64,000 nucleotides of DNA from Pseudovirgaria hyperparasitica (GCA_010093815.1 ML996567.1); one strand, 5' to 3'. Positions 1-64,000 are shown, counted from the first letter of the stretch. The notes: a model not told the origin generated them from the sequence alone. Translations and numbers: made by a program.

Positions 1-1506
1 ACTGACAGAAAGGCTACAAAGGTTCATAGCCAAGGGACCTCATCATCCAGCACCGGCAGTGCCAAGGCACATCATACGAAGGACTACACTGTCGATGCAT
101 TTTCGGATCGTATATCTACATGTCTGATCAAGGGCCGACAGTTTGATGTCAAAACCACCTACGTACACGAGCCGACCCAAGATTTTGTCGAGGAGGCTCT
201 CAAGACTATCTTCAGGATCCATTGCAAAGAGCCACTACCCGGGGACATACTCGTCTTTTTGACCGGACAAGAAACAGTAGAATCTCTCCAGCGTCTCGTC
301 AATGAATACGCTGGTGGTCTTGATGAAAAGACTCCTAAGATTCTCACATTGCCTCTTTTCGCTGCACTCCCCCAAATAGCTCAGCAGCGGGTTTTTGACA
401 AGGCGCCTCATTTCACTCGTAAAGTCATTCTCGCTACCAACATTGCCGAAACCTCAATTACCGTTCCTGGGATACGATATGTCATAGACTGCGGTAAGGT
501 AAAGATGAAACACTTTCGCAACAACCTAGGACTTGAATCCTTGCTTGTCAAGCCTATATCGATGTCTTCTGCGATTCAACGCCAAGGTCGCGCAGGTCGT
601 GAGGCACCTGGACAATGTTTCCGCTTATACACGGAGAGAAGCTTTCAAGAACTACAAAAAGTAACTACCCCAGAGATCTTGCGATGCGACCTGAGTCAGG
701 CACTGCTGACCATCATGGCCCGCGGAGTTCCTGTGCAAGACATCATAACGTTCCCCTTTCTTGACCGACCGAGCGACGAATCACTCAAGCAAGCTTTAAC
801 CCAGCTTCTCCAACTTGGCGCTCTTAATGAGTCCGCACATTTTAGTCACACAGGCAAACAGCTCGCCCGTCTTCCTCTCTCTCCAACGCTCGGACGGGTT
901 ATCCTCGAAGCTGCGAAGCCTGAACGTGATTGCCTGTCTGAAATCATCGATATTATCGCATGTCTCAGTGTCGAAAACATATTCCTCAATATTCATACCG
1001 AGGAGAAGAAGGAAGCCGCCGAAGAGGCCCGCCGCTCCCTATTCCGCCGCGAGGGAGACCATCTAACTCTTCTTGCCACTATCCGCGCATACAGTGAAGA
1101 ACAATCTGATCGCCGTGCATGGTCTGATCGTCACTTTGTAAGCCATCGAGCTATGCAGAATGTTATAGACATTCGGAAACAGCTACGGGCCCAGTGTGTG
1201 CAGATGAAATTGCTTGATCGTAATGCTACAGAAGGCTCCAGGATGGATGAAGACACCAAGGCGGCGATGTTACAATGTCTGCTGAGAGGTTTCGCTACGA
1301 ACACCGCCAGGCTTATGCCGGATGGGTCGTACAAGACGATGGTTGGCAATCAGGTCGTAGCCATACATCCTACTAGCGTGCTGTTTGGTCGCAAGGTCGA
1401 GGCTATCGTGTTCTCAGAATTTGTCTTCACGAATCGCAGTTATGCAAGAGGGGTGAGTGCGGTGCAGCTTTCCTGGGTTGGTGACGTTCTAGCTGGCGCT
1501 ACATGA
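1..1506 (+). CDS. DHR2: DEAH-box RNA helicase, DHR2/DHX33-like (5'-partial)
   Basis: Frame open from base 1. Motifs GDILVFLTGQE, ATNIAETSITVPG, QRQGRAGR, then HA2 (LARLPLSP) and OB-fold (IHPTSVLF) regions. Confidence 0.8.
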   Translation, partial: TDRKATKVHSQGTSSSSTGSAKAHHTKDYTVDAFSDRISTCLIKGRQFDVKTTYVHEPTQDFVEEALKTIFRIHCKEPLPGDILVFLTGQETVESLQRLVNEYAGGLDEKTPKILTLPLFAALPQIAQQRVFDKAPHFTRKVILATNIAETSITVPGIRYVIDCGKVKMKHFRNNLGLESLLVKPISMSSAIQRQGRAGREAPGQCFRLYTERSFQELQKVTTPEILRCDLSQALLTIMARGVPVQDIITFPFLDRPSDESLKQALTQLLQLGALNESAHFSHTGKQLARLPLSPTLGRVILEAAKPERDCLSEIIDIIACLSVENIFLNIHTEEKKEAAEEARRSLFRREGDHLTLLATIRAYSEEQSDRRAWSDRHFVSHRAMQNVIDIRKQLRAQCVQMKLLDRNATEGSRMDEDTKAAMLQCLLRGFATNTARLMPDGSYKTMVGNQVVAIHPTSVLFGRKVEAIVFSEFVFTNRSYARGVSAVQLSWVGDVLAGAT

Positions 1507-1618
1507 GACGATGCATCTTAATGCACATAATCTTCCTACGCTAGTATGAATAACCTACATACTGGAGCAGAACAGATGGCCTGGCACGAATAGAAGAAGC
1601 ATGCTGACTATATCTTAC

Positions 1619-2653
1619 CTACTTGATCTCCACGACGACCTTACCTCTCACATTCCCCCTCGCCACCTTCTCTAACGCCTTCTTCATATCACTAAACGCA
1701 AATACACTGTCGACAGTGACTTCCTCCGGCCTCAACTCTACGGCCTCAGCCAACCACGTTACATTCTTCTCAAAGATGATACAGTCGTACCTGCCCAGCA
1801 CCCCGAGCCATCCCAATACCCAACGCACCAGCATACGTGGATGTGTTAAGTACAACATGCTTCCCCCAATCAACGTCCGATCCGTCTTGTCGCCCACTAT
1901 CGTCACGTATCTCCTTGTGATCCCAATGCAATCTGACCCACCTACGCAGTCGATGACTGCATCTGGTGCAAAAGCTCGCACGCCATCTGGCACCGAATCT
2001 TTCGTATAATCAATGACTTCACCCGCGCCTAAACCCTTTACAAACTCGACATTCTTCCCGGAGCACGTGGATAACACGTCCCATCCTCGCTGGCGCGCGA
2101 GCCGGATCGCATACATGCCACAACTCGTACTCCCGCCTAGCACCGCCACTCTGCCTAGACTAGCACCTCCAACCCGCATATACTCCTCGACCAAAGCGAT
2201 CGTCGTCCGTGCCGTCATGAACACCACAGGCAGGCTCGCGGCCTGTACGAAACTCAGTTGCGGTGGCTTTTTGGCGATCATCAGGTGCGCACTCCCAGTG
2301 TCCAGCACTACAACCTCCGCCGCACAACCGGGGCCCCGCGGCGCCATGCTCACGCCAAACACCTCATCTCCCGCAGTGTATTGTGCCTCAGAGCCCGCGC
2401 GCAGCACGGTGCCGGCGAAGTCGCAGCCGATGGTCTTGGGCTGGTGGAGAGCGGGGAGCGGTAGCGACCAGATAGCCAAGTTCATAAGTTGGATATCTAC
2501 GGGATTGAGGGCGATGGCGTGCATCTGTACAAGTATCTCAGTCGGGCAAAACGAGGCTTTGGGCGTCTGGTCAGTCTGCTGCAGGCATTGCGGATAGCCG
2601 GAGTGCGTGTATGTCCATGCCTTTATCGTCACAGGTAGATCAGATGATGCCAT
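1619..2653 (-). CDS. MDR-superfamily NAD(P)H quinone/enoyl reductase-like protein (YIM1/AST1-like)
   Basis: ALNPVD, GCDFAGTV, GDEVFG, LGGSTSCG dinucleotide loop, GKVVV C-terminus. Likely ATG at 2653 (MASSDLP). Confidence 0.85.
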   Translation of the reverse strand: MASSDLPVTIKAWTYTHSGYPQCLQQTDQTPKASFCPTEILVQMHAIALNPVDIQLMNLAIWSLPLPALHQPKTIGCDFAGTVLRAGSEAQYTAGDEVFGVSMAPRGPGCAAEVVVLDTGSAHLMIAKKPPQLSFVQAASLPVVFMTARTTIALVEEYMRVGGASLGRVAVLGGSTSCGMYAIRLARQRGWDVLSTCSGKNVEFVKGLGAGEVIDYTKDSVPDGVRAFAPDAVIDCVGGSDCIGITRRYVTIVGDKTDRTLIGGSMLYLTHPRMLVRWVLGWLGVLGRYDCIIFEKNVTWLAEAVELRPEEVTVDSVFAFSDMKKALEKVARGNVRGKVVVEIK

Positions 2654-3706
2654 TATATTGTGGTGTTGCGATGCAATTGTTGTCGCTGGGTATTCGTAGA
2701 GCTGATACCAAGATGTACCACGGAGATCCCCAGTCTGCTCTGTTCTGTCAAAACACACTGATGTAAATCTACGCCCATGTGTGGAAAGAAGTCTCGCATC
2801 CCACCTCATTATGCAACTACTAACACTCTTCCCTCTGATTTGCGCCCGACGTCATACCCTCTCCTCCTGCGCGCCGCGCCCATACCCCAACCTAACTACC
2901 TACCTAGGTAACCTCGGGCATGTCAGCAAAGCCTTAGCATGGATGCAGTTCCAATTACCTTTCAAACGCCAAGCCACAAGCGGGCCGAACCTTGACACAT
3001 CACAGCGGAGCACTACGGTCGTTATTCATGCATGCATACAAACATAATCCGGACGTTGGGATATGTGCGTGTCTCCAAACCGCCCGTTCTTGAACGCCGG
3101 AATACAGATGGGGCACTGGGCATGATGCAATGGATATGCATGGCTAAGCTGTATGCATAAGGCGCTTTGCATGCAGGCAGCTGCGAGATGCGACTGGTGA
3201 CTTGGAGTGGTTGAGCATATGCTCAGGGGAGAGAGGTGATGGCTGGCAGATCTCGTTTTAGTGATACCTGCGTGGGAGGTTTGATTGACGGCCCAGTTAT
3301 GTGAGTGGTGACGCGCTATCTCTTATCTGGCGAGCCGAACGTAGTTTTGAGCTGGATTGTCGTGAGAGGCATGCATGTAAGGTGACAGGACTATATTTCG
3401 GAGTTAAGGTTTCGAGAAGCGTCTAAAACCGAGGCGAAACACATTAGCCGACATGCAATAATTCACGAGTGCTTCAGAAGTTTTCAGACTAGCAGTCTTC
3501 CATTCCACCTCGAACACTATCGGGTTGCGATAGAATATATTATACTTCATGTTTTATTCGCTGTGCAACAGACTGTTTTGAGGTATAAACTGCGCGTCCT
3601 AGGACGCGTAGTCCTAACAATTCGTGGGGATATCACTGACAGACTATATCTGCAAAATCCGACGCTGAAAGCTGTGCAAGGTCCTGGTATGGACGAGTGA
3701 AGTCGT

Positions 3707-4573
3707 CTACGATCTGGTATCTTCGTTACCAACCATGGTATGGCCCTGTCCGACGTCTTCGTTCCTGGTGATGCGGTCGCGCATAATGCTCTTTGCAGCC
3801 TCCACACTCGAAAGTCCTCCTCGGTCCTCAGTATTCGAGTCTTGCATCTCTGCATCGATGGCTTGGTTCGTCTGCGTAGACACCCCACTGCTGATACTTA
3901 CACCAGTCATCGGGCTCGGCGGCGCTTGCTCGCCACGGAGATATTGCGGGACAGCGCTTGCTTTGCCAACGACCGGGCTTCCGATATGACTCTGTTGCCG
4001 TGCTGGTGTACGCGCTCCCTCGCCAAAACCAACTAGACTCGCAGCCTCATCACTGAAGCCTCCTGTGCTGGAAGTTTCCATGTCCTGATCCTCGCTCATC
4101 TTGTCGCCATCGATGGAACCGCTAGCCCATGTCGTACGACCACCAACGCTGCCGGTGGCCGAAGCACTGCCGACAGTGCTCCTTTCACGGAATATTTGGG
4201 GTTGCGCATTCTGATCAAAGTATGCCGGGGTCGAGGACAGGCCTTGGCCTTGAGCAATGATGTTGGCTTGCCTGGTTGTTGCGACGCGCTCCAGGCCGGC
4301 CAGGCGCGAAATGCGGTCAGCGCGCTCGGCATCCTGAGGGTTCTGGTGGTGAGGAAAGTGACCACGGTGGCCATCTTTGATAGCTACGGTGGAAAGCTCC
4401 GACATGGATGTCGTGGTAGAGTTTGGCGTGCCCCTGAGGGAAAGAGGAGTTAGTCTATGCTATTGTTGTGCCAACTTAGGGACTTTTATTAGGATGGCTT
4501 ACGGAGCGTCGGAAGGAGTGACCGGGTCAGAAGGAGGAGGAGGAAGATTGATGAGGGTAGGTGCTTGCGACAT
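3707..4573 (-). CDS. Fungal hypothetical low-complexity protein, 2 exons
   Basis: Exon 1 MSQAPTLINLPPPPSDPVTPSDAP (4573-4503), intron GTAAGC..CTAAC..CAG (4502-4434), exon 2 runs in frame into ORF 3707..4405. Confidence 0.75.
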
Positions 4574-5226
4574 TGTAGGATATTGTATCGAGGGGTCGAG
4601 GACGTTGTTCAAAGATCGCAGGCCTGCGCTGACACACAGGAGGGCGGTGGTCTCAGCGAAGGTGGCTTCGATATGATGTCCAGGTATGAGCGATTTATCG
4701 TCGCTTGCCGCGTCGATATAGTATAGCTCAAGTAGATGTAAAGAAGTGCGTTATGTGTGTGTGTGCGTGTGGGTAGAGACAATGCAGGAGAAGGCAGACG
4801 TTGAACCGTGAAAGTATGTGCCCGCCGTTCCAGGTCCCTGCTAGGTACGTCATATGGCTGGGCCAATCACAGCCCTGTCTTGGCAGGGTCCTTGGGCTCT
4901 CCAGATAGCCATATAGACTTTCCAATCCCTCTTGCACAATTCAACAACATTCACTGTTCTCTCCACGAACCGCACACTTCTGCTTCAGACTGATCTGGGC
5001 ATACCGTCTCATACCCGGATGATCATGAGGAGCACACTTTTACTTTATGGCCCGGCTCACTACCTTGGTCGAACAAGCAGATCTCTTCAGGCATAACCCA
5101 CCACGGGCTATAGCGATATAGGTGGCACGAGGAGAGACATTCTCATCGCCTACATTTAATATTTAAAAGACAATACATACTGCTAGGCTTGGATGATCGC
5201 TGTATGGAAATGATCGCAGTCGACAA

Positions 5227-7053
5227 TCACAGTTCGCTGTGCTTTGTGCTTTTCCAGCTATCGAAGTCGCTTAACCATCTCTTCACCGTCCGGATCTCCC
5301 ATCGGTGGGCCTCTCGTATGAATTGTGGCTCGGCGCCTACGTCTTTGATGCCGGAGCTATCCCAGTGATGACCCGCCCCGGTGATGAGATACTCAGGCCG
5401 CAAGTCGCTCGAGTACCGTTTTGGGGCGTTGTTACTGTGATAGCACAAGTCCAACCAAACATCTTGATCGCCATCAATGTGTGCCAGTCGATCAGCTTCC
5501 ACATCATACCCACCGTACTTGTTGTACTTGGCTAAATCAGGGGTTTTCGGGATTCTGTTGTACTGGCCTGGCTCGAAAGACCACTCACACCACTGCTGGG
5601 TGTAGGACGGCTGGAGGACACGAGAGATGAGGCTTTTGCCGTGCGTTGGTGCAGCGATGAAAGCTCCCTGTTCTGTGCAGGCTGTCCCTTTGTCAGGCTT
5701 GGTGCTTCACCAGGCATGCAAGAACTTACAAGTGTATAGATACGATCGGTCACCAGAGTTCGCAATCTCAGCCCACGCAGTTGAGTTCTGCGTGCCGAAG
5801 CATTTCTGGTTGTTCAAATCTCCGTCCTCGCATAACGGAACAATCACATTCTTCACGTATTCAGCATAGTTCCCCAGACCTTTCCAATCTTCGCCTCCTG
5901 TATAGGCAGCAAGGACGCTGTCGACAGCAGTCACATCTTCTGGTGTATCAAGATCGGTGACATTACCGCAGAACTGAAAAAAGTCATCGGAAGTGTAGTC
6001 CGTATACCAGTTCAACTCTTGCCAAGTATTTGTCGGGTAGAACATCGGCCCTCCAAGCGGGAATGCGATAGTCATCGCAAAGTCTCTACTATCTTTCAGA
6101 GCTTCCAGACCGAAAGTCTGTTTAAGTTGCGTGATAGCCGCTGTGTTGTTTGAGAACAGCACGTGATCAATGTTGTCCACTAACTTATTGATCCTGGCAA
6201 TACAGTCTTGTGGACCATACTTTTGAATTGGATCATACCATTGCGCGTAGCCCAGAACTGCGTTAGTTGTGGCGCTGCTTGCAATGCCGCCATACAAGAT
6301 ATCACCATATGTTTGTACGGAGAAGGCTGTTTGGGCGCCAGCAAGACTGCCGCCGTACAAAATCCATGGAGTCGACGGTGCTGTCACGGTCGCATTTACT
6401 CCTGGGAACGTTGCGTGTCTGGCGAAGTTGACATTGTCAGCGATGGCTGTAAGGGCTGTTCAGCATGTCACTTGTAAACCATATAGGCGAACCAACTTTG
6501 CTCCGTTGTCAAGTACGCCAATTCATCCACGGTACTTGTTTCAAATGGGTAGCTTCCGCCATTCGATCCGCCGTAGTATCGATTCTCGAGAATGACTCCC
6601 AAGCCGTCAAATTGCTGCATGAGGACTTGAATGACTGTAAGTCATCAGTACGCTTCTTCAGTTTGTTTCGGTGCTTTTCTAACTTCCAGTCTGCAGATTT
6701 GAGAGTCGACTTTCACCGCTTGTTTCTCCTCCAATGTACAAGAAGACTGGGCCACCAGGCTTGTAGTACGACGAGTCGAAAAAGTATCGTTGTTGAAAAG
6801 TACCATTTGCATGCGGCTCATACCTCTTGCTATTAGGGAAGTGATCGATCTATTTATATCAGCTCCGTTAAGGCGAACAAACGAATTACAGTACCGTTTG
6901 ATCGAATGTGTATGCTTTGTATACTGCTGGGAAATTTTGTCTAGCAGCCACTTGAGGAGCTACATAACGAATTGGTTCAGCCGCGCCGCTCACAAGACTC
7001 GCAAGACCCATTCCTGCCGTCAACATAGTGGCCAGTTGTGGGACTTGCATCAT
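5227..7053 (-). CDS. Secretory serine carboxypeptidase, peptidase family S28 (multi-exon)
   Basis: Signal-like N-terminus, IDHF...TFQQRYFF, PGGPVFLYIGGE, LENRYYG, WILYGGSLAG nucleophile motif, AGHHWD; canonical introns join the ORF pieces. Confidence 0.9.
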
Positions 7054-9087
7054 GTATGGGGCTCTTCGACCACTATACTACGTTTGCAACACCACTGGAT
7101 TGGAGAGTGTTGATGAGAATTCAGCAGTATACCCCTCGGATTGCGAGGCTCGAGCCACGAATAAAAAACCACTGGATCAGGCCATTGATAGTGCTACAGC
7201 CCCACGGGTACATCCATCCATCTAGGCCAGTATGACGTATCTCGTAGGCGTATGTTATCGAACTTCCTGTTCTGGACTAGCGGGAAGATAAGAAAGAGGG
7301 GTCCGGACTTCATCACAACTAAGAGCATACCTGGAAGAGAAATATGAATAAACTAAAGGAAATCAACAGTACATGTTTCATCAATGGCCTTCGATATTTG
7401 CCCAGGACGCCGAGCACGCCAAGTTACTGCTTGTAGCCCTGAAAGCTTGCCCAGCAGCTCTAGAGCTGGAGCGTTGCCTGGATAGCTTATCTTGTGGGAC
7501 GCTTGCCTGCCGAACTTCACTCTGTCGACGAGCTATTTATTGTACATTGTCTTTGATTGCACTGATTCTCGAACTTCTGTGTTAAGCTAGACGAAGCAAC
7601 ATAGAGTGTCGCTGAAATAAAGAAGGCACTAGAAGCTGAAATAGTCGACATATCACATGCTACTACCTGATCTATGATGAGATCCTATGCAAGAAGATGG
7701 TCAGCCTGCGCGGTATCTTTTAAACAGTAGGACAATCTTGAAATAGTCCTCCCAGGACATTCCCTTTTAGCATGGAGTGCAAAAAAGACTTCGTCAATGC
7801 ATTTGATGCCTCAGGCTCAAGTCCAATTAGATACAAATTCATTATGTTTTGCTAGATTTAGACACGTTAGTTAAGTTGGATAGATCGATATTGAATATGA
7901 CCAAAGTGGTTGTGCCTGCAGTGTCTTTGTATATGTTGTTCAGTGGACGTGACCTAGCTTCCACGTCAGTGTCCTTTCATTGGAAAATTTTATCCTAATT
8001 CTTTGGTCGCAGGCTGCCCTCAGCTTATCCCACGTGTTACTATATAGTGTTCTGCATAATATCAGACGCTGCGAACTAGCCGATATGACTGCTTCAATTC
8101 CACGACTATCATGCGACTAGTCTCAACCTGCTCCGCTTATAACGCGTCTCCGCTTTAGATGGGTCCGAGATATAACGACAAGGCAGTTGAAATACCTATG
8201 GTCTGAACAGTTTACACGCTCTGTTGTTGCCTTACCTGAGAACGATGCCTTGCGTGGGGGCTGCACTCGTCTCACCACCTTACATGGGTCGATTGGTTCA
8301 TGTGTATCCATGGCGGGCAGTAATCAGCCTTTGCAAGGTAAAAGAAGAGGGACGTGTTTATTGGCCCCTATATTTAATATAAGACGACAAAAATAGAGCA
8401 CCAATCCCGCTGTCTTCTCAAACAAGGAACTAACTCTGGGCGAGGTGAGACTTAGCTCAGGGGAAGCCTTGCAGCTGCTAGAGGCAGACATATCTCTTGG
8501 ATAGCGATATGTTAGAGTACGATACTCAGATCAGAGCTTTTCTACTCGCAACTTGGAGCGTAGCATCGATTGCTATACAGATTTTTATTAGCATGAGCCT
8601 AGAGACTTACTTATTGGATAGTCTAGACCAAGACCTATAAGGCTATATCTTCAGTAAAGTTACGGGTTTGGGAGTCCGTTTCAGCTTTGGAAACATAGCC
8701 TGGTCTCTACCACTCATTTTCACTTACGAAGATAAGATTCTCCAATTGAAGTATGCAATGTGGAGCTGCATCATGTCCTTGCTCAAATAACCCTGTTACC
8801 ACTGAGGGTCTATTTCAGGGTATGAACATGTGTGGGGGCCTATTACAGTTGTCTTCAGTAGCATGTATTGTCACATCTGTAATCATGTTACTCTAACATA
8901 ACACAACAGATAGGGGCGACTTGGACTAAGTTTGTACTATTTGTGGAACATGGAAGAATGATAAAAGGTGTTCACAGCCTGCTTCTCCTGAATATCTAGG
9001 CACCTACTAAGCTTTTAGCCTTTTCCTACAAAGCGCTTCGCCCTCACAGGCCATCAACTGACTACAATTGCGTCCGAAAAGACTACA

Positions 9088-10658
9088 ATGCAACCATCAG
9101 CGATAGAGGGACCTAGTACAGCATCAAATAGTATCAATGGATCCCAGTCTTCGACATGGGGAGTCTCTGAGAAGCCCAAGTTGTACCATAATACTAGTAG
9201 CTTCAACATGCTTCACAAGAAGACAGAGGGTGGATATGTAAATGGACCGTTGGATACTCAGAAACATTCTAAATGGCCGTTATTTCTTCGCCTGCGAGGA
9301 AGTGTTTTGCCCAAAATGATCTTGCCTCTACTCTTTGTTGGAGTTTGGGCCGCTGCCGTTACCTGTATCTGTTTCTACCGAGTCGACAGTAAGTTGCGTT
9401 CCTTTTGAAAGGCCCGCGAAGAAACTGACAATGGTATTAGTCTCCTGCGATAGCCTTCTTTTGACAGTACTCGGATTTGTTGTTGGTCTAGGACTATCCT
9501 TTCGTAGCTCCTCGGCGTACGAGCGGTACACCGAAGGCCGCAGATGTTGGTCTGACCTTCGACTGGCTTCGCAAAACATGTCTCGGCTCATCTGGCTACA
9601 TGTCGGGGAAGATGCGGAAAACATTGAGAATGGAAAGAAACATCTATTGGAGAAACTGTAACGTGGCTAATATGAGTTTGAAGTAAAGCACAAGAATACT
9701 GACATAGTCTAGGACTGCACTTAATCTCATCATCTCTTTCGCAGTCGCACTAAAACATAAGCTCCGCTATGAGCCTGGTATCAACTCCGACGAAGAATAT
9801 GCCGGCCTCTTCCAGTGGATGGATACTTTCATAGGGCCACCAAAGGACTTATCCACAACCGCGAAGAAGCCGACTTGGAAGCATTATGGAGAACTCATCG
9901 GCCTACCGTTTGCTATCGACAATCCCCGCAAGCTGATCAAACAAATGGAAAGCCAACAGTCGATCGGCAACTTACCTCTCGAGATCCTCACGTATCTCTC
10001 TACCTTCGTAGATCATGTAATGTCCAAGAGTGAGGGGCGACTTGCGGCTGTGTATCAAGCACCCTTGGTCAGTGGCATTATGACGATGAATGAGTGCTTG
10101 GTCTCAGCAGAGCGCGTCCTGGATACTCCGTTGCCCACCGCCTACAATATCGCCATCTCACAGATCACATGGGTGTACATACTCGTACTCCCCATCCAAA
10201 TGTGGGGTCCGCTCGGCTGGATCACGATTCCTGGCACAATCTGTGAGTTGACAGTATGCTTCAGCTGCTAGACAATACTAACCAGTCTAGTCGCCGCATA
10301 CATAATCCTCGGCCTTGCAGCCATCGGTCGCGAAATCGAGAATCCATTTGGCTCCGACGCAAATGACCTCGACCTCGATGGCTTCTGCTTCACCATTGCC
10401 AAGGATATTGAGATGATGACGGCGGCGCCTGCACCAGACGTTCAGCAGTTCACAACAGACCCAAAGAACCTAGTCCTGTTCCCACAAACATATTCTGTAA
10501 AATACATCATGGATACCTATGGGAAAGCCGATATCAGAAATGCGCTGCGCGATAAAGCCGGTGCGTCTCTTGCACGAAAGCGAAGTTCGCAATTTTGCAG
10601 GCAGGATGGCTCGGAGGTACCTACTCATAATACTGCATTCGGGTTTTCGCAGGTCTGA
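9088..10658 (+). CDS. Bestrophin-like (UPF0187/YneE) membrane protein, multi-exon
   Basis: LRLRGSVLP, LGFVVGLGLSFRSSSAYERYTEGRRCW, ERVLDTPLP.AY, IGREIENPFG.D.NDL.LD; introns near 9389, 9658 and 10243. Confidence 0.9.
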
Positions 10659-11056
10659 GTGAATCAAGAGAGTTCAGCATGTGTGGGAGGTACTGTTCAA
10701 TATTAAGTTAACTTTAGGGAGCTGAGATAAAACTAATGTGCTGGGGTGATTATATGATAAGGGGCCAAATAATGGAACGGATATTGTTTGCCGGGTGAAG
10801 GTATGGTGAAAGGTGAACAAACACGTCAAATCAATGGAAGACTGGTTGTTGGAAGGGGGAGAACGATGTTCAAAGACACAGTGAACATAATATGAGTCTC
10901 CCCAGTATCTCATAGGTGCCAATTCATGTGAGCCAGTAAGCGCATTTGGAAGACGACGTCATGCTATATATATGTACAAATGCTATTCCTGTTCACATGC
11001 GTTACGTTCCATATCACCAAGGTTGAGTCAGCTCCCACGTACTAAAGACTATGGTT

Positions 11057-12246
11057 TCAAGGCGTGATCGGAGGAGCAGTCAGATCCGTCACCGGAATCC
11101 TACTCGAAGTTAGCCGATCAACCCAACATCACAGCTCGGCCAAACTTACCCAATTAAGGAACTCGTATATTTCGGCACACATGTAAATGGCACCGTGATA
11201 ACAGTCGCACCCTCTCCATCCAAAATATCCACCGCTCCTGACGCATCTCCCGCATCCAAGAACAGTTCACTCCCCGACATTCCCGGTACCAACGGCCCAA
11301 TAGAAAAAGTCTCATCTTTCGGAACAGCAATCCCAATTTCTTGCCCATCAACAAACTCGAATTCGACAACCTGCGGCGTTGGCAGCGCGTTGTACGCGCC
11401 CGGGCTCCCATTCTTCACTGCAATGGTAAAGTTATCTGCTGTTACACGCCCGGTCTTTGCTTCGGGAATGATAGCCTTGACCTGCGCCGTGAGTGCTGCC
11501 GGTACGCGTAGGTAGGCATACACGTCGTCAACACTGAAAGTCTTGCCCGGGTTGAGATATGTAGGCACGGTGCCGGAAATTGTTAGATCAATCTCCTGCT
11601 GTATGACGCCGCTGAAGTCGCAGTCGTATGGGATGGCTTGAGGTGGGCATTTAACGTCGAGTGGGAATTTGGTTGGGCCTGAATGTGTTAGGGGTTATAA
11701 CGTAAGGATTGTTTCCATATAAGTACCGAACGGGATCATAATTTCAATGTCAACCTCGCCAAGATGAATAGCATGCGTGGTTCCAGCGGCACCCATCGTG
11801 ATCGGCCCAAGCGGCTGAAGGGTGCCGTTTGTCGGAACCCGCACTGTCACAGGAGATCCTGGGGTAAACTTGATGTCGTTGATCTGGAGGCCATTTGGAA
11901 AGATATTGAACGTTGCAGGAGACGCATTCTCAAGGTCCAAAGCTACTTTAACATTTGCGTCTACGGATCTGGCGCCGATGAGGCCCCCAAGAGTGGTTAT
12001 AGATGATGGTATAGTAACTTCGGCGACGAGATCCGTGTAGTATATCTCTTGTCCTGCGTTTGCCTGAATGGCAGCAGTGGCGGTAAAGAATCCGGCAAAT
12101 GTATAGTTACCAAGAATCGGAACCTGGCAGGTAATGCCAAAGTCCAAGGCTCCGATCTGTGCTGCTACTGGGACAATCGGGGCCTCATTGACTGCAATAG
12201 CAACGCCGAGTAAGCAAGAAGCGACTGAAGTCTTGAAGAATGACAT
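11057..12246 (-). CDS. Secreted hypothetical protein (363 aa) with two tandem beta-rich repeats
   Basis: Exons 12246-11727, 11678-11150, 11099-11057 with 48- and 50-nt GT-AG introns; signal peptide MSFFKTSVASCLLGVAIA; internal repeat with a Cys near each end of each unit. Confidence 0.8.
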
Positions 12247-13132
12247 TGTAGGGCCAGCTGTGGTACTATATCGCGAGCGATTGATATTGCATGTTCCTAA
12301 TGATTGGTAAACCTATTGTGATATAAAGAGGGCATGGTGATCACAGGGCAAAAGCATGGCCTCGGATCAAATAGTCTCCGTAAATCAGGATTGTTATTCC
12401 GAACAGTTTTGTTTGCAAGCCGGCGCAAAAAGCCATGTCTTGTAGTGTTGCTTGACCGATACATTTCAGCGTCACCGCAACATTGTTTAATTAGGTGTAT
12501 CTTGTCGGCCATGTGCTAAAATTGAGCAGAGGGCAGGTCAGGTGCTTCGTAAATCATATGCAGCCAGTGGTTTACAGAATCAGAATGTTGCAAAATAGCT
12601 TATCACAAGCTAAATGTTTAGTTTCATCATACCCCAGTGCAGATCCCTATTTCGATTGTCGTTTCCCCAGACGCCACGACCACCATGTGATAAAGCGGGG
12701 ATGAACCTTACTAGTAAACCTGGTCTCACACTACATGACTCTCAACCAATCAACGTTCATCTTAGTATCTCTAAACTTAAAGCCTATGTATGATCACGTT
12801 AACATCTGGTCTACCTCCTTTGCCGCTATCAGGGGTCCTACATTGAAGGCATGTGGTCACATAAAAGATTTCACCGAGCCGTTGCGCGATCAACGGCACA
12901 GTTATCTTCCGTATCTCAACATTTACGGCTCTCATCTAACCTAACTCAGACTGCCAACAGCATCTTGTAACTCGCTGCTTCGGTGGTCCATGCTTCTTAT
13001 GAGAACGTTTGGGACGCACATGCACTGCCAAGATGAACGAGGTGGTCTCTGTCTACTACTCAGGGTTTCATGTCAAGCCGAGGTTTGGTAGCATTGTAGC
13101 ATATGAAGACAAAGGATTTGCGAGTACCCAAA

Positions 13133-13145
13133 GGATATATAAAGA
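13133..13145 (+). promoter_or_regulatory. TATA box of the small secreted protein gene
   Basis: GGATATATAAAGA about 60 nt upstream of ATG 13200. Confidence 0.55.
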
Positions 13146-13199
13146 ATCACGTACTTAAAATACCCAGAAGTCAAAAGAAATAGTCCAAAAGTTATCAAA

Positions 13200-13577
13200 A
13201 TGCAGTCCTTTACGATCCTCACAGCTATCATTGCCTCTCTTTTAGGGTAAGCTTCTTTGACTGAATGGCGTTGCCATATGACATCAATACTAAGTGCTTC
13301 TATAGAACTGCCGTCGCCGTACCTGCACCACAGTTTCCTGGGTTTCCTGGTACTCCAGCCACGAGCGCTGCACCGGCTCCAACCGGTGGAGTATGTTTTG
13401 ACGATTTTGACTGCTTCGGATTTCCTCAAGGTGGTAAATGTGTGAAGGACTCGAGTGGGTTCCTTGGGTAAGCTACTTCTCCATTCCTTCTCCTATGTCC
13501 TAGCATTAAGTTCTCGACTGTCAAACTCAGACTTAATTGTATGCTAATATATTCTCAGACACTGCGAGAAACAGTGA
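13200..13577 (+). CDS. Small secreted cysteine-rich protein (75 aa), effector candidate
   Basis: Exons 13200-13246, 13306-13467, 13559-13577, both introns GTAAGC..CTAA..AG. Protein MQSFTILTAIIASLLGTAVAVPAPQFPGFPGTPATSAAPAPTGGVCFDDFDCFGFPQGGKCVKDSSGFLGHCEKQ. Confidence 0.85.
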
Positions 13578-14941
13578 AGCATCACATTTGTATTCGCACG
13601 TGGGGTTATGATGGCGCAATGCCCTATTTGTACATAGGAGAATATGACTAAGAGATCAGAAACTCAGTCGAGATGCCACATGTGCTCCAATCATTGATGC
13701 GGTGCTCCATGATATATTTAATCTCACATACTAGCCTCTCACAAGACTCTTTGCTATACACCCTCCAGTATATATAAACAACCTAGGGGTTTGGACGAAA
13801 AAGATGACCTATAAAGAGCAACTAAAAGCTGTATATGGTCAGCATTAAAAGCCCTTTATGGGGTGTATGCTAGAAGATCCTCTCGAGCTACACTAACGTG
13901 GAACAACGTTCGAATTGGATCCGGAACGATCGTTCTAAGGTTGGATACACTTAGTGCACACATGGTGTTAATATTACTATAACAAGGAGACGCGTTGCTA
14001 TGATGCCTCTGATGGACGATAGCAACATTTCTATAGCTGTCCTTCAAGTTCAGTAACACAAAGAGCAATTCGTGATTTCCGAGAACTTCTGCGTCTGGGA
14101 GAGACATTGCTAGTAAGCAACACTCCTAAGAGGGTAGTATATATGATTGTTATAAGTCGAGAAGCTCAGTATCGTTGGTCTGAATAAATTCACCTAAAAT
14201 ATGATACTAAGTCCGTCGAAATGCCTAAAGCTAAAAAATGACCTGCAACAATAGATTAGATACTATAGGTTATGTGAGAAGATTACCTACGTGTAGCGTG
14301 AATTCTACTAAGCAACAGGTATCTGGTTTGCAGGCACTAGATGTATTAATGTCACGTCAAAGTTCTTGAAACCTATATGTGAGCTGCTAATCCCCGACTG
14401 TAATCCTACGAGTCACTCGAGCTAAACCTCAATCTATCGCTTCTCGTATCTAAGACAAGGGTTTCCACAGTGAGGCCATGCTCACAAACAGACGATATGA
14501 CATCATGGTCATCATGGCTAAGTAGTAAACCCTAGTCATTTATGCTAGCAGTACAGCTTATGACTGTGCTTTGTGACTGCTTCAACATGACTGTTATCGA
14601 CATTTGCCATGCAGTAATCTTGAGGATTTATCTTTAGGATGGTTTGGGCAGATTTTAATTTAACACTAAGTTGGTGCAATGAACACTTTGTATATGTTGC
14701 AGGCCAGTTAAAGAATCTTATGCAGTCGACTTCACATCGTATTATGATATGGATTCATCCAAAAGTATAGTGAGGGTCTTGTTTTACTTCAATGTATGGT
14801 CATAATTGGAGACAGATGAGAATGTGTAATACCATGCTCTAGAGGTACGATTAGTCAATTTCAAATACATAATTAGTTGGAATGTAATATAAATAAGAGT
14901 TATTAGGGATCTGGCACACATCTTTGCCCGAGTAGGGTGCC

Positions 14942-17900
14942 CTATTCTATCAGGATTGATCGTTCCCTAGTGCGATCGATAGATGACCCAGGCATGTAAC
15001 CTGCACCAACTCTCCTATACACAGGTGACTGTGCATTGTTAGGTGATACAAGTAGGACGTAATGCTTCTTCTTTTCAAGAGCGCCCGTGCCCTTCTGAAT
15101 GCCCAATCACCATACACCATGGTTCCTGAGGCTCGATCGACTCTTGAGGACGATCAAATCTAAGCCACACTCCGTGAGTCTTGTTAAAACTGATAGGATG
15201 TATATATGTGGTAGCTCTTGCCTTCAGCATGTAGCGTGTGACTTGGGTGGCTGTTTAGGAAGAGACCCCGATGTTTTAGACCAAGGAGATTCAATATCTT
15301 GCCAGTCAATGCCATCGAACTCTAGGGTCAAGTAGTCAATGCTTCCAGTATATACGGATCTGTTCGACTGCCTAGGACCTCTAGTGTCGTTCTCGTCAAT
15401 ATAGGCCCTCACCATCCGTGTATTCTCTACTCAATATCCCAAAATCACCATTGTAGTCCATGGTCCGAAGAAGTCGGCGCTGCAAGCCGTCGATAGCGGT
15501 GGGACGATCAAATTTGTTGGAAAATTCGAGTGTTGAGAACGTCTTATAGAGTTCTTGGTATCTAAGAATGCGTTCTCCTTGGTCCGCTGGTGTTAGAATT
15601 CGGGGGAATCTTGGATCCCCAAGTAATGCTGCTTTATTACTATCCGTGTGTTTAGCACTCTGTAGTACCAACGTCTTCGTCTGACTTACATGCGAATTCT
15701 GGTCATAGTCTCGCATCGTACGCCCTCGCGACCCGCGAAGTAAGCTTGGTAGTCCGTGAAGAACAACGTTCGTCTTACAAGAGCATGTTCTTGAAGGACC
15801 CATCCACGGCGGTTCAATTCACCTTACAATACCTGCCTCTGGAACCCATCTATCATGTTGCAAATGAAGAAGGGAGACTCTAAATTCAGACCTAGACATT
15901 CAGCGTCCAGCTGTTTGCTTCTCTTCAGAAAACCTGAAAAAGTGGTTCGTTGCGTTGCTGGCGGCAATGACATAGTAGGCTGGCTCCGCTGTATATTTCC
16001 AACATGTGCCTTGTTTCTGTCTTTAAGTCCCCGCCTTCCCCTTGAACAATGCATAGAGAGTCGATCCACAAGTAGAGCTTCCTCAGAGCTTGCGTCAAAA
16101 TAACGGCATCACGAAACGTTGCGGCCATAGCTACCACCTCAATACCTTTCTTATGATCTCCTATTTCTTGAAGATAGACAATGGGGTCACCATCGGTGCC
16201 AACGCTAAGAAGCCTCTTAGGTATGGTCTTATCGGTGACTGCTTCTAGTTTCGAGCTAAGAATTTTCCATCACTATGATTTGTATCACAGTCATGAAGCC
16301 ATAGACTCAGCGTCTGGAAATGTCCTCGTGTCCCGACAGCCGGTAATCTTGGAATTCCGATTTGCACGTCTCTTGCTGCACTTGTCATGAGATCTGCATG
16401 GAAGTTTAGCAAGAGTCAAACATATGAAATCTATAGCAAGTAGCCTACCGAGGTGTCGAAACACAGATAGGGCAGGCGTATTTCCGCCGTTAATGACTAG
16501 ATGTGATCCTTTCCGAGTGAAGCGGACAGTGGCATCTTTGAGCCCCATTCGTTTGACATGCATCCCATAAAACACTGTAGAGTTTGCAGGGCCCCAACTC
16601 GGCTCTCAATTTGAGTTGATACACGGGATAGTTGATAACGTGACCCAGGCTCCAGATATTTTCTTGCACATCCATGCAATCCTGACAAAGGTGTGATGAA
16701 TCTATGTTAGAGTAGAGCAGTCTGAATAATTCCTCGTTCTCTCTCCACAGCAAGGATGTAACTTCATTGTCAGTAACATACTCCCATCCGTTGTCAAGTC
16801 TTGGATGAGCGTAGCTGACTTGTAGAGCAACAATAAGTAGCGGAATTCTCTGCAGCGGAGGAGAATTTTCACCAACGTCGCCAAAGAGAATGTGGATATC
16901 ATACCCTCCCTATGTTCAACGACTCGATTTTACTAACAGCACTTGACATTGCTTGCTCTTCGATAGGAACTGTAATGGGACTTGCACCACTGATAGCATC
17001 TTCGAACTGGTAGACGTCATTGTCAAGCTTAAGCTTGATAGTTTCTAGTGCCTCCAAGAATTTCTTAGCCTGATATCGATACTGAGGAAGCTCATCATAA
17101 TCGGACTCAGGATCTACTTTTGCCGCTTCCTCCATTGTATCCCTCACGGCAATCATAGGTGTGTCGTTGTGGCTTCGATCGTGGACAATTTGAGTTGATC
17201 TACCACCATTACCCGGCCCCACATGAATATTATTCCATATGGGGGACGTGCCACACTGTTCCGGAGTTCCATGCTCAAAGTTGTGATTTACAGAGGCAGT
17301 TCGATTTGGAACGCCCACAACTAGTATATGGTCTCTCACAAGTTGAAGCAGATCACCCAAAGCGGTCTTATTGACCAGACACCTTGGGTGCTTGGCCATC
17401 CTGTTCATTTCTTCCACAACACGTCTGTGGACAACTGCCTTCTTCCTATCCCCTAGCTTGGTAATTTCCAGTTCGTAGAATGGCTCTTCACGACCAGTAG
17501 AGCCACTTGTATATTGGTTGAACCTCGAGAGACCTTCGTAGCCATTCAACATCCAGCTGAGAAATTCAAGAATAATACAACCCATGGCCCAGATATCATA
17601 AAGTCTAGAGATGCGTTTCTCACTCTGGCCTTCAAAACCTGCTACTAATCCAGTCTCTGACTCTGGAGGTTCGTAGCGTTGAGTCCCGAACCGAGTTGAT
17701 GTATTATTTACCCTGATTGTAGTGTCAAGGGTATGCCCCTTTGCTATACCCCAATCGCCGATCTTGAGCGTACCAATATCGTTGATATCGTTGCTGGTTC
17801 GAAACCAAAGGATGTTTTCAGGTTTCAGATCCCCGTGACGATAGTGAGTACTGTCGCCATCACTATCCCTGTAGTGACATTTTCTAATTGCTCTTGTAAT

Positions 17901-18916
17901 TCCAATCAGCTGATCGAAGACCGTTCTGACAAACGTAACGTCAGGACGAGGCTTTACTACCTCCCATAGCTGGCGAAGACTACCACCGTCTGCCCACTCA
18001 AACATTAAGTAATACTCGTTTATTTGTTCATCTGCATAGCACCTACGGAAAGCGGCAATGAAGTGAACGATGTGTGAGCTGTCCCTCTCTTCTACATTGA
18101 CTAGATTCTCAGCCTCTGCCTCCCAAGCTTTGCGTAGCTCGGAAACTTTACCACCATTCCGTTTTCGAAATTCCTTGACCGCTACGGTCCTGGGCGTATA
18201 TTTTGAAGAGGGCTGCGAGTGCTGCGGTGATATTAGTGATATACACCACGAGCTCATCGGTACAATCTCACCTGGGAGCCAATGTCGTCGATATGAGCTC
18301 CATGGACATCGTAATGATATACCCACCCAAAGGAGCCTTCTGCAATTGAAGGAGCGCGTGACACGAATGGCAGAGGTGCGCACCATGGAACGTCGATGGT
18401 AGATTTCACATCGGACGAGAATGTGGGAGCAAGAAACATCCACTGGCGCTCTTCAAATGTGTCCAATGCCTGTTCCATATTGGATTTCCATATGCGCTTC
18501 TTGTATTTTTTAAAAAAATATTTCAAACTTGAATCCCTGGCAGAGGCTCCTACAGTTTCGTCCCTTATTAGGGGCAGCATGTGATCATTGATATTTGCTT
18601 TTTTGAACGACTCCATAGCGTTTTGTAGTATACTGCGGCCAAGATCGTTGTAGGACACGCTATAGACCACAATGGCAAACAGTCTTTTCGCGAACTTGAA
18701 AGTATAGTTGACGCTGGCGTCTGTTTCTTTCATAGCAGTAGCTTGAGCAATGGCCTCTTTAGTCAAGATCCGATTGATTGCATCGTTTGGAAGAAAGAAT
18801 CCAGATTCTGTCTTATGGAATTGGCTGCGCTTTTTTTCTTTCGATATGGCGCGTTCGATGGTATTGGGTTCTGTCGTATGTTCAGAGCCATCCGATTCCG
18901 TGTCTGAAGAAACCAT
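14942..18916 (-). pseudogene. Protein kinase-HET domain fusion gene; kinase half intact, HET half disrupted
   Basis: Kinase motifs EGSFGWV, VAVK, HGDLKPEN, DWG, YEPPE, YDIWAMG. After an intron near 16904: QIGIPRLP, WLHDCD..H, PKRLL, TFRDAV...LWIDSLCIVQ, LNRRGWVLQE, YRRVGAG, interrupted by frameshifts and a stop. Confidence 0.85.
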
Positions 18917-19567
18917 GTTGAGTAGTTGAGACAATAAGGCTCCAGCAAACCAAGAAAAAACAGTTTTGATAGTGCCTGCATTCAGGACTCTCGATCTTTC
19001 ATGATAGCGACTATTTGTGAAAATTTTCACTATTCTAGCTATGCATGGAATAGAATTGTCAAGATGCGGACGGTTCATTTTCGGTTGCAATTTCGCGGCA
19101 CCGTACTGTGTTTCACACGTGATAAGGCTAAAGCCTTGACACCGTATTCATGGCCTGTATCTGCCAAGTTGATGAGTCGTCACTACATGCATACTATCTG
19201 CAAGCCAGAGAGCTCGATAATGCGACCTCAGAGTTAGGGCACCCGACTGACCAACCAGGCTTTGAGATCGCACAAGACATAGCATCCTGAATGCCTGCCT
19301 TTTGTGGTTCAATAACTACCTGCAGAGTGTGACTACGCCCTCATCTAAACTGTACTCCTCGGGCACCAATTGCACTTTCGCAGCTCATATTGGCCCCGTG
19401 TTCCAAGCGGAGCCGCAATAGTGGTCCAAATCCACCTTCCTATTACCAAAACCTCACTTATTAAGTCTCTATTATCTAAATAATGTAGCTCTACGATATA
19501 GCTTTGATCTAAATACTAGTTATAAATAATAATTATAGTATTATAAAGCTAATATATCTAAGAAATA

Positions 19568-20124
19568 TCCGTCCGTAATTTTCTCAGCGTAACTCTTGGC
19601 ACGTGTCGTACGCGCAACACATCCATAAGTTTTTTTACCGATACCTCTAATTCTTAAAACCTATACCCTCCCTAATAACTCTAGCTTTAAGGCTCTAGAA
19701 GGTATTAGAAGATCTTATATACTTCTATTTATATCTTAGGAATATTTATTAAATTCTTTTAAAGACTAAAGGATCTTAAAGAGATAGATAGAAGAGAAAA
19801 TCTCTATTTTCTCTATAAGTTTACTATATACCTCGGTACTTTAGAAGTTACCCCTCCTATAACCCCTCCTATACTTAAGAACTAGAATTATAAATAGAGC
19901 TTTTCTTAGAATAACTAATTAATATATTATTATTCTTTCTTTATTTTTTTCTTAATATAGAAAGCAACAGACTATATAGAAGTATATATAGATATAACTA
20001 AGAAACTTCCTAGAGTCTTAATTCTAGAGTTATTAGAAAAAATATAAGTTTAAGAATAAGAGAAAATGTGTGTATTACGCGCGTAACACGTGCCAAGAGT
20101 TGCACTGAAAAGGTTACGGACGGA
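19568..20124. mobile_element. Non-autonomous Tc1/mariner-type element (MITE-like), RIP-degraded
   Basis: 59-bp imperfect terminal inverted repeats starting TCCGTCCGTAA (19568-19626, 20066-20124), TA on both flanks, very AT/TpA-rich interior, no transposase ORF. Confidence 0.85.
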
Positions 20125-20380
20125 TATATTTTAGTTATGTGAGTTACACGCGGAAACGTTTGTCGCCTTCTGATCCTAGGACTTGACATCGCGGTATGTC
20201 TAAGCACGTCTCATGCCTTCGCAGCCTCGCACAAGATACAGGAATTGCATCCACACTGGAAAGAATGTTACAGGCCCAATCTACCTGCCTCTCCGATCTG
20301 ACAAGTCGAATATCTATCAATGCCATCTCTTCAGTGTGAACCTTCGGCTCAGTAGAGCAACGAGGATCCACAATCCAAAA

Positions 20381-21995
20381 ATGAAAAGTTCCAATATCAT
20401 CAGTCTCCCGGACTCATCATCGAGTGACTTGAGCAATCGCTCAATGAATGATCCTAATGTCAGTCAATGTAGCCTGTATGATGTGCTGAGGAGAGTTGCT
20501 CTTCACGTTGAGTGTCCACAAGGAAACTACCAAAAGCAGTACATTCTACGTGGACACAAGATATATGAGATTACAACACCATCAGTCAGCTATCGTGGCT
20601 GAGATAGAAAATTCGATGCGCGAAGTGGGAAGATCATGCTCCCAGCTTTTCCGTAATTTCTTCTATAGCAACAGTATAGAGAGTACCGATTTCGTTGCAC
20701 ACAGCATATGTGGAAGCACGCCGTTTCCAGGCTCTTGTCGCTCAGAGCCCAAGTGTTATACGAAGGTGTTTGCTGTGCTAGTCCTAATGCAGCGGCCTGG
20801 GAGATTACGTCCTTTTTGAAGCGTGGAGTATCTGATGAGGATCTGCCGCTTGCCAATACCGATTCACCGAAAAGATGGAAGACGAAGTCTGGAGATTTGA
20901 CTGACGTATCTAAGGACTGAACCGAGAGGGCAGTATCGAGCTTCGAGCAAGAGCAGTGGAAAGTTGTGGTAAGCAACTTTTCGACCCTTTCACCGTTTGA
21001 ACCTAAGTACTCTCATGACGATGAGATCCTACCGTTTACAAGTGCAAGGCCGACTCACTTCAGCGGATCAAGTGATGTCCTCCGGGCTGTCATATGTCTG
21101 AGAACTCAGAACTTTGAAGTTCATTATGGAGTCAAAGATGAAACTGTAAGCAGCATGCTTCTGAAAGGGTTGAAAGACTTTTAACATCACTAGCAGGGTG
21201 ACGACATCTTTGCAGTCAAACGTCTACTCAAAGACACAAAAAATACTCACAGGTCCAAGAGTGCCTTTGAGTTTGAGTTGGGCATCTTGAAGAGGTTCAG
21301 TCAGGCAAGGCCTTCCCACGATCACATTGTAACATTTCTTGGAATTTTCGAGTATTGAAATGAATACTACCTAGTATTTCCTGAAGCCGATCTCGTCGAA
21401 TACTGGAAAAAATATGACCCAGAAAGCTTCAATTACAGTAACCTTAGAATCTAGCTCAGCGAGCAATTTTGTGGCCTTGCGCAGGCACTGAGTGGTGTTC
21501 ATAGGCACCAAACGGACTCAGGGAAGTCATTATTACACCCGGAGTCGTTCAGAAAGGTTACAAAGCAGTTTGAAATGTTACCGAATACGACCAATGTGGT
21601 GGATCTTCAAGGCTTTCTTCGAGTTCAGGAGGGATACCATCTCGCAGATGCGGCAAACCAGAGTGAAAGACACAGTCATCGACGTAAGTTACGCACATTT
21701 TACACTTCTTCCCTCGTAATATTTTTTGCACATCTAGCTTACAGTACCATAATAGCAAATCAGCCAACTCTTAACCAATTGTGAAACATCTTATGATACA
21801 CCTAAAACAAAAGAGGTTCTTAGCGGAATCCTCGAAATGGTCTTGAGAGAGGTGTTGATAGTAGAAACTGTGGGCAGTACGCAACTGGAAAAGAGACGTG
21901 CCAGTTCAAGACATATCGCTGAGATGCTAGAAGAGCTACTGACAGGCGTGTTAGACTGCTCAGCCTCGGATGGCGTTCCCATTAACCCATCCTAA
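20381..21995 (+). pseudogene. Degenerate protein kinase related to the neighbouring kinase-HET gene
   Basis: Fragments KVFAVLVLM, SDEDLPL, FEQEQW, ILPF, FAVKRL, FEFELGILKRFS, HIVTFL, YYLVFP, EQFCGLAQAL..VH, and late ILEMVLREVLIV..KRR. Stops at 21356 and 21452, frameshifts, no HGDxKPxN or DxG found. Confidence 0.75.
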
Positions 21996-22452
21996 TGACT
22001 ACAGAGGCACCAGTTTTGATGGTACAGAATTGGTCTCTACTTGTATAACAACATCCCTACCGCTCAACTGTTATCTATCGTTGACAAAGAGACGCAGGCG
22101 ACAGAGACTAATTGTCCAATTTGTACATTGGTGGTAGTACTTGCAGCGAATGAAATACTGCTTTTTGGTCAAGACTTGTGCAGCTGATACCGCTTACATA
22201 TACCTAGGTATGTGTCAAGTTAGATAAAAGATCTTTATACATTTATGATATCATGGAAAAGTTCATAATTAGTGCTCTACAGACGATCTATCTAACCCAG
22301 GTGAGATCCGGATCCCTGGATTAGTAAGTCCAGCTTCGGGCGCGAGGAGCGGGGAAACTTGCGAAGGCGGCGAAACAGAAGGATGACAGGTGACACGATA
22401 ACGTCGCATCTAGTGATCCATTTCATGATCTAACAGATTACGATATCAAACA

Positions 22453-24306
22453 ATGCCAGACTTTAAAGATCGGAGTGCTGCCTCAGAGGCCGACTTCGTA
22501 ATCGTCGGAGCCGGTTCAGCTTCATGCTTGATTGCGTCACGTCTCTCGCAGCAGCTGCCCAACCACCGGATTCTTGTTCTGGAGGCCGGCGAGAATCTTC
22601 GCGATGATCCAAAGATACAAACGCCTGGCTTGTCCCCATCACTTATGTCAGATCCTGTTTACGATTGGCAGTACAACAGTATACCGGAGCCACGCTTAAA
22701 CGATAGAATAGTGAAACACCCGAGAGGGAAGGTAGTTGGCGGTAGCAGTGCGATCAACAGCCATAGTGTGGTATTCCCTAATCATGAGTGGCAAGATCGT
22801 TTAGTGGAAGAGCTTCTACCACACTCAGCGAAAGAAGACTGGGGCTCACAAGGCATGAGAGACTGCTACAAGCGATGGCAGCTTGAAAGCTCTGAGTCGA
22901 GACTGCATGCGAGTGTAGAGTTCCTGGATCATATAAAAGTTTCATACCCACGTGCTCTGGATAGTCTTCAATCTCGGTGGATGGAAGCGTTTGAAGAACT
23001 TGGACATGCGACGAAGCCTACAGGCTTCACCGAGAGCTCCGCCGGCGCTGTCACTGTCACCAATGCAATCGATTCATCTAAGGGAGAAAGGAGTCACGCA
23101 GGAACAGCATTCCTGGAACCTGCATTGGAACGAGGCAATGTGGTTTTAAAAACCGCCACCAAAGTTGATAGGATTGTGTTCGATGAGCATTTGAACACGG
23201 AGGGAAAACTCGTTGCTAAGGGTGTGCGCTACACACACCAGGAGCAAGAGTATCTGATCAGAACCGGGGAGGTCATCCTCTGTGCAGGCGTCTTCGAATC
23301 TCCAGCTATATTGGAACGATCAGGCATAGGCTGCAGAAAGATTCTTACTGCTGCACGTGTTCCTGTTCTGTACGAACTTCCGGGAGTCGGAGAGAACCTA
23401 CAAGACCATATTAACTGTGGCCTGTCATGTGAAACTCGTGAAGGAGTTCATACTCGTGACGAAGCACTGAGGGATCCCGAAGAGCGGAATGCTGCATCAA
23501 TGGACTACGAACAGAATCGTAGAGGGCGGCTGTCGGAAGGGGGGGCTTATAGTTTTGCTTTCACACCGTTACAGATGCTCGAAACATCATCGGAGACACA
23601 AATACTGACTAACATCGTGGAGAGTCATGTTAAAGAGGAGCACAACCCAAGCTTAAAAGCCCAGTATTCTGTCATCCAGAAAGCAATTGAAAGTCCCAAC
23701 GAAGCGACTGCCACTATATTCATGCTGCCGCTGCAACGTCATAGAGACACCGATTCTCTACCCAAAGACACTCCTCGCTATGTCGATGGCAACTACGTGA
23801 CGGTCGTCGCGATGCTGGCCCATCCTTTCTCGCGAGGAAGTTGCCATATTAAGTCTGGGACAAGGCATCATCCGGAGATCTGCTTCAACTATCTCTCTCA
23901 TCCACTTGACACGGAAATCCTGGCTCGCCATTTGCGTCTAGTAGAGAGACTCTTCCAAGGGCCCACATTCACTGCTATAACTAAGCAGAATGGAAAGCGC
24001 TTACCTCGAAGCTTTCCGTACCCGATTTTGTCGCTAGAGGACGCGAAGAACATACTTCCAGTCAATGCAGCGACGAACTACCATCCGTGTGGCACTTGTT
24101 CCATGATGAGAGAGGATCTATGTGGCGTTGTCGATGAGCGACTGATAGTGTATGGCACAAAGAACGTAAGAGTCTGCGACGCCAGTATCTTGCCGATAAT
24201 TCCACGAGGGAATATTCTGACTGCCGTTTACGCCTTCGCGGAAAAGGCGGCTGAGATAATCTCTAGAAAGGCACAAAGAGATCTTTCATCAGGTAAGAAG
24301 GAATAG
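22453..24306 (+). CDS. GMC oxidoreductase (AA3 family), intronless
   Basis: DFVIVGAGSAS, LVLEAG, PRGKVVGGSSAIN, GVGENLQDH, YHPCGT, GVVD.RL.VYG..NVRVCDAS, PRGN. Confidence 0.95.
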   Translation: MPDFKDRSAASEADFVIVGAGSASCLIASRLSQQLPNHRILVLEAGENLRDDPKIQTPGLSPSLMSDPVYDWQYNSIPEPRLNDRIVKHPRGKVVGGSSAINSHSVVFPNHEWQDRLVEELLPHSAKEDWGSQGMRDCYKRWQLESSESRLHASVEFLDHIKVSYPRALDSLQSRWMEAFEELGHATKPTGFTESSAGAVTVTNAIDSSKGERSHAGTAFLEPALERGNVVLKTATKVDRIVFDEHLNTEGKLVAKGVRYTHQEQEYLIRTGEVILCAGVFESPAILERSGIGCRKILTAARVPVLYELPGVGENLQDHINCGLSCETREGVHTRDEALRDPEERNAASMDYEQNRRGRLSEGGAYSFAFTPLQMLETSSETQILTNIVESHVKEEHNPSLKAQYSVIQKAIESPNEATATIFMLPLQRHRDTDSLPKDTPRYVDGNYVTVVAMLAHPFSRGSCHIKSGTRHHPEICFNYLSHPLDTEILARHLRLVERLFQGPTFTAITKQNGKRLPRSFPYPILSLEDAKNILPVNAATNYHPCGTCSMMREDLCGVVDERLIVYGTKNVRVCDASILPIIPRGNILTAVYAFAEKAAEIISRKAQRDLSSGKKE

Positions 24307-25689
24307 AAAGGATGATTGCAAAAGCTGCAGTCAGTATAGTTACCAGCATATGGAACCTGGGCCAAGTACAATATCTATAGTGCATTCCTACATTGCTCCA
24401 TCAGTATGTAATTCTGGGAATCGAGAACATTCTCGGTGGCGTTCTATCAAGCATTAATGTTACACCCTCTGAGAAGTGGCATCAGGGCTACTCATTGGCT
24501 CTCATGGCTGTGGCACAAATAATTCTTTACACAAGTCCCTCTTACTGCTTGAAGCTTTCCAGTGTAAGCCTACAGAAGGCGTGAAAATCTCTTCTGTGAA
24601 CAATTTGAGCAGGGTATTAGACAGGGAATTCATGTTCTGACAGGCCGCTAGGACAATAGTCAGGTCAACGACATGAGTCCTATCCATGGGCTAGATTCAG
24701 AGAGGCACCAACCTATTGTCAATCTCTGAAGAGCGAGATGATAATCAGCGAGTTCTTTGAAGACCCCGCCTCCGCCTTTAGATTGAGCATATATATGAAG
24801 ACTAATGATGAAGATTTCGAAGACTCGGCCATACTTCGATCTATGGTGTCTGTCTGCTGAGGCCATTTTTACTCATGAATACGCGCGACCCGCTTACTCT
24901 CGAGAACAAATCTGGAAAACTCGTCTATAGACCCTCTCATAAGCATGCCATGGTTGGAAATATTCATAGAGTTATTCCATGGGACACAACATCGATATGA
25001 ACAGTATCTTGATCTCATATCGACAGACTAAGAAGTAAAGTACAGTACTAGAAAATTATTCCGGGGACGTCTCAAGCACAAGCCAGGCACCTAAGTGTCC
25101 CAAGAATGATGACCTAGCATTGCAAGTCCAATAGACTTGTGTAAATCGCATTCTACACAGGGACTTCACCAGCATCCTGGCGTTACGACAGGGTAAGTAA
25201 TCGGCAAGCTACGAAGTCTGAACATAAGCAATGGCCCCAATTATGAGCTAACACCGACTGCCTTTGTTTCATGTTTCTATCTATAATGATGGAGCACGAA
25301 GACATTGTGCATACTGTGGCCCTGTGAAACCTCTGACCCTCTTCCCTCATACGCCTTAATTATCCTCCTGAACGTTCGATCTGAGCAACTACCAGGGAAT
25401 CATTCGATATGTATGAGCACAGTCTCCATCTGAGATTAGAACAGCATGGCATGTTACCTGATGACTACCCAAAGGTGGTATGATACTCCTGCTAACTCTG
25501 AGATCGAAGTAGGGTCTTTGCATTCGATCCAAAGAACTCCCATCGCAGGCTGACATGTCAGACCTTGGGTGTCACGCGGTTGGTGAGTAGTACTGAGCTG
25601 AAACTGATCTAATCTTTTCTGCTGTGCAGTTCCTTTTCAGATAAGCTGTCACGACTTTCGAAAACAAGTGACGTCTGTCTGTCTACAAA

Positions 25690-26870
25690 GGTTCGGGTGT
25701 CACACGGAGATGCACTTAAAAGCTGTTCTTCGTTTTTCAATGAGCATCTCGGTACTGAATTTGCTAACCATCTGCCAGCATCGCTCTCCAAGCTCGGCAA
25801 GAGCGGCCTTCGTGGACAGGGGCTGCAGCCGAAGCGTTTGTGCAAGAGCATTTTCAGGCCAGCGAACCACTTATCGTTAGGACCTTTGTTTAGAGTTGAG
25901 CCTCAGACTTGTCCCGAAAATTTCTTGAAAGAAGTCTTCTAAGAGGGCTAGTTAGCCCTGAAGCTTTTGGGCTTCTGCATACTGCGGTGTGCCGGGTTTC
26001 GAAAAGCAGAGCTCCCAGAGTCTGTTGCATGTGTGCTAGAAGAATGTGTTAGTGCTTTGGTAAACCAATTTGAAGTGTATGGCAGCGAATTACAGGGATC
26101 AAGTTGGGAAGACCAGATATTGCCTTTCACGATTAGTGCCCATCAGTTTTCGTTCTTCGGGGACATAACTCACCCCACCAGCGCCAGAGACAATCGACGG
26201 CAACAGTATGTCGATAAACCCATCAATAACAAGAAAGCATTCGCACGGCTTCGATCTCGGATCTAGACTCATGAAATGGTCAGACTGAACAACAACATTA
26301 ATCTTCACAATCTTACCTACGCTCCCACATGTCAAATTTACACAACCTATATCTGGCGACTGACGCGCAACATCAACGATAAGATCGCTATGGAGGTCAA
26401 TACCACCCGCCACAGGAGGGGAGTTATAGATGATGACCGGAATCGGACTACACCCCGCTACGTCCAAGAAATAGCATTTGATAGCTTGCAGCTCGTCTTT
26501 TAACCAGCCCACTGGCATAAAACCCCGACGCAATGGCCATAGCGTAATCTGAGCCAGCACTGTATGCTTGTGTAGCCAAGATGATTGTTTCACGGGTGCT
26601 GGGCGCGCCGACGCCTGCTATGACCGGAATGTGATCCAAGGTAATCGACGAACGGGCACTGCGTGCTGTTTGAATGATCGGGATTCTTTCTTCGCAGGAC
26701 AGGTGTGGCGCTTCGCCGGCGGAACCACATACGACGGGTGTGCAACCAGCCATTGCGGTGTACTGGACGTGGCGTGACAAAGACTCTAGGTCGAGACTCT
26801 CGTCTACGTGGAAGAATGTTGGGAGAGGGGTGTAGATGTCCTTCGGTAGTGGTCGTGAAGTCGAATGCAT
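25690..26870 (-). pseudogene. DapA/DHDPS-family aldolase pseudogene (3' end approximate)
   Basis: IYTPLPTFF, GSAGEA.HL..EER, AGVGAPSTRETI, SPIPVIIYN, AISGLPN, PRRPLLP. Frameshift near 26505, Schiff-base Lys position reads N (GCVNLTC), TAA at 25952-25954. Confidence 0.8.
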
Positions 26871-27279
26871 GGTGCTAGATTTCCACGCTATTGGTATGAA
26901 CTGTGATGTGATTGCAGCCAAGAGGTTCATGAAGGAAAGCTGAAAGCTATCAATGCCGGAATTCTATAACGATGGAGTCTGAGCACTATGAAAGTATCTT
27001 GGTCAATGTTTTCGACAATCCGGCGATTTGGTGTATCATAGCCACTATTCGTATTGCAGAGTAAGTAGCGAGAACCCTCAGCTCGACGTTTTGGATTGCA
27101 TACTTGCAAGTATCTAGCGTAGTCTGATCACTACTGTGCAACTTTAACGCAGCAGCAGCAGTCGGTTCTCATATCGTGACGAGGCAGTGCGAGTAATATA
27201 AAAATTGATCACCCGAGTCATGTGGCGTATGGTTTAGGGAAAGGAATACAGACGAATTAAAGATCGGGGCCTTCACGTG

Positions 27280-28885
27280 TTACAATTGCTCGACGTCAAA
27301 GTCTGAGCTGATTTCCACAGTATCCCAGACTCCGGGCATAGAACTGACCTCCCTTCTCAGAAACATCCCGAAGCCTTTCTCACCAACAATGCCGCCGTTA
27401 TCACGATCCCAGACAACCTTGCCCCTTAGGATCGTATAACGTGGCCAATTGTGGACTATGTGACCCTCATATGGTGTGTAGTCAACATCGTGATGTAGTA
27501 TGTCATTTGTGATCTTTGTACCGTGGATATGGCCATCGGGATACCAGATCACTAAGTCAGCATCTGAGATACCTGGGAGCATGCTTCCTTTTCGAGGATA
27601 TAGTCCATAAAGCTTTGCAGCATTCGTGCTCGTAACCTCGACAAACTTTGTCAAAGCAATCTTGGGTTTACCAGCAGCATTCAATGATAACGCAAGAGGT
27701 AAGCGAGTCTCTATGCCAGGCAGTCCATTTGGAATGTGACTGAATCTTCCAACAGGAAAATCTTCAGTAACACAAGACTTCTTGCCTGTGATCGCATCAT
27801 CGAAGCGGAAAGGACAATGATCTGAGCTTAGCAACGAGAATGTGCCATTGTGAAGGCCAGTCCACATCCTATCCTGGTCTGCAATAGTCCTCGGAGGAGG
27901 GGAGCAAACATGTTTTGCACCTTCGAATCCAAATTTGTCGAGAGCATTTCGGGTGAGGAACAGATATTGAGGACAGGTTTCGGCGAAAATCGGTTGCCCA
28001 CAGCTCTGTGCCTTGCGTATTCGTTTCGCGGCCTCTTGATCAGATACATGCACCAGAAGAATTGGAGTATGATTGATTAGCGATGATAGTGCAATTGCTC
28101 GATTCGTAGCTTCTGACTCGAGAATTGGGGGACGGGAGTTAGCATGATACTTGGGAGCATATAGCTTCCTAGCCACCAGTTCAGTGGTGAGCCAGTCTAG
28201 CACATCGCCATTCTCGGCATGGATCATTGTAAGGATCTTGTTCTGGCGGGCCATCAGCAAAACTGATAAAATTTGATCATCTCGCAACTGCAGAGCTGCA
28301 TATGTCTGGAATAGTCAGTATCATTTCGGTTCAAAAAGGTTTAGTACTGACCATGTATATCTTAAGGGAGGTGATGCCTTCGGTTTCTACCAGACTTTGG
28401 AATTCTGATAATGCTGTGGGACTCGGGTTGGCAACGAGCGCATGAAAGCCATAGTCACAGTAGCAGTTGCCCTTGGCAAGCTGATGAGTCGTGCGTATGG
28501 CTTCAATGACGGACTCAACGTGCGATTGCTGTGGCGCAAAGGAGACAATGGTAGTATTTCCTCCTGCAACAGCGGATCTTGTCCCGGTCTCATAGGTATC
28601 AGCCGATGAGCCCTTCCCAAACATACTTGGCTCCTGGAGATGCACATGACAGTCTATACCACCTGGCTGCGCTGCTATTAGCGAAATAAAGGCCTCTGGA
28701 TAACTGGTAAGTACCATGACGTAACCACCTTCAGCATCAATACGTCTCGCAGCTTTCGCATCCGCAAGAGCCCCTGATGGAGCGAGAATCGCTATTCGTT
28801 CACCCTTTATTCCTACATCATAAGGTGCAATGTCGGACGCTGTCACACAAATACCATTAATAATGACCAGGTCGAGGGTGTCCAT
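27280..28885 (-). CDS. Dihydropyrimidinase / D-hydantoinase (amidohydrolase), 3 exons
   Basis: PGGIDCHVH, SLKIYM, IHAENG, VHVS, ETCPQYL, SSDHCPF, PNGLPGIETRL, DYTPYEG; introns near 28714-28667 and 28352-28306. Confidence 0.93.
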
Positions 28886-29254
28886 GGTGAAATTATTGGT
28901 GTTTCGCTCCCAGGTTTGATGACCAGCTACGACATCGAGCATGCGATCAAATACGTAAACGGCATTTCGGCACGTGACATCTATTTGTCAGACGCACGAT
29001 GACTTCGGCGTGGCGGCCTCGAGTGAGTGAGTGGATATGCGACGATAAACAGCCGGCTTGCCATTGGTCAGAGACGAAACATAGATTGCCGAACGCCACA
29101 TGGCTGACTCTGAGAGTTTGTGAAACATCGAGATGGTATTAATGCCCTTGATGGAATATCTGGTGGTAGCATCACTCATGAAGATGGAAAGACGTAAAAG
29201 AACAGGTAAGTGGAGCCGTGTCTTGGAATTGCACACGTGACTACACATGCTAAC

Positions 29255-30063
29255 AATGGATTCGCCAGATCGACATAAGCAAGTGACGATAGTGGTACTG
29301 TGGGGCTTCTATTGATATACTGTATGCAAGCAGGATCATGTTTCAGTTGTCACTCACGAAAAGTTCGATGTGATGCCCAAGAGATTGGGTTTCCGTGTAC
29401 AACTTACAGATCACGTGATAACTTATGTACACCTCACGTAAGGCTTCGCCGCAAGACAAAATCACGGCTCGTTTCATCTCCATCGTCGTCTTGTACAGTG
29501 CGGCAATCTCTTCATATGAGAAAAGAATAGAGAGCCTTTCATCAAGCACTGATGCTGCTGCCGAGAACGATGATAAGGAACATGATCTTCGCAGACACCT
29601 CGTCGAGCTCATTGAACGAACAGAGCTTCTTAGACCACCCATCGACCGATCTACTCGACTGACATATATCGGTACCGACGTCTCTAATTTTAATCACCTT
29701 ATACGGAACCAGTTCGATATGTTGATTACGGATCTGCACCACTTTCCAATCAACCGCATAACCCGCCGTAGTATGATGAGTGGGCCAGGGACGATACCAG
29801 ATGATGCTCTCCAGCGATTGATACGACCGGTGTACACAAGACAACCACACACTGGGTCTGGCCTCTGGCTCGCAGCCATCAATCCTACAATCAGGAAGCC
29901 CGATTTGCGAAAGACTGGATCCATGGCTGTGTCAAAGGACTCAAGTGGTTCGATCGTCTACATAAAGTCGTTGTCTGGTTTGCAGCAGAGTACGGAATGG
30001 TTATCACAAGTGCCAAGCGGTAGTGAGATCATGCTGCACTCTCGAGCTTGCACAATGGCCTGA
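29255..30063 (+). pseudogene. Degenerate Zn2Cys6 transcription factor
   Basis: SCFSCHSRKVRCDA...FPCTTYRSRDNLC with the fifth Cys replaced by Tyr; frame change, then YIGTDVSNFNHL..LHHFP; truncated before a full middle-homology domain. Confidence 0.7.
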
Positions 30064-30261
30064 CAGCCTAGAAGAATATGCGCACACTGTAGTTTTCCAT
30101 TTCTATACAACTCTTTCTCTGGTAAATCCATAGACCAAAGTGACCAATGGTTCGTCTTCACTTCAGCCCCCACAAAAAGCCGAGGTCTATATATATCGTC
30201 CCAGCTTTACAGGCCGCCACCCGAGAAGACCTTTGCCCACGATACATACAATCGATTTAAG

Positions 30262-32097
30262 ATGACACTTTATAGACCACTAGGTAGCTCCAAAGATGCG
30301 CTCCGTGAGTTCCGGCTCTTTAAGTTGAAGCATCGAAACCTACTCAATGAAATGTTCAATGAGACACGCATAAGTGGTACCCTCCAACACGCAGCCCCAG
30401 ACAATGCCCCATCGTACATCGCGCTGTCTTACGCTTGGGGTGAGGGGGAGCATATGGACATCGACGTTTCTGGTCGCAATATGTCGGTGGGCGTCAATCT
30501 ATACAATGCTTTATCTAGCATTCGGCAGGCGTCAGGTCATAGGGATGTCTTCGTCTGGGTCGATCAGATCTGTATTAACCAAAACGACCAAAGCGAGAGG
30601 GAGCACCAAGTACGGCATATGCGCGATATATACGCTCAAGCGACTTCAGTAATAGCTTGGGTAGGGCTTCCAATTGACGGTACTCAGCTACTTTTCGCGC
30701 ATCTGGAATCCATAGGTCTGGCTCACTTTAGGACTAGTGGTAACCGTACAACAGCAACGCCTGACTTAGTGGCATTCCAAGATGTAATTGAATCCTTAGA
30801 GGGTCAATCACACATCGTCCGCCGAGCTTTTGTTCATCTTGCTTCCTCTGTATACTGGACCAGAGTTTGGGTCATACAGGAGTTTGCCGTAGCTCGAGAT
30901 GTCATCGTAGCCTGCGGAACCTACCGGTTATCGGGAGATATCCTTTCTGATTCCTTGGCTGAGATTGGATCAACCAAGAATGAGCTGAAAGGTAATGGCA
31001 GTCTGGCAGATCAGAAAAATATAGACCTTATCACTAGGAGCTATACCCATGCGGCTGAAAGCTTCATGCAGGGTGTCTGTTCGCTGCGCCAACGCTATAT
31101 GTACATGTCGACTCCACGCAGCCTCTTTAGTGTACTTTCGACATCATCCCTGTTGGAAGAAGATTACAACCATCTGTCTTGTTCCAACCCACGAGATCGT
31201 ATATTTGCATTGCTTGGGCTTGTAGCAGACTCGGATGAGTTCCACTTCTTCCCAGATTATTCCTCGACCTGCGAGAAAGTTTATACACTACTTGCCGAAA
31301 GGTTCCTGCAGCAGGGAAGAATCAATATGCTCGCGTTATGCCGTGCTCCTCGCCCTAGCAATCTTCCGTCCTGGGTACCAGATTGGCAGAGCCCAACCTT
31401 TTGGCCTTGGACGAATGATCCACCGTTCGATGACAATATATATGGCAGCCTATCAGGACCTCCTATTGAAGGATTGAAGGTCGATAACCAGTGCGGGCAC
31501 CTCACGCTGCAATGTATCCTGGTCGACAGAATCAAGACAACTAAAGGCTTGTGGGCGCCCGATTGGTTGTCTCGAGTCCATCCTCGTCAAGGCCTGGAAT
31601 ACCTCAATGGCATTAGATCACTTTGTCGAGACTCGCCACGGATCAAAGATGATGCTGTTGAGAAACATTCTTCTCAGATCGCGATAGCATATCGTTGTAT
31701 CGAGCATTCTAGAGAAAAGGTTCTAGAGGCTTATCAGACAATTCTGCAGACGTGGAAAGTCCAGCATATGCCAACGAAGCCACCTTCAGATGAAGTATCC
31801 TGGTACGTGCGTGTAATGACACGACTCCGCCCATGCCGACCAACGCTTTCTGTAAGCGGGTTTGTGGGGCTTGCACCCGAGGATGTTCTAGAAGGGGATC
31901 AGGTCTGCCTCATCTCCGGTGCAAGTACACCATACATTGTTCGCCAAGAGAATGATGGACTGTATACCCTTATCGGTGAGACCTACGTTGATGGCTTGAT
32001 GTACCACGATAATTATGGTGGCTATTTGCACCGTGTTGATAAGTACGGTGGCATTCTCAGAGAGAGTGATAAACGTCAAACGATCACTTTGAAGTGA
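30262..32097 (+). CDS. HET-domain protein (HET-6-like heterokaryon incompatibility family)
   Basis: YIALSYAWG, WVDQICINQ, QV..MRDIY..A..V..W.G, YWTRVWVIQE, RDRIFALLGL, LPSWVPDW, LIGETYVDGLM. Confidence 0.95.
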   Translation: MTLYRPLGSSKDALREFRLFKLKHRNLLNEMFNETRISGTLQHAAPDNAPSYIALSYAWGEGEHMDIDVSGRNMSVGVNLYNALSSIRQASGHRDVFVWVDQICINQNDQSEREHQVRHMRDIYAQATSVIAWVGLPIDGTQLLFAHLESIGLAHFRTSGNRTTATPDLVAFQDVIESLEGQSHIVRRAFVHLASSVYWTRVWVIQEFAVARDVIVACGTYRLSGDILSDSLAEIGSTKNELKGNGSLADQKNIDLITRSYTHAAESFMQGVCSLRQRYMYMSTPRSLFSVLSTSSLLEEDYNHLSCSNPRDRIFALLGLVADSDEFHFFPDYSSTCEKVYTLLAERFLQQGRINMLALCRAPRPSNLPSWVPDWQSPTFWPWTNDPPFDDNIYGSLSGPPIEGLKVDNQCGHLTLQCILVDRIKTTKGLWAPDWLSRVHPRQGLEYLNGIRSLCRDSPRIKDDAVEKHSSQIAIAYRCIEHSREKVLEAYQTILQTWKVQHMPTKPPSDEVSWYVRVMTRLRPCRPTLSVSGFVGLAPEDVLEGDQVCLISGASTPYIVRQENDGLYTLIGETYVDGLMYHDNYGGYLHRVDKYGGILRESDKRQTITLK

Positions 32098-32447
32098 ACG
32101 GTAGACTTAGTTGTATCAAAGCAACATTTGGCTCTCGAGATACTCTTGCAAGACGTACCTTATGGTCCACCCCAGTTCAGATAGTTGGCCTTAAAGGTGA
32201 TGTATGAAGATCGCCTATGAACATTATGAGTGGTTTGAGACTGTCGCAAATCCCGAGAGACGCGTATGTGCTCAGAGACAAGAGTCTAAACCTGACTGGA
32301 CATCCTCCTCCATGACATACAAGAAGCAGCCAGCTAGCCCTGGGCATTGGTACGATTCCACTGGCTGTTTGGAAAGACCTGGAGAAGATTCAAAATATGC
32401 GAGAAGATGAGAATCAGCAACAGGGTTACAATGTACAGTTCATCTTG

Positions 32448-34256
32448 CTATTCGTCCTCATTCCAATCGTCAAAGGGCCAATGGCGTTCTGTCATCTCCA
32501 TCTCAACCGGGTCATCAGCGACCGCATCGAACGCTTGTCCTCTGCAGGACTCTGATGTTCCTTTTGCAATTTCGAAATTCTCATTCGATACCCAGCCATC
32601 GGACGCCACGCCGAGCAGCTCGTTGATCCCTTCCATTTCGGCGTCAGCCTCACGTAGCAACTCATCTTGTGCAATCAGCTTTTGAATCTCTTGTTTTTCG
32701 AGCACAATAGGGCACGCTGGGAGAGCTCCATCAGACCTGGGCGCAGGCACTTTGTCCCAGGATTCCAGTATTCGTACAAAGTCCATCTGAAGGGTGAGAT
32801 TGAGTCCTTCCCAAGGATTGCCCGCGTCATTAAAGATCCGCCGTTTCAATAGACTCGGTTCTTGCTGTATGGCTTGCCAGTGTAGCTCGTTAGATCGTTG
32901 TGTGAAGCCCAAGTAATAGAAATGTACGTGACGACGACGAAACTGTTCCAGAGCTCTGTCACGCTCGTTCATGTCCATGATTTCGATATCATCTGGAAGT
33001 CGCGGCGGGATGAATGTCAGAGATTCCTTGTCTTTGTAATTCTGGAACGAGTTTGGTATACCGGAAACGAGGAAGGTTGGGAGAACCATGGAATGTTGCC
33101 AGTCTATGAGGCCAGTAACGTCGAAACTCTCGGAAACAAAAATATTATGCGGTTGGAGGTCAGGATGTCGAAGAATAGGAGAATTAAGCTCGGAAGTGGG
33201 AGGCACAAGATATGGCGCTAGGCGTATGTATGTCTCCAGAGATTTTGCGTGCTCCTTAGGATCCTGCTTTTTATAGTCGAAAACTCCCCTGTATGCGCGA
33301 TCGAAGGGATAACGGGGTCGTCCATATGCCCGGATCCAGGCTAACTCTTTCTTTGCGGGAGCCTCAAGGACATGAGAAGGGTGAGTATCTATGGGTGTCA
33401 AGAACAGTCAAACAACATAGTCTTAGAGTAGGACTTACGAGGTCCCCTGTCAATATCAAGATCTCCACGTTCGCCGAACCACCAACTCTCGCCAGCGTAT
33501 GGTCCTATACACAGCTGGCCATCAGAATTAGGTATGTAGATCTTTGGGCAGTTAGGCGATAGATCACGGGCGTAGTATATGCTCCCGCTAGCTGGTAATT
33601 GGAGGGCAAAAAGCTTCGCTTCCAGCTCCACTATTTGGAGCAGAACTTTGAGCCGTTCTTTCTCAGAGAGGTCGAACCAAGAGTCTCCAATAGCTGTTCC
33701 CGAGACTCTTTCCATTATCATATACTCAGAGCCAACGGGATTGATCTCCACACAATAATCCAGGACTCTAGGCGTAGGAATGCCATAGCTGCGAATGAAA
33801 TCTAAGGTTGCGACCTCACTTGCTACTGCCAGACGTCGCGGCAGCGTCAGCGGATATGGAAGTCGTGCGAGGACAGATGTTCCATCTCTCATACATATTT
33901 CAAAAACGCGATTGAAACCGCCTTCAGCAAACTTGCGAAAGCTTCGGACTTCAGAAAATGGTTGGTTCACGGACTCCGCGGCGGCCTTTTGAAGTTCTTT
34001 TACGTTGAAAGATAACTGTCGTTCGGCCAAACGGAGATGTTCGTTAAATCTGTCATTGGAAAGTTGGTCGATCTGCAGAATGCTCATCACGACTTGCTAC
34101 GTACATCCAACGACCAGAAGTGTACTCGAACAATTCGCAGTCTTTTTCCGTGATCTCTATATCAGTTGCACACGAGACGAACAGCCTGCAACAGCGAGGA
34201 AGAGGAGACCGGGAAAGGTTTCGACTCAGCCGAATCGGAATGCTGCGAATGACCAT
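32448..34256 (-). CDS. APH/choline-kinase-like phosphotransferase (AIM9-like), 3 exons, probable mitochondrial presequence
   Basis: LFEYTSGRW, AEGGFNRVF, ARLPYP, SEVATLDF, HPDLQPHNIFV, LIDWQ; Arg-rich N-terminus; introns near 34100 and 33438. Confidence 0.88.
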
Positions 34257-34715
34257 AATGGTAAGAATATTGGGGCGCGGTGTCAGAGATTGAAGACACG
34301 CCACGTGTGCTGGCGCTTAAGTACGAAGCTATACAGCGACCAACATCATGGCTCCAAGGCGAGCAACAATGAATGTACTCGCAAGTGAAGGTGAGGTACA
34401 GCGCCTGCATGAAACGCTCAGGTTCAATGCGGATTTTGCCTCCGGCTCAGTGACGATGCGTCGTTTCCTAGAACCTGACTTTCTTGGCACTCGTACGCGT
34501 GTTCAATCACCTATCTTCCAATCTAGTCAGTACAGCGTCGCACACTCGGGCCTGATGTTCTATTCTTCATCGCCTATACTCGTGAAGATAACTTATAGAT
34601 TTATACATGATGTTATCTGCTGAATGTATGTATTGACATTTTTGATTATATAAATAAATTGCTCCAGATGGATATACCATAAGGACATAAGTCAGAAAGC
34701 AAAAAACATCCTATA

Positions 34716-35708
34716 TCATACGGCCCGCGCATTGATCGCGGCACCCCTGATATCCCTCTTCACACTCACAGCCTTCGGCAACGCATCCGTACACTCCACA
34801 AAGTTCTTCGCTGTCCCAGACGGAACGCCCAGTACAGACAATCGATACATGGCATCTGCAAACTTGCCGGTCCACTTGCCCTGCCCGTCGACAAAGCCCG
34901 CAAACTTCTTTCCCACGGCCGTACTCTTGTTACTCAGCGCGATGTCACTATCAAATCGAACTACTCCTTGTGGGGGGTTATATGTTTCGGCGTAAAATTT
35001 GACGTCCCAGACGCCCGGCGTGCTATCCTGTGACGCACCCACGGGGATGGCTGTTTCGGCAATGTTCTTCGAAGTGCTGTGTGCGCCAACGAGTGCGGCG
35101 AGATCTTCTGCGCTAAAGCCTTTGTCGACGAAGAGCTTCAATAAGCTGTCGTGGTCAGAACCTGGGCCGAAGCCGGGCGGCATGACACCTGTGGGCGATG
35201 CGGTGGATGAATCGGTGCGGCCGATGACGGTCTTGACTGAGGGTCCCCCGGGACATGTCACAACTGCATGATTGCCGGCGAAATAGATGAGATCTGCAGC
35301 ACCGACGCCCTGTGGTTTGTATAGAGTGAATTTATCGCCGATGAATTTGTTGTAATCCTGCAGACCATTGTTCTCTGGGCGAGAAATCTCGGTGGGGTTG
35401 AGCAGGAGAGAGCCGTCGGCGCCGCCAGCAGCTGGAGCAGTAAAGGGTAGTTTGAGGCTGAATGTACCGGCGTCGTGGAAAGCATAGCGGATAGCAGCGC
35501 GAGCGAGGTCGGTACATTGACCGTTGGCGAGGAAGGATTTGGTCAGATCGAGGGAGATAGTGGTCCATATTGCAGGACATTTGGTACCGCCAGAACGGTT
35601 GAAGATGTTGGAGATAGATGCGGTGATATCTGAGGTCTGGGGGAATGAAAAGCAAAGCGCAGATGGCGTTAAGAGGGAAAACATAAGAAATGTAGATTTA
35701 GAGCGCAT
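34716..35708 (-). CDS. Secreted class II-type heme peroxidase (AA2-like)
   Basis: Signal peptide, ARAAIRYAFHDA (distal Arg/His), GGADGS, ENNGL, CPGGP, LVGAHS (proximal His), DSTPGVWD, RFDSD. Confidence 0.92.
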   Translation of the reverse strand: MRSKSTFLMFSLLTPSALCFSFPQTSDITASISNIFNRSGGTKCPAIWTTISLDLTKSFLANGQCTDLARAAIRYAFHDAGTFSLKLPFTAPAAGGADGSLLLNPTEISRPENNGLQDYNKFIGDKFTLYKPQGVGAADLIYFAGNHAVVTCPGGPSVKTVIGRTDSSTASPTGVMPPGFGPGSDHDSLLKLFVDKGFSAEDLAALVGAHSTSKNIAETAIPVGASQDSTPGVWDVKFYAETYNPPQGVVRFDSDIALSNKSTAVGKKFAGFVDGQGKWTGKFADAMYRLSVLGVPSGTAKNFVECTDALPKAVSVKRDIRGAAINARAV

Positions 35709-37646
35709 AATGGCCTAATGCGAGATAAACAAAGAGGTTGAGATTGATGTGAATGCTTGTTATAACAAAGTTTAGAACGTACCAGACAGCGGGATCTTGT
35801 GTTTGGGGGTCTGTACCATTCTTACGGAGCGAAACGTACCCTTATATCACGAACCAGATCATGCATGAATAGGTCAATAGCTTTGCCATATCAGAGCCGA
35901 GATTCATTTTCCGGCACAGTGGCGCATATCATGCATTGAATCTCGGCCGCTTGTATTCAAATGAGCGTGGTAAACAGTGACAACCGATTTATTTACAGAG
36001 GCGAGCGATCTAGGACCCACCGGTCGTTGGACGTTGCAATGTATTGTCTGGAAAATCCTGGACAGATTATCACTATGAAACATGATCTGGCCAGAACATT
36101 TGTGCTTTTTCACTTCGATGCGAGCCGAATGACTTACTGATATGATGTCGAACAGTCATTTCGTTACCTAGACTACTTCTTCGTGGCCAATAGGATTCAT
36201 TCGATGTGAGCTTACGCTACAGACGACGACGAGCAGCGCCATTAGGCTGAATATGCATGACATGATTCCAGACACGGATACGACAAGCTTCAGTCAAGCC
36301 CTTGTTATATCGGAGGCGCAGTGTTGATCCACTGTTCTAGGACACGAACACGACACGCCTGTCAGCAAAACATGGACAAGCTGTTACTGTTCCTAGGCGG
36401 ATGTGACCAAATCATCGTATACCAAGCATGTCAGATGCAAGCTTTCCCGATCTTGAAAGCTCGGCCATCATATTCGTTCTCAGGTTCGATAGTTTTCGAT
36501 CCCAGTCGCATGGATCTAGCGCATACAGGGCGGACATGAAGTTCCGGAAGAGAGCGGCCGGTAAGTGACGGGGCGGCGGATGAGGTGTCGGAAAAAGTAA
36601 AGCTGAGTCTGCCTAGAACGTTCATGGTACAATTCGTGTAACTTGGCCACTCGCCAAGGGCCAAGGAAGGTTGAATTCAACAAGCTTCAGAGTTCTCCGA
36701 GTGAGAGACATCTTCCGACACTATAAGGAATACTACAAGCTGGTGCGTAGAAACATAAATCCCCGCGAACTCTACACGGCTTACAAAAGTGGTCGGGGTT
36801 TGTAGATAACCTTATGGAGTGGGACGATGATCCTCTACGAATACGGATAGCGAGGCCTGCAGGAATCCTCTTGGACTGAGGGTGAGAACACTTGCGTGCG
36901 ACACTCAGAAAGTCAGAATCTACACCAGGTGATTGCCGAAGACTGGCGGGTAGAGCATGTTCGAGCCCTGAATATATCGAGGCCTTGAGGTGAGGAGATT
37001 AAAGAGAGTGCTATACTTCGTCTGTCATTTGCTCAGTCAGCCAGTGAATGATTGTATGGTGGATGTTCTGGTCTCTTGGTAGGTGCGCCCGCGACATGTT
37101 GTATTATTAGAGCCACTAATACCGCATGAGCAATCCCTCGTCAGCGCCAAAAGGCTCAACTCCTGAGTTGCAAGCTCAAATGATGATGAAAGAATTTCAG
37201 CGCCGTTGGAGTGGTGAGAGAAATTTGGTGATAGACGAATGGTGTTGCGATCCTACTAATCCATGGCGCTCCATCCATAGCGTCGGGCAGCCTTGGGCGA
37301 AGGGATCCTGGCACGTGCTGCAGATGTCATTTTAATCCGCAAAGTAAACACCAAACAATGTCTCCCAACATGTTTCATGCCCAAACAAGCAATCTCTCCT
37401 CTTCGTTCTTCTTCCTCTCGCCATGACCGTGCTCTCCTTCACGTCCAACATTGTCAGCCATTCCTGTACAACAGGCCTCCATCCCGTATCGGCGAATGAC
37501 CAGTAGTTTCTCCTAATTCCACCTCCGTCACCGGGCGTCGCGACAGGACAACACGAGACACACGCGCATCAAGCTTTCTCTGCGTTCTCCTGATTATCGA
37601 TAGACTCAACATCCGCATCACGATACTCTCCTTATAGACGACCACC

Positions 37647-38586
37647 ATGAACAACGACCTCGAAGCCAAAATCGTAGTGCTTGGTAGCCAAGGGGTCGGC
37701 AAGACATCCCTCGTGCACAGATATGTCAAAAATGCATTCGTACCACCAACGACAATGTCCACCATAGGCGCATCGTTCTTGACGAAGAAGGTAGTAGACA
37801 TAGATACATCCACCATTGTACGTCTACAAATCTGGGACACTGCAGGGCAAGAAAGATTCAGGAGTATATCAAAGCTTTACTATCGAGGTAAAAAAACATC
37901 CTGATGGACCTCACCACATCTACTAATGAGTATATTGTGAAGGTGCTAATGCCGCTGTTCTCTGCTACGACATCACCGACCCAACCTCCTTCGAGGAAAT
38001 GGGCCGCTGGTTCAAAGAACTAAAGGCTAACCTCGGCTCCGACATCATCCTTCACGTTGTCGGCACAAAAAGCGATATCGTCGCGCGAGACCCTTCCCTC
38101 CTCAAAGTGCCTTTCGAGCGCTGCATCGCATATGTCGCAGAGAACCTTTTCCCACCAACACAAGCACAGCAAGGCAGAGACAAGGACGACAATGCCGCGC
38201 TTGCGTCACCACAGAGTAACCGCAGCAGCGGATTCTGGGGGCAAGACGTTGGATGGGATTGTTGTCACGAGATAAGTGCGAAAGATGGGGAGGGCGTGGA
38301 AGAAGTCTTCAGGGTCATAACGCGGAAGCTAGTCGAGCAACGAAATAAGAAGATGGAAGAAGACGTGGCATTGTTCTCTGGTATGACTCCCGGTATCAAT
38401 GGGAATGTCAACGGATACTTTGATCATCCCGGTGCGGGAAGTGGGAGTTTTAGATTGGGCATGGGGGATAAACGGCGAAGTTGGCTGGGCTTTCCGACCA
38501 CCCCGGCGGTAGGGGGCACAACTGAAGAGGAGTGGCAAGCGGATATGGAAAGGATCAGGTCGAAGGAAGGTGGGAAGTGTTGTTGA
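37647..38586 (+). CDS. Rab-family small GTPase (Rab5/Rab24-related)
   Basis: GSQGVGKTS, STIGASF, WDTAGQERFRS, GTKSD, EISAK, C-terminal CC; intron 37888-37942. Confidence 0.92.
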
Positions 38587-38906
38587 TGCATTTGAGCGTG
38601 TCGTAGGCTGCATGGGAGCGAGTATTGTATACGTTGACACCTTGTCATGCAGGCGTTATTCTGTTTGGGTGGCATTTTCTAGGGCGCTGGTGGATATTGC
38701 AATTGGTTTATACTCATTCCTCGCGGATTCTGTAGACCATACTTGAGAAGATTCTAGAGCGCCGAGCGCCATTTCTTCCTTGAGAGTTTCGAGACCACGT
38801 TTCAGCGACATGATTCTTGTCTAGGTCCAATGTGACCCCTTCCTCTACACCGTCTCATACTATTTGCAACCCTCTCTTGATCCATATATTACCACCGGGT
38901 ATCGCC

Positions 38907-39595
38907 TCATTTCTTCTCGTCTCCACCACCACCTCCCGCCACAAGCTGTATCAACAAGAATAGTGCAATTGCCCACCAGTACCTGTATCACTCATTAGCA
39001 CAGATTCACCACTGGGATGCTCATCAACAACTCACTTTTGAATGAAACTCTTCTCTGGCTCCTTGCCCTCGACCTTTCCCTCCTTATTCAAGACCACCGG
39101 CTTGTTGAAATGCACCTGCGGCCCAACACCTTTCTTTACTACTTCAACCAATATCTCATCTTCCGCCGCACTGTGGTCGTTCTCTCCATTTCCCGCCTTG
39201 TTCGGGGGTGACTGCACGCCACGACCAGATGTCGCGAACCCGATGTGGTATATTTCGCCGGCGTCATCGACGTGCAGTATGAGCGTCTTTTGGTAGGTGG
39301 GCGAGAAGGATAGGATCGAGGTTGCGACGCTCGGTGACGAGGAGGGGTTATTGAGGAAAATTCGAGTCAATGGGGACGATGTGGCTTTCGGGTCACCAGA
39401 CGGAATATCTTTCGGGGGGTTGTACGATAGGATTTCTGCGGATAGGGTCGTCGGGTCGTAATTGAGTGTGAGGAGAGTCGCCGGGGTGTTACTTGTGGAT
39501 GAGACGGGAGAGGTGTAGATTGTGAGAGGCTGGGGGGCGGCAAGGAGAAGGGTTGGGACGAGGGCGAGAGCGCTGAGGGAGATGCGCATTTTCAT
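38907..39595 (-). CDS. EMC10: ER membrane complex subunit 10-like protein, 2 exons
   Basis: Signal peptide; GP..FNKPVVL...EPEKSFIQK spliced to YWWAIALFLLIQLVAGGGG, the typical EMC10-like C-terminal membrane anchor. Confidence 0.7.
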
Positions 39596-40492
39596 TCCTG
39601 GTGGGCGGATAATCCGCTGTTGTTGATCTAAACGGGGTTGCTTCGATGCGAGCCTGAGAGCTGGAAGTTGATGGCGATAGGACGCTAGTCCTCATACGGG
39701 TTATATTCTCATTGGCTTCGATGGATGAATCTTTTAACTTCTTTTCCGTCAAGGTGCATACCTAATAGGTCCTACGATAACGGATAGAGTGATGCACAGC
39801 CCTGGATACACATTGTGTTTGGTGCACCCCCAGCGGCGCACTCAGTGGAAGTGAATCATCAAACGTTGAGCCACTTTCAGCATCACTTGGAGTTCCATCC
39901 GGTTCAAACCTAACACAATTTCTGTGTCTTTACGCACTCAAAGGTCGCAAATCATGAGGTTGTTCAAACTGGTACCATTTTTCTCAGATTATCGTAAAGG
40001 TTGCTGTTAGACCCTGAATACCATTCGGGATGACAGCAACGTATAACAAGGGCATTTATTCTTTCAACCTTTCAATCATGGGTCAAAGAGCCCTTCATAG
40101 GACTATTGTGGTGGTCTTTCAAGGTCTCGCCCTACCTAGTCGAGTATGCGAGCATGAATAAGGCGTGTTCGTTCGGATCATTCACTTCTCTTCATATGAA
40201 ACAAGCATATTCAGGAGGAAGAATCCTCGTTCAATTGTTACACGTGCTATTGTTCATCTTTAGCACAATAAATTTCTTTCTATTCGCGTTCCATTCATCA
40301 CAAGACCAGATGAACATCTATATAAGCCCCATTTTTCAGCTAAGGTCATCATCTGTTCTTGCCCATATTCTTGCGACCTTTCTTGTGGCTACTTTGCGAC
40401 ATACATACCTTTCCTATACACGTACGCTATCTCGAAATACCACTAAGCTTCATCGTTCTGTATTTTATCCATCACAGCACATCGCAACGGAG

Positions 40493-42162
40493 ATGGCGCC
40501 GAAACGCACGCACTCGGCCACCATATCAGATCCGAATGACATGAAGGTCGTATCAAATGACTCCAGCAGACAGAGAAGAGCTAGTAGTCAGGTTCCGAAA
40601 GTAAAGCTTCCGAGAAAGACCTCCGTTACCCATAGTACATCTATGGCCGCAAAAGCGACTATTATAGATAGAGAACGTGCCGCAGAAGCTGCATCTGCAG
40701 AACAACCAATGGAGCCGCCTCGACGATTTACACGACAAAACTCAACAGTGATTGGAGATACCTTTGAGGGCGAGAACCGCAAAGTCGTACCAAAAGGTCA
40801 AGTCATTGGTCAGATCCCGAAACCGGCAGATGTTCCTGAGGAAACCCAGGCTGAGGCGCTCAAAACGTCAACGAAATTACCTCTCATCGAAGAGGGGCAG
40901 CTAGGTGAGGACATCCTGATGCCAATATCAATAGCTAGGTACACAGTCTGACGTCCCTTCAGATGATCTCGACCTAGTGTCTCCTCGTGGGACCTTCCAT
41001 GGCCGCGATGAGGACGCTTCAGTTCGTCAAGCCCCTGGCGGGATTGATACACCGGAATTTATCGCACACGATGCGAAAGTCCAGATCGAGAAAAGTACAG
41101 TTACAGCTTCTAGAAAGCAAGCCTGTAGATCCACGACTGGAGGACGGGTTCTGCGGTCTGAGAGTAAAGGATTTGCCTCGTCTCATGACTACGAGGCTGT
41201 GCTTGGTGAGAGCGATTCAAGAAACACGAGCTCTGGTAAGTCATATGAAGGGACCTAAACTCTAAGCCGCACCCTGTATCAATTAAAGCCTTACTGACTC
41301 TACTATAGATGAAGAGAGCTCCGATCCGGATGTGCAGCCCAATGTATGGACGGCTGAAATCTCCGCTGAACATGACATGGCTGTACTAAAGGGTCTGGTA
41401 CAGCGTCTAAACCATGCGACTGCTGTGCTCGATAATCCTAATAAGGTCATAGCAGAGCTGGAACACAGGGTCAAATCCCTCAATCGGGAACTCGCAAAAA
41501 TCAGAACCGGTAAGGAGCTACATGAAAAAGCACGCCGTATAATCAAGAGGATGCGAAAAGCGCACGACAGCCATACCAAAACCTTACGAGATGGCTACGA
41601 AAGCCAAATCAGAGATTTGAAGAGAGATTACGACCACAGTGAAAAAGAGTCGGGGATGAACGAGGACGAACTGCTCCTGGCAAGAGTTAGAATCGAGGAG
41701 CTAAACAAACAGCTCAAGCGCTACAAATCAAGATGTGAAGAACAAGCTGATCAAATCAAGTTCTATGAACAAGCCAAGTCTTTGCCCATGGCCAATGATG
41801 CGCCTTCGCTCGGACAAGATACCACGCAGGCTGCAGAATCGATGGGTGAACCTGCCGGTAAATCAAGTGGTAGCAACAGCGCGCCGCCCGTTGTTGAAAG
41901 TTCTAACGCCCTGGTCACGACGAGAAAGCGGAAGTCGAGTGACGGCTCGTCCGGATTAGCAGGTGTGCTTGACGACGACGATTCGTTTGGACTTTATGAT
42001 GACCCTCCGCCGATCAAAAAAGCCAAGATTAGTGAAGATACCAAGGCCCATGGCAAGACTCTGGACCGATCGACTGAGAACTTAGGACAAGGAGGAAAGA
42101 CAACGAGGGTAGCTTGTGAGGAGACAGATGTATCGAACGAAGTTGGAAGTACTGCAGACTAG
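40493..42162 (+). CDS. Hypothetical low-complexity/coiled-coil protein, probably 3 exons
   Basis: MAPKR start; ORFs 40106, 40977 and 41332 joinable by introns 40905-40938 (short) and 41236-41308; heptad-rich segment and NLS-like RKRK, PPIKKAK. Confidence 0.6.
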
Positions 42163-43549
42163 AGACTACATATATGAAGATTGTCTCGGGAATTCAGGCA
42201 TCGGATGTAGTATGGACCGTGCAAGTCCGAATCGTGAGCATAAGTTTACAGCAATGAGACGGAAGAGGAACTTTGTACGCATAGATTTCATATGTGTGCT
42301 GCACTGCACTTTCTCATGTTGCGGTTCATCGTCCGGACCGCAACTGGGTCCAGACACGCGGTGCCCAAGCATAAACGTTACCCTGACGATGAACATGTCT
42401 ACAGTGACACATGCGAGCTCGAGGCTCCTATCGTCAAATTAACATTGACTGCGCCCTTCTACACTGCGCTATGTGATCTCTCATATATAGTATACGCTTC
42501 CTCCCGGCAACAAAGATCAGACTGGTAGTACGATATTCAACGATCAGCTTGTTGGGATGCTCCATCTGGTCGACAAGTTCTACAATCGCTTGGTGGTGCG
42601 GTGGCGCCTTCCATGAGCCATTTCAGAGAGCCTTCGGGTGCTAGAACGGCACATTTTCACGACCAATTGAGCCGACATCGCTTGAACACGATAAGGTCTG
42701 AGACGTATGGAAAGGATACTGGGCGAAGAATCCAAGGAATCTTCTTGAGAAGGCCCTTGAGTGGTACATAAAACTTCTGAACATCCACTTGAGCTCGGGG
42801 CCTATGACAGGTCAAGCCTAAGAAGAATTATTCCCGTGAAAGTATCGTATCGAGCCCATCGACGGGGATCTTGTCTCCTCACAGGCAACGATCTGGAAAA
42901 AAAATCTTGCAATGTTTAGTCGCACGAGACGATGCGCGTTGAAGGACCAAGGGGGCTTGAAGATAGCAACTATAGCAGACTTATAAGGCGCTATATAACA
43001 GTACAGCGGTATAAATGTACAACGACGTCCCCAGCATAAATTACTGAGTTCGGGTTGTACTGCATTTTCTCCCTCTCGTTGGTATATCTCTAAACCGATG
43101 AGATGAACTGCTGGTGATGAGAGGATTCGTGAACGGGCGCGTGCCGATTGGGTACGTGCCCGAGTGTTATTTAGACCATCTCAGTTTATTCTAGCACGCT
43201 CGAAGGCTAAGCTAATGTACGCTAGAACCAATCCGGATTATACGCCAAGCTCGGCCCATGAACAGCATTAATTCACATTTCTTCCTCATCGTCTTCAGCC
43301 TCACCTTAGCTCGACCACAGCCTTCGCGTTTAGTTTCTTAGGACATCGTATACTGTATCTACAACCACATAGATATAGGGGTAGTGGTCCCTAGAGTCAT
43401 GATGCCTCCATCATGATTCCACGACGCGCAAACATCCATTCATGCAATCCTACACGACGTTGATGACCGCTATATCTCCTTCAACCTCCTGAGATACGCC
43501 TGGCCTGAAGTGATCAAACGGATGCTATCGTCAGAGCTAATTTGTTGTC

Positions 43550-45109
43550 ATGCCCCGACAGACTCGCAACTCGACTAGCCTTGACGAGTCACCTGACTAC
43601 GCATCCTCGAGTGCCATGCGTACGAAAACTCGCCGGGGCCATACGAAGTCTCGAAACGGGTGTGCTGAATGCAAAAGACGTCATATCCGCTGCGATGAAC
43701 GTCGGCCCTCGTGCGCAAATTGTGCAGTCGCAGAGCGCATCTGTTTCTTCCCACCGCCTAAGAAAAAAAGGGGGAAGCAGGATGCTGCGCAGGAACAACA
43801 GTCGAATGAAACTCATGGATTCTCGCCAGAGTGCAGAGCGAGTAGTCACAGTACACCATGCGTTATCGATACTGCGGATATGGAGCACCCGCAGATACCA
43901 CCGCCAAGTCGTCGACAACACACTCGATCAGATCCTGAGCGAGCACCAAATAACCTCTCTCAGACCTGTTCTCTGAGGCATGACGCCAATCAGTTCCTCA
44001 GTGGTCTTGAGCTTAACGATCGAGAAGTTCCTTCTCCAGACCCATCTTTGCAATTGGGCGATATGCACACATCGTTACCTAGCTATCCTGGATTTTCAGA
44101 AGTTTCAGACCTCAATTCCAAGGCCACCTTTACGTCCCAGCATATGATCCTGTTATACCATGCCCATATAGTGCCAAACATCTGCGGGCCAAACAGGATC
44201 GTTATTGACATTGCCATTCGTCGCGCTGTCGATTCTCCCTACCTCCTAGATGAAGTTCTTGCTTTCATAGCTTTTCATATGACTTATTTGTATCCTGGAT
44301 CAGCCATACATCTCCGACACCTCGCTACAGAACTCCAGACTCGTGCTGTTGCCTCCTTTACCAGCCTCACGGAATCGGTTCCCAAGGATGACAGAGCCAC
44401 CGCCGTTCCTCGGTTTCTTTTCTCCGCGATCTTAGGCCGGCATGCTCTCGCTGATACCCTTGCCAACTATCGCTCTGACTTTCAGACATTCATCGATCGG
44501 CTCGTAGAATGTTTCAGTCTCAATCGTGGGGTCACCTCTGTCACTCCTCCAGCTCGTCTATATCTCCATGACTCAGAGATCAAGCCCCTTCTTACTGTTG
44601 TTCTCGACGCTTACGCTAAGGTCCTTACGCCAGGCAACGAATGTGATCCTTTGCGCCGGCTTCTAGACGACTCTGATCTCAGTGAGACTAGTACCACAGC
44701 CTGTCGCCAAGCTATTGAAATCCTTCAATGCTCCTTTGATATCTGCCACCATCTTGACGTCGAGGATTATCCACAATCTGCTTCGGTGTTCTCTGTAAAG
44801 GTAGAGGGCGGCTTTGTGGACATGTTACGGAAGCATCGTCCGGAGGCTCTTGTCATTCTCGCATACTTTGGTGTCTTGCTACACCGATGTCATGGCTTTT
44901 GGGCCTTCGGTGATGCTGGTGCTGTAATGATACGCGCCATTGCTGGCCACCTGGGGAGCTATTGGCAAGCGCCACTTGCATGGCCGCTTCATGTGATAGA
45001 GATGGAGCGTAGGCCAGAGCCTGCAAATATGGCTTCGATGCAGGTCAATTCCTCAGATTCGTCACGTACGCCAGTCCCAGGGTGTCCAAACAGTTCTATA
45101 CCATCATAA
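43550..45109 (+). CDS. Zn2Cys6 transcription factor, UPC2-like
   Basis: RRGHTKSRNGCAECKRRHIRCDERRPSCANC..C; C-terminal PEALVILAYFGVLLH..W...LAWP. Confidence 0.92.
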   Translation: MPRQTRNSTSLDESPDYASSSAMRTKTRRGHTKSRNGCAECKRRHIRCDERRPSCANCAVAERICFFPPPKKKRGKQDAAQEQQSNETHGFSPECRASSHSTPCVIDTADMEHPQIPPPSRRQHTRSDPERAPNNLSQTCSLRHDANQFLSGLELNDREVPSPDPSLQLGDMHTSLPSYPGFSEVSDLNSKATFTSQHMILLYHAHIVPNICGPNRIVIDIAIRRAVDSPYLLDEVLAFIAFHMTYLYPGSAIHLRHLATELQTRAVASFTSLTESVPKDDRATAVPRFLFSAILGRHALADTLANYRSDFQTFIDRLVECFSLNRGVTSVTPPARLYLHDSEIKPLLTVVLDAYAKVLTPGNECDPLRRLLDDSDLSETSTTACRQAIEILQCSFDICHHLDVEDYPQSASVFSVKVEGGFVDMLRKHRPEALVILAYFGVLLHRCHGFWAFGDAGAVMIRAIAGHLGSYWQAPLAWPLHVIEMERRPEPANMASMQVNSSDSSRTPVPGCPNSSIPS

Positions 45110-45226
45110 AAGGGAGGTTTCTACATAACTCAACGTGTCCTGACTCCTCTTACAGTCGCATCGCAATCCACCTATCCTCTAGAATCCAAGCAGCTGTCAA
45201 GCCATCCAAATACAACCCTTCTGCTA

Positions 45227-46123
45227 TCAAGCATCATTTCCAACATCTGCTTTATGCTCTTCGCCAGAAGAAGCCACATCCAGCCGACCGGGATACCACC
45301 ACGCAAACACACCAACCGTTCCCATCATGAGCACAGCGTCGAAAACATACAACGGCCACTCATGCCGCAGCAAATATCCGTCCGTGCCCATCACGTACTC
45401 CACAACTCGAAACACCGACCTCACCATAATCAGACCACTAACCACATACAACATCTTCATAACTCCAACCCATCTGCCACTCGCCCCTGTTGTAGCTGTT
45501 CGGACTTTCCTCATCCTCACATGCCAGATCCCCGCCGTTACCGCAAATAGCCCGAACCCCAAGATCTGCACCACCAGACCGCCAAGTATGATGTACTCCG
45601 CAGTCGTCTTGTTAAAGTTCCTGCTCGCCTGAAACCCGCCCCCTGTACCCTGCGCGAAGAACGACACGACATCAAGAAGCACAAAGAAACGCGTGAGATA
45701 TGCCGGACGTATCAGTGAGTAAGCCTCGCCGCGTACACTGCGTATGACGCGGCCGAGCGTCATGTATATCGATGCGGCGAAGAGTGCAGGCGCGATGAGT
45801 AGGAGAATGTTCTGCATTATGAAAGGCGGGAGGGGTGTGGATGTAGTGGTTTTGGCGAGGGCGCGCGCAATGTAACCGAGGACTTCGACTGCGAAGGGTG
45901 TGTCAGATGAGACTGACGATATCTGCGCGGGTTGAGGATAAAGGGGAGACTCACGAAGGCCGCCGATGATGAATGGGATTGCGAAGGCCGTGCGTGTGGT
46001 GATGCTCCTGTAGAGTACGGCCAGTGTGCCCAGGGCGAATAACACGGCGACGACGATTGCGCCGGGCTGTGTGGGGATGTAGTGGTAGAAGATGTATCCA
46101 TTTGGGGATGTTATAACCGCCAT
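45227..46123 (-). CDS. RTA1: RTA1-family 7-TM lipid-translocating exporter
   Basis: EVLGYIAR, LLIAPALFAASIYMTLGR, FVLLDVVSF..QG.GG, RSVFRVVEY..G.DGYL..HEWPLYVFD; in-frame 66-nt intron 45954-45889. Confidence 0.93.
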   Translation of the reverse strand: MAVITSPNGYIFYHYIPTQPGAIVVAVLFALGTLAVLYRSITTRTAFAIPFIIGGLRESPLYPQPAQISSVSSDTPFAVEVLGYIARALAKTTTSTPLPPFIMQNILLLIAPALFAASIYMTLGRVIRSVRGEAYSLIRPAYLTRFFVLLDVVSFFAQGTGGGFQASRNFNKTTAEYIILGGLVVQILGFGLFAVTAGIWHVRMRKVRTATTGASGRWVGVMKMLYVVSGLIMVRSVFRVVEYVMGTDGYLLRHEWPLYVFDAVLMMGTVGVFAWWYPGRLDVASSGEEHKADVGNDA

Positions 46124-47263
46124 AATGCAAAAAAACTAAATTTAAACGTGGTCTTTGACCGAACGATCAGGGGAAATGGTTTAAAAAGAAGCTCGAAAAA
46201 TCGTTATCTTAAAGTTGCGATGTTGAAACAACAAAAGTATACAGATCGAGTCTTTTTATATGTGTATACCAGATTTCCGCTCACTTCTGCGTCACTGCTG
46301 GCTATGTATATCACGCAACGTCACTGTGAGGCTCATCTACAAGCTGAATGAATGAATGTATTTCGCAAACATCCACGATACGAAAAAGCTCCGTACGGGA
46401 TCGTCGAACTCAAAACCTGCGACATAGCATACCGAACGGTAGAGTAACTACGGAAAAATCCGAGCACGCGATATACACGTACACGTAGAACAAAGGTCGT
46501 CCAGAGCACAAAATACGTGTAATTCAGTCGATGGTTATGGAGAACTTAAATACACGTATTTTAGGCAAAATACGCGTATTTACCACACGAGAGACACCAC
46601 TGCGGGCACTAGACAGGGATATAGGCTGCGCTAGATCCTACACTAAATGCTACGTGCTATCCGGAACAGCTTAGTGGGCGTCAGTGCAAGCTTATACATT
46701 ACTGAAATAGGCTAGACCTTTTCCGTGGCTGAAAGATATGTATGAGATCTCGGCGCTAGCAAGGCGAATTCGATATTTAGACTTTGGTGTGATGATGCAG
46801 TGCAAGATTTTCGGGACTGCACATCGCCTACAGCGTATGCTATCATAGCCTTGCTTGAAGGCTTGGATGATATTCGGTGGATAGGGGCGAAAGCTTGGCA
46901 AGGGTGAATAGATACGTGTATTTGGAGCTTGGCGTGCAGAGTGATATACAGCTTGTAAGCTTGTTGTGTATATGCGTTAGTCTAGTCAGAAATCTATGTT
47001 TGGCAGTGCAGTTCGTCATGGTTGCTTGGGGCTTTGGTGATGTGTACGTCATAGAGAAGCGGTGTATAGGGGGGCACTTTTATAAAGCTTCTGCCTCAAG
47101 ACAATCAATGTCGATATTTGACAATCAACTCGCTCTATACGACGATACCCGACAGACTTCCTCTCGTGGTGCTTACTCGTTACTCCTTTATTAGTAACTG
47201 AAGCCTATAGCTCGTTCTTCTCGAGCTTTTGAGCAGTGTGAATTTCTCGAAGCCAGCATCCAT

Positions 47264-48916
47264 CATGGTACACCTTCATCCTATATTATGCTCGCTGCTC
47301 TTAGTTTTGGGTGTTATTGAAGCAGAATCGTGCAATGTAAGCTCAGTTCCACAGTCTGATCACCCGTTCATTTCGGCCACCACAGCTAATCGTACCACGA
47401 GAATGCCTCCAACAATTACATCTATCCTAAGGCTCCTTCCATCGCCGACAGCCAAGTTCTCAACAGCTCCTCATTCATCGGCTCTGCTGCATCCGCACAC
47501 CCACTCAAGCCCCTCTTCAAATTCTACCCTGATGCCTCCCTTATGCACACTGATGGTGGCAACTCCGGTGCTCGAGACGACCAAGGCCCCCTCGGCATTG
47601 ACCCACACATCCGCAGCAGCAGCGCCAAAGTCTTAATGATGGTATGGGGCTCTGATGGAAGCATGACCTGCGGCTACGCCAATACCACCATATCCAGCAG
47701 CGCGCCAAAGCTTGGCCTCGTTGCCATGGATCCAAGCACGCTGCAAATTCAAGCTGCATGGTACCCACCTGGAAACGAGACGCTACGGTTCAGCTACATG
47801 GAGTACATCAAGGAGACTGACGACATTGTTGTCAGTACGTACCAGGGTCACGTATATGTCGTGCACCGCGGGACTTGCGGTACGACGCCTTGTTTCACCA
47901 CTACGCGGACGATCTCACTAGCGGGTGCATTCTTGTCTGGCGAGCAGCTGCTGAATGCCATGTATGACACGGCGGGCAATATCTGGTTTACAACGGGCGG
48001 CACGATAAATGGTGGTGACGCAGCACAAGAGTCGTTTACCTTCGGCTATGTCACGCCGAACGGGACTGTCGTGAAAGAGCATGTACATGGAGAGTTTGTG
48101 GAGAATGGCATTGCTGTCAGTGGCTTGGATGTGTACATGGTAAGTGGACCTACAGCCATGGCAAACGCGAGCAATGCTACCGGGTACATGTATTCGGTAA
48201 CTTCAGGTCGCGAGGGGGCCAAAATCAAGTGGCGAGCTCCGTACACAGCCGGTCTGGATGCAGACGGCGATGTTCGTGGGTCCGGGTCATCGCCCGTGCT
48301 GTTGCAAGACAACTATGTTGCAATCACGGATCGATCAAGTCCACAAGTGAAGCTCAACATCTTTCACCAGAAGACGCAGAACAGTACAGACAAGCAGGTA
48401 CTTTGCAAAGTGCCCCTTTTCACGCCTGGCAAGAGCAACAACGATAACGCTGTTCTGGGCCATTTCGATGGGAAGACGCATGGCGTTATCATACAGAACA
48501 ACTACGGCATTCCGCCAGTATATCAACCCGAGCCTGACGTGCCCGTCGATGTCAATGGGAAGTGGAATGATATGAGCGGAATGGCTGGTGGAATGACGCG
48601 CATTGATATTAATCCTAATGGGACATGCTCCATGCGGTGGACAAACACTGAATTAGCTATCAAGGGCGTTTCCATCATGTCAACGAGATCTGGCTTGATA
48701 TATGGCTACGTTCAAGATACTGAGCGCTCGCCGAGGGGAGAGTATGTGTGGTATGTCGCAGCGGTTGACTGGGATACCGGTCGGACTGTCTACAAAGTGA
48801 GGACTGGTGCTGGCGGGACATACAACGATAACTATTTGCAAGCATCGGTGGGTCCTGATGGCACATTTTATCAAACGGTCTTTGGGGGTATTGTTGGGGT
48901 AAGAGATGGCCAGTAG
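47264..48916 (+). CDS. Secreted hypothetical protein, probable beta-propeller
   Basis: Signal exon MVHLHPILCSLLLVLGVIEAESCN, intron 47337-47401, then open frame into ORF 47543..48916; blade-like motifs D..GNIWFTT, AVDWDTG.TV, VGPDGTFYQ. Confidence 0.8.
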
Positions 48917-49791
48917 ATGCAGCCTTGTATGGTGCCTCTGGAAACAGTCAGTGAATGTCCATTGCTTAACCGGCTATGGGTTTGCTTCCTATCGGGTGGA
49001 GTGAAATAAGGTAGATGTTTCAATATGTAGTATATATTGTGGTAGTCCCATTGGTAGGCATCAGAGAACTATAGACGACCAATTCGCCATGGGTGCTGGA
49101 CTTTCGGTCTGTGTAGCCACAATTGTGAACATGAAACTGTGGAACTGGGCAGTGCCTTTCTACCCGAAATCCCGCACAAGCACCTTGCGTTCTCAGGTCC
49201 TGCCCCTTGATTCGGCCAGCATTCTTTTTTTTCGTAGATCGGATTATCGGAGAGAACAAAGCATGAAATCGAGAAGACATCCATCTGACATATCTTACTT
49301 GTTGATTGAATTCCAGCCAAGCTTACAAATGTGACTAATGGTGAGCGACATTTGCTTGAGAGCATTTTGGCTCCGCCGGAACAGGCATCTAACTCTTATC
49401 AAAATACTGAAAGTGAACGCAATTGATGCCAGCGTTCTGCCAGATTTGCGAACAACGAACAAAGAATTTACCTATAGAACGAAAATGTAGCACTGTTGCT
49501 TCTGCGTACATATTTCCGCTCAAGTCAGGCTACTACCATTCCGATTCGCATGTCTGCAAACGGTGCTTTGTAGTTCTGAGGGTCTATTGCGGTAGGCAGG
49601 AGACTCTGTCAGTATCTTTGTCATATAGGAGTACATAAGACACCTCTTCGTCTAACATCTCAACATCCCATCGAGCATAGCATTGACACAAGCTGAAACC
49701 AATACCAACTCCTCCTCCATCTGACACACTACGCTACCAATTTACTAAGAGCCTCCGACTCCGAGTCACAACTCGCACGCATCGTGTAGCC

Positions 49792-50413
49792 ATGGGCATC
49801 AAACAGCTCGAAGTCTCGTTGTACTGTCATGAGTCGGAGACGCACACTGAGCTTACCGATATCATGGAAGCGCTCAGAATCTACAAGATGGAAGCAAACA
49901 GCATGTATGAAAGATTCGGAATCTGTCAAAGCATAACTCCAATCAATGGAGTACCCGATTGGATGGTCATTGAGTGTGAGGGCTATGATCCACTTACATT
50001 AGCACACCCTTCATTTCTCGACCACCCTCTGACAATCAATACCAATCATGCCTACCTGACTGGCTTGTTCATCGGGAAACGTGTCAAGAGAGCCATCCAG
50101 ATGCTTAACATGATCGAGAGTAAGTACCAACTGTTAACTTCCCATACTCTCCATAGTCACTGTCTAACCTCATCAAGAAGCTGAATGGGCTGCTGAACAA
50201 AGAGAGACCGACGCATGGATCAAGAAGGACAAGGAAGAAGACAGACTTAGAATGCTTCGAGAAGCGGAAGAAGATGAAGAAGAAGATGAAGAAGAAGATG
50301 AAGAAGAAGATGAAGAAGAAGATGAAGAAGAAGATGAAGAAGAAGATGAAGAAGAAGATGATGATCATGATGATGAAAAGAAGAGAAATAGTAAGCATAC
50401 AGGCTACGCCTGA
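49792..50413 (+). CDS. Hypothetical protein with acidic (EEED)n tail; start uncertain
   Basis: ORF 49792 spliced via GTAAGT..CTAAC..AAG (about 50119-50177) to KAEWAAEQRE...EEED repeats...KHTGYA*. Confidence 0.5.
50267..50359 (+). repeat. Perfect 12-bp tandem repeat (GAAGAAGAAGAT) x7 plus a partial unit
   Basis: Read directly from the sequence. Confidence 0.95.
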
Positions 50414-52082
50414 CATTGGCTAGCCCTGCGGGTGATGAAGAAATGAGGCACATCTCTTCCTTAGAATGAGGCTGGTCCTCACAAGGTCAAGGATCATTAG
50501 ACCAACCAGAATATAATCACATCATCTGAAGCATTATCTGCTAAGAACACCCTGTGTTTTCTCATTCTCTGAAAGCAGTTCTATGTGCATAAGGTAGAGT
50601 GCTAGACCCTAGGGTCGAAACATTCTTCAATTTCGATTCCGTACGAGATGCCATAATGTATAATATAGGAACGGTGACTTTCATTGCATCCGTGCTTAGA
50701 TTAAGGTATAAACGCGTAGTAATCTGATTGTAATATCGATAGAAAGACATTCATAGGACGTAGCACGTTGCAGATTCTAGTCCTAGCTGCAGACTCTGCA
50801 ATTCATTCGATCAGCAGTTGATACTATACTACCACTCCAGAGTTGCCACCTACTAAACATGTGCATTTTTGTCTTTTCTGTTGGAGCGAAAAGGTGAGTT
50901 GGCTGCACCGTACACATCTAGAACTGCCTCATCGATATGCCCCTTTTCAACGTCCTTGTAAGTGCGCCTGCATCGAGACTTCAGCCAGTGTCTTATATTT
51001 CATACCTGCCTACGATGTATTCATTACCGATAACATAAAGATACACATTCACAAACCTGGTCGGCCGGATCAGCTCTTCCTTCGACTCGTATACACGTAT
51101 TTTCCGCCCTTTTCGTCTCTAGACTATGGTCAGTTTTCTTTCGCCTCTATATTAGTATTTACCTATGTCTGGTTCGCTCTATCGCATATCAATAGCTTCC
51201 ACTAACTGTGTAATCGAATCTTCGCCAGTTTTGTCCCTTAATCAACCCAAGGTATTACACTTAGGCGTATTTTTAAAGTAAAGTCGTCGCAAGCGTGGAC
51301 TGGTATCTACCAGCCTTAATCATATTATTCGGCAACATAACGTCACATATCAATACCCGATAATACTATAGCTTCGAGCTTGCATTACAACACGTGATGT
51401 CCCTCATCAGACACACAATTCTGAGCTGACCGTAGCGACCTTTGCTTTGGGGAGCGGTGATAAAGATGCTGTGCTCCGTGGCAGTATCCAAAGCAAAGGT
51501 CCGAAGTTGAGTCCCAGTACGAAAAGTATATTGAAATAAAACACTTAAGATAGGAAGGCTACGGGAGAAGGAGTACGCGCGTTCATGCATGATATGACTT
51601 CAGAGAGCGCAAAGCAAGACGTGCTTTCTTAGCTCACTATACTGTAGGCTTATCGTAACGTAGGAAAAATGTGCCTGGAAAGAACCTTGTACACATCGGG
51701 GCGTTAATGGGATATTTCGACCGTGGTTGTCTTAAATGATCATGTTCACTAGAGGCAATATCGAGGTTGGAAGTACTGACGCTCAGCACATTGGGTGGAG
51801 CGGACTTCAATAGTAGACAGCTATGATGAGGAATATGGAGTATTCTCAACAATATAACATCATTTAGGGGGTATTAGACGCTTGGATATCAGAACGACCT
51901 TACTCGGAATAACAGAGCACTACTGACAACAGTATCAATCACGATGTGACGAACCGTCGTCCAAGGGTCTTTTGATACCGGTTAACACCATCTTCATTAC
52001 TTTATCAATCATCCTGATCTCAAGGATTTTATATACATTGCAGAGCACACCCGTATAAGACATCAACTATGATCAGCTCCCT

Positions 52083-53294
52083 CTATGGCGTCTGGTTCAC
52101 CCGAAAGATTTTGTCGCCAAATATCGTCCTCCAGGAAGGATTTCTCCAAACACTCCAGTCGTGTGAAAGCAAGCCAAAAGTCTCATCATAGTCAACCTCC
52201 CCTTCGCGGATATAGTAATTGCCCTGCACGGCCCAATACGCCCAGTCAGCATCGTTGCCTTCGATATAGTTTCGGAGACAGTCCCAATACGACTTTTCTG
52301 TGCTAGACATCGACGTTTGTGAGAAGCCGAACTCACTGAGCCAGAGAGGACCAGTATATGGCTTTCCTTGGGCGAGAAGATAACCTGCATTGTTACCCAT
52401 GTAGGATTGATAGTTTGCACAATTCGACACATCAGTGCTGAAAGAGTAGCTGTGATACTCCCATAGAACTTTGCTCGACAGGCCTAGAGACGCCCTATCA
52501 AGAGGCTTGCTGTACATGAAGCTGAAATCCAGAGCATAGTTTACACCGCCGACGACAACAAGCGCGTTTGGATTCGCGCTGTGGATTGCCTTTGCACCTC
52601 GCGAGACAAATTTATACCAATCCGCATGCGAGTTCCCGTCTTGCCCGCCGACAGCACGCAATTCGTTTCGAAGAGAGAGTGCCACAACATTTGAGAAAGA
52701 CTTCGACCAAATTGCCATGGCGCTGAGTCCGGATAGCCAGTTCTCAGTATCAAAGTATCGCGAATTGGCATCGTTGTAACCGGATGCAGATGCCCACCAT
52801 CCGTTTCCATCGCTCGTGCCACAGCACCATTGCGCTTTAGAGGTATGATTGTCAAGGATCACCAAGATCCCTTTTCTATTCAAAGAATTGATGACCGCCT
52901 CGAAAGCTCCTCTTGTTGTTCCGCTGGCAAGGAAAGAGTTCTTGCCTTTCCCGGTGTCGTAGATTTTGGTCAGGGATGATTGTCCTGTCTCAGCTGCTGC
53001 ACGGTTGAAAGCGGTTGACACGCGCTCATCAGGGTCTAGAGCCATATCAATCGAATATGTGAGGCGTACACAGTTAAAGCCTCCATCCGCGATCAATTTG
53101 GTGATGGTATCAACAGGCTGGGACGCAAGCCCTTCTGGGATGTGTGTTTCTCCTGCTCCCGCCCAGTTGACGCAACGAAGCTTGACACGCTGACCATTGG
53201 GATCGACGATCCAACGACCCTTGGTGCTCAATACAATTCCCTGGGCTAGTACTGAAAAAATGGCCGCGCACACAAGAAGATGTCGCATTGCCAT
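52083..53294 (-). CDS. Secreted GH5 glycoside hydrolase (resembles subfamily 16 endo-beta-1,6-galactanases)
   Basis: Signal peptide, VNWAGAGE.HIPEGL..QP, LDNH.S.A.WCC...DGNG, LRNELR (acid/base), WLSEFG (nucleophile), WAYWA. Confidence 0.9.
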   Translation of the reverse strand: MAMRHLLVCAAIFSVLAQGIVLSTKGRWIVDPNGQRVKLRCVNWAGAGETHIPEGLASQPVDTITKLIADGGFNCVRLTYSIDMALDPDERVSTAFNRAAAETGQSSLTKIYDTGKGKNSFLASGTTRGAFEAVINSLNRKGILVILDNHTSKAQWCCGTSDGNGWWASASGYNDANSRYFDTENWLSGLSAMAIWSKSFSNVVALSLRNELRAVGGQDGNSHADWYKFVSRGAKAIHSANPNALVVVGGVNYALDFSFMYSKPLDRASLGLSSKVLWEYHSYSFSTDVSNCANYQSYMGNNAGYLLAQGKPYTGPLWLSEFGFSQTSMSSTEKSYWDCLRNYIEGNDADWAYWAVQGNYYIREGEVDYDETFGLLSHDWSVWRNPSWRTIFGDKIFRVNQTP

Positions 53295-55236
53295 CTTGAC
53301 AACGGTTCCGTGAACACAGAAAGGAATTGCAGGATATAATCTAATCTCTGCAGACCGACTTGGAATTATACTGCAACACATTATCATCAGACCATCGAAA
53401 TGTAGTCATGGCACATCCATGCAAGAACATAGGTAAATAGATTTTGACAAAGCTTAGCACTAAAAACAGGCGGAAGAGGAAATGATCGCTCCGGAGGGTT
53501 GCTCATATGACTACACCGCATAGCGCTTACTTTACTTCCTAGTCAAGGAACTGTAGATTCTGCACACCTTTGCTATAAGCTGAATCGCAGAATAGTTCTG
53601 TTGGTTCTTTGCTAGTCAACGTGGTTCCCGGAGCCATGGATGAGACCCACCGGGTAACGTCAGAATCCAACCCCTAGCTCGATACTAAGCCAACCGCCAA
53701 GATAACTTCAGTGCTCTGTCAAACAACATTTCTAATGGATCAGCTGTGGGTCCATATTAGTCAATTTATTGCCTTTGGTATTGAATCGATTAGGGGAGGA
53801 ACCGGAGAAACAGCATTCTCGAAAACCACCTTTGAGATTTCACTTTTAGGCGTCCACAACCTCACAATAGAGAAAATCTTCCGGCCTGTTGTCTTCAACA
53901 ATATCGTTAAATGGTATGTTTAACAGTGACCTGTAGTTGCCTAGTCTATACTCGAGGGCAAAATCGCGTAAGAGTATGCCAATCTGCAAAGTTTATAGAC
54001 CCAAGGATTCTAGAACCATGATTTACACGTCATCGGTATCATAGGCCATGAAAAGATAACTCAGGAATATTCTCTGGCTGGCCTCGTGGGCATGAGTTAA
54101 ATTCCCTACACCGTTGCTTTGACAGCTCATCTAAATTGGTCACAAAGCCCGTACGGTGAAGTTACACCAGTCCTTGCGTGCGACTGTGGCTCAGCGCCGG
54201 AACATGTACATTAATTAGCCCAAAGCACTATATTGTGATCTAGCCTCAGCACCTAATTAACCTATCCCTTACCTGTTCACTTTTGGATGGTATCCTCTGC
54301 ACAGATAAGGAGAGAGGTGAATCAAGTTATCATACCAGTAATGGATGGGATTTTCTGTCTCCACTATTGAGTATCTGCGAGTCGAATTCTCCATAAAAGT
54401 CTGATAACGTAGATGAAACACATAGGTGTTTAAGATATCAATACCTACCATACCAGCCTCAGATTGTCTACTATTTAGACGACATTGATATATTGACCAT
54501 CTTACAAAAATGCTTTTAACATGCTAATGATCTTATCAACGTACCTACAACAGCTACAAGATCCATTGACCGATGCCAATGCCCAGAGTAGGGGTTGTTA
54601 TCCAACGATGCACATGAAGCGAATCCCAGGGATATATAAGCGGCAAAGTGGAAATTTTTATCTCTGCAAGCCTGCGGGATGATTCTCTGACTTTCCATAG
54701 CCCAGAGAAGGCTTAGAGTGCAACAAGCTTGTCTTATGTGTCCGAGATCAGATGTAAAATTGAGAATTGGGCAGATAAGACGGGTTTTGGCGAAATAGGT
54801 GCCTTTTCAAATAATATATGATCCTGTATATACCTAGCAGTTTGCTGTCCTTGAGAGAAGGATATGGCTTATAAGCCCGGTCTGCCTTTAGAATATACTC
54901 CTTAGACTCCTCTAGTTACTCTGAATACTCACTGTTCAGTTATAAGCCTAGTTCGTAGGGTATTCTGGCTGTTAATACATACTCCACGGCAAAAGCTAAA
55001 AGTTACAGTATGTTGTTGTCTGCAGATCCTACTCGGAGAATTGAAAGGCTAGTCAGGCCCCTGATCCATCCGGATCGGCCCCACCCTGATGGGCCCCGGA
55101 TTGACCTCCACTTACATCTAACAGGATCCTGAAATTAGCGTAATATCGTATATCTCAGTTACCATTTGTGCGGCTATCAGGCCCATTTAAAGAACATTTC
55201 TTGCTGCTCATTCTCGGTCACGGCACATACGTCAAC

Positions 55237-56562
55237 ATGTCCGATCCACAAGTAGACGTACCGATAGCTATCATCGGAGGAGGTATAGGTGGACTGGCCC
55301 TTGCAGTTAGTCTCACACGACGAAATGTCCCATTCCGCATCTACGAAGCAGTCTCAAAATTTTCAGAGATAGGAGCTGGGATCGCATGCAGTACAAATGC
55401 TGTACGTGCGCTTGGTCTAATATCTCCAGAGCTCCTCAGAGGCTTCAATGAGTGTGTAACACAGAATGCGTTTGAGAGTTATCGTAATACATGGTTCGCA
55501 TTTCGCTACGGACAAGACCCCAGAAATAAGAGTGGAAAGAAGTCTGGCGACTTGATATTTGCGTTGCAAGAAGAACAGGAATGGGTTGAACGTGACGAAT
55601 GGCTCAACACAGCTGTTCGAAGTAGTATACACCGGGCCCGGCTACTCGAGGAATTAGTAAAGCTCATCCCTCCCGATGTAACTGAGTTCAACAAATGCCT
55701 CTCCTCAATATCAGAAGACTCCACCAATAACACAATCCTCCTGCACTTCTCCGACGGAACCACGATCTGCGCACAGGCTGTGATCGGAGCAGATGGTATA
55801 AAATCAAAGACTCGCGACTTCGTCTGTCAGAAGACTGTCCATCCGAACTACTGTTCTGAATACGCGTATCGTGCACTTATTCCTCGCGACGCTGCCATCG
55901 CCATACTCGGCGAAGAACTCGCGACCAATGGACAGATATACTGCGGTTACGGTACGTATATCGTCAGCTATCCGATTGAAAATGGTGCACTTGTAAACAT
56001 CGTCGGTGTGATCCAGAAGCAGGGCTCGACATGGCCAGGAACCGGATGGTTACAACAAAGCACTAAGGAGGCCATGCTCAAAGACTTGGAAGGCTGGCAT
56101 CCAGGCCTGATGGAATTGTTTGACAAGTACTCGAAGTGTGAGCAATGGGCGCTACATGACATGCTGCATCCATATCCATATGCCCGAGGACAAGCTTGTC
56201 TTTTGGGTGACTCGGCGCATGCCACCACGCCCCACCAGGGGGCAGGAGGAGGAATGGCAATGGAGGACGCTTTCATATTGGGTAACCTGCTGAGTGACTT
56301 TAGAGATCCAAAGGACTATGAGGCGGTGTTCAAGGCTTATGATGAGGTACGGAGACCACGTACGCAGAGTCTGATAGTATCAGGACACGAGGCGGGTGGG
56401 CTTATCTCTTTCATGGGCAAAGGAGTTGGAGATGACATGGACAAATTTGAGGATGCCGTGCGGGAAGGCTATTTCTGGATCTGGCATTTTGATCTAGAGG
56501 GCGATCTCGAGCGTGCGAAAATTTTAGTGAACGAATATCAGGATAGATTCGAAAAACTGTAA
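55237..56562 (+). CDS. FAD-dependent monooxygenase, salicylate hydroxylase-like
   Basis: IIGGGIGGL, EIGAGI, HRA.LL, GADGIKS, LLGDSAHATTPHQGAGGGMAMEDA, YDEVRRPR, WIW.FD. Confidence 0.93.
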   Translation: MSDPQVDVPIAIIGGGIGGLALAVSLTRRNVPFRIYEAVSKFSEIGAGIACSTNAVRALGLISPELLRGFNECVTQNAFESYRNTWFAFRYGQDPRNKSGKKSGDLIFALQEEQEWVERDEWLNTAVRSSIHRARLLEELVKLIPPDVTEFNKCLSSISEDSTNNTILLHFSDGTTICAQAVIGADGIKSKTRDFVCQKTVHPNYCSEYAYRALIPRDAAIAILGEELATNGQIYCGYGTYIVSYPIENGALVNIVGVIQKQGSTWPGTGWLQQSTKEAMLKDLEGWHPGLMELFDKYSKCEQWALHDMLHPYPYARGQACLLGDSAHATTPHQGAGGGMAMEDAFILGNLLSDFRDPKDYEAVFKAYDEVRRPRTQSLIVSGHEAGGLISFMGKGVGDDMDKFEDAVREGYFWIWHFDLEGDLERAKILVNEYQDRFEKL

Positions 56563-56922
56563 AAAGAATAAGAACTCCTGAATTTCCGCATACACGTGAT
56601 GCAAAAATTGTCGGTGTTTCCCTCAAAACGACTGAGCCAGAATAATGTATCATTTGTTACTAATGAAGTTAGATACGGGAGTCTGTAGATCATATCTTTG
56701 GCTCGTACACATTGTGTCTCTCGTCATATCACCTCTCAAGCCAAGTGCATAATATTATGTGCGAGGACAGACAACCGTCCCGATTTCCATCCTTAGGCTA
56801 GTCTGGTAGCTCTACTCCGGAGATGACCCAAATGAACCTGATCAGGTCGGAAACGCCAAAAGTTCTGGTACTCATACAATATATACAGATATTTCAGATG
56901 ATATTCAAGGATTCTGCATTGT

Positions 56923-59900
56923 TCAATCGTGATCATCAGCGATCTTCTCGGGTCCATCATCGTCGGCTTGTAGCTGTTCTTCCTCCGCTTCCTCGAATAC
57001 CTCATCATCGATGTCCTCCACATCTTCATCTCCTTCGTCGGGATGACCTTCATCGGCAGTCACTGCCTCTGGACTAGCTACGCTACTAGCCCCTGTATCA
57101 TCAGCAGCAAGGTGGTCCTTTCGGAACAGATTGGGAAACATGGACTTCGGTGGACGGGGTTCGGTGTCGTCGTCCTCGTCGTCCTCGTCATCATCGTCCT
57201 CCAATTGCGTGAGCTCGCTTTCATCATCTGCACTATCATGTACACTACCAGGTGCACTGACCTCGGCACCTTCATCATCACGATCTGGGGCAGACAAAGT
57301 ATTGTCACCACTAGGCCCAAATGACTTTCGCCTATCGTGAACAGGCGAACGGATAACGACTTCGACGGTATGATCGCCCTGTGGGAGGACAGGAGTCTTG
57401 GCAGCTGTCTGAAGGGTAGTTAATCTGGCAACAGCTGCCTCGGCGCGGCGCGCAATCTCTCGGCGATTCACAGCCTTGAAGCGCGGACGAGCCAATACAG
57501 GTTCTGTTGTGACAGTGGATGAAGCCGCAGCATTCATCACGACTCCAACACCCCCTATAGTAGCCTTGTCCGAATTAGCCATATTCATGAGGGAGGTCAA
57601 CGACATCATATTGGTTCTCTCTGGCGCTTGACCTCCAGAGAAAGGGGTTGCAGTAGCATTCAGAGGAAGGCTAGGCGTCTCTGAAGGCAGTGGTGGTAAT
57701 GTCAGGGCGATATCTGCATATAGCACGGCATATGCATCTCCGACAGTATCATCTATCAGCGCGTATTTAGCGAGGCCACTGTTCAGCTTCTTGAATTCAA
57801 CGGCCTCTCTGAGAACTTCGATTACGGGCATAGAACTGTCCGCGGTCAAAAGCCATTGTTCGAGCCGGTCTGCCTTGACTGCGAACTCTTCGCTACTGAG
57901 TGATTTGAAAATGATGTCTTCGTGACCTTCCGGAACTTTCGCATGACGCCGAAGTAGCTTTATGTACTCCACACAAATCTTATACCAAAGTTTGGAGTGC
58001 TCAAAGAAGTCATGAGGCCGCTTCCGAACTCTTTTCGCTAAAGCTTCAAGACTACTGCGTTCGTTAAGTTGGACGAGCAGTTGTAGAAAGAAGTCTGTGT
58101 AGAGAGTGGTGTAAACAAAATGCCGGCCAGGTCTTTCATTCTCAGGTTTCCATACTTGGACTGCCATTGTTTTTGTGAAGATCTGCTGCGTCAACTCATG
58201 CTTAGCACCCATGGCCGCCATGATACTAGATTTGTCGTCATCGTATACAACGTGCGCCGCTCTTGCCGTCATGCGATGATGCCAGCCAGACTTGTCAGCG
58301 CTTCGCAGTTGCTTAAGAATTTGGAGCACATATGACTGCCAGTCATCCAAGTCCTGGGACTTTCCGAGTGTCCGCGCATATCGAGTGGACTGCAAGGCCT
58401 CACAAGCACTTTCGTGACCCAAACTCTTATCATGGACCAACTTGTTGATGATTGAAACAAGCTTGTAATGAGGCTCAAGAACTGGCTCGCGTTTAGAGTC
58501 TTTCTTCCCCGGCAACCGATCAATAGCATTGACAAATGCATTTACAATTTGTTCGATGGTTGGGGCATTGTCGATATGGTTGCGTGTGGTGCAGTTATAC
58601 ATCTTCCATAGACACTTGCCAAGCATAAAATGGTCCATCCAGCGATCAGGATTGCCGCGTATTGCACGAATAAACAGTGTCTTCGAGAATTTCCATAAAG
58701 TGAATTCTTTAAAACTTTCATATGGCGCCTCTTGCTGGACGACGTTGCGGCTAAGAAATCGTGTTTCGGATTCACGAAAGTCGAACGCTTTCGAGCTGTA
58801 GGGGGGACGAGAAGAAGAGTACATTCGCATGCCGAAGTCTGCGTACATCTCGGCCATCGTGGTCTTATCTTCTTCTGTGATGTCGACTTGCCTGTTTGCG
58901 CAAGCAACTGCCATAGTGTAGCAATGCACTGCATTTCTTTGTAGTTGTATAATATCGTATTGGTCCCCATTTAATTTTTCGGCTGACCACGAAACACTTT
59001 CTTCCAGCTGTGTATCATATGTTTGAGCAAGACGATACCAGGTTTCCCAGCGCTCGATAGAGTATTCTAGATCTTGCATGAAGAATGCAGCAGCAAAGTT
59101 TATTTCTTCGGTCGGACCTTGAGCAATTCGTTTCTGAGACCGGAACTTGTTTAATGCAATATTGCCCATGAGGAAATACCAGCCCTTAGAAGCAGCGATG
59201 GCACGGTTTGGGGATATATGTTTCGTCGACAAGGCCCCAACTCCATGCAGGCATCGGAAGCAATTCAGAGGGTTGATAGGAGATTTCAGATAGGAAGTTA
59301 TGACCTTTCTGTTCATCATCATATCACCGTTCGCTTTCGGACGCCCAAGCGCGCCATGAAGCTTGTCGATCGCTGCTTTGTGTTCTGTTTTGGGTAGGTC
59401 TTTGACACTGATTTTATGTGCTTGTGCCATCACAAATGGTAACAACTGTGTGGCAGTCTTCGCATCCAGTGGCTCTTCCGGAGAGCCGTACTCCATGGAG
59501 TCCTCAGCTTTCGTAAAGCACTTGAGTCCATAAATATCATAGAGCGTCTGGCAAAGCTCGGCATCTCTAGCCTTTTTATCGCTAACATCGTTGAGATGAA
59601 CAAGCTCATCTTTCAGCAGCTTTAGGAAGACTTTGTTGGCCATATGCCCATATTGGCGCAGCCCCATCGCATAGTGTATGTGTCGCAGAAAGTCTAAGCG
59701 ATCATCATCTGCTGTAGGGTACTTGTCGGGATTCTGCTTCATGCCTTCTTTGAGGAGCAAGTATTGTAGTGTCCATGCTCGAACATGCATGTCTTTAATC
59801 CTTGCACTGATCATGTTATAATCCGCGTTTCCTCGTCCTTGTGTCGTGGATACTGGTACTTGGCCGACGCGGATACGATCTTCATAGACGTCAGAAACAG

Positions 59901-64000: not shown

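Follow-up and report, generated by a model that had tools for sequence, protein, structure and literature searches.

In the Neurospora locus het-c/pin-c, a HET-domain gene sits in tight linkage with the gene of its non-allelic interaction partner. In plants, head-to-head NLR pairs consist of divergent sensor and executor genes, and tandem kinase resistance proteins employ paired kinases in immunity. Podospora het-B is described as a HET-domain gene linked to its non-allelic interaction partner and Neurospora het-6/un-24 as "two linked genes", and a review treats HET as the death-inducing part in linked two-gene allorecognition loci. HET is also carried by HET-E, HET-D and HET-R of the HNWD family (review), and both HET and Pkinase are listed among the N-terminal effector domains of fungal NLRs (Dyrka et al. 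2014). In RIPK3-MLKL necroptosis, as reviewed, the target of one kinase is a kinase-like domain joined to a death executioner.

The locus described here lies in a window of 64,000 nucleotides (the whole stretch of DNA analyzed) from Pseudovirgaria hyperparasitica (GCA_010093815.1, ML996567.1). We consider it, with a probability of about 0.85, to be the fossil of a two-gene module that is conserved in filamentous ascomycetes and whose members would, where intact, jointly control a HET domain. Like het-c/pin-c, het-6/un-24 and het-B, the fungal pair places a HET gene in tight linkage with a partner gene; unlike them, its HET is fused behind a kinase, its partner is a paralogue of the kinase half, and the copy in the window is dead. 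The logic of RIPK3-MLKL is that which we infer for the kinase-HET pair, but the mammalian executioner is a four-helix bundle rather than HET/TIR-like, catalytic residues are retained in the two fungal classes whereas MLKL is a pseudokinase, and the RIPK3 and MLKL genes are neither neighbors nor close paralogues, homology to the fungal pair being seen in the kinase fold only. Fungal NLRs carry their effector on a NOD module, whereas here the two domains are fused together; across family members and window fragments Pfam found Pkinase, PK_Tyr_Ser-Thr and HET only, with no NACHT/NB-ARC or repeat domains. Plant NLR pairs and tandem kinases belong to unrelated families, and the fungal pair differs further in having its kinases on separate genes and no fixed orientation (6 divergent and 5 tandem among 11 metagenome loci with a pair).

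The sequence-only reading had proposed two divergent genes about 1.5 kb apart with a shared pre-kinase extension, and this layout was borne out. The likely start codons lie at 18916 (minus) and about 20382 (plus), a gap of ~1.47 kb, the transcript ends are at 19039 and 20158 in RNA-like contigs, and the span given earlier (14942-21995) fits both genes. All four motif pairs quoted at that time are present and, by translation and family profile, are conserved positions of a real domain of ~200 residues. When a family profile of this N-extension, constructed from 163 matched stretches of database homologues, was searched against the six-frame window, only two matches were returned, one at 18913-18275 (E 7.8e-77) and the other at 20777-21070 (E 6.5e-12); the best of the remainder had an E value of 6. 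The two genes are 24% identical. An AlphaFold model of exon 1 of the minus gene (215 aa) was mainly helical (pLDDT 84.5). Foldseek gave no match to this fold at E<=1e-3, VIA-align gave a best Z of 4.3 with none >=5 (SAM-like rows are few and, at Z 3.1-4.2, too weak for use), and a word-based search with the N-extension among longer proteins returned the self match only. Transcript evidence comes from X3 and X4, runs of unstated kind from another sample and study, which are treated as RNA-derived because four GT..AG introns are missing from their contigs. The features of the minus gene (gene A) are as follows.

18272..18916, minus: exon 1, start codon and N-extension up to the kinase glycine loop, 215 aa, P0001 (translation, family profile)
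18916-18272, minus: motifs KRLFAIVV, DHMLPL, FEERQW and PLPF, in exon 1
18222..18271, minus: intron 1, 50 nt, GT..AG, at the family's N-extension/kinase intron position (skipped in X3 and X4 contigs)
16899..18221, minus: exon 2, protein kinase domain and linker, with TGA stop at 16901-16899 (Pfam, motifs)
16263..16810, minus: pre-HET linker remnant in two frames, frameshift near 16572-16532 (LINK profile)
16394-16448, minus: spliced intron, 55 nt, inside the linker remnant (contig joint)
15423..16173, minus: HET-domain remnant, frames 2 then (3) then 1, in-frame stop at 15826-15824 (Pfam, HETR profile, tblastn)
15640-15689, minus: spliced intron, 50 nt, inside the HET remnant (contig joint)
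14963..15352, minus: C-terminal domain remnant with 2 stops, in a frame different from that of the HET remnant (CTER profile)

The kinase half of gene A is still open. Its frame is 100% identical to an annotated 655-aa protein of P. hyperparasitica (P0003), exon 1 being a 100% match to residues 1-215. The kinase is recognized by Pfam (Pkinase PF00069, E 5.8e-20; 72.2 bits, gathering cut-off 31.7), its VAVK, HGD, DWG and PPE motifs are all there, and 71 of the 76 family-invariant columns of N-extension and kinase are kept, the five changes being conservative. At the position of intron 1, a 58-168 nt gap with stops is found in 13 of 14 kinase-HET loci and none in L048. A single 3,886-nt X3 contig covers 14999-19039 and runs unbroken across the stop at 16901-16899, which is retained in the transcript. 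An intron guessed at 16904-16850, whose removal would connect the kinase to the linker, is unspliced in this contig; a rare spliced isoform is possible.

Past its first 655 codons, gene A has accumulated at least four frameshifts, three stops and one deletion in the HET half, which sits downstream of the stop within the same spliced transcript. That one of the two genes is fused to HET, as first proposed, is correct for its ancestry: nine intact kinase-HET proteins align by tblastn collinearly and in order along 18913-14948, the homology passing through frames 1, 2, 3, 2, 1 and 2 of the RNA-supported mRNA. It is incorrect for the present gene, in which the frame ends at 16901-16899 and leaves the HET half out of frame. 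On the RNA-supported mRNA the LINK profile matches first in frame 2 (positions 1-94, E 3.5e-17) and then in frame 3 (positions 82-166, E 2.8e-21), and the HET-region (HETR) profile falls into pieces in three frames (32-99, 94-117 and 103-265), with one stop. Pfam HET (PF06985) is detected in one fragment at positions 18-88 of 146 only (E 1.2e-12), and the first ~31 positions of the HET-region profile, corresponding to Pfam HET positions 1-17, are missing. The CTER profile matches with two stops (E 6.5e-24), its positions 40-91 also in an alternative frame; in all 11 intact homologues with both regions, HET and the C-terminal region are read in a single frame, uninterrupted by stops. All three spliced introns of gene A are at family positions. 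Collinear homology, intron positions and clade placement make it a member of the kinase-HET family; a single continuous coding sequence is what it lacks. The HET part is a remnant and not a producible domain, and the 655-aa "kinase-like protein" is what survives of a kinase-HET gene.

The plus gene (gene B) and the intergenic region comprise the following features.

20158..21995, plus: transcript pieces and last open frame, ending at 21995 (RNA-like contigs 20158-20671, 20713-20975 and 21564-22100; ORF list)
20694..21544, plus: partner-class N-extension and kinase N-lobe, pseudogene (partner-class profile)
20760-21040, plus: motifs KVFAVLVL, DEDLPL, FEQEQW and ILPF
21684..21755, plus: spliced intron, 72 nt, GT..AG, in the 3' part of the gene (joint in X3 contig)
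19549..20143, no strand assigned: AT-rich element of ~0.6 kb inserted between the genes, with 107-nt imperfect inverted ends, multi-copy in the genome (inverted repeats, depth)

Gene B belongs to a second class, here called partner, whose profile it matches at positions 84-306 of 459 (E 8.5e-34; 104.6 bits versus 61.4 for the kinase-HET-class profile). From the catalytic loop onward (partner profile positions 307-459) nothing is detectable, and Pfam gave zero matches on any fragment, the N-lobe being seen solely with the class profile. The gene is damaged by a frameshift between 20798 and 20870 and by in-frame stops at 20918-20920, 21356-21358 and 21452-21454. Unspliced RNA-like contigs at 20713-20975 and 21273-21438 show zero differences from the window and, in the stretches they cover, to which the RNA reading of this gene is limited, contain two of the three stops. 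Gene B is a transcribed pseudogene.

Single-base indels are a frequent assembly artifact, and the frameshifts and stops could in principle be errors in two intact genes. We give this reading next to no credence, because the RNA-like contigs, although they come from another sample and study, carry the same sequence as the DNA: X3 and X4 agree with the window at all covered bases, with no indels, and the public annotation likewise stops the protein at 655 aa. Hardly more credible is the view that the module still works in P. hyperparasitica, serving immunity or allorecognition through a plus-strand kinase that controls a kinase-HET executor. In its favor, transcription and splicing are seen for both genes, other fungi conserve the family layout, and the minus kinase has its catalytic motifs and 71 of 76 invariant columns; against this stand the stop in the transcript contig, the broken frames, stops and deletion of the HET half, and a partner with three stops (two of them in RNA-like contigs), a frameshift and no detectable catalytic loop. 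The proposal of a two-gene module therefore holds for its layout, conserved in many fungi, and fails for this genome, in which both genes are broken.

Repeat-induced point mutation (RIP) was considered as the cause of decay and rejected: the two decayed genes have the same RIP indices as the window background, and only the intergenic element looks RIP-like (GC 0.30; TpA/ApT 1.50; (CpA+TpG)/(ApC+GpT) 0.36). DNA depth over this element rises to ~8x that of its neighbors, and contigs break there.

Outside this genome both classes are abundant. The N-extension matched 316 representative proteins at E<=1e-3, and among representatives of 1246-1327 aa, 9 of 11 carry Pkinase and HET. The kinase-HET profile matched 284 proteins at E<=1e-30, with Pkinase and HET in 120 of 120 among the matches listed; members such as P0084, P0018 and P0035 combine N-extension, kinase and HET in ~1,250-1,330 aa. 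The partner profile matched 359 proteins at E<=1e-10; among the matches listed, 120 of 120 score higher on the partner-class profile and none of the 120 has HET. Both classes retain the beta3 Lys, alphaC Glu, HGD, DFG/DWG and APE motifs.

Homologues of the two genes are linked elsewhere. Metagenome contigs were scanned with the degenerate pattern F...QW.FLAPVF, and a partner-class gene was found 1.3-2.9 kb away in all eight kinase-HET loci (of 14) with a 5' flank of >=5 kb, the loci being partly non-independent (L003 equals L047, and L008 shares 77% identity with them). Three further pairs have a main gene truncated by the contig end. Domain matches of the partner genes in these 11 loci contain no stops, except one in L032. 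Among named species, taken as those with both proteins among the best 120 of each profile's matches, identifiers are consecutive or two apart in 16 (10 by accession, 6 by locus tag); adjacency here is read from identifier order and equal-sized contigs rather than coordinates, and the accession check (10/10) was made on species pairs preselected for equal-sized contigs. No match of this kind was seen in five species present in both best-120 lists (Fusarium decemcellulare, Xylaria curta, Seiridium cardinale, Cercophora samala and Rhypophila decipiens), and for the kinase-HET proteins P0018, P0009 and P0113 no partner is among the 120 partner matches listed. The pair thus recurs as neighbors, as anticipated, but not always head-to-head; with 5 of 11 pair-holding metagenome loci in tandem, that orientation is not essential. 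A search of the intergenic regions for a third gene (tblastx, blastp) yielded just a short conserved ORF piece in the divergent lineages, which has no Pfam family and an atlas best score of 0.82 and is absent from the window.

The phylogenies resolve two separate old clades. The trees, from "quick" searches in which gene B has a long branch (1.94-2.25) and 42-43% of columns filled, unite 10 of the 11 partner genes with gene B in one clade (SH-aLRT 95 and 96), which the eleventh, from L044, joins at 90 in one tree; gene A is placed among kinase-HET genes. An AU test against sisterhood of genes A and B was marginal (p 0.044), the group having been named after tree inspection. Main genes are 24-27% identical to their own partners in all 10 loci, the window included, and with 24% identity and a separate old partner clade, gene B is no recent local duplicate. 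The classes co-diverge: pairwise identities of mains and partners correlate with a Spearman coefficient of 0.73, reached in 1 of 5,000 permutations, a correlation that shared species history would also give.

Fungal gene families are frequently clustered, and the two genes are paralogues. They might therefore be ancient tandem duplicates of a kinase family, neighbors by inertia with no joint function, and the window merely two decaying paralogues; HET-less main-clade genes that are solitary (L019/L051, L023, L050) fit that account. We regard it as unlikely. Adjacency has been kept at ~25% paralogue identity across three ascomycete classes (Dothideomycetes, Sordariomycetes and Leotiomycetes) and despite orientation changes, and the partner is present in 8 of 8 informative kinase-HET loci versus 0 of 4 HET-less main-clade genes with long flanks, which ties it to the HET-bearing form. 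Tight linkage in any orientation suggests that the two genes have to be inherited together, much like linked allorecognition or guard/antidote pairs, rather than a shared promoter.

The same HET-less genes bear on the fate of gene A, which could have been remodeled into an N-extension and kinase protein with a putative function of its own, leaving the partner and HET parts alone as debris. The open and transcribed 655-aa frame, with its catalytic motifs and conservative changes, speaks for such remodeling, but its long branch (1.17 versus a median of 0.5) also fits relaxed constraint, and we place this reading somewhat short of even odds. It is compatible with the fossil module and refines it.

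Under the fossil-module reading, gene A derives from an ancestor of ~1,300 aa comprising a helical N-extension, a non-RD (HGD) kinase, a linker, a TIR-like HET and a C-terminal domain, and gene B from an old paralogue with N-extension and kinase alone. Other fungi keep both genes intact and side by side, divergent or tandem, and the two co-diverge; in P. hyperparasitica the module has been inactivated, gene A keeping a transcribed 655-codon frame and its HET half persisting as a broken 3' mRNA tail. In intact pairs the two kinases may act on each other and so set whether HET kills the cell, a TIR-like death domain being held in check or released by two non-RD kinases; the phosphorylation-gated death switch first proposed is likewise a candidate mechanism. 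A complex prediction for the Didymella keratinophila pair (P0094 residues 1-525 with P0209), run without alignments or controls, gave no usable answer, with a score of 0.01. More speculatively, and with the odds somewhat against us, the intact pairs might constitute a widespread undescribed fungal death switch, in which co-inherited paralogous non-RD kinases sense each other through N-extension/kinase hetero-association and trans-phosphorylation and free HET when pairing is disturbed. The trigger might be hyphal fusion that brings in a non-self allele, or a pathogen effector aimed at kinases; a small third gene may join in some lineages, and the window would represent a discarded module whose HET half and partner are decaying together.

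No description of the kinase-HET fusion or its partner was found in the openly accessible literature searched; in the table of a 2025 review, two HET entries read "ND". For annotation, the lesson is that a 655-aa protein is a kinase-HET stump and its neighbor a pseudogene. The kinase-HET pair is a natural, compact and very widely distributed candidate for the switch that turns HET on, with one kinase in cis and a co-inherited paralogous kinase in trans. The family's presence in at least 284 protein clusters from several ascomycete classes makes the question of HET regulation testable with two genes. If the proposed mechanism is true, it would give fungal cell death one more connection to the death pathways that kinases drive in animals and plants.

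The two genes discussed here share a pre-kinase domain of about 200 residues, the N-extension. In six-frame translation of the 64-kb window, a profile built from 163 matched stretches of database homologs matched only at 18913-18275 (E = 7.8e-77) and 20777-21070 (E = 6.5e-12), the next-best match having an E value of 6. The four motif pairs from which the sequence-only reading had linked the two genes are conserved columns of this domain, with consensus ..AKK.FAI.., ..F.D..LPI.., F...QW.FLAPVFS, and ILPF. The N-extension lacks a Pfam family and is predicted with confidence (pLDDT 84.5, pTM 0.81) to form a helical bundle that continues into the kinase's opening strands. Foldseek returned no structural relatives at E ≤ 1e-3, and comparison with VIA-align (best Z 4.3) gave no clear relative.

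At E ≤ 1e-3, a HMMER search with the N-extension retrieved 316 representative proteins; the named members belong to Dothideomycetes and Sordariomycetes, all annotated as hypothetical. Pfam annotation of 30 long proteins among the 150 listed revealed Pkinase and HET in 9 of the 11 proteins of 1246-1327 aa; in the other two, the second half holds the N-extension and kinase. A profile of ten kinase-HET proteins (the main class) matched 284 proteins at E ≤ 1e-30, including Leotiomycetes and the lichen-forming Pyrenula, and all 120 of those listed carry Pkinase and HET. A profile of the partner class, which has the N-extension and kinase (alignment A2), matched 359 proteins at E ≤ 1e-10. Each of the 120 listed scores roughly twofold higher with the partner-class profile than with the main-class profile, and HET was found in none of these 120. 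In database proteins P0051 (891 aa), P0075 (1276 aa), and P0151 (1327 aa), the N-extension is present in two or three copies or sits in the second half behind another kinase-like region; these proteins may be merged gene models of neighboring family members. Both classes keep the β3 Lys, αC Glu, HGD, and APE-like motifs, with DFG in the partner class versus DWG/DMG in the main class. Judged by these kept motifs, both kinases should be active. In the catalytic HGD of both, Gly replaces the usual Arg ("non-RD"), and non-RD kinases are linked to innate immunity.

The two classes recur as neighbors. Searching with a degenerate DNA pattern that encodes F...QW.FLAPVF recovered 54 metagenome loci, which were scanned in six frames with the class profiles; in a Pfam check, five partner frames were confirmed as Pkinase and three main-gene frames as HET. 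A kinase-HET gene was present in 14 loci. Eight of these extend 5 kb or more on the 5′ side of that gene, and in every one of the eight a second N-extension-kinase gene lay 1.3-2.9 kb away. The other six had at most 1.3 kb of 5′ flank, too short to be informative, and no partner was seen in them. Three more pairs (L007, L013, L032) have the main gene cut at the contig end. Domain hits of the partner genes are free of stops except in L032, which has one. Among the partners, those of L003 and L047 are identical, that of L008 is 77% identical to them, and all others are below 60% mutually. The expectation of divergent neighbors held for adjacency and only in part for orientation, with five of the eight pairs divergent, two tandem upstream, and one tandem downstream. 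Main-clade genes from which the HET half is gone had no partner in their long flanks (L019/L051, L023, L050), and with the window's minus-strand gene (16899-18916) as a further case of HET loss, such genes occur in several lineages. HET loss with retention of the N-extension and kinase looks like a repeated fate of the kinase-HET family.

In named genomes, comparison of the two 120-protein lists placed a partner and a kinase-HET protein on equally long contigs in at least 23 species. We checked GenBank accession order in ten of these and used locus tags in names for six more, identifier order following gene order by usual submission practice. Accessions were consecutive in Xylariales sp. PMI_506, Didymella keratinophila, Macroventuria anomochaeta, and Thermothielavioides terrestris NRRL 8126, and two apart in Aaosphaeria arxii, Nemania sp. 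FL0031, Lentithecium fluviatile, Lophium mytilinum, Bipolaris oryzae, Podospora australis, and T. terrestris (SPQ record). Locus tags were consecutive in Lasiodiplodia mahajangana, Cosmosporella sp., and Cytospora schulzeri, and two apart in Mollisiaceae sp., Plenodomus biglobosus, and Astrocystis sublimbata. Identifiers exactly two apart in 10 of 16 genomes therefore place one annotated CDS between the pair. Counting against adjacency, contig sizes differ between partner and kinase-HET protein in five species found in both lists, and P0018, P0009, and P0113 have no partner among the 120 listed.

In divergent-type loci, the strand of the kinase-HET gene also bears a short conserved open-frame piece, ..QDV.IR..DPEKL..KL...FG..YEV.V (E = 8e-21 to 1e-19), some 1-1.4 kb upstream of that gene:

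L049 8158-8271, plus strand, QDV.IR piece by profile
L048 3463-3576, minus strand, QDV.IR piece by profile
L008 6355-6468, minus strand, QDV.IR piece by profile
L032 8358-8474, plus strand, QDV.IR piece by profile
L003 5088-5204, plus strand, QDV.IR piece by profile
L047 7304-7420, plus strand, QDV.IR piece by profile
L016 2045-2161, minus strand, QDV.IR piece by profile (L016 left out of profile building)

It has no Pfam family, was not found in the window, and could represent a small third gene in the module.

The two classes separated long ago and appear to have descended together. In an 80-sequence N-extension-kinase tree, 10 of 11 partner genes and the window's plus-strand gene form one clade (SH-aLRT 95), joined by the eleventh (L044) at 90, with all kinase-HET genes and the window's minus-strand gene on the opposite side (97). 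A 33-row tree has the same split (96 and 99), both trees being quick searches in which the plus gene has a long branch and a half-filled row. Forcing the window genes together cost 26.1 log-likelihood units, with a marginal p-AU of 0.044 for a group named after the tree was seen. Main genes are 24-27% identical to their own partners in all ten loci; the 24.4% in the window is therefore the normal between-class distance rather than an effect of decay. Main genes and partner genes show correlated pairwise identities (Spearman 0.73; 1 of 5000 permutations as high), also without L003 (0.74; 0 of 5000). The comparison of phylogenies proposed from sequence alone has thus yielded separate clades with correlated divergence.

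In the window itself, both members are decayed. Runs X3 and X4 come from another sample and study, of a kind not on record, and were taken as RNA-derived because their contigs skip GT..AG introns that DNA runs X1 and X2 do not skip. Zero base differences or indels relative to the window were reported for any run, and the frame breaks are therefore real. The intact 5′ part of the minus gene comprises:

18916-18272, minus strand, exon 1, N-extension (215 aa, translation)
18271-18222, minus strand, intron 1 (50 nt, spliced)
16901-16899, minus strand, TGA ending exon 2, kinase (Pfam Pkinase, E = 5.8e-20)

The 655-aa NCBI "kinase-like protein" of Pseudovirgaria hyperparasitica has a start 100% identical to exon 1. 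Nine intact kinase-HET proteins align collinearly from 18913 to about 14948, and a single 3,886-nt X3 contig spans 14999-19039 with introns 18222-18271, 16394-16448, and 15640-15689 removed, all three matching intron positions of the family. This contig is unbroken over 16449-18221, and the stop after the kinase is therefore present in the mRNA; a guessed intron at 16904-16850 is unused, the contig being continuous there. Minus-strand stop-to-stop frames downstream of the kinase hold HET pieces (Pfam E = 1.2e-12, positions 18-88 of 146 only). The proposed kinase-HET fusion is thus borne out to the extent that the HET pieces lie on the same mRNA, but here a stop follows the kinase and the HET frame is broken.

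Along this RNA-supported mRNA, homology runs through frames 1, 2, 3, 2, 1, 2. Profiles of the separate regions, taken from ten aligned intact kinase-HET proteins, place the N-extension and kinase cleanly in frame 1, divide the linker remnant over frames 2 and 3, and scatter the HET region, which has a stop at 15826-15824, over frames 2, (3), and 1. Two stops interrupt the C-terminal region in frame 2, part of it fitting frame 1 better. The final ~25 linker positions and initial ~31 HET-region positions are absent. Retained introns could account for the first frame change (1 to 2) and cannot account for the other four; all 11 intact homologs holding both HET and C-terminal regions have them in one frame, without an intron between. 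The kinase half keeps 71 of 76 columns invariant in the ten intact proteins, the five changes being conservative, and all catalytic motifs. The minus gene is a fossil whose surviving part is possibly a stand-alone kinase.

The plus gene (about 20380 to 21995) shares the N-extension motifs and has a kinase N-lobe, its pieces lying in different frames with stops among them. Contigs of the RNA-like runs cover 20158-20671, 20713-20975, 21273-21438, and 21564-22100, with one intron removed:

21684-21755, plus strand, intron (72 nt, removed in RNA-like contig)

Positions 84-306 of the 459 in the partner-class profile match in one frame at 20798-21544 (E = 8.5e-34), a stretch with five stops, two of them within the likely N-extension/kinase intron. 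Positions 53-103 match in a second frame at 20694-20870, which therefore indicates a frameshift. This frameshift and the stops at 20918-20920 and 21356-21358 fall inside unspliced RNA-like contigs. From the catalytic loop onward, there is no match to the partner-class profile.

Both decayed genes have the same indices of repeat-induced point mutation (RIP) as the window background, and the sole RIP-like feature lies between them:

19549-20143, AT-rich intergenic element (GC 0.30; 107-nt imperfect inverted ends; RIP-like dinucleotide indices)

Contigs break inside this element and its depth in the DNA runs reaches about eight times that of its neighbors; it is therefore a dispersed repeat inserted between both genes. 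Elsewhere in the window, a 677-codon open frame at 30064-32097 (plus strand), about 8 kb from the plus gene, matches Pfam HET over its full length (positions 1-146 of 146, E = 1.2e-28), has no kinase, and is apparently intact. A 1,766-codon open frame at 56923-62223 (minus strand) has no Pfam match at E ≤ 1e-5.

Since linkage outlasts switches between divergent and tandem layouts, selection has more likely acted on inheriting matched alleles together, by analogy with guard/antidote pairs or linked het genes, than on sharing a promoter. The two kinases are proposed to interact and to set the state of the HET domain. A review describes the HET domain as TIR-like, and its overexpression suffices to kill. 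The nearest known systems are linked HET-domain allorecognition pairs and fungal NLRs with HET or kinase effector domains, and RIPK3-MLKL is alike by logic; all lack a kinase-HET fusion with a paralogous kinase neighbor. No description of a kinase-HET fusion was found in the openly accessible literature searched. P. hyperparasitica has probably discarded the two-gene module, possibly leaving a stand-alone kinase. The window copy is a fossil, and its value is in exposing a conserved kinase-HET/partner pair.
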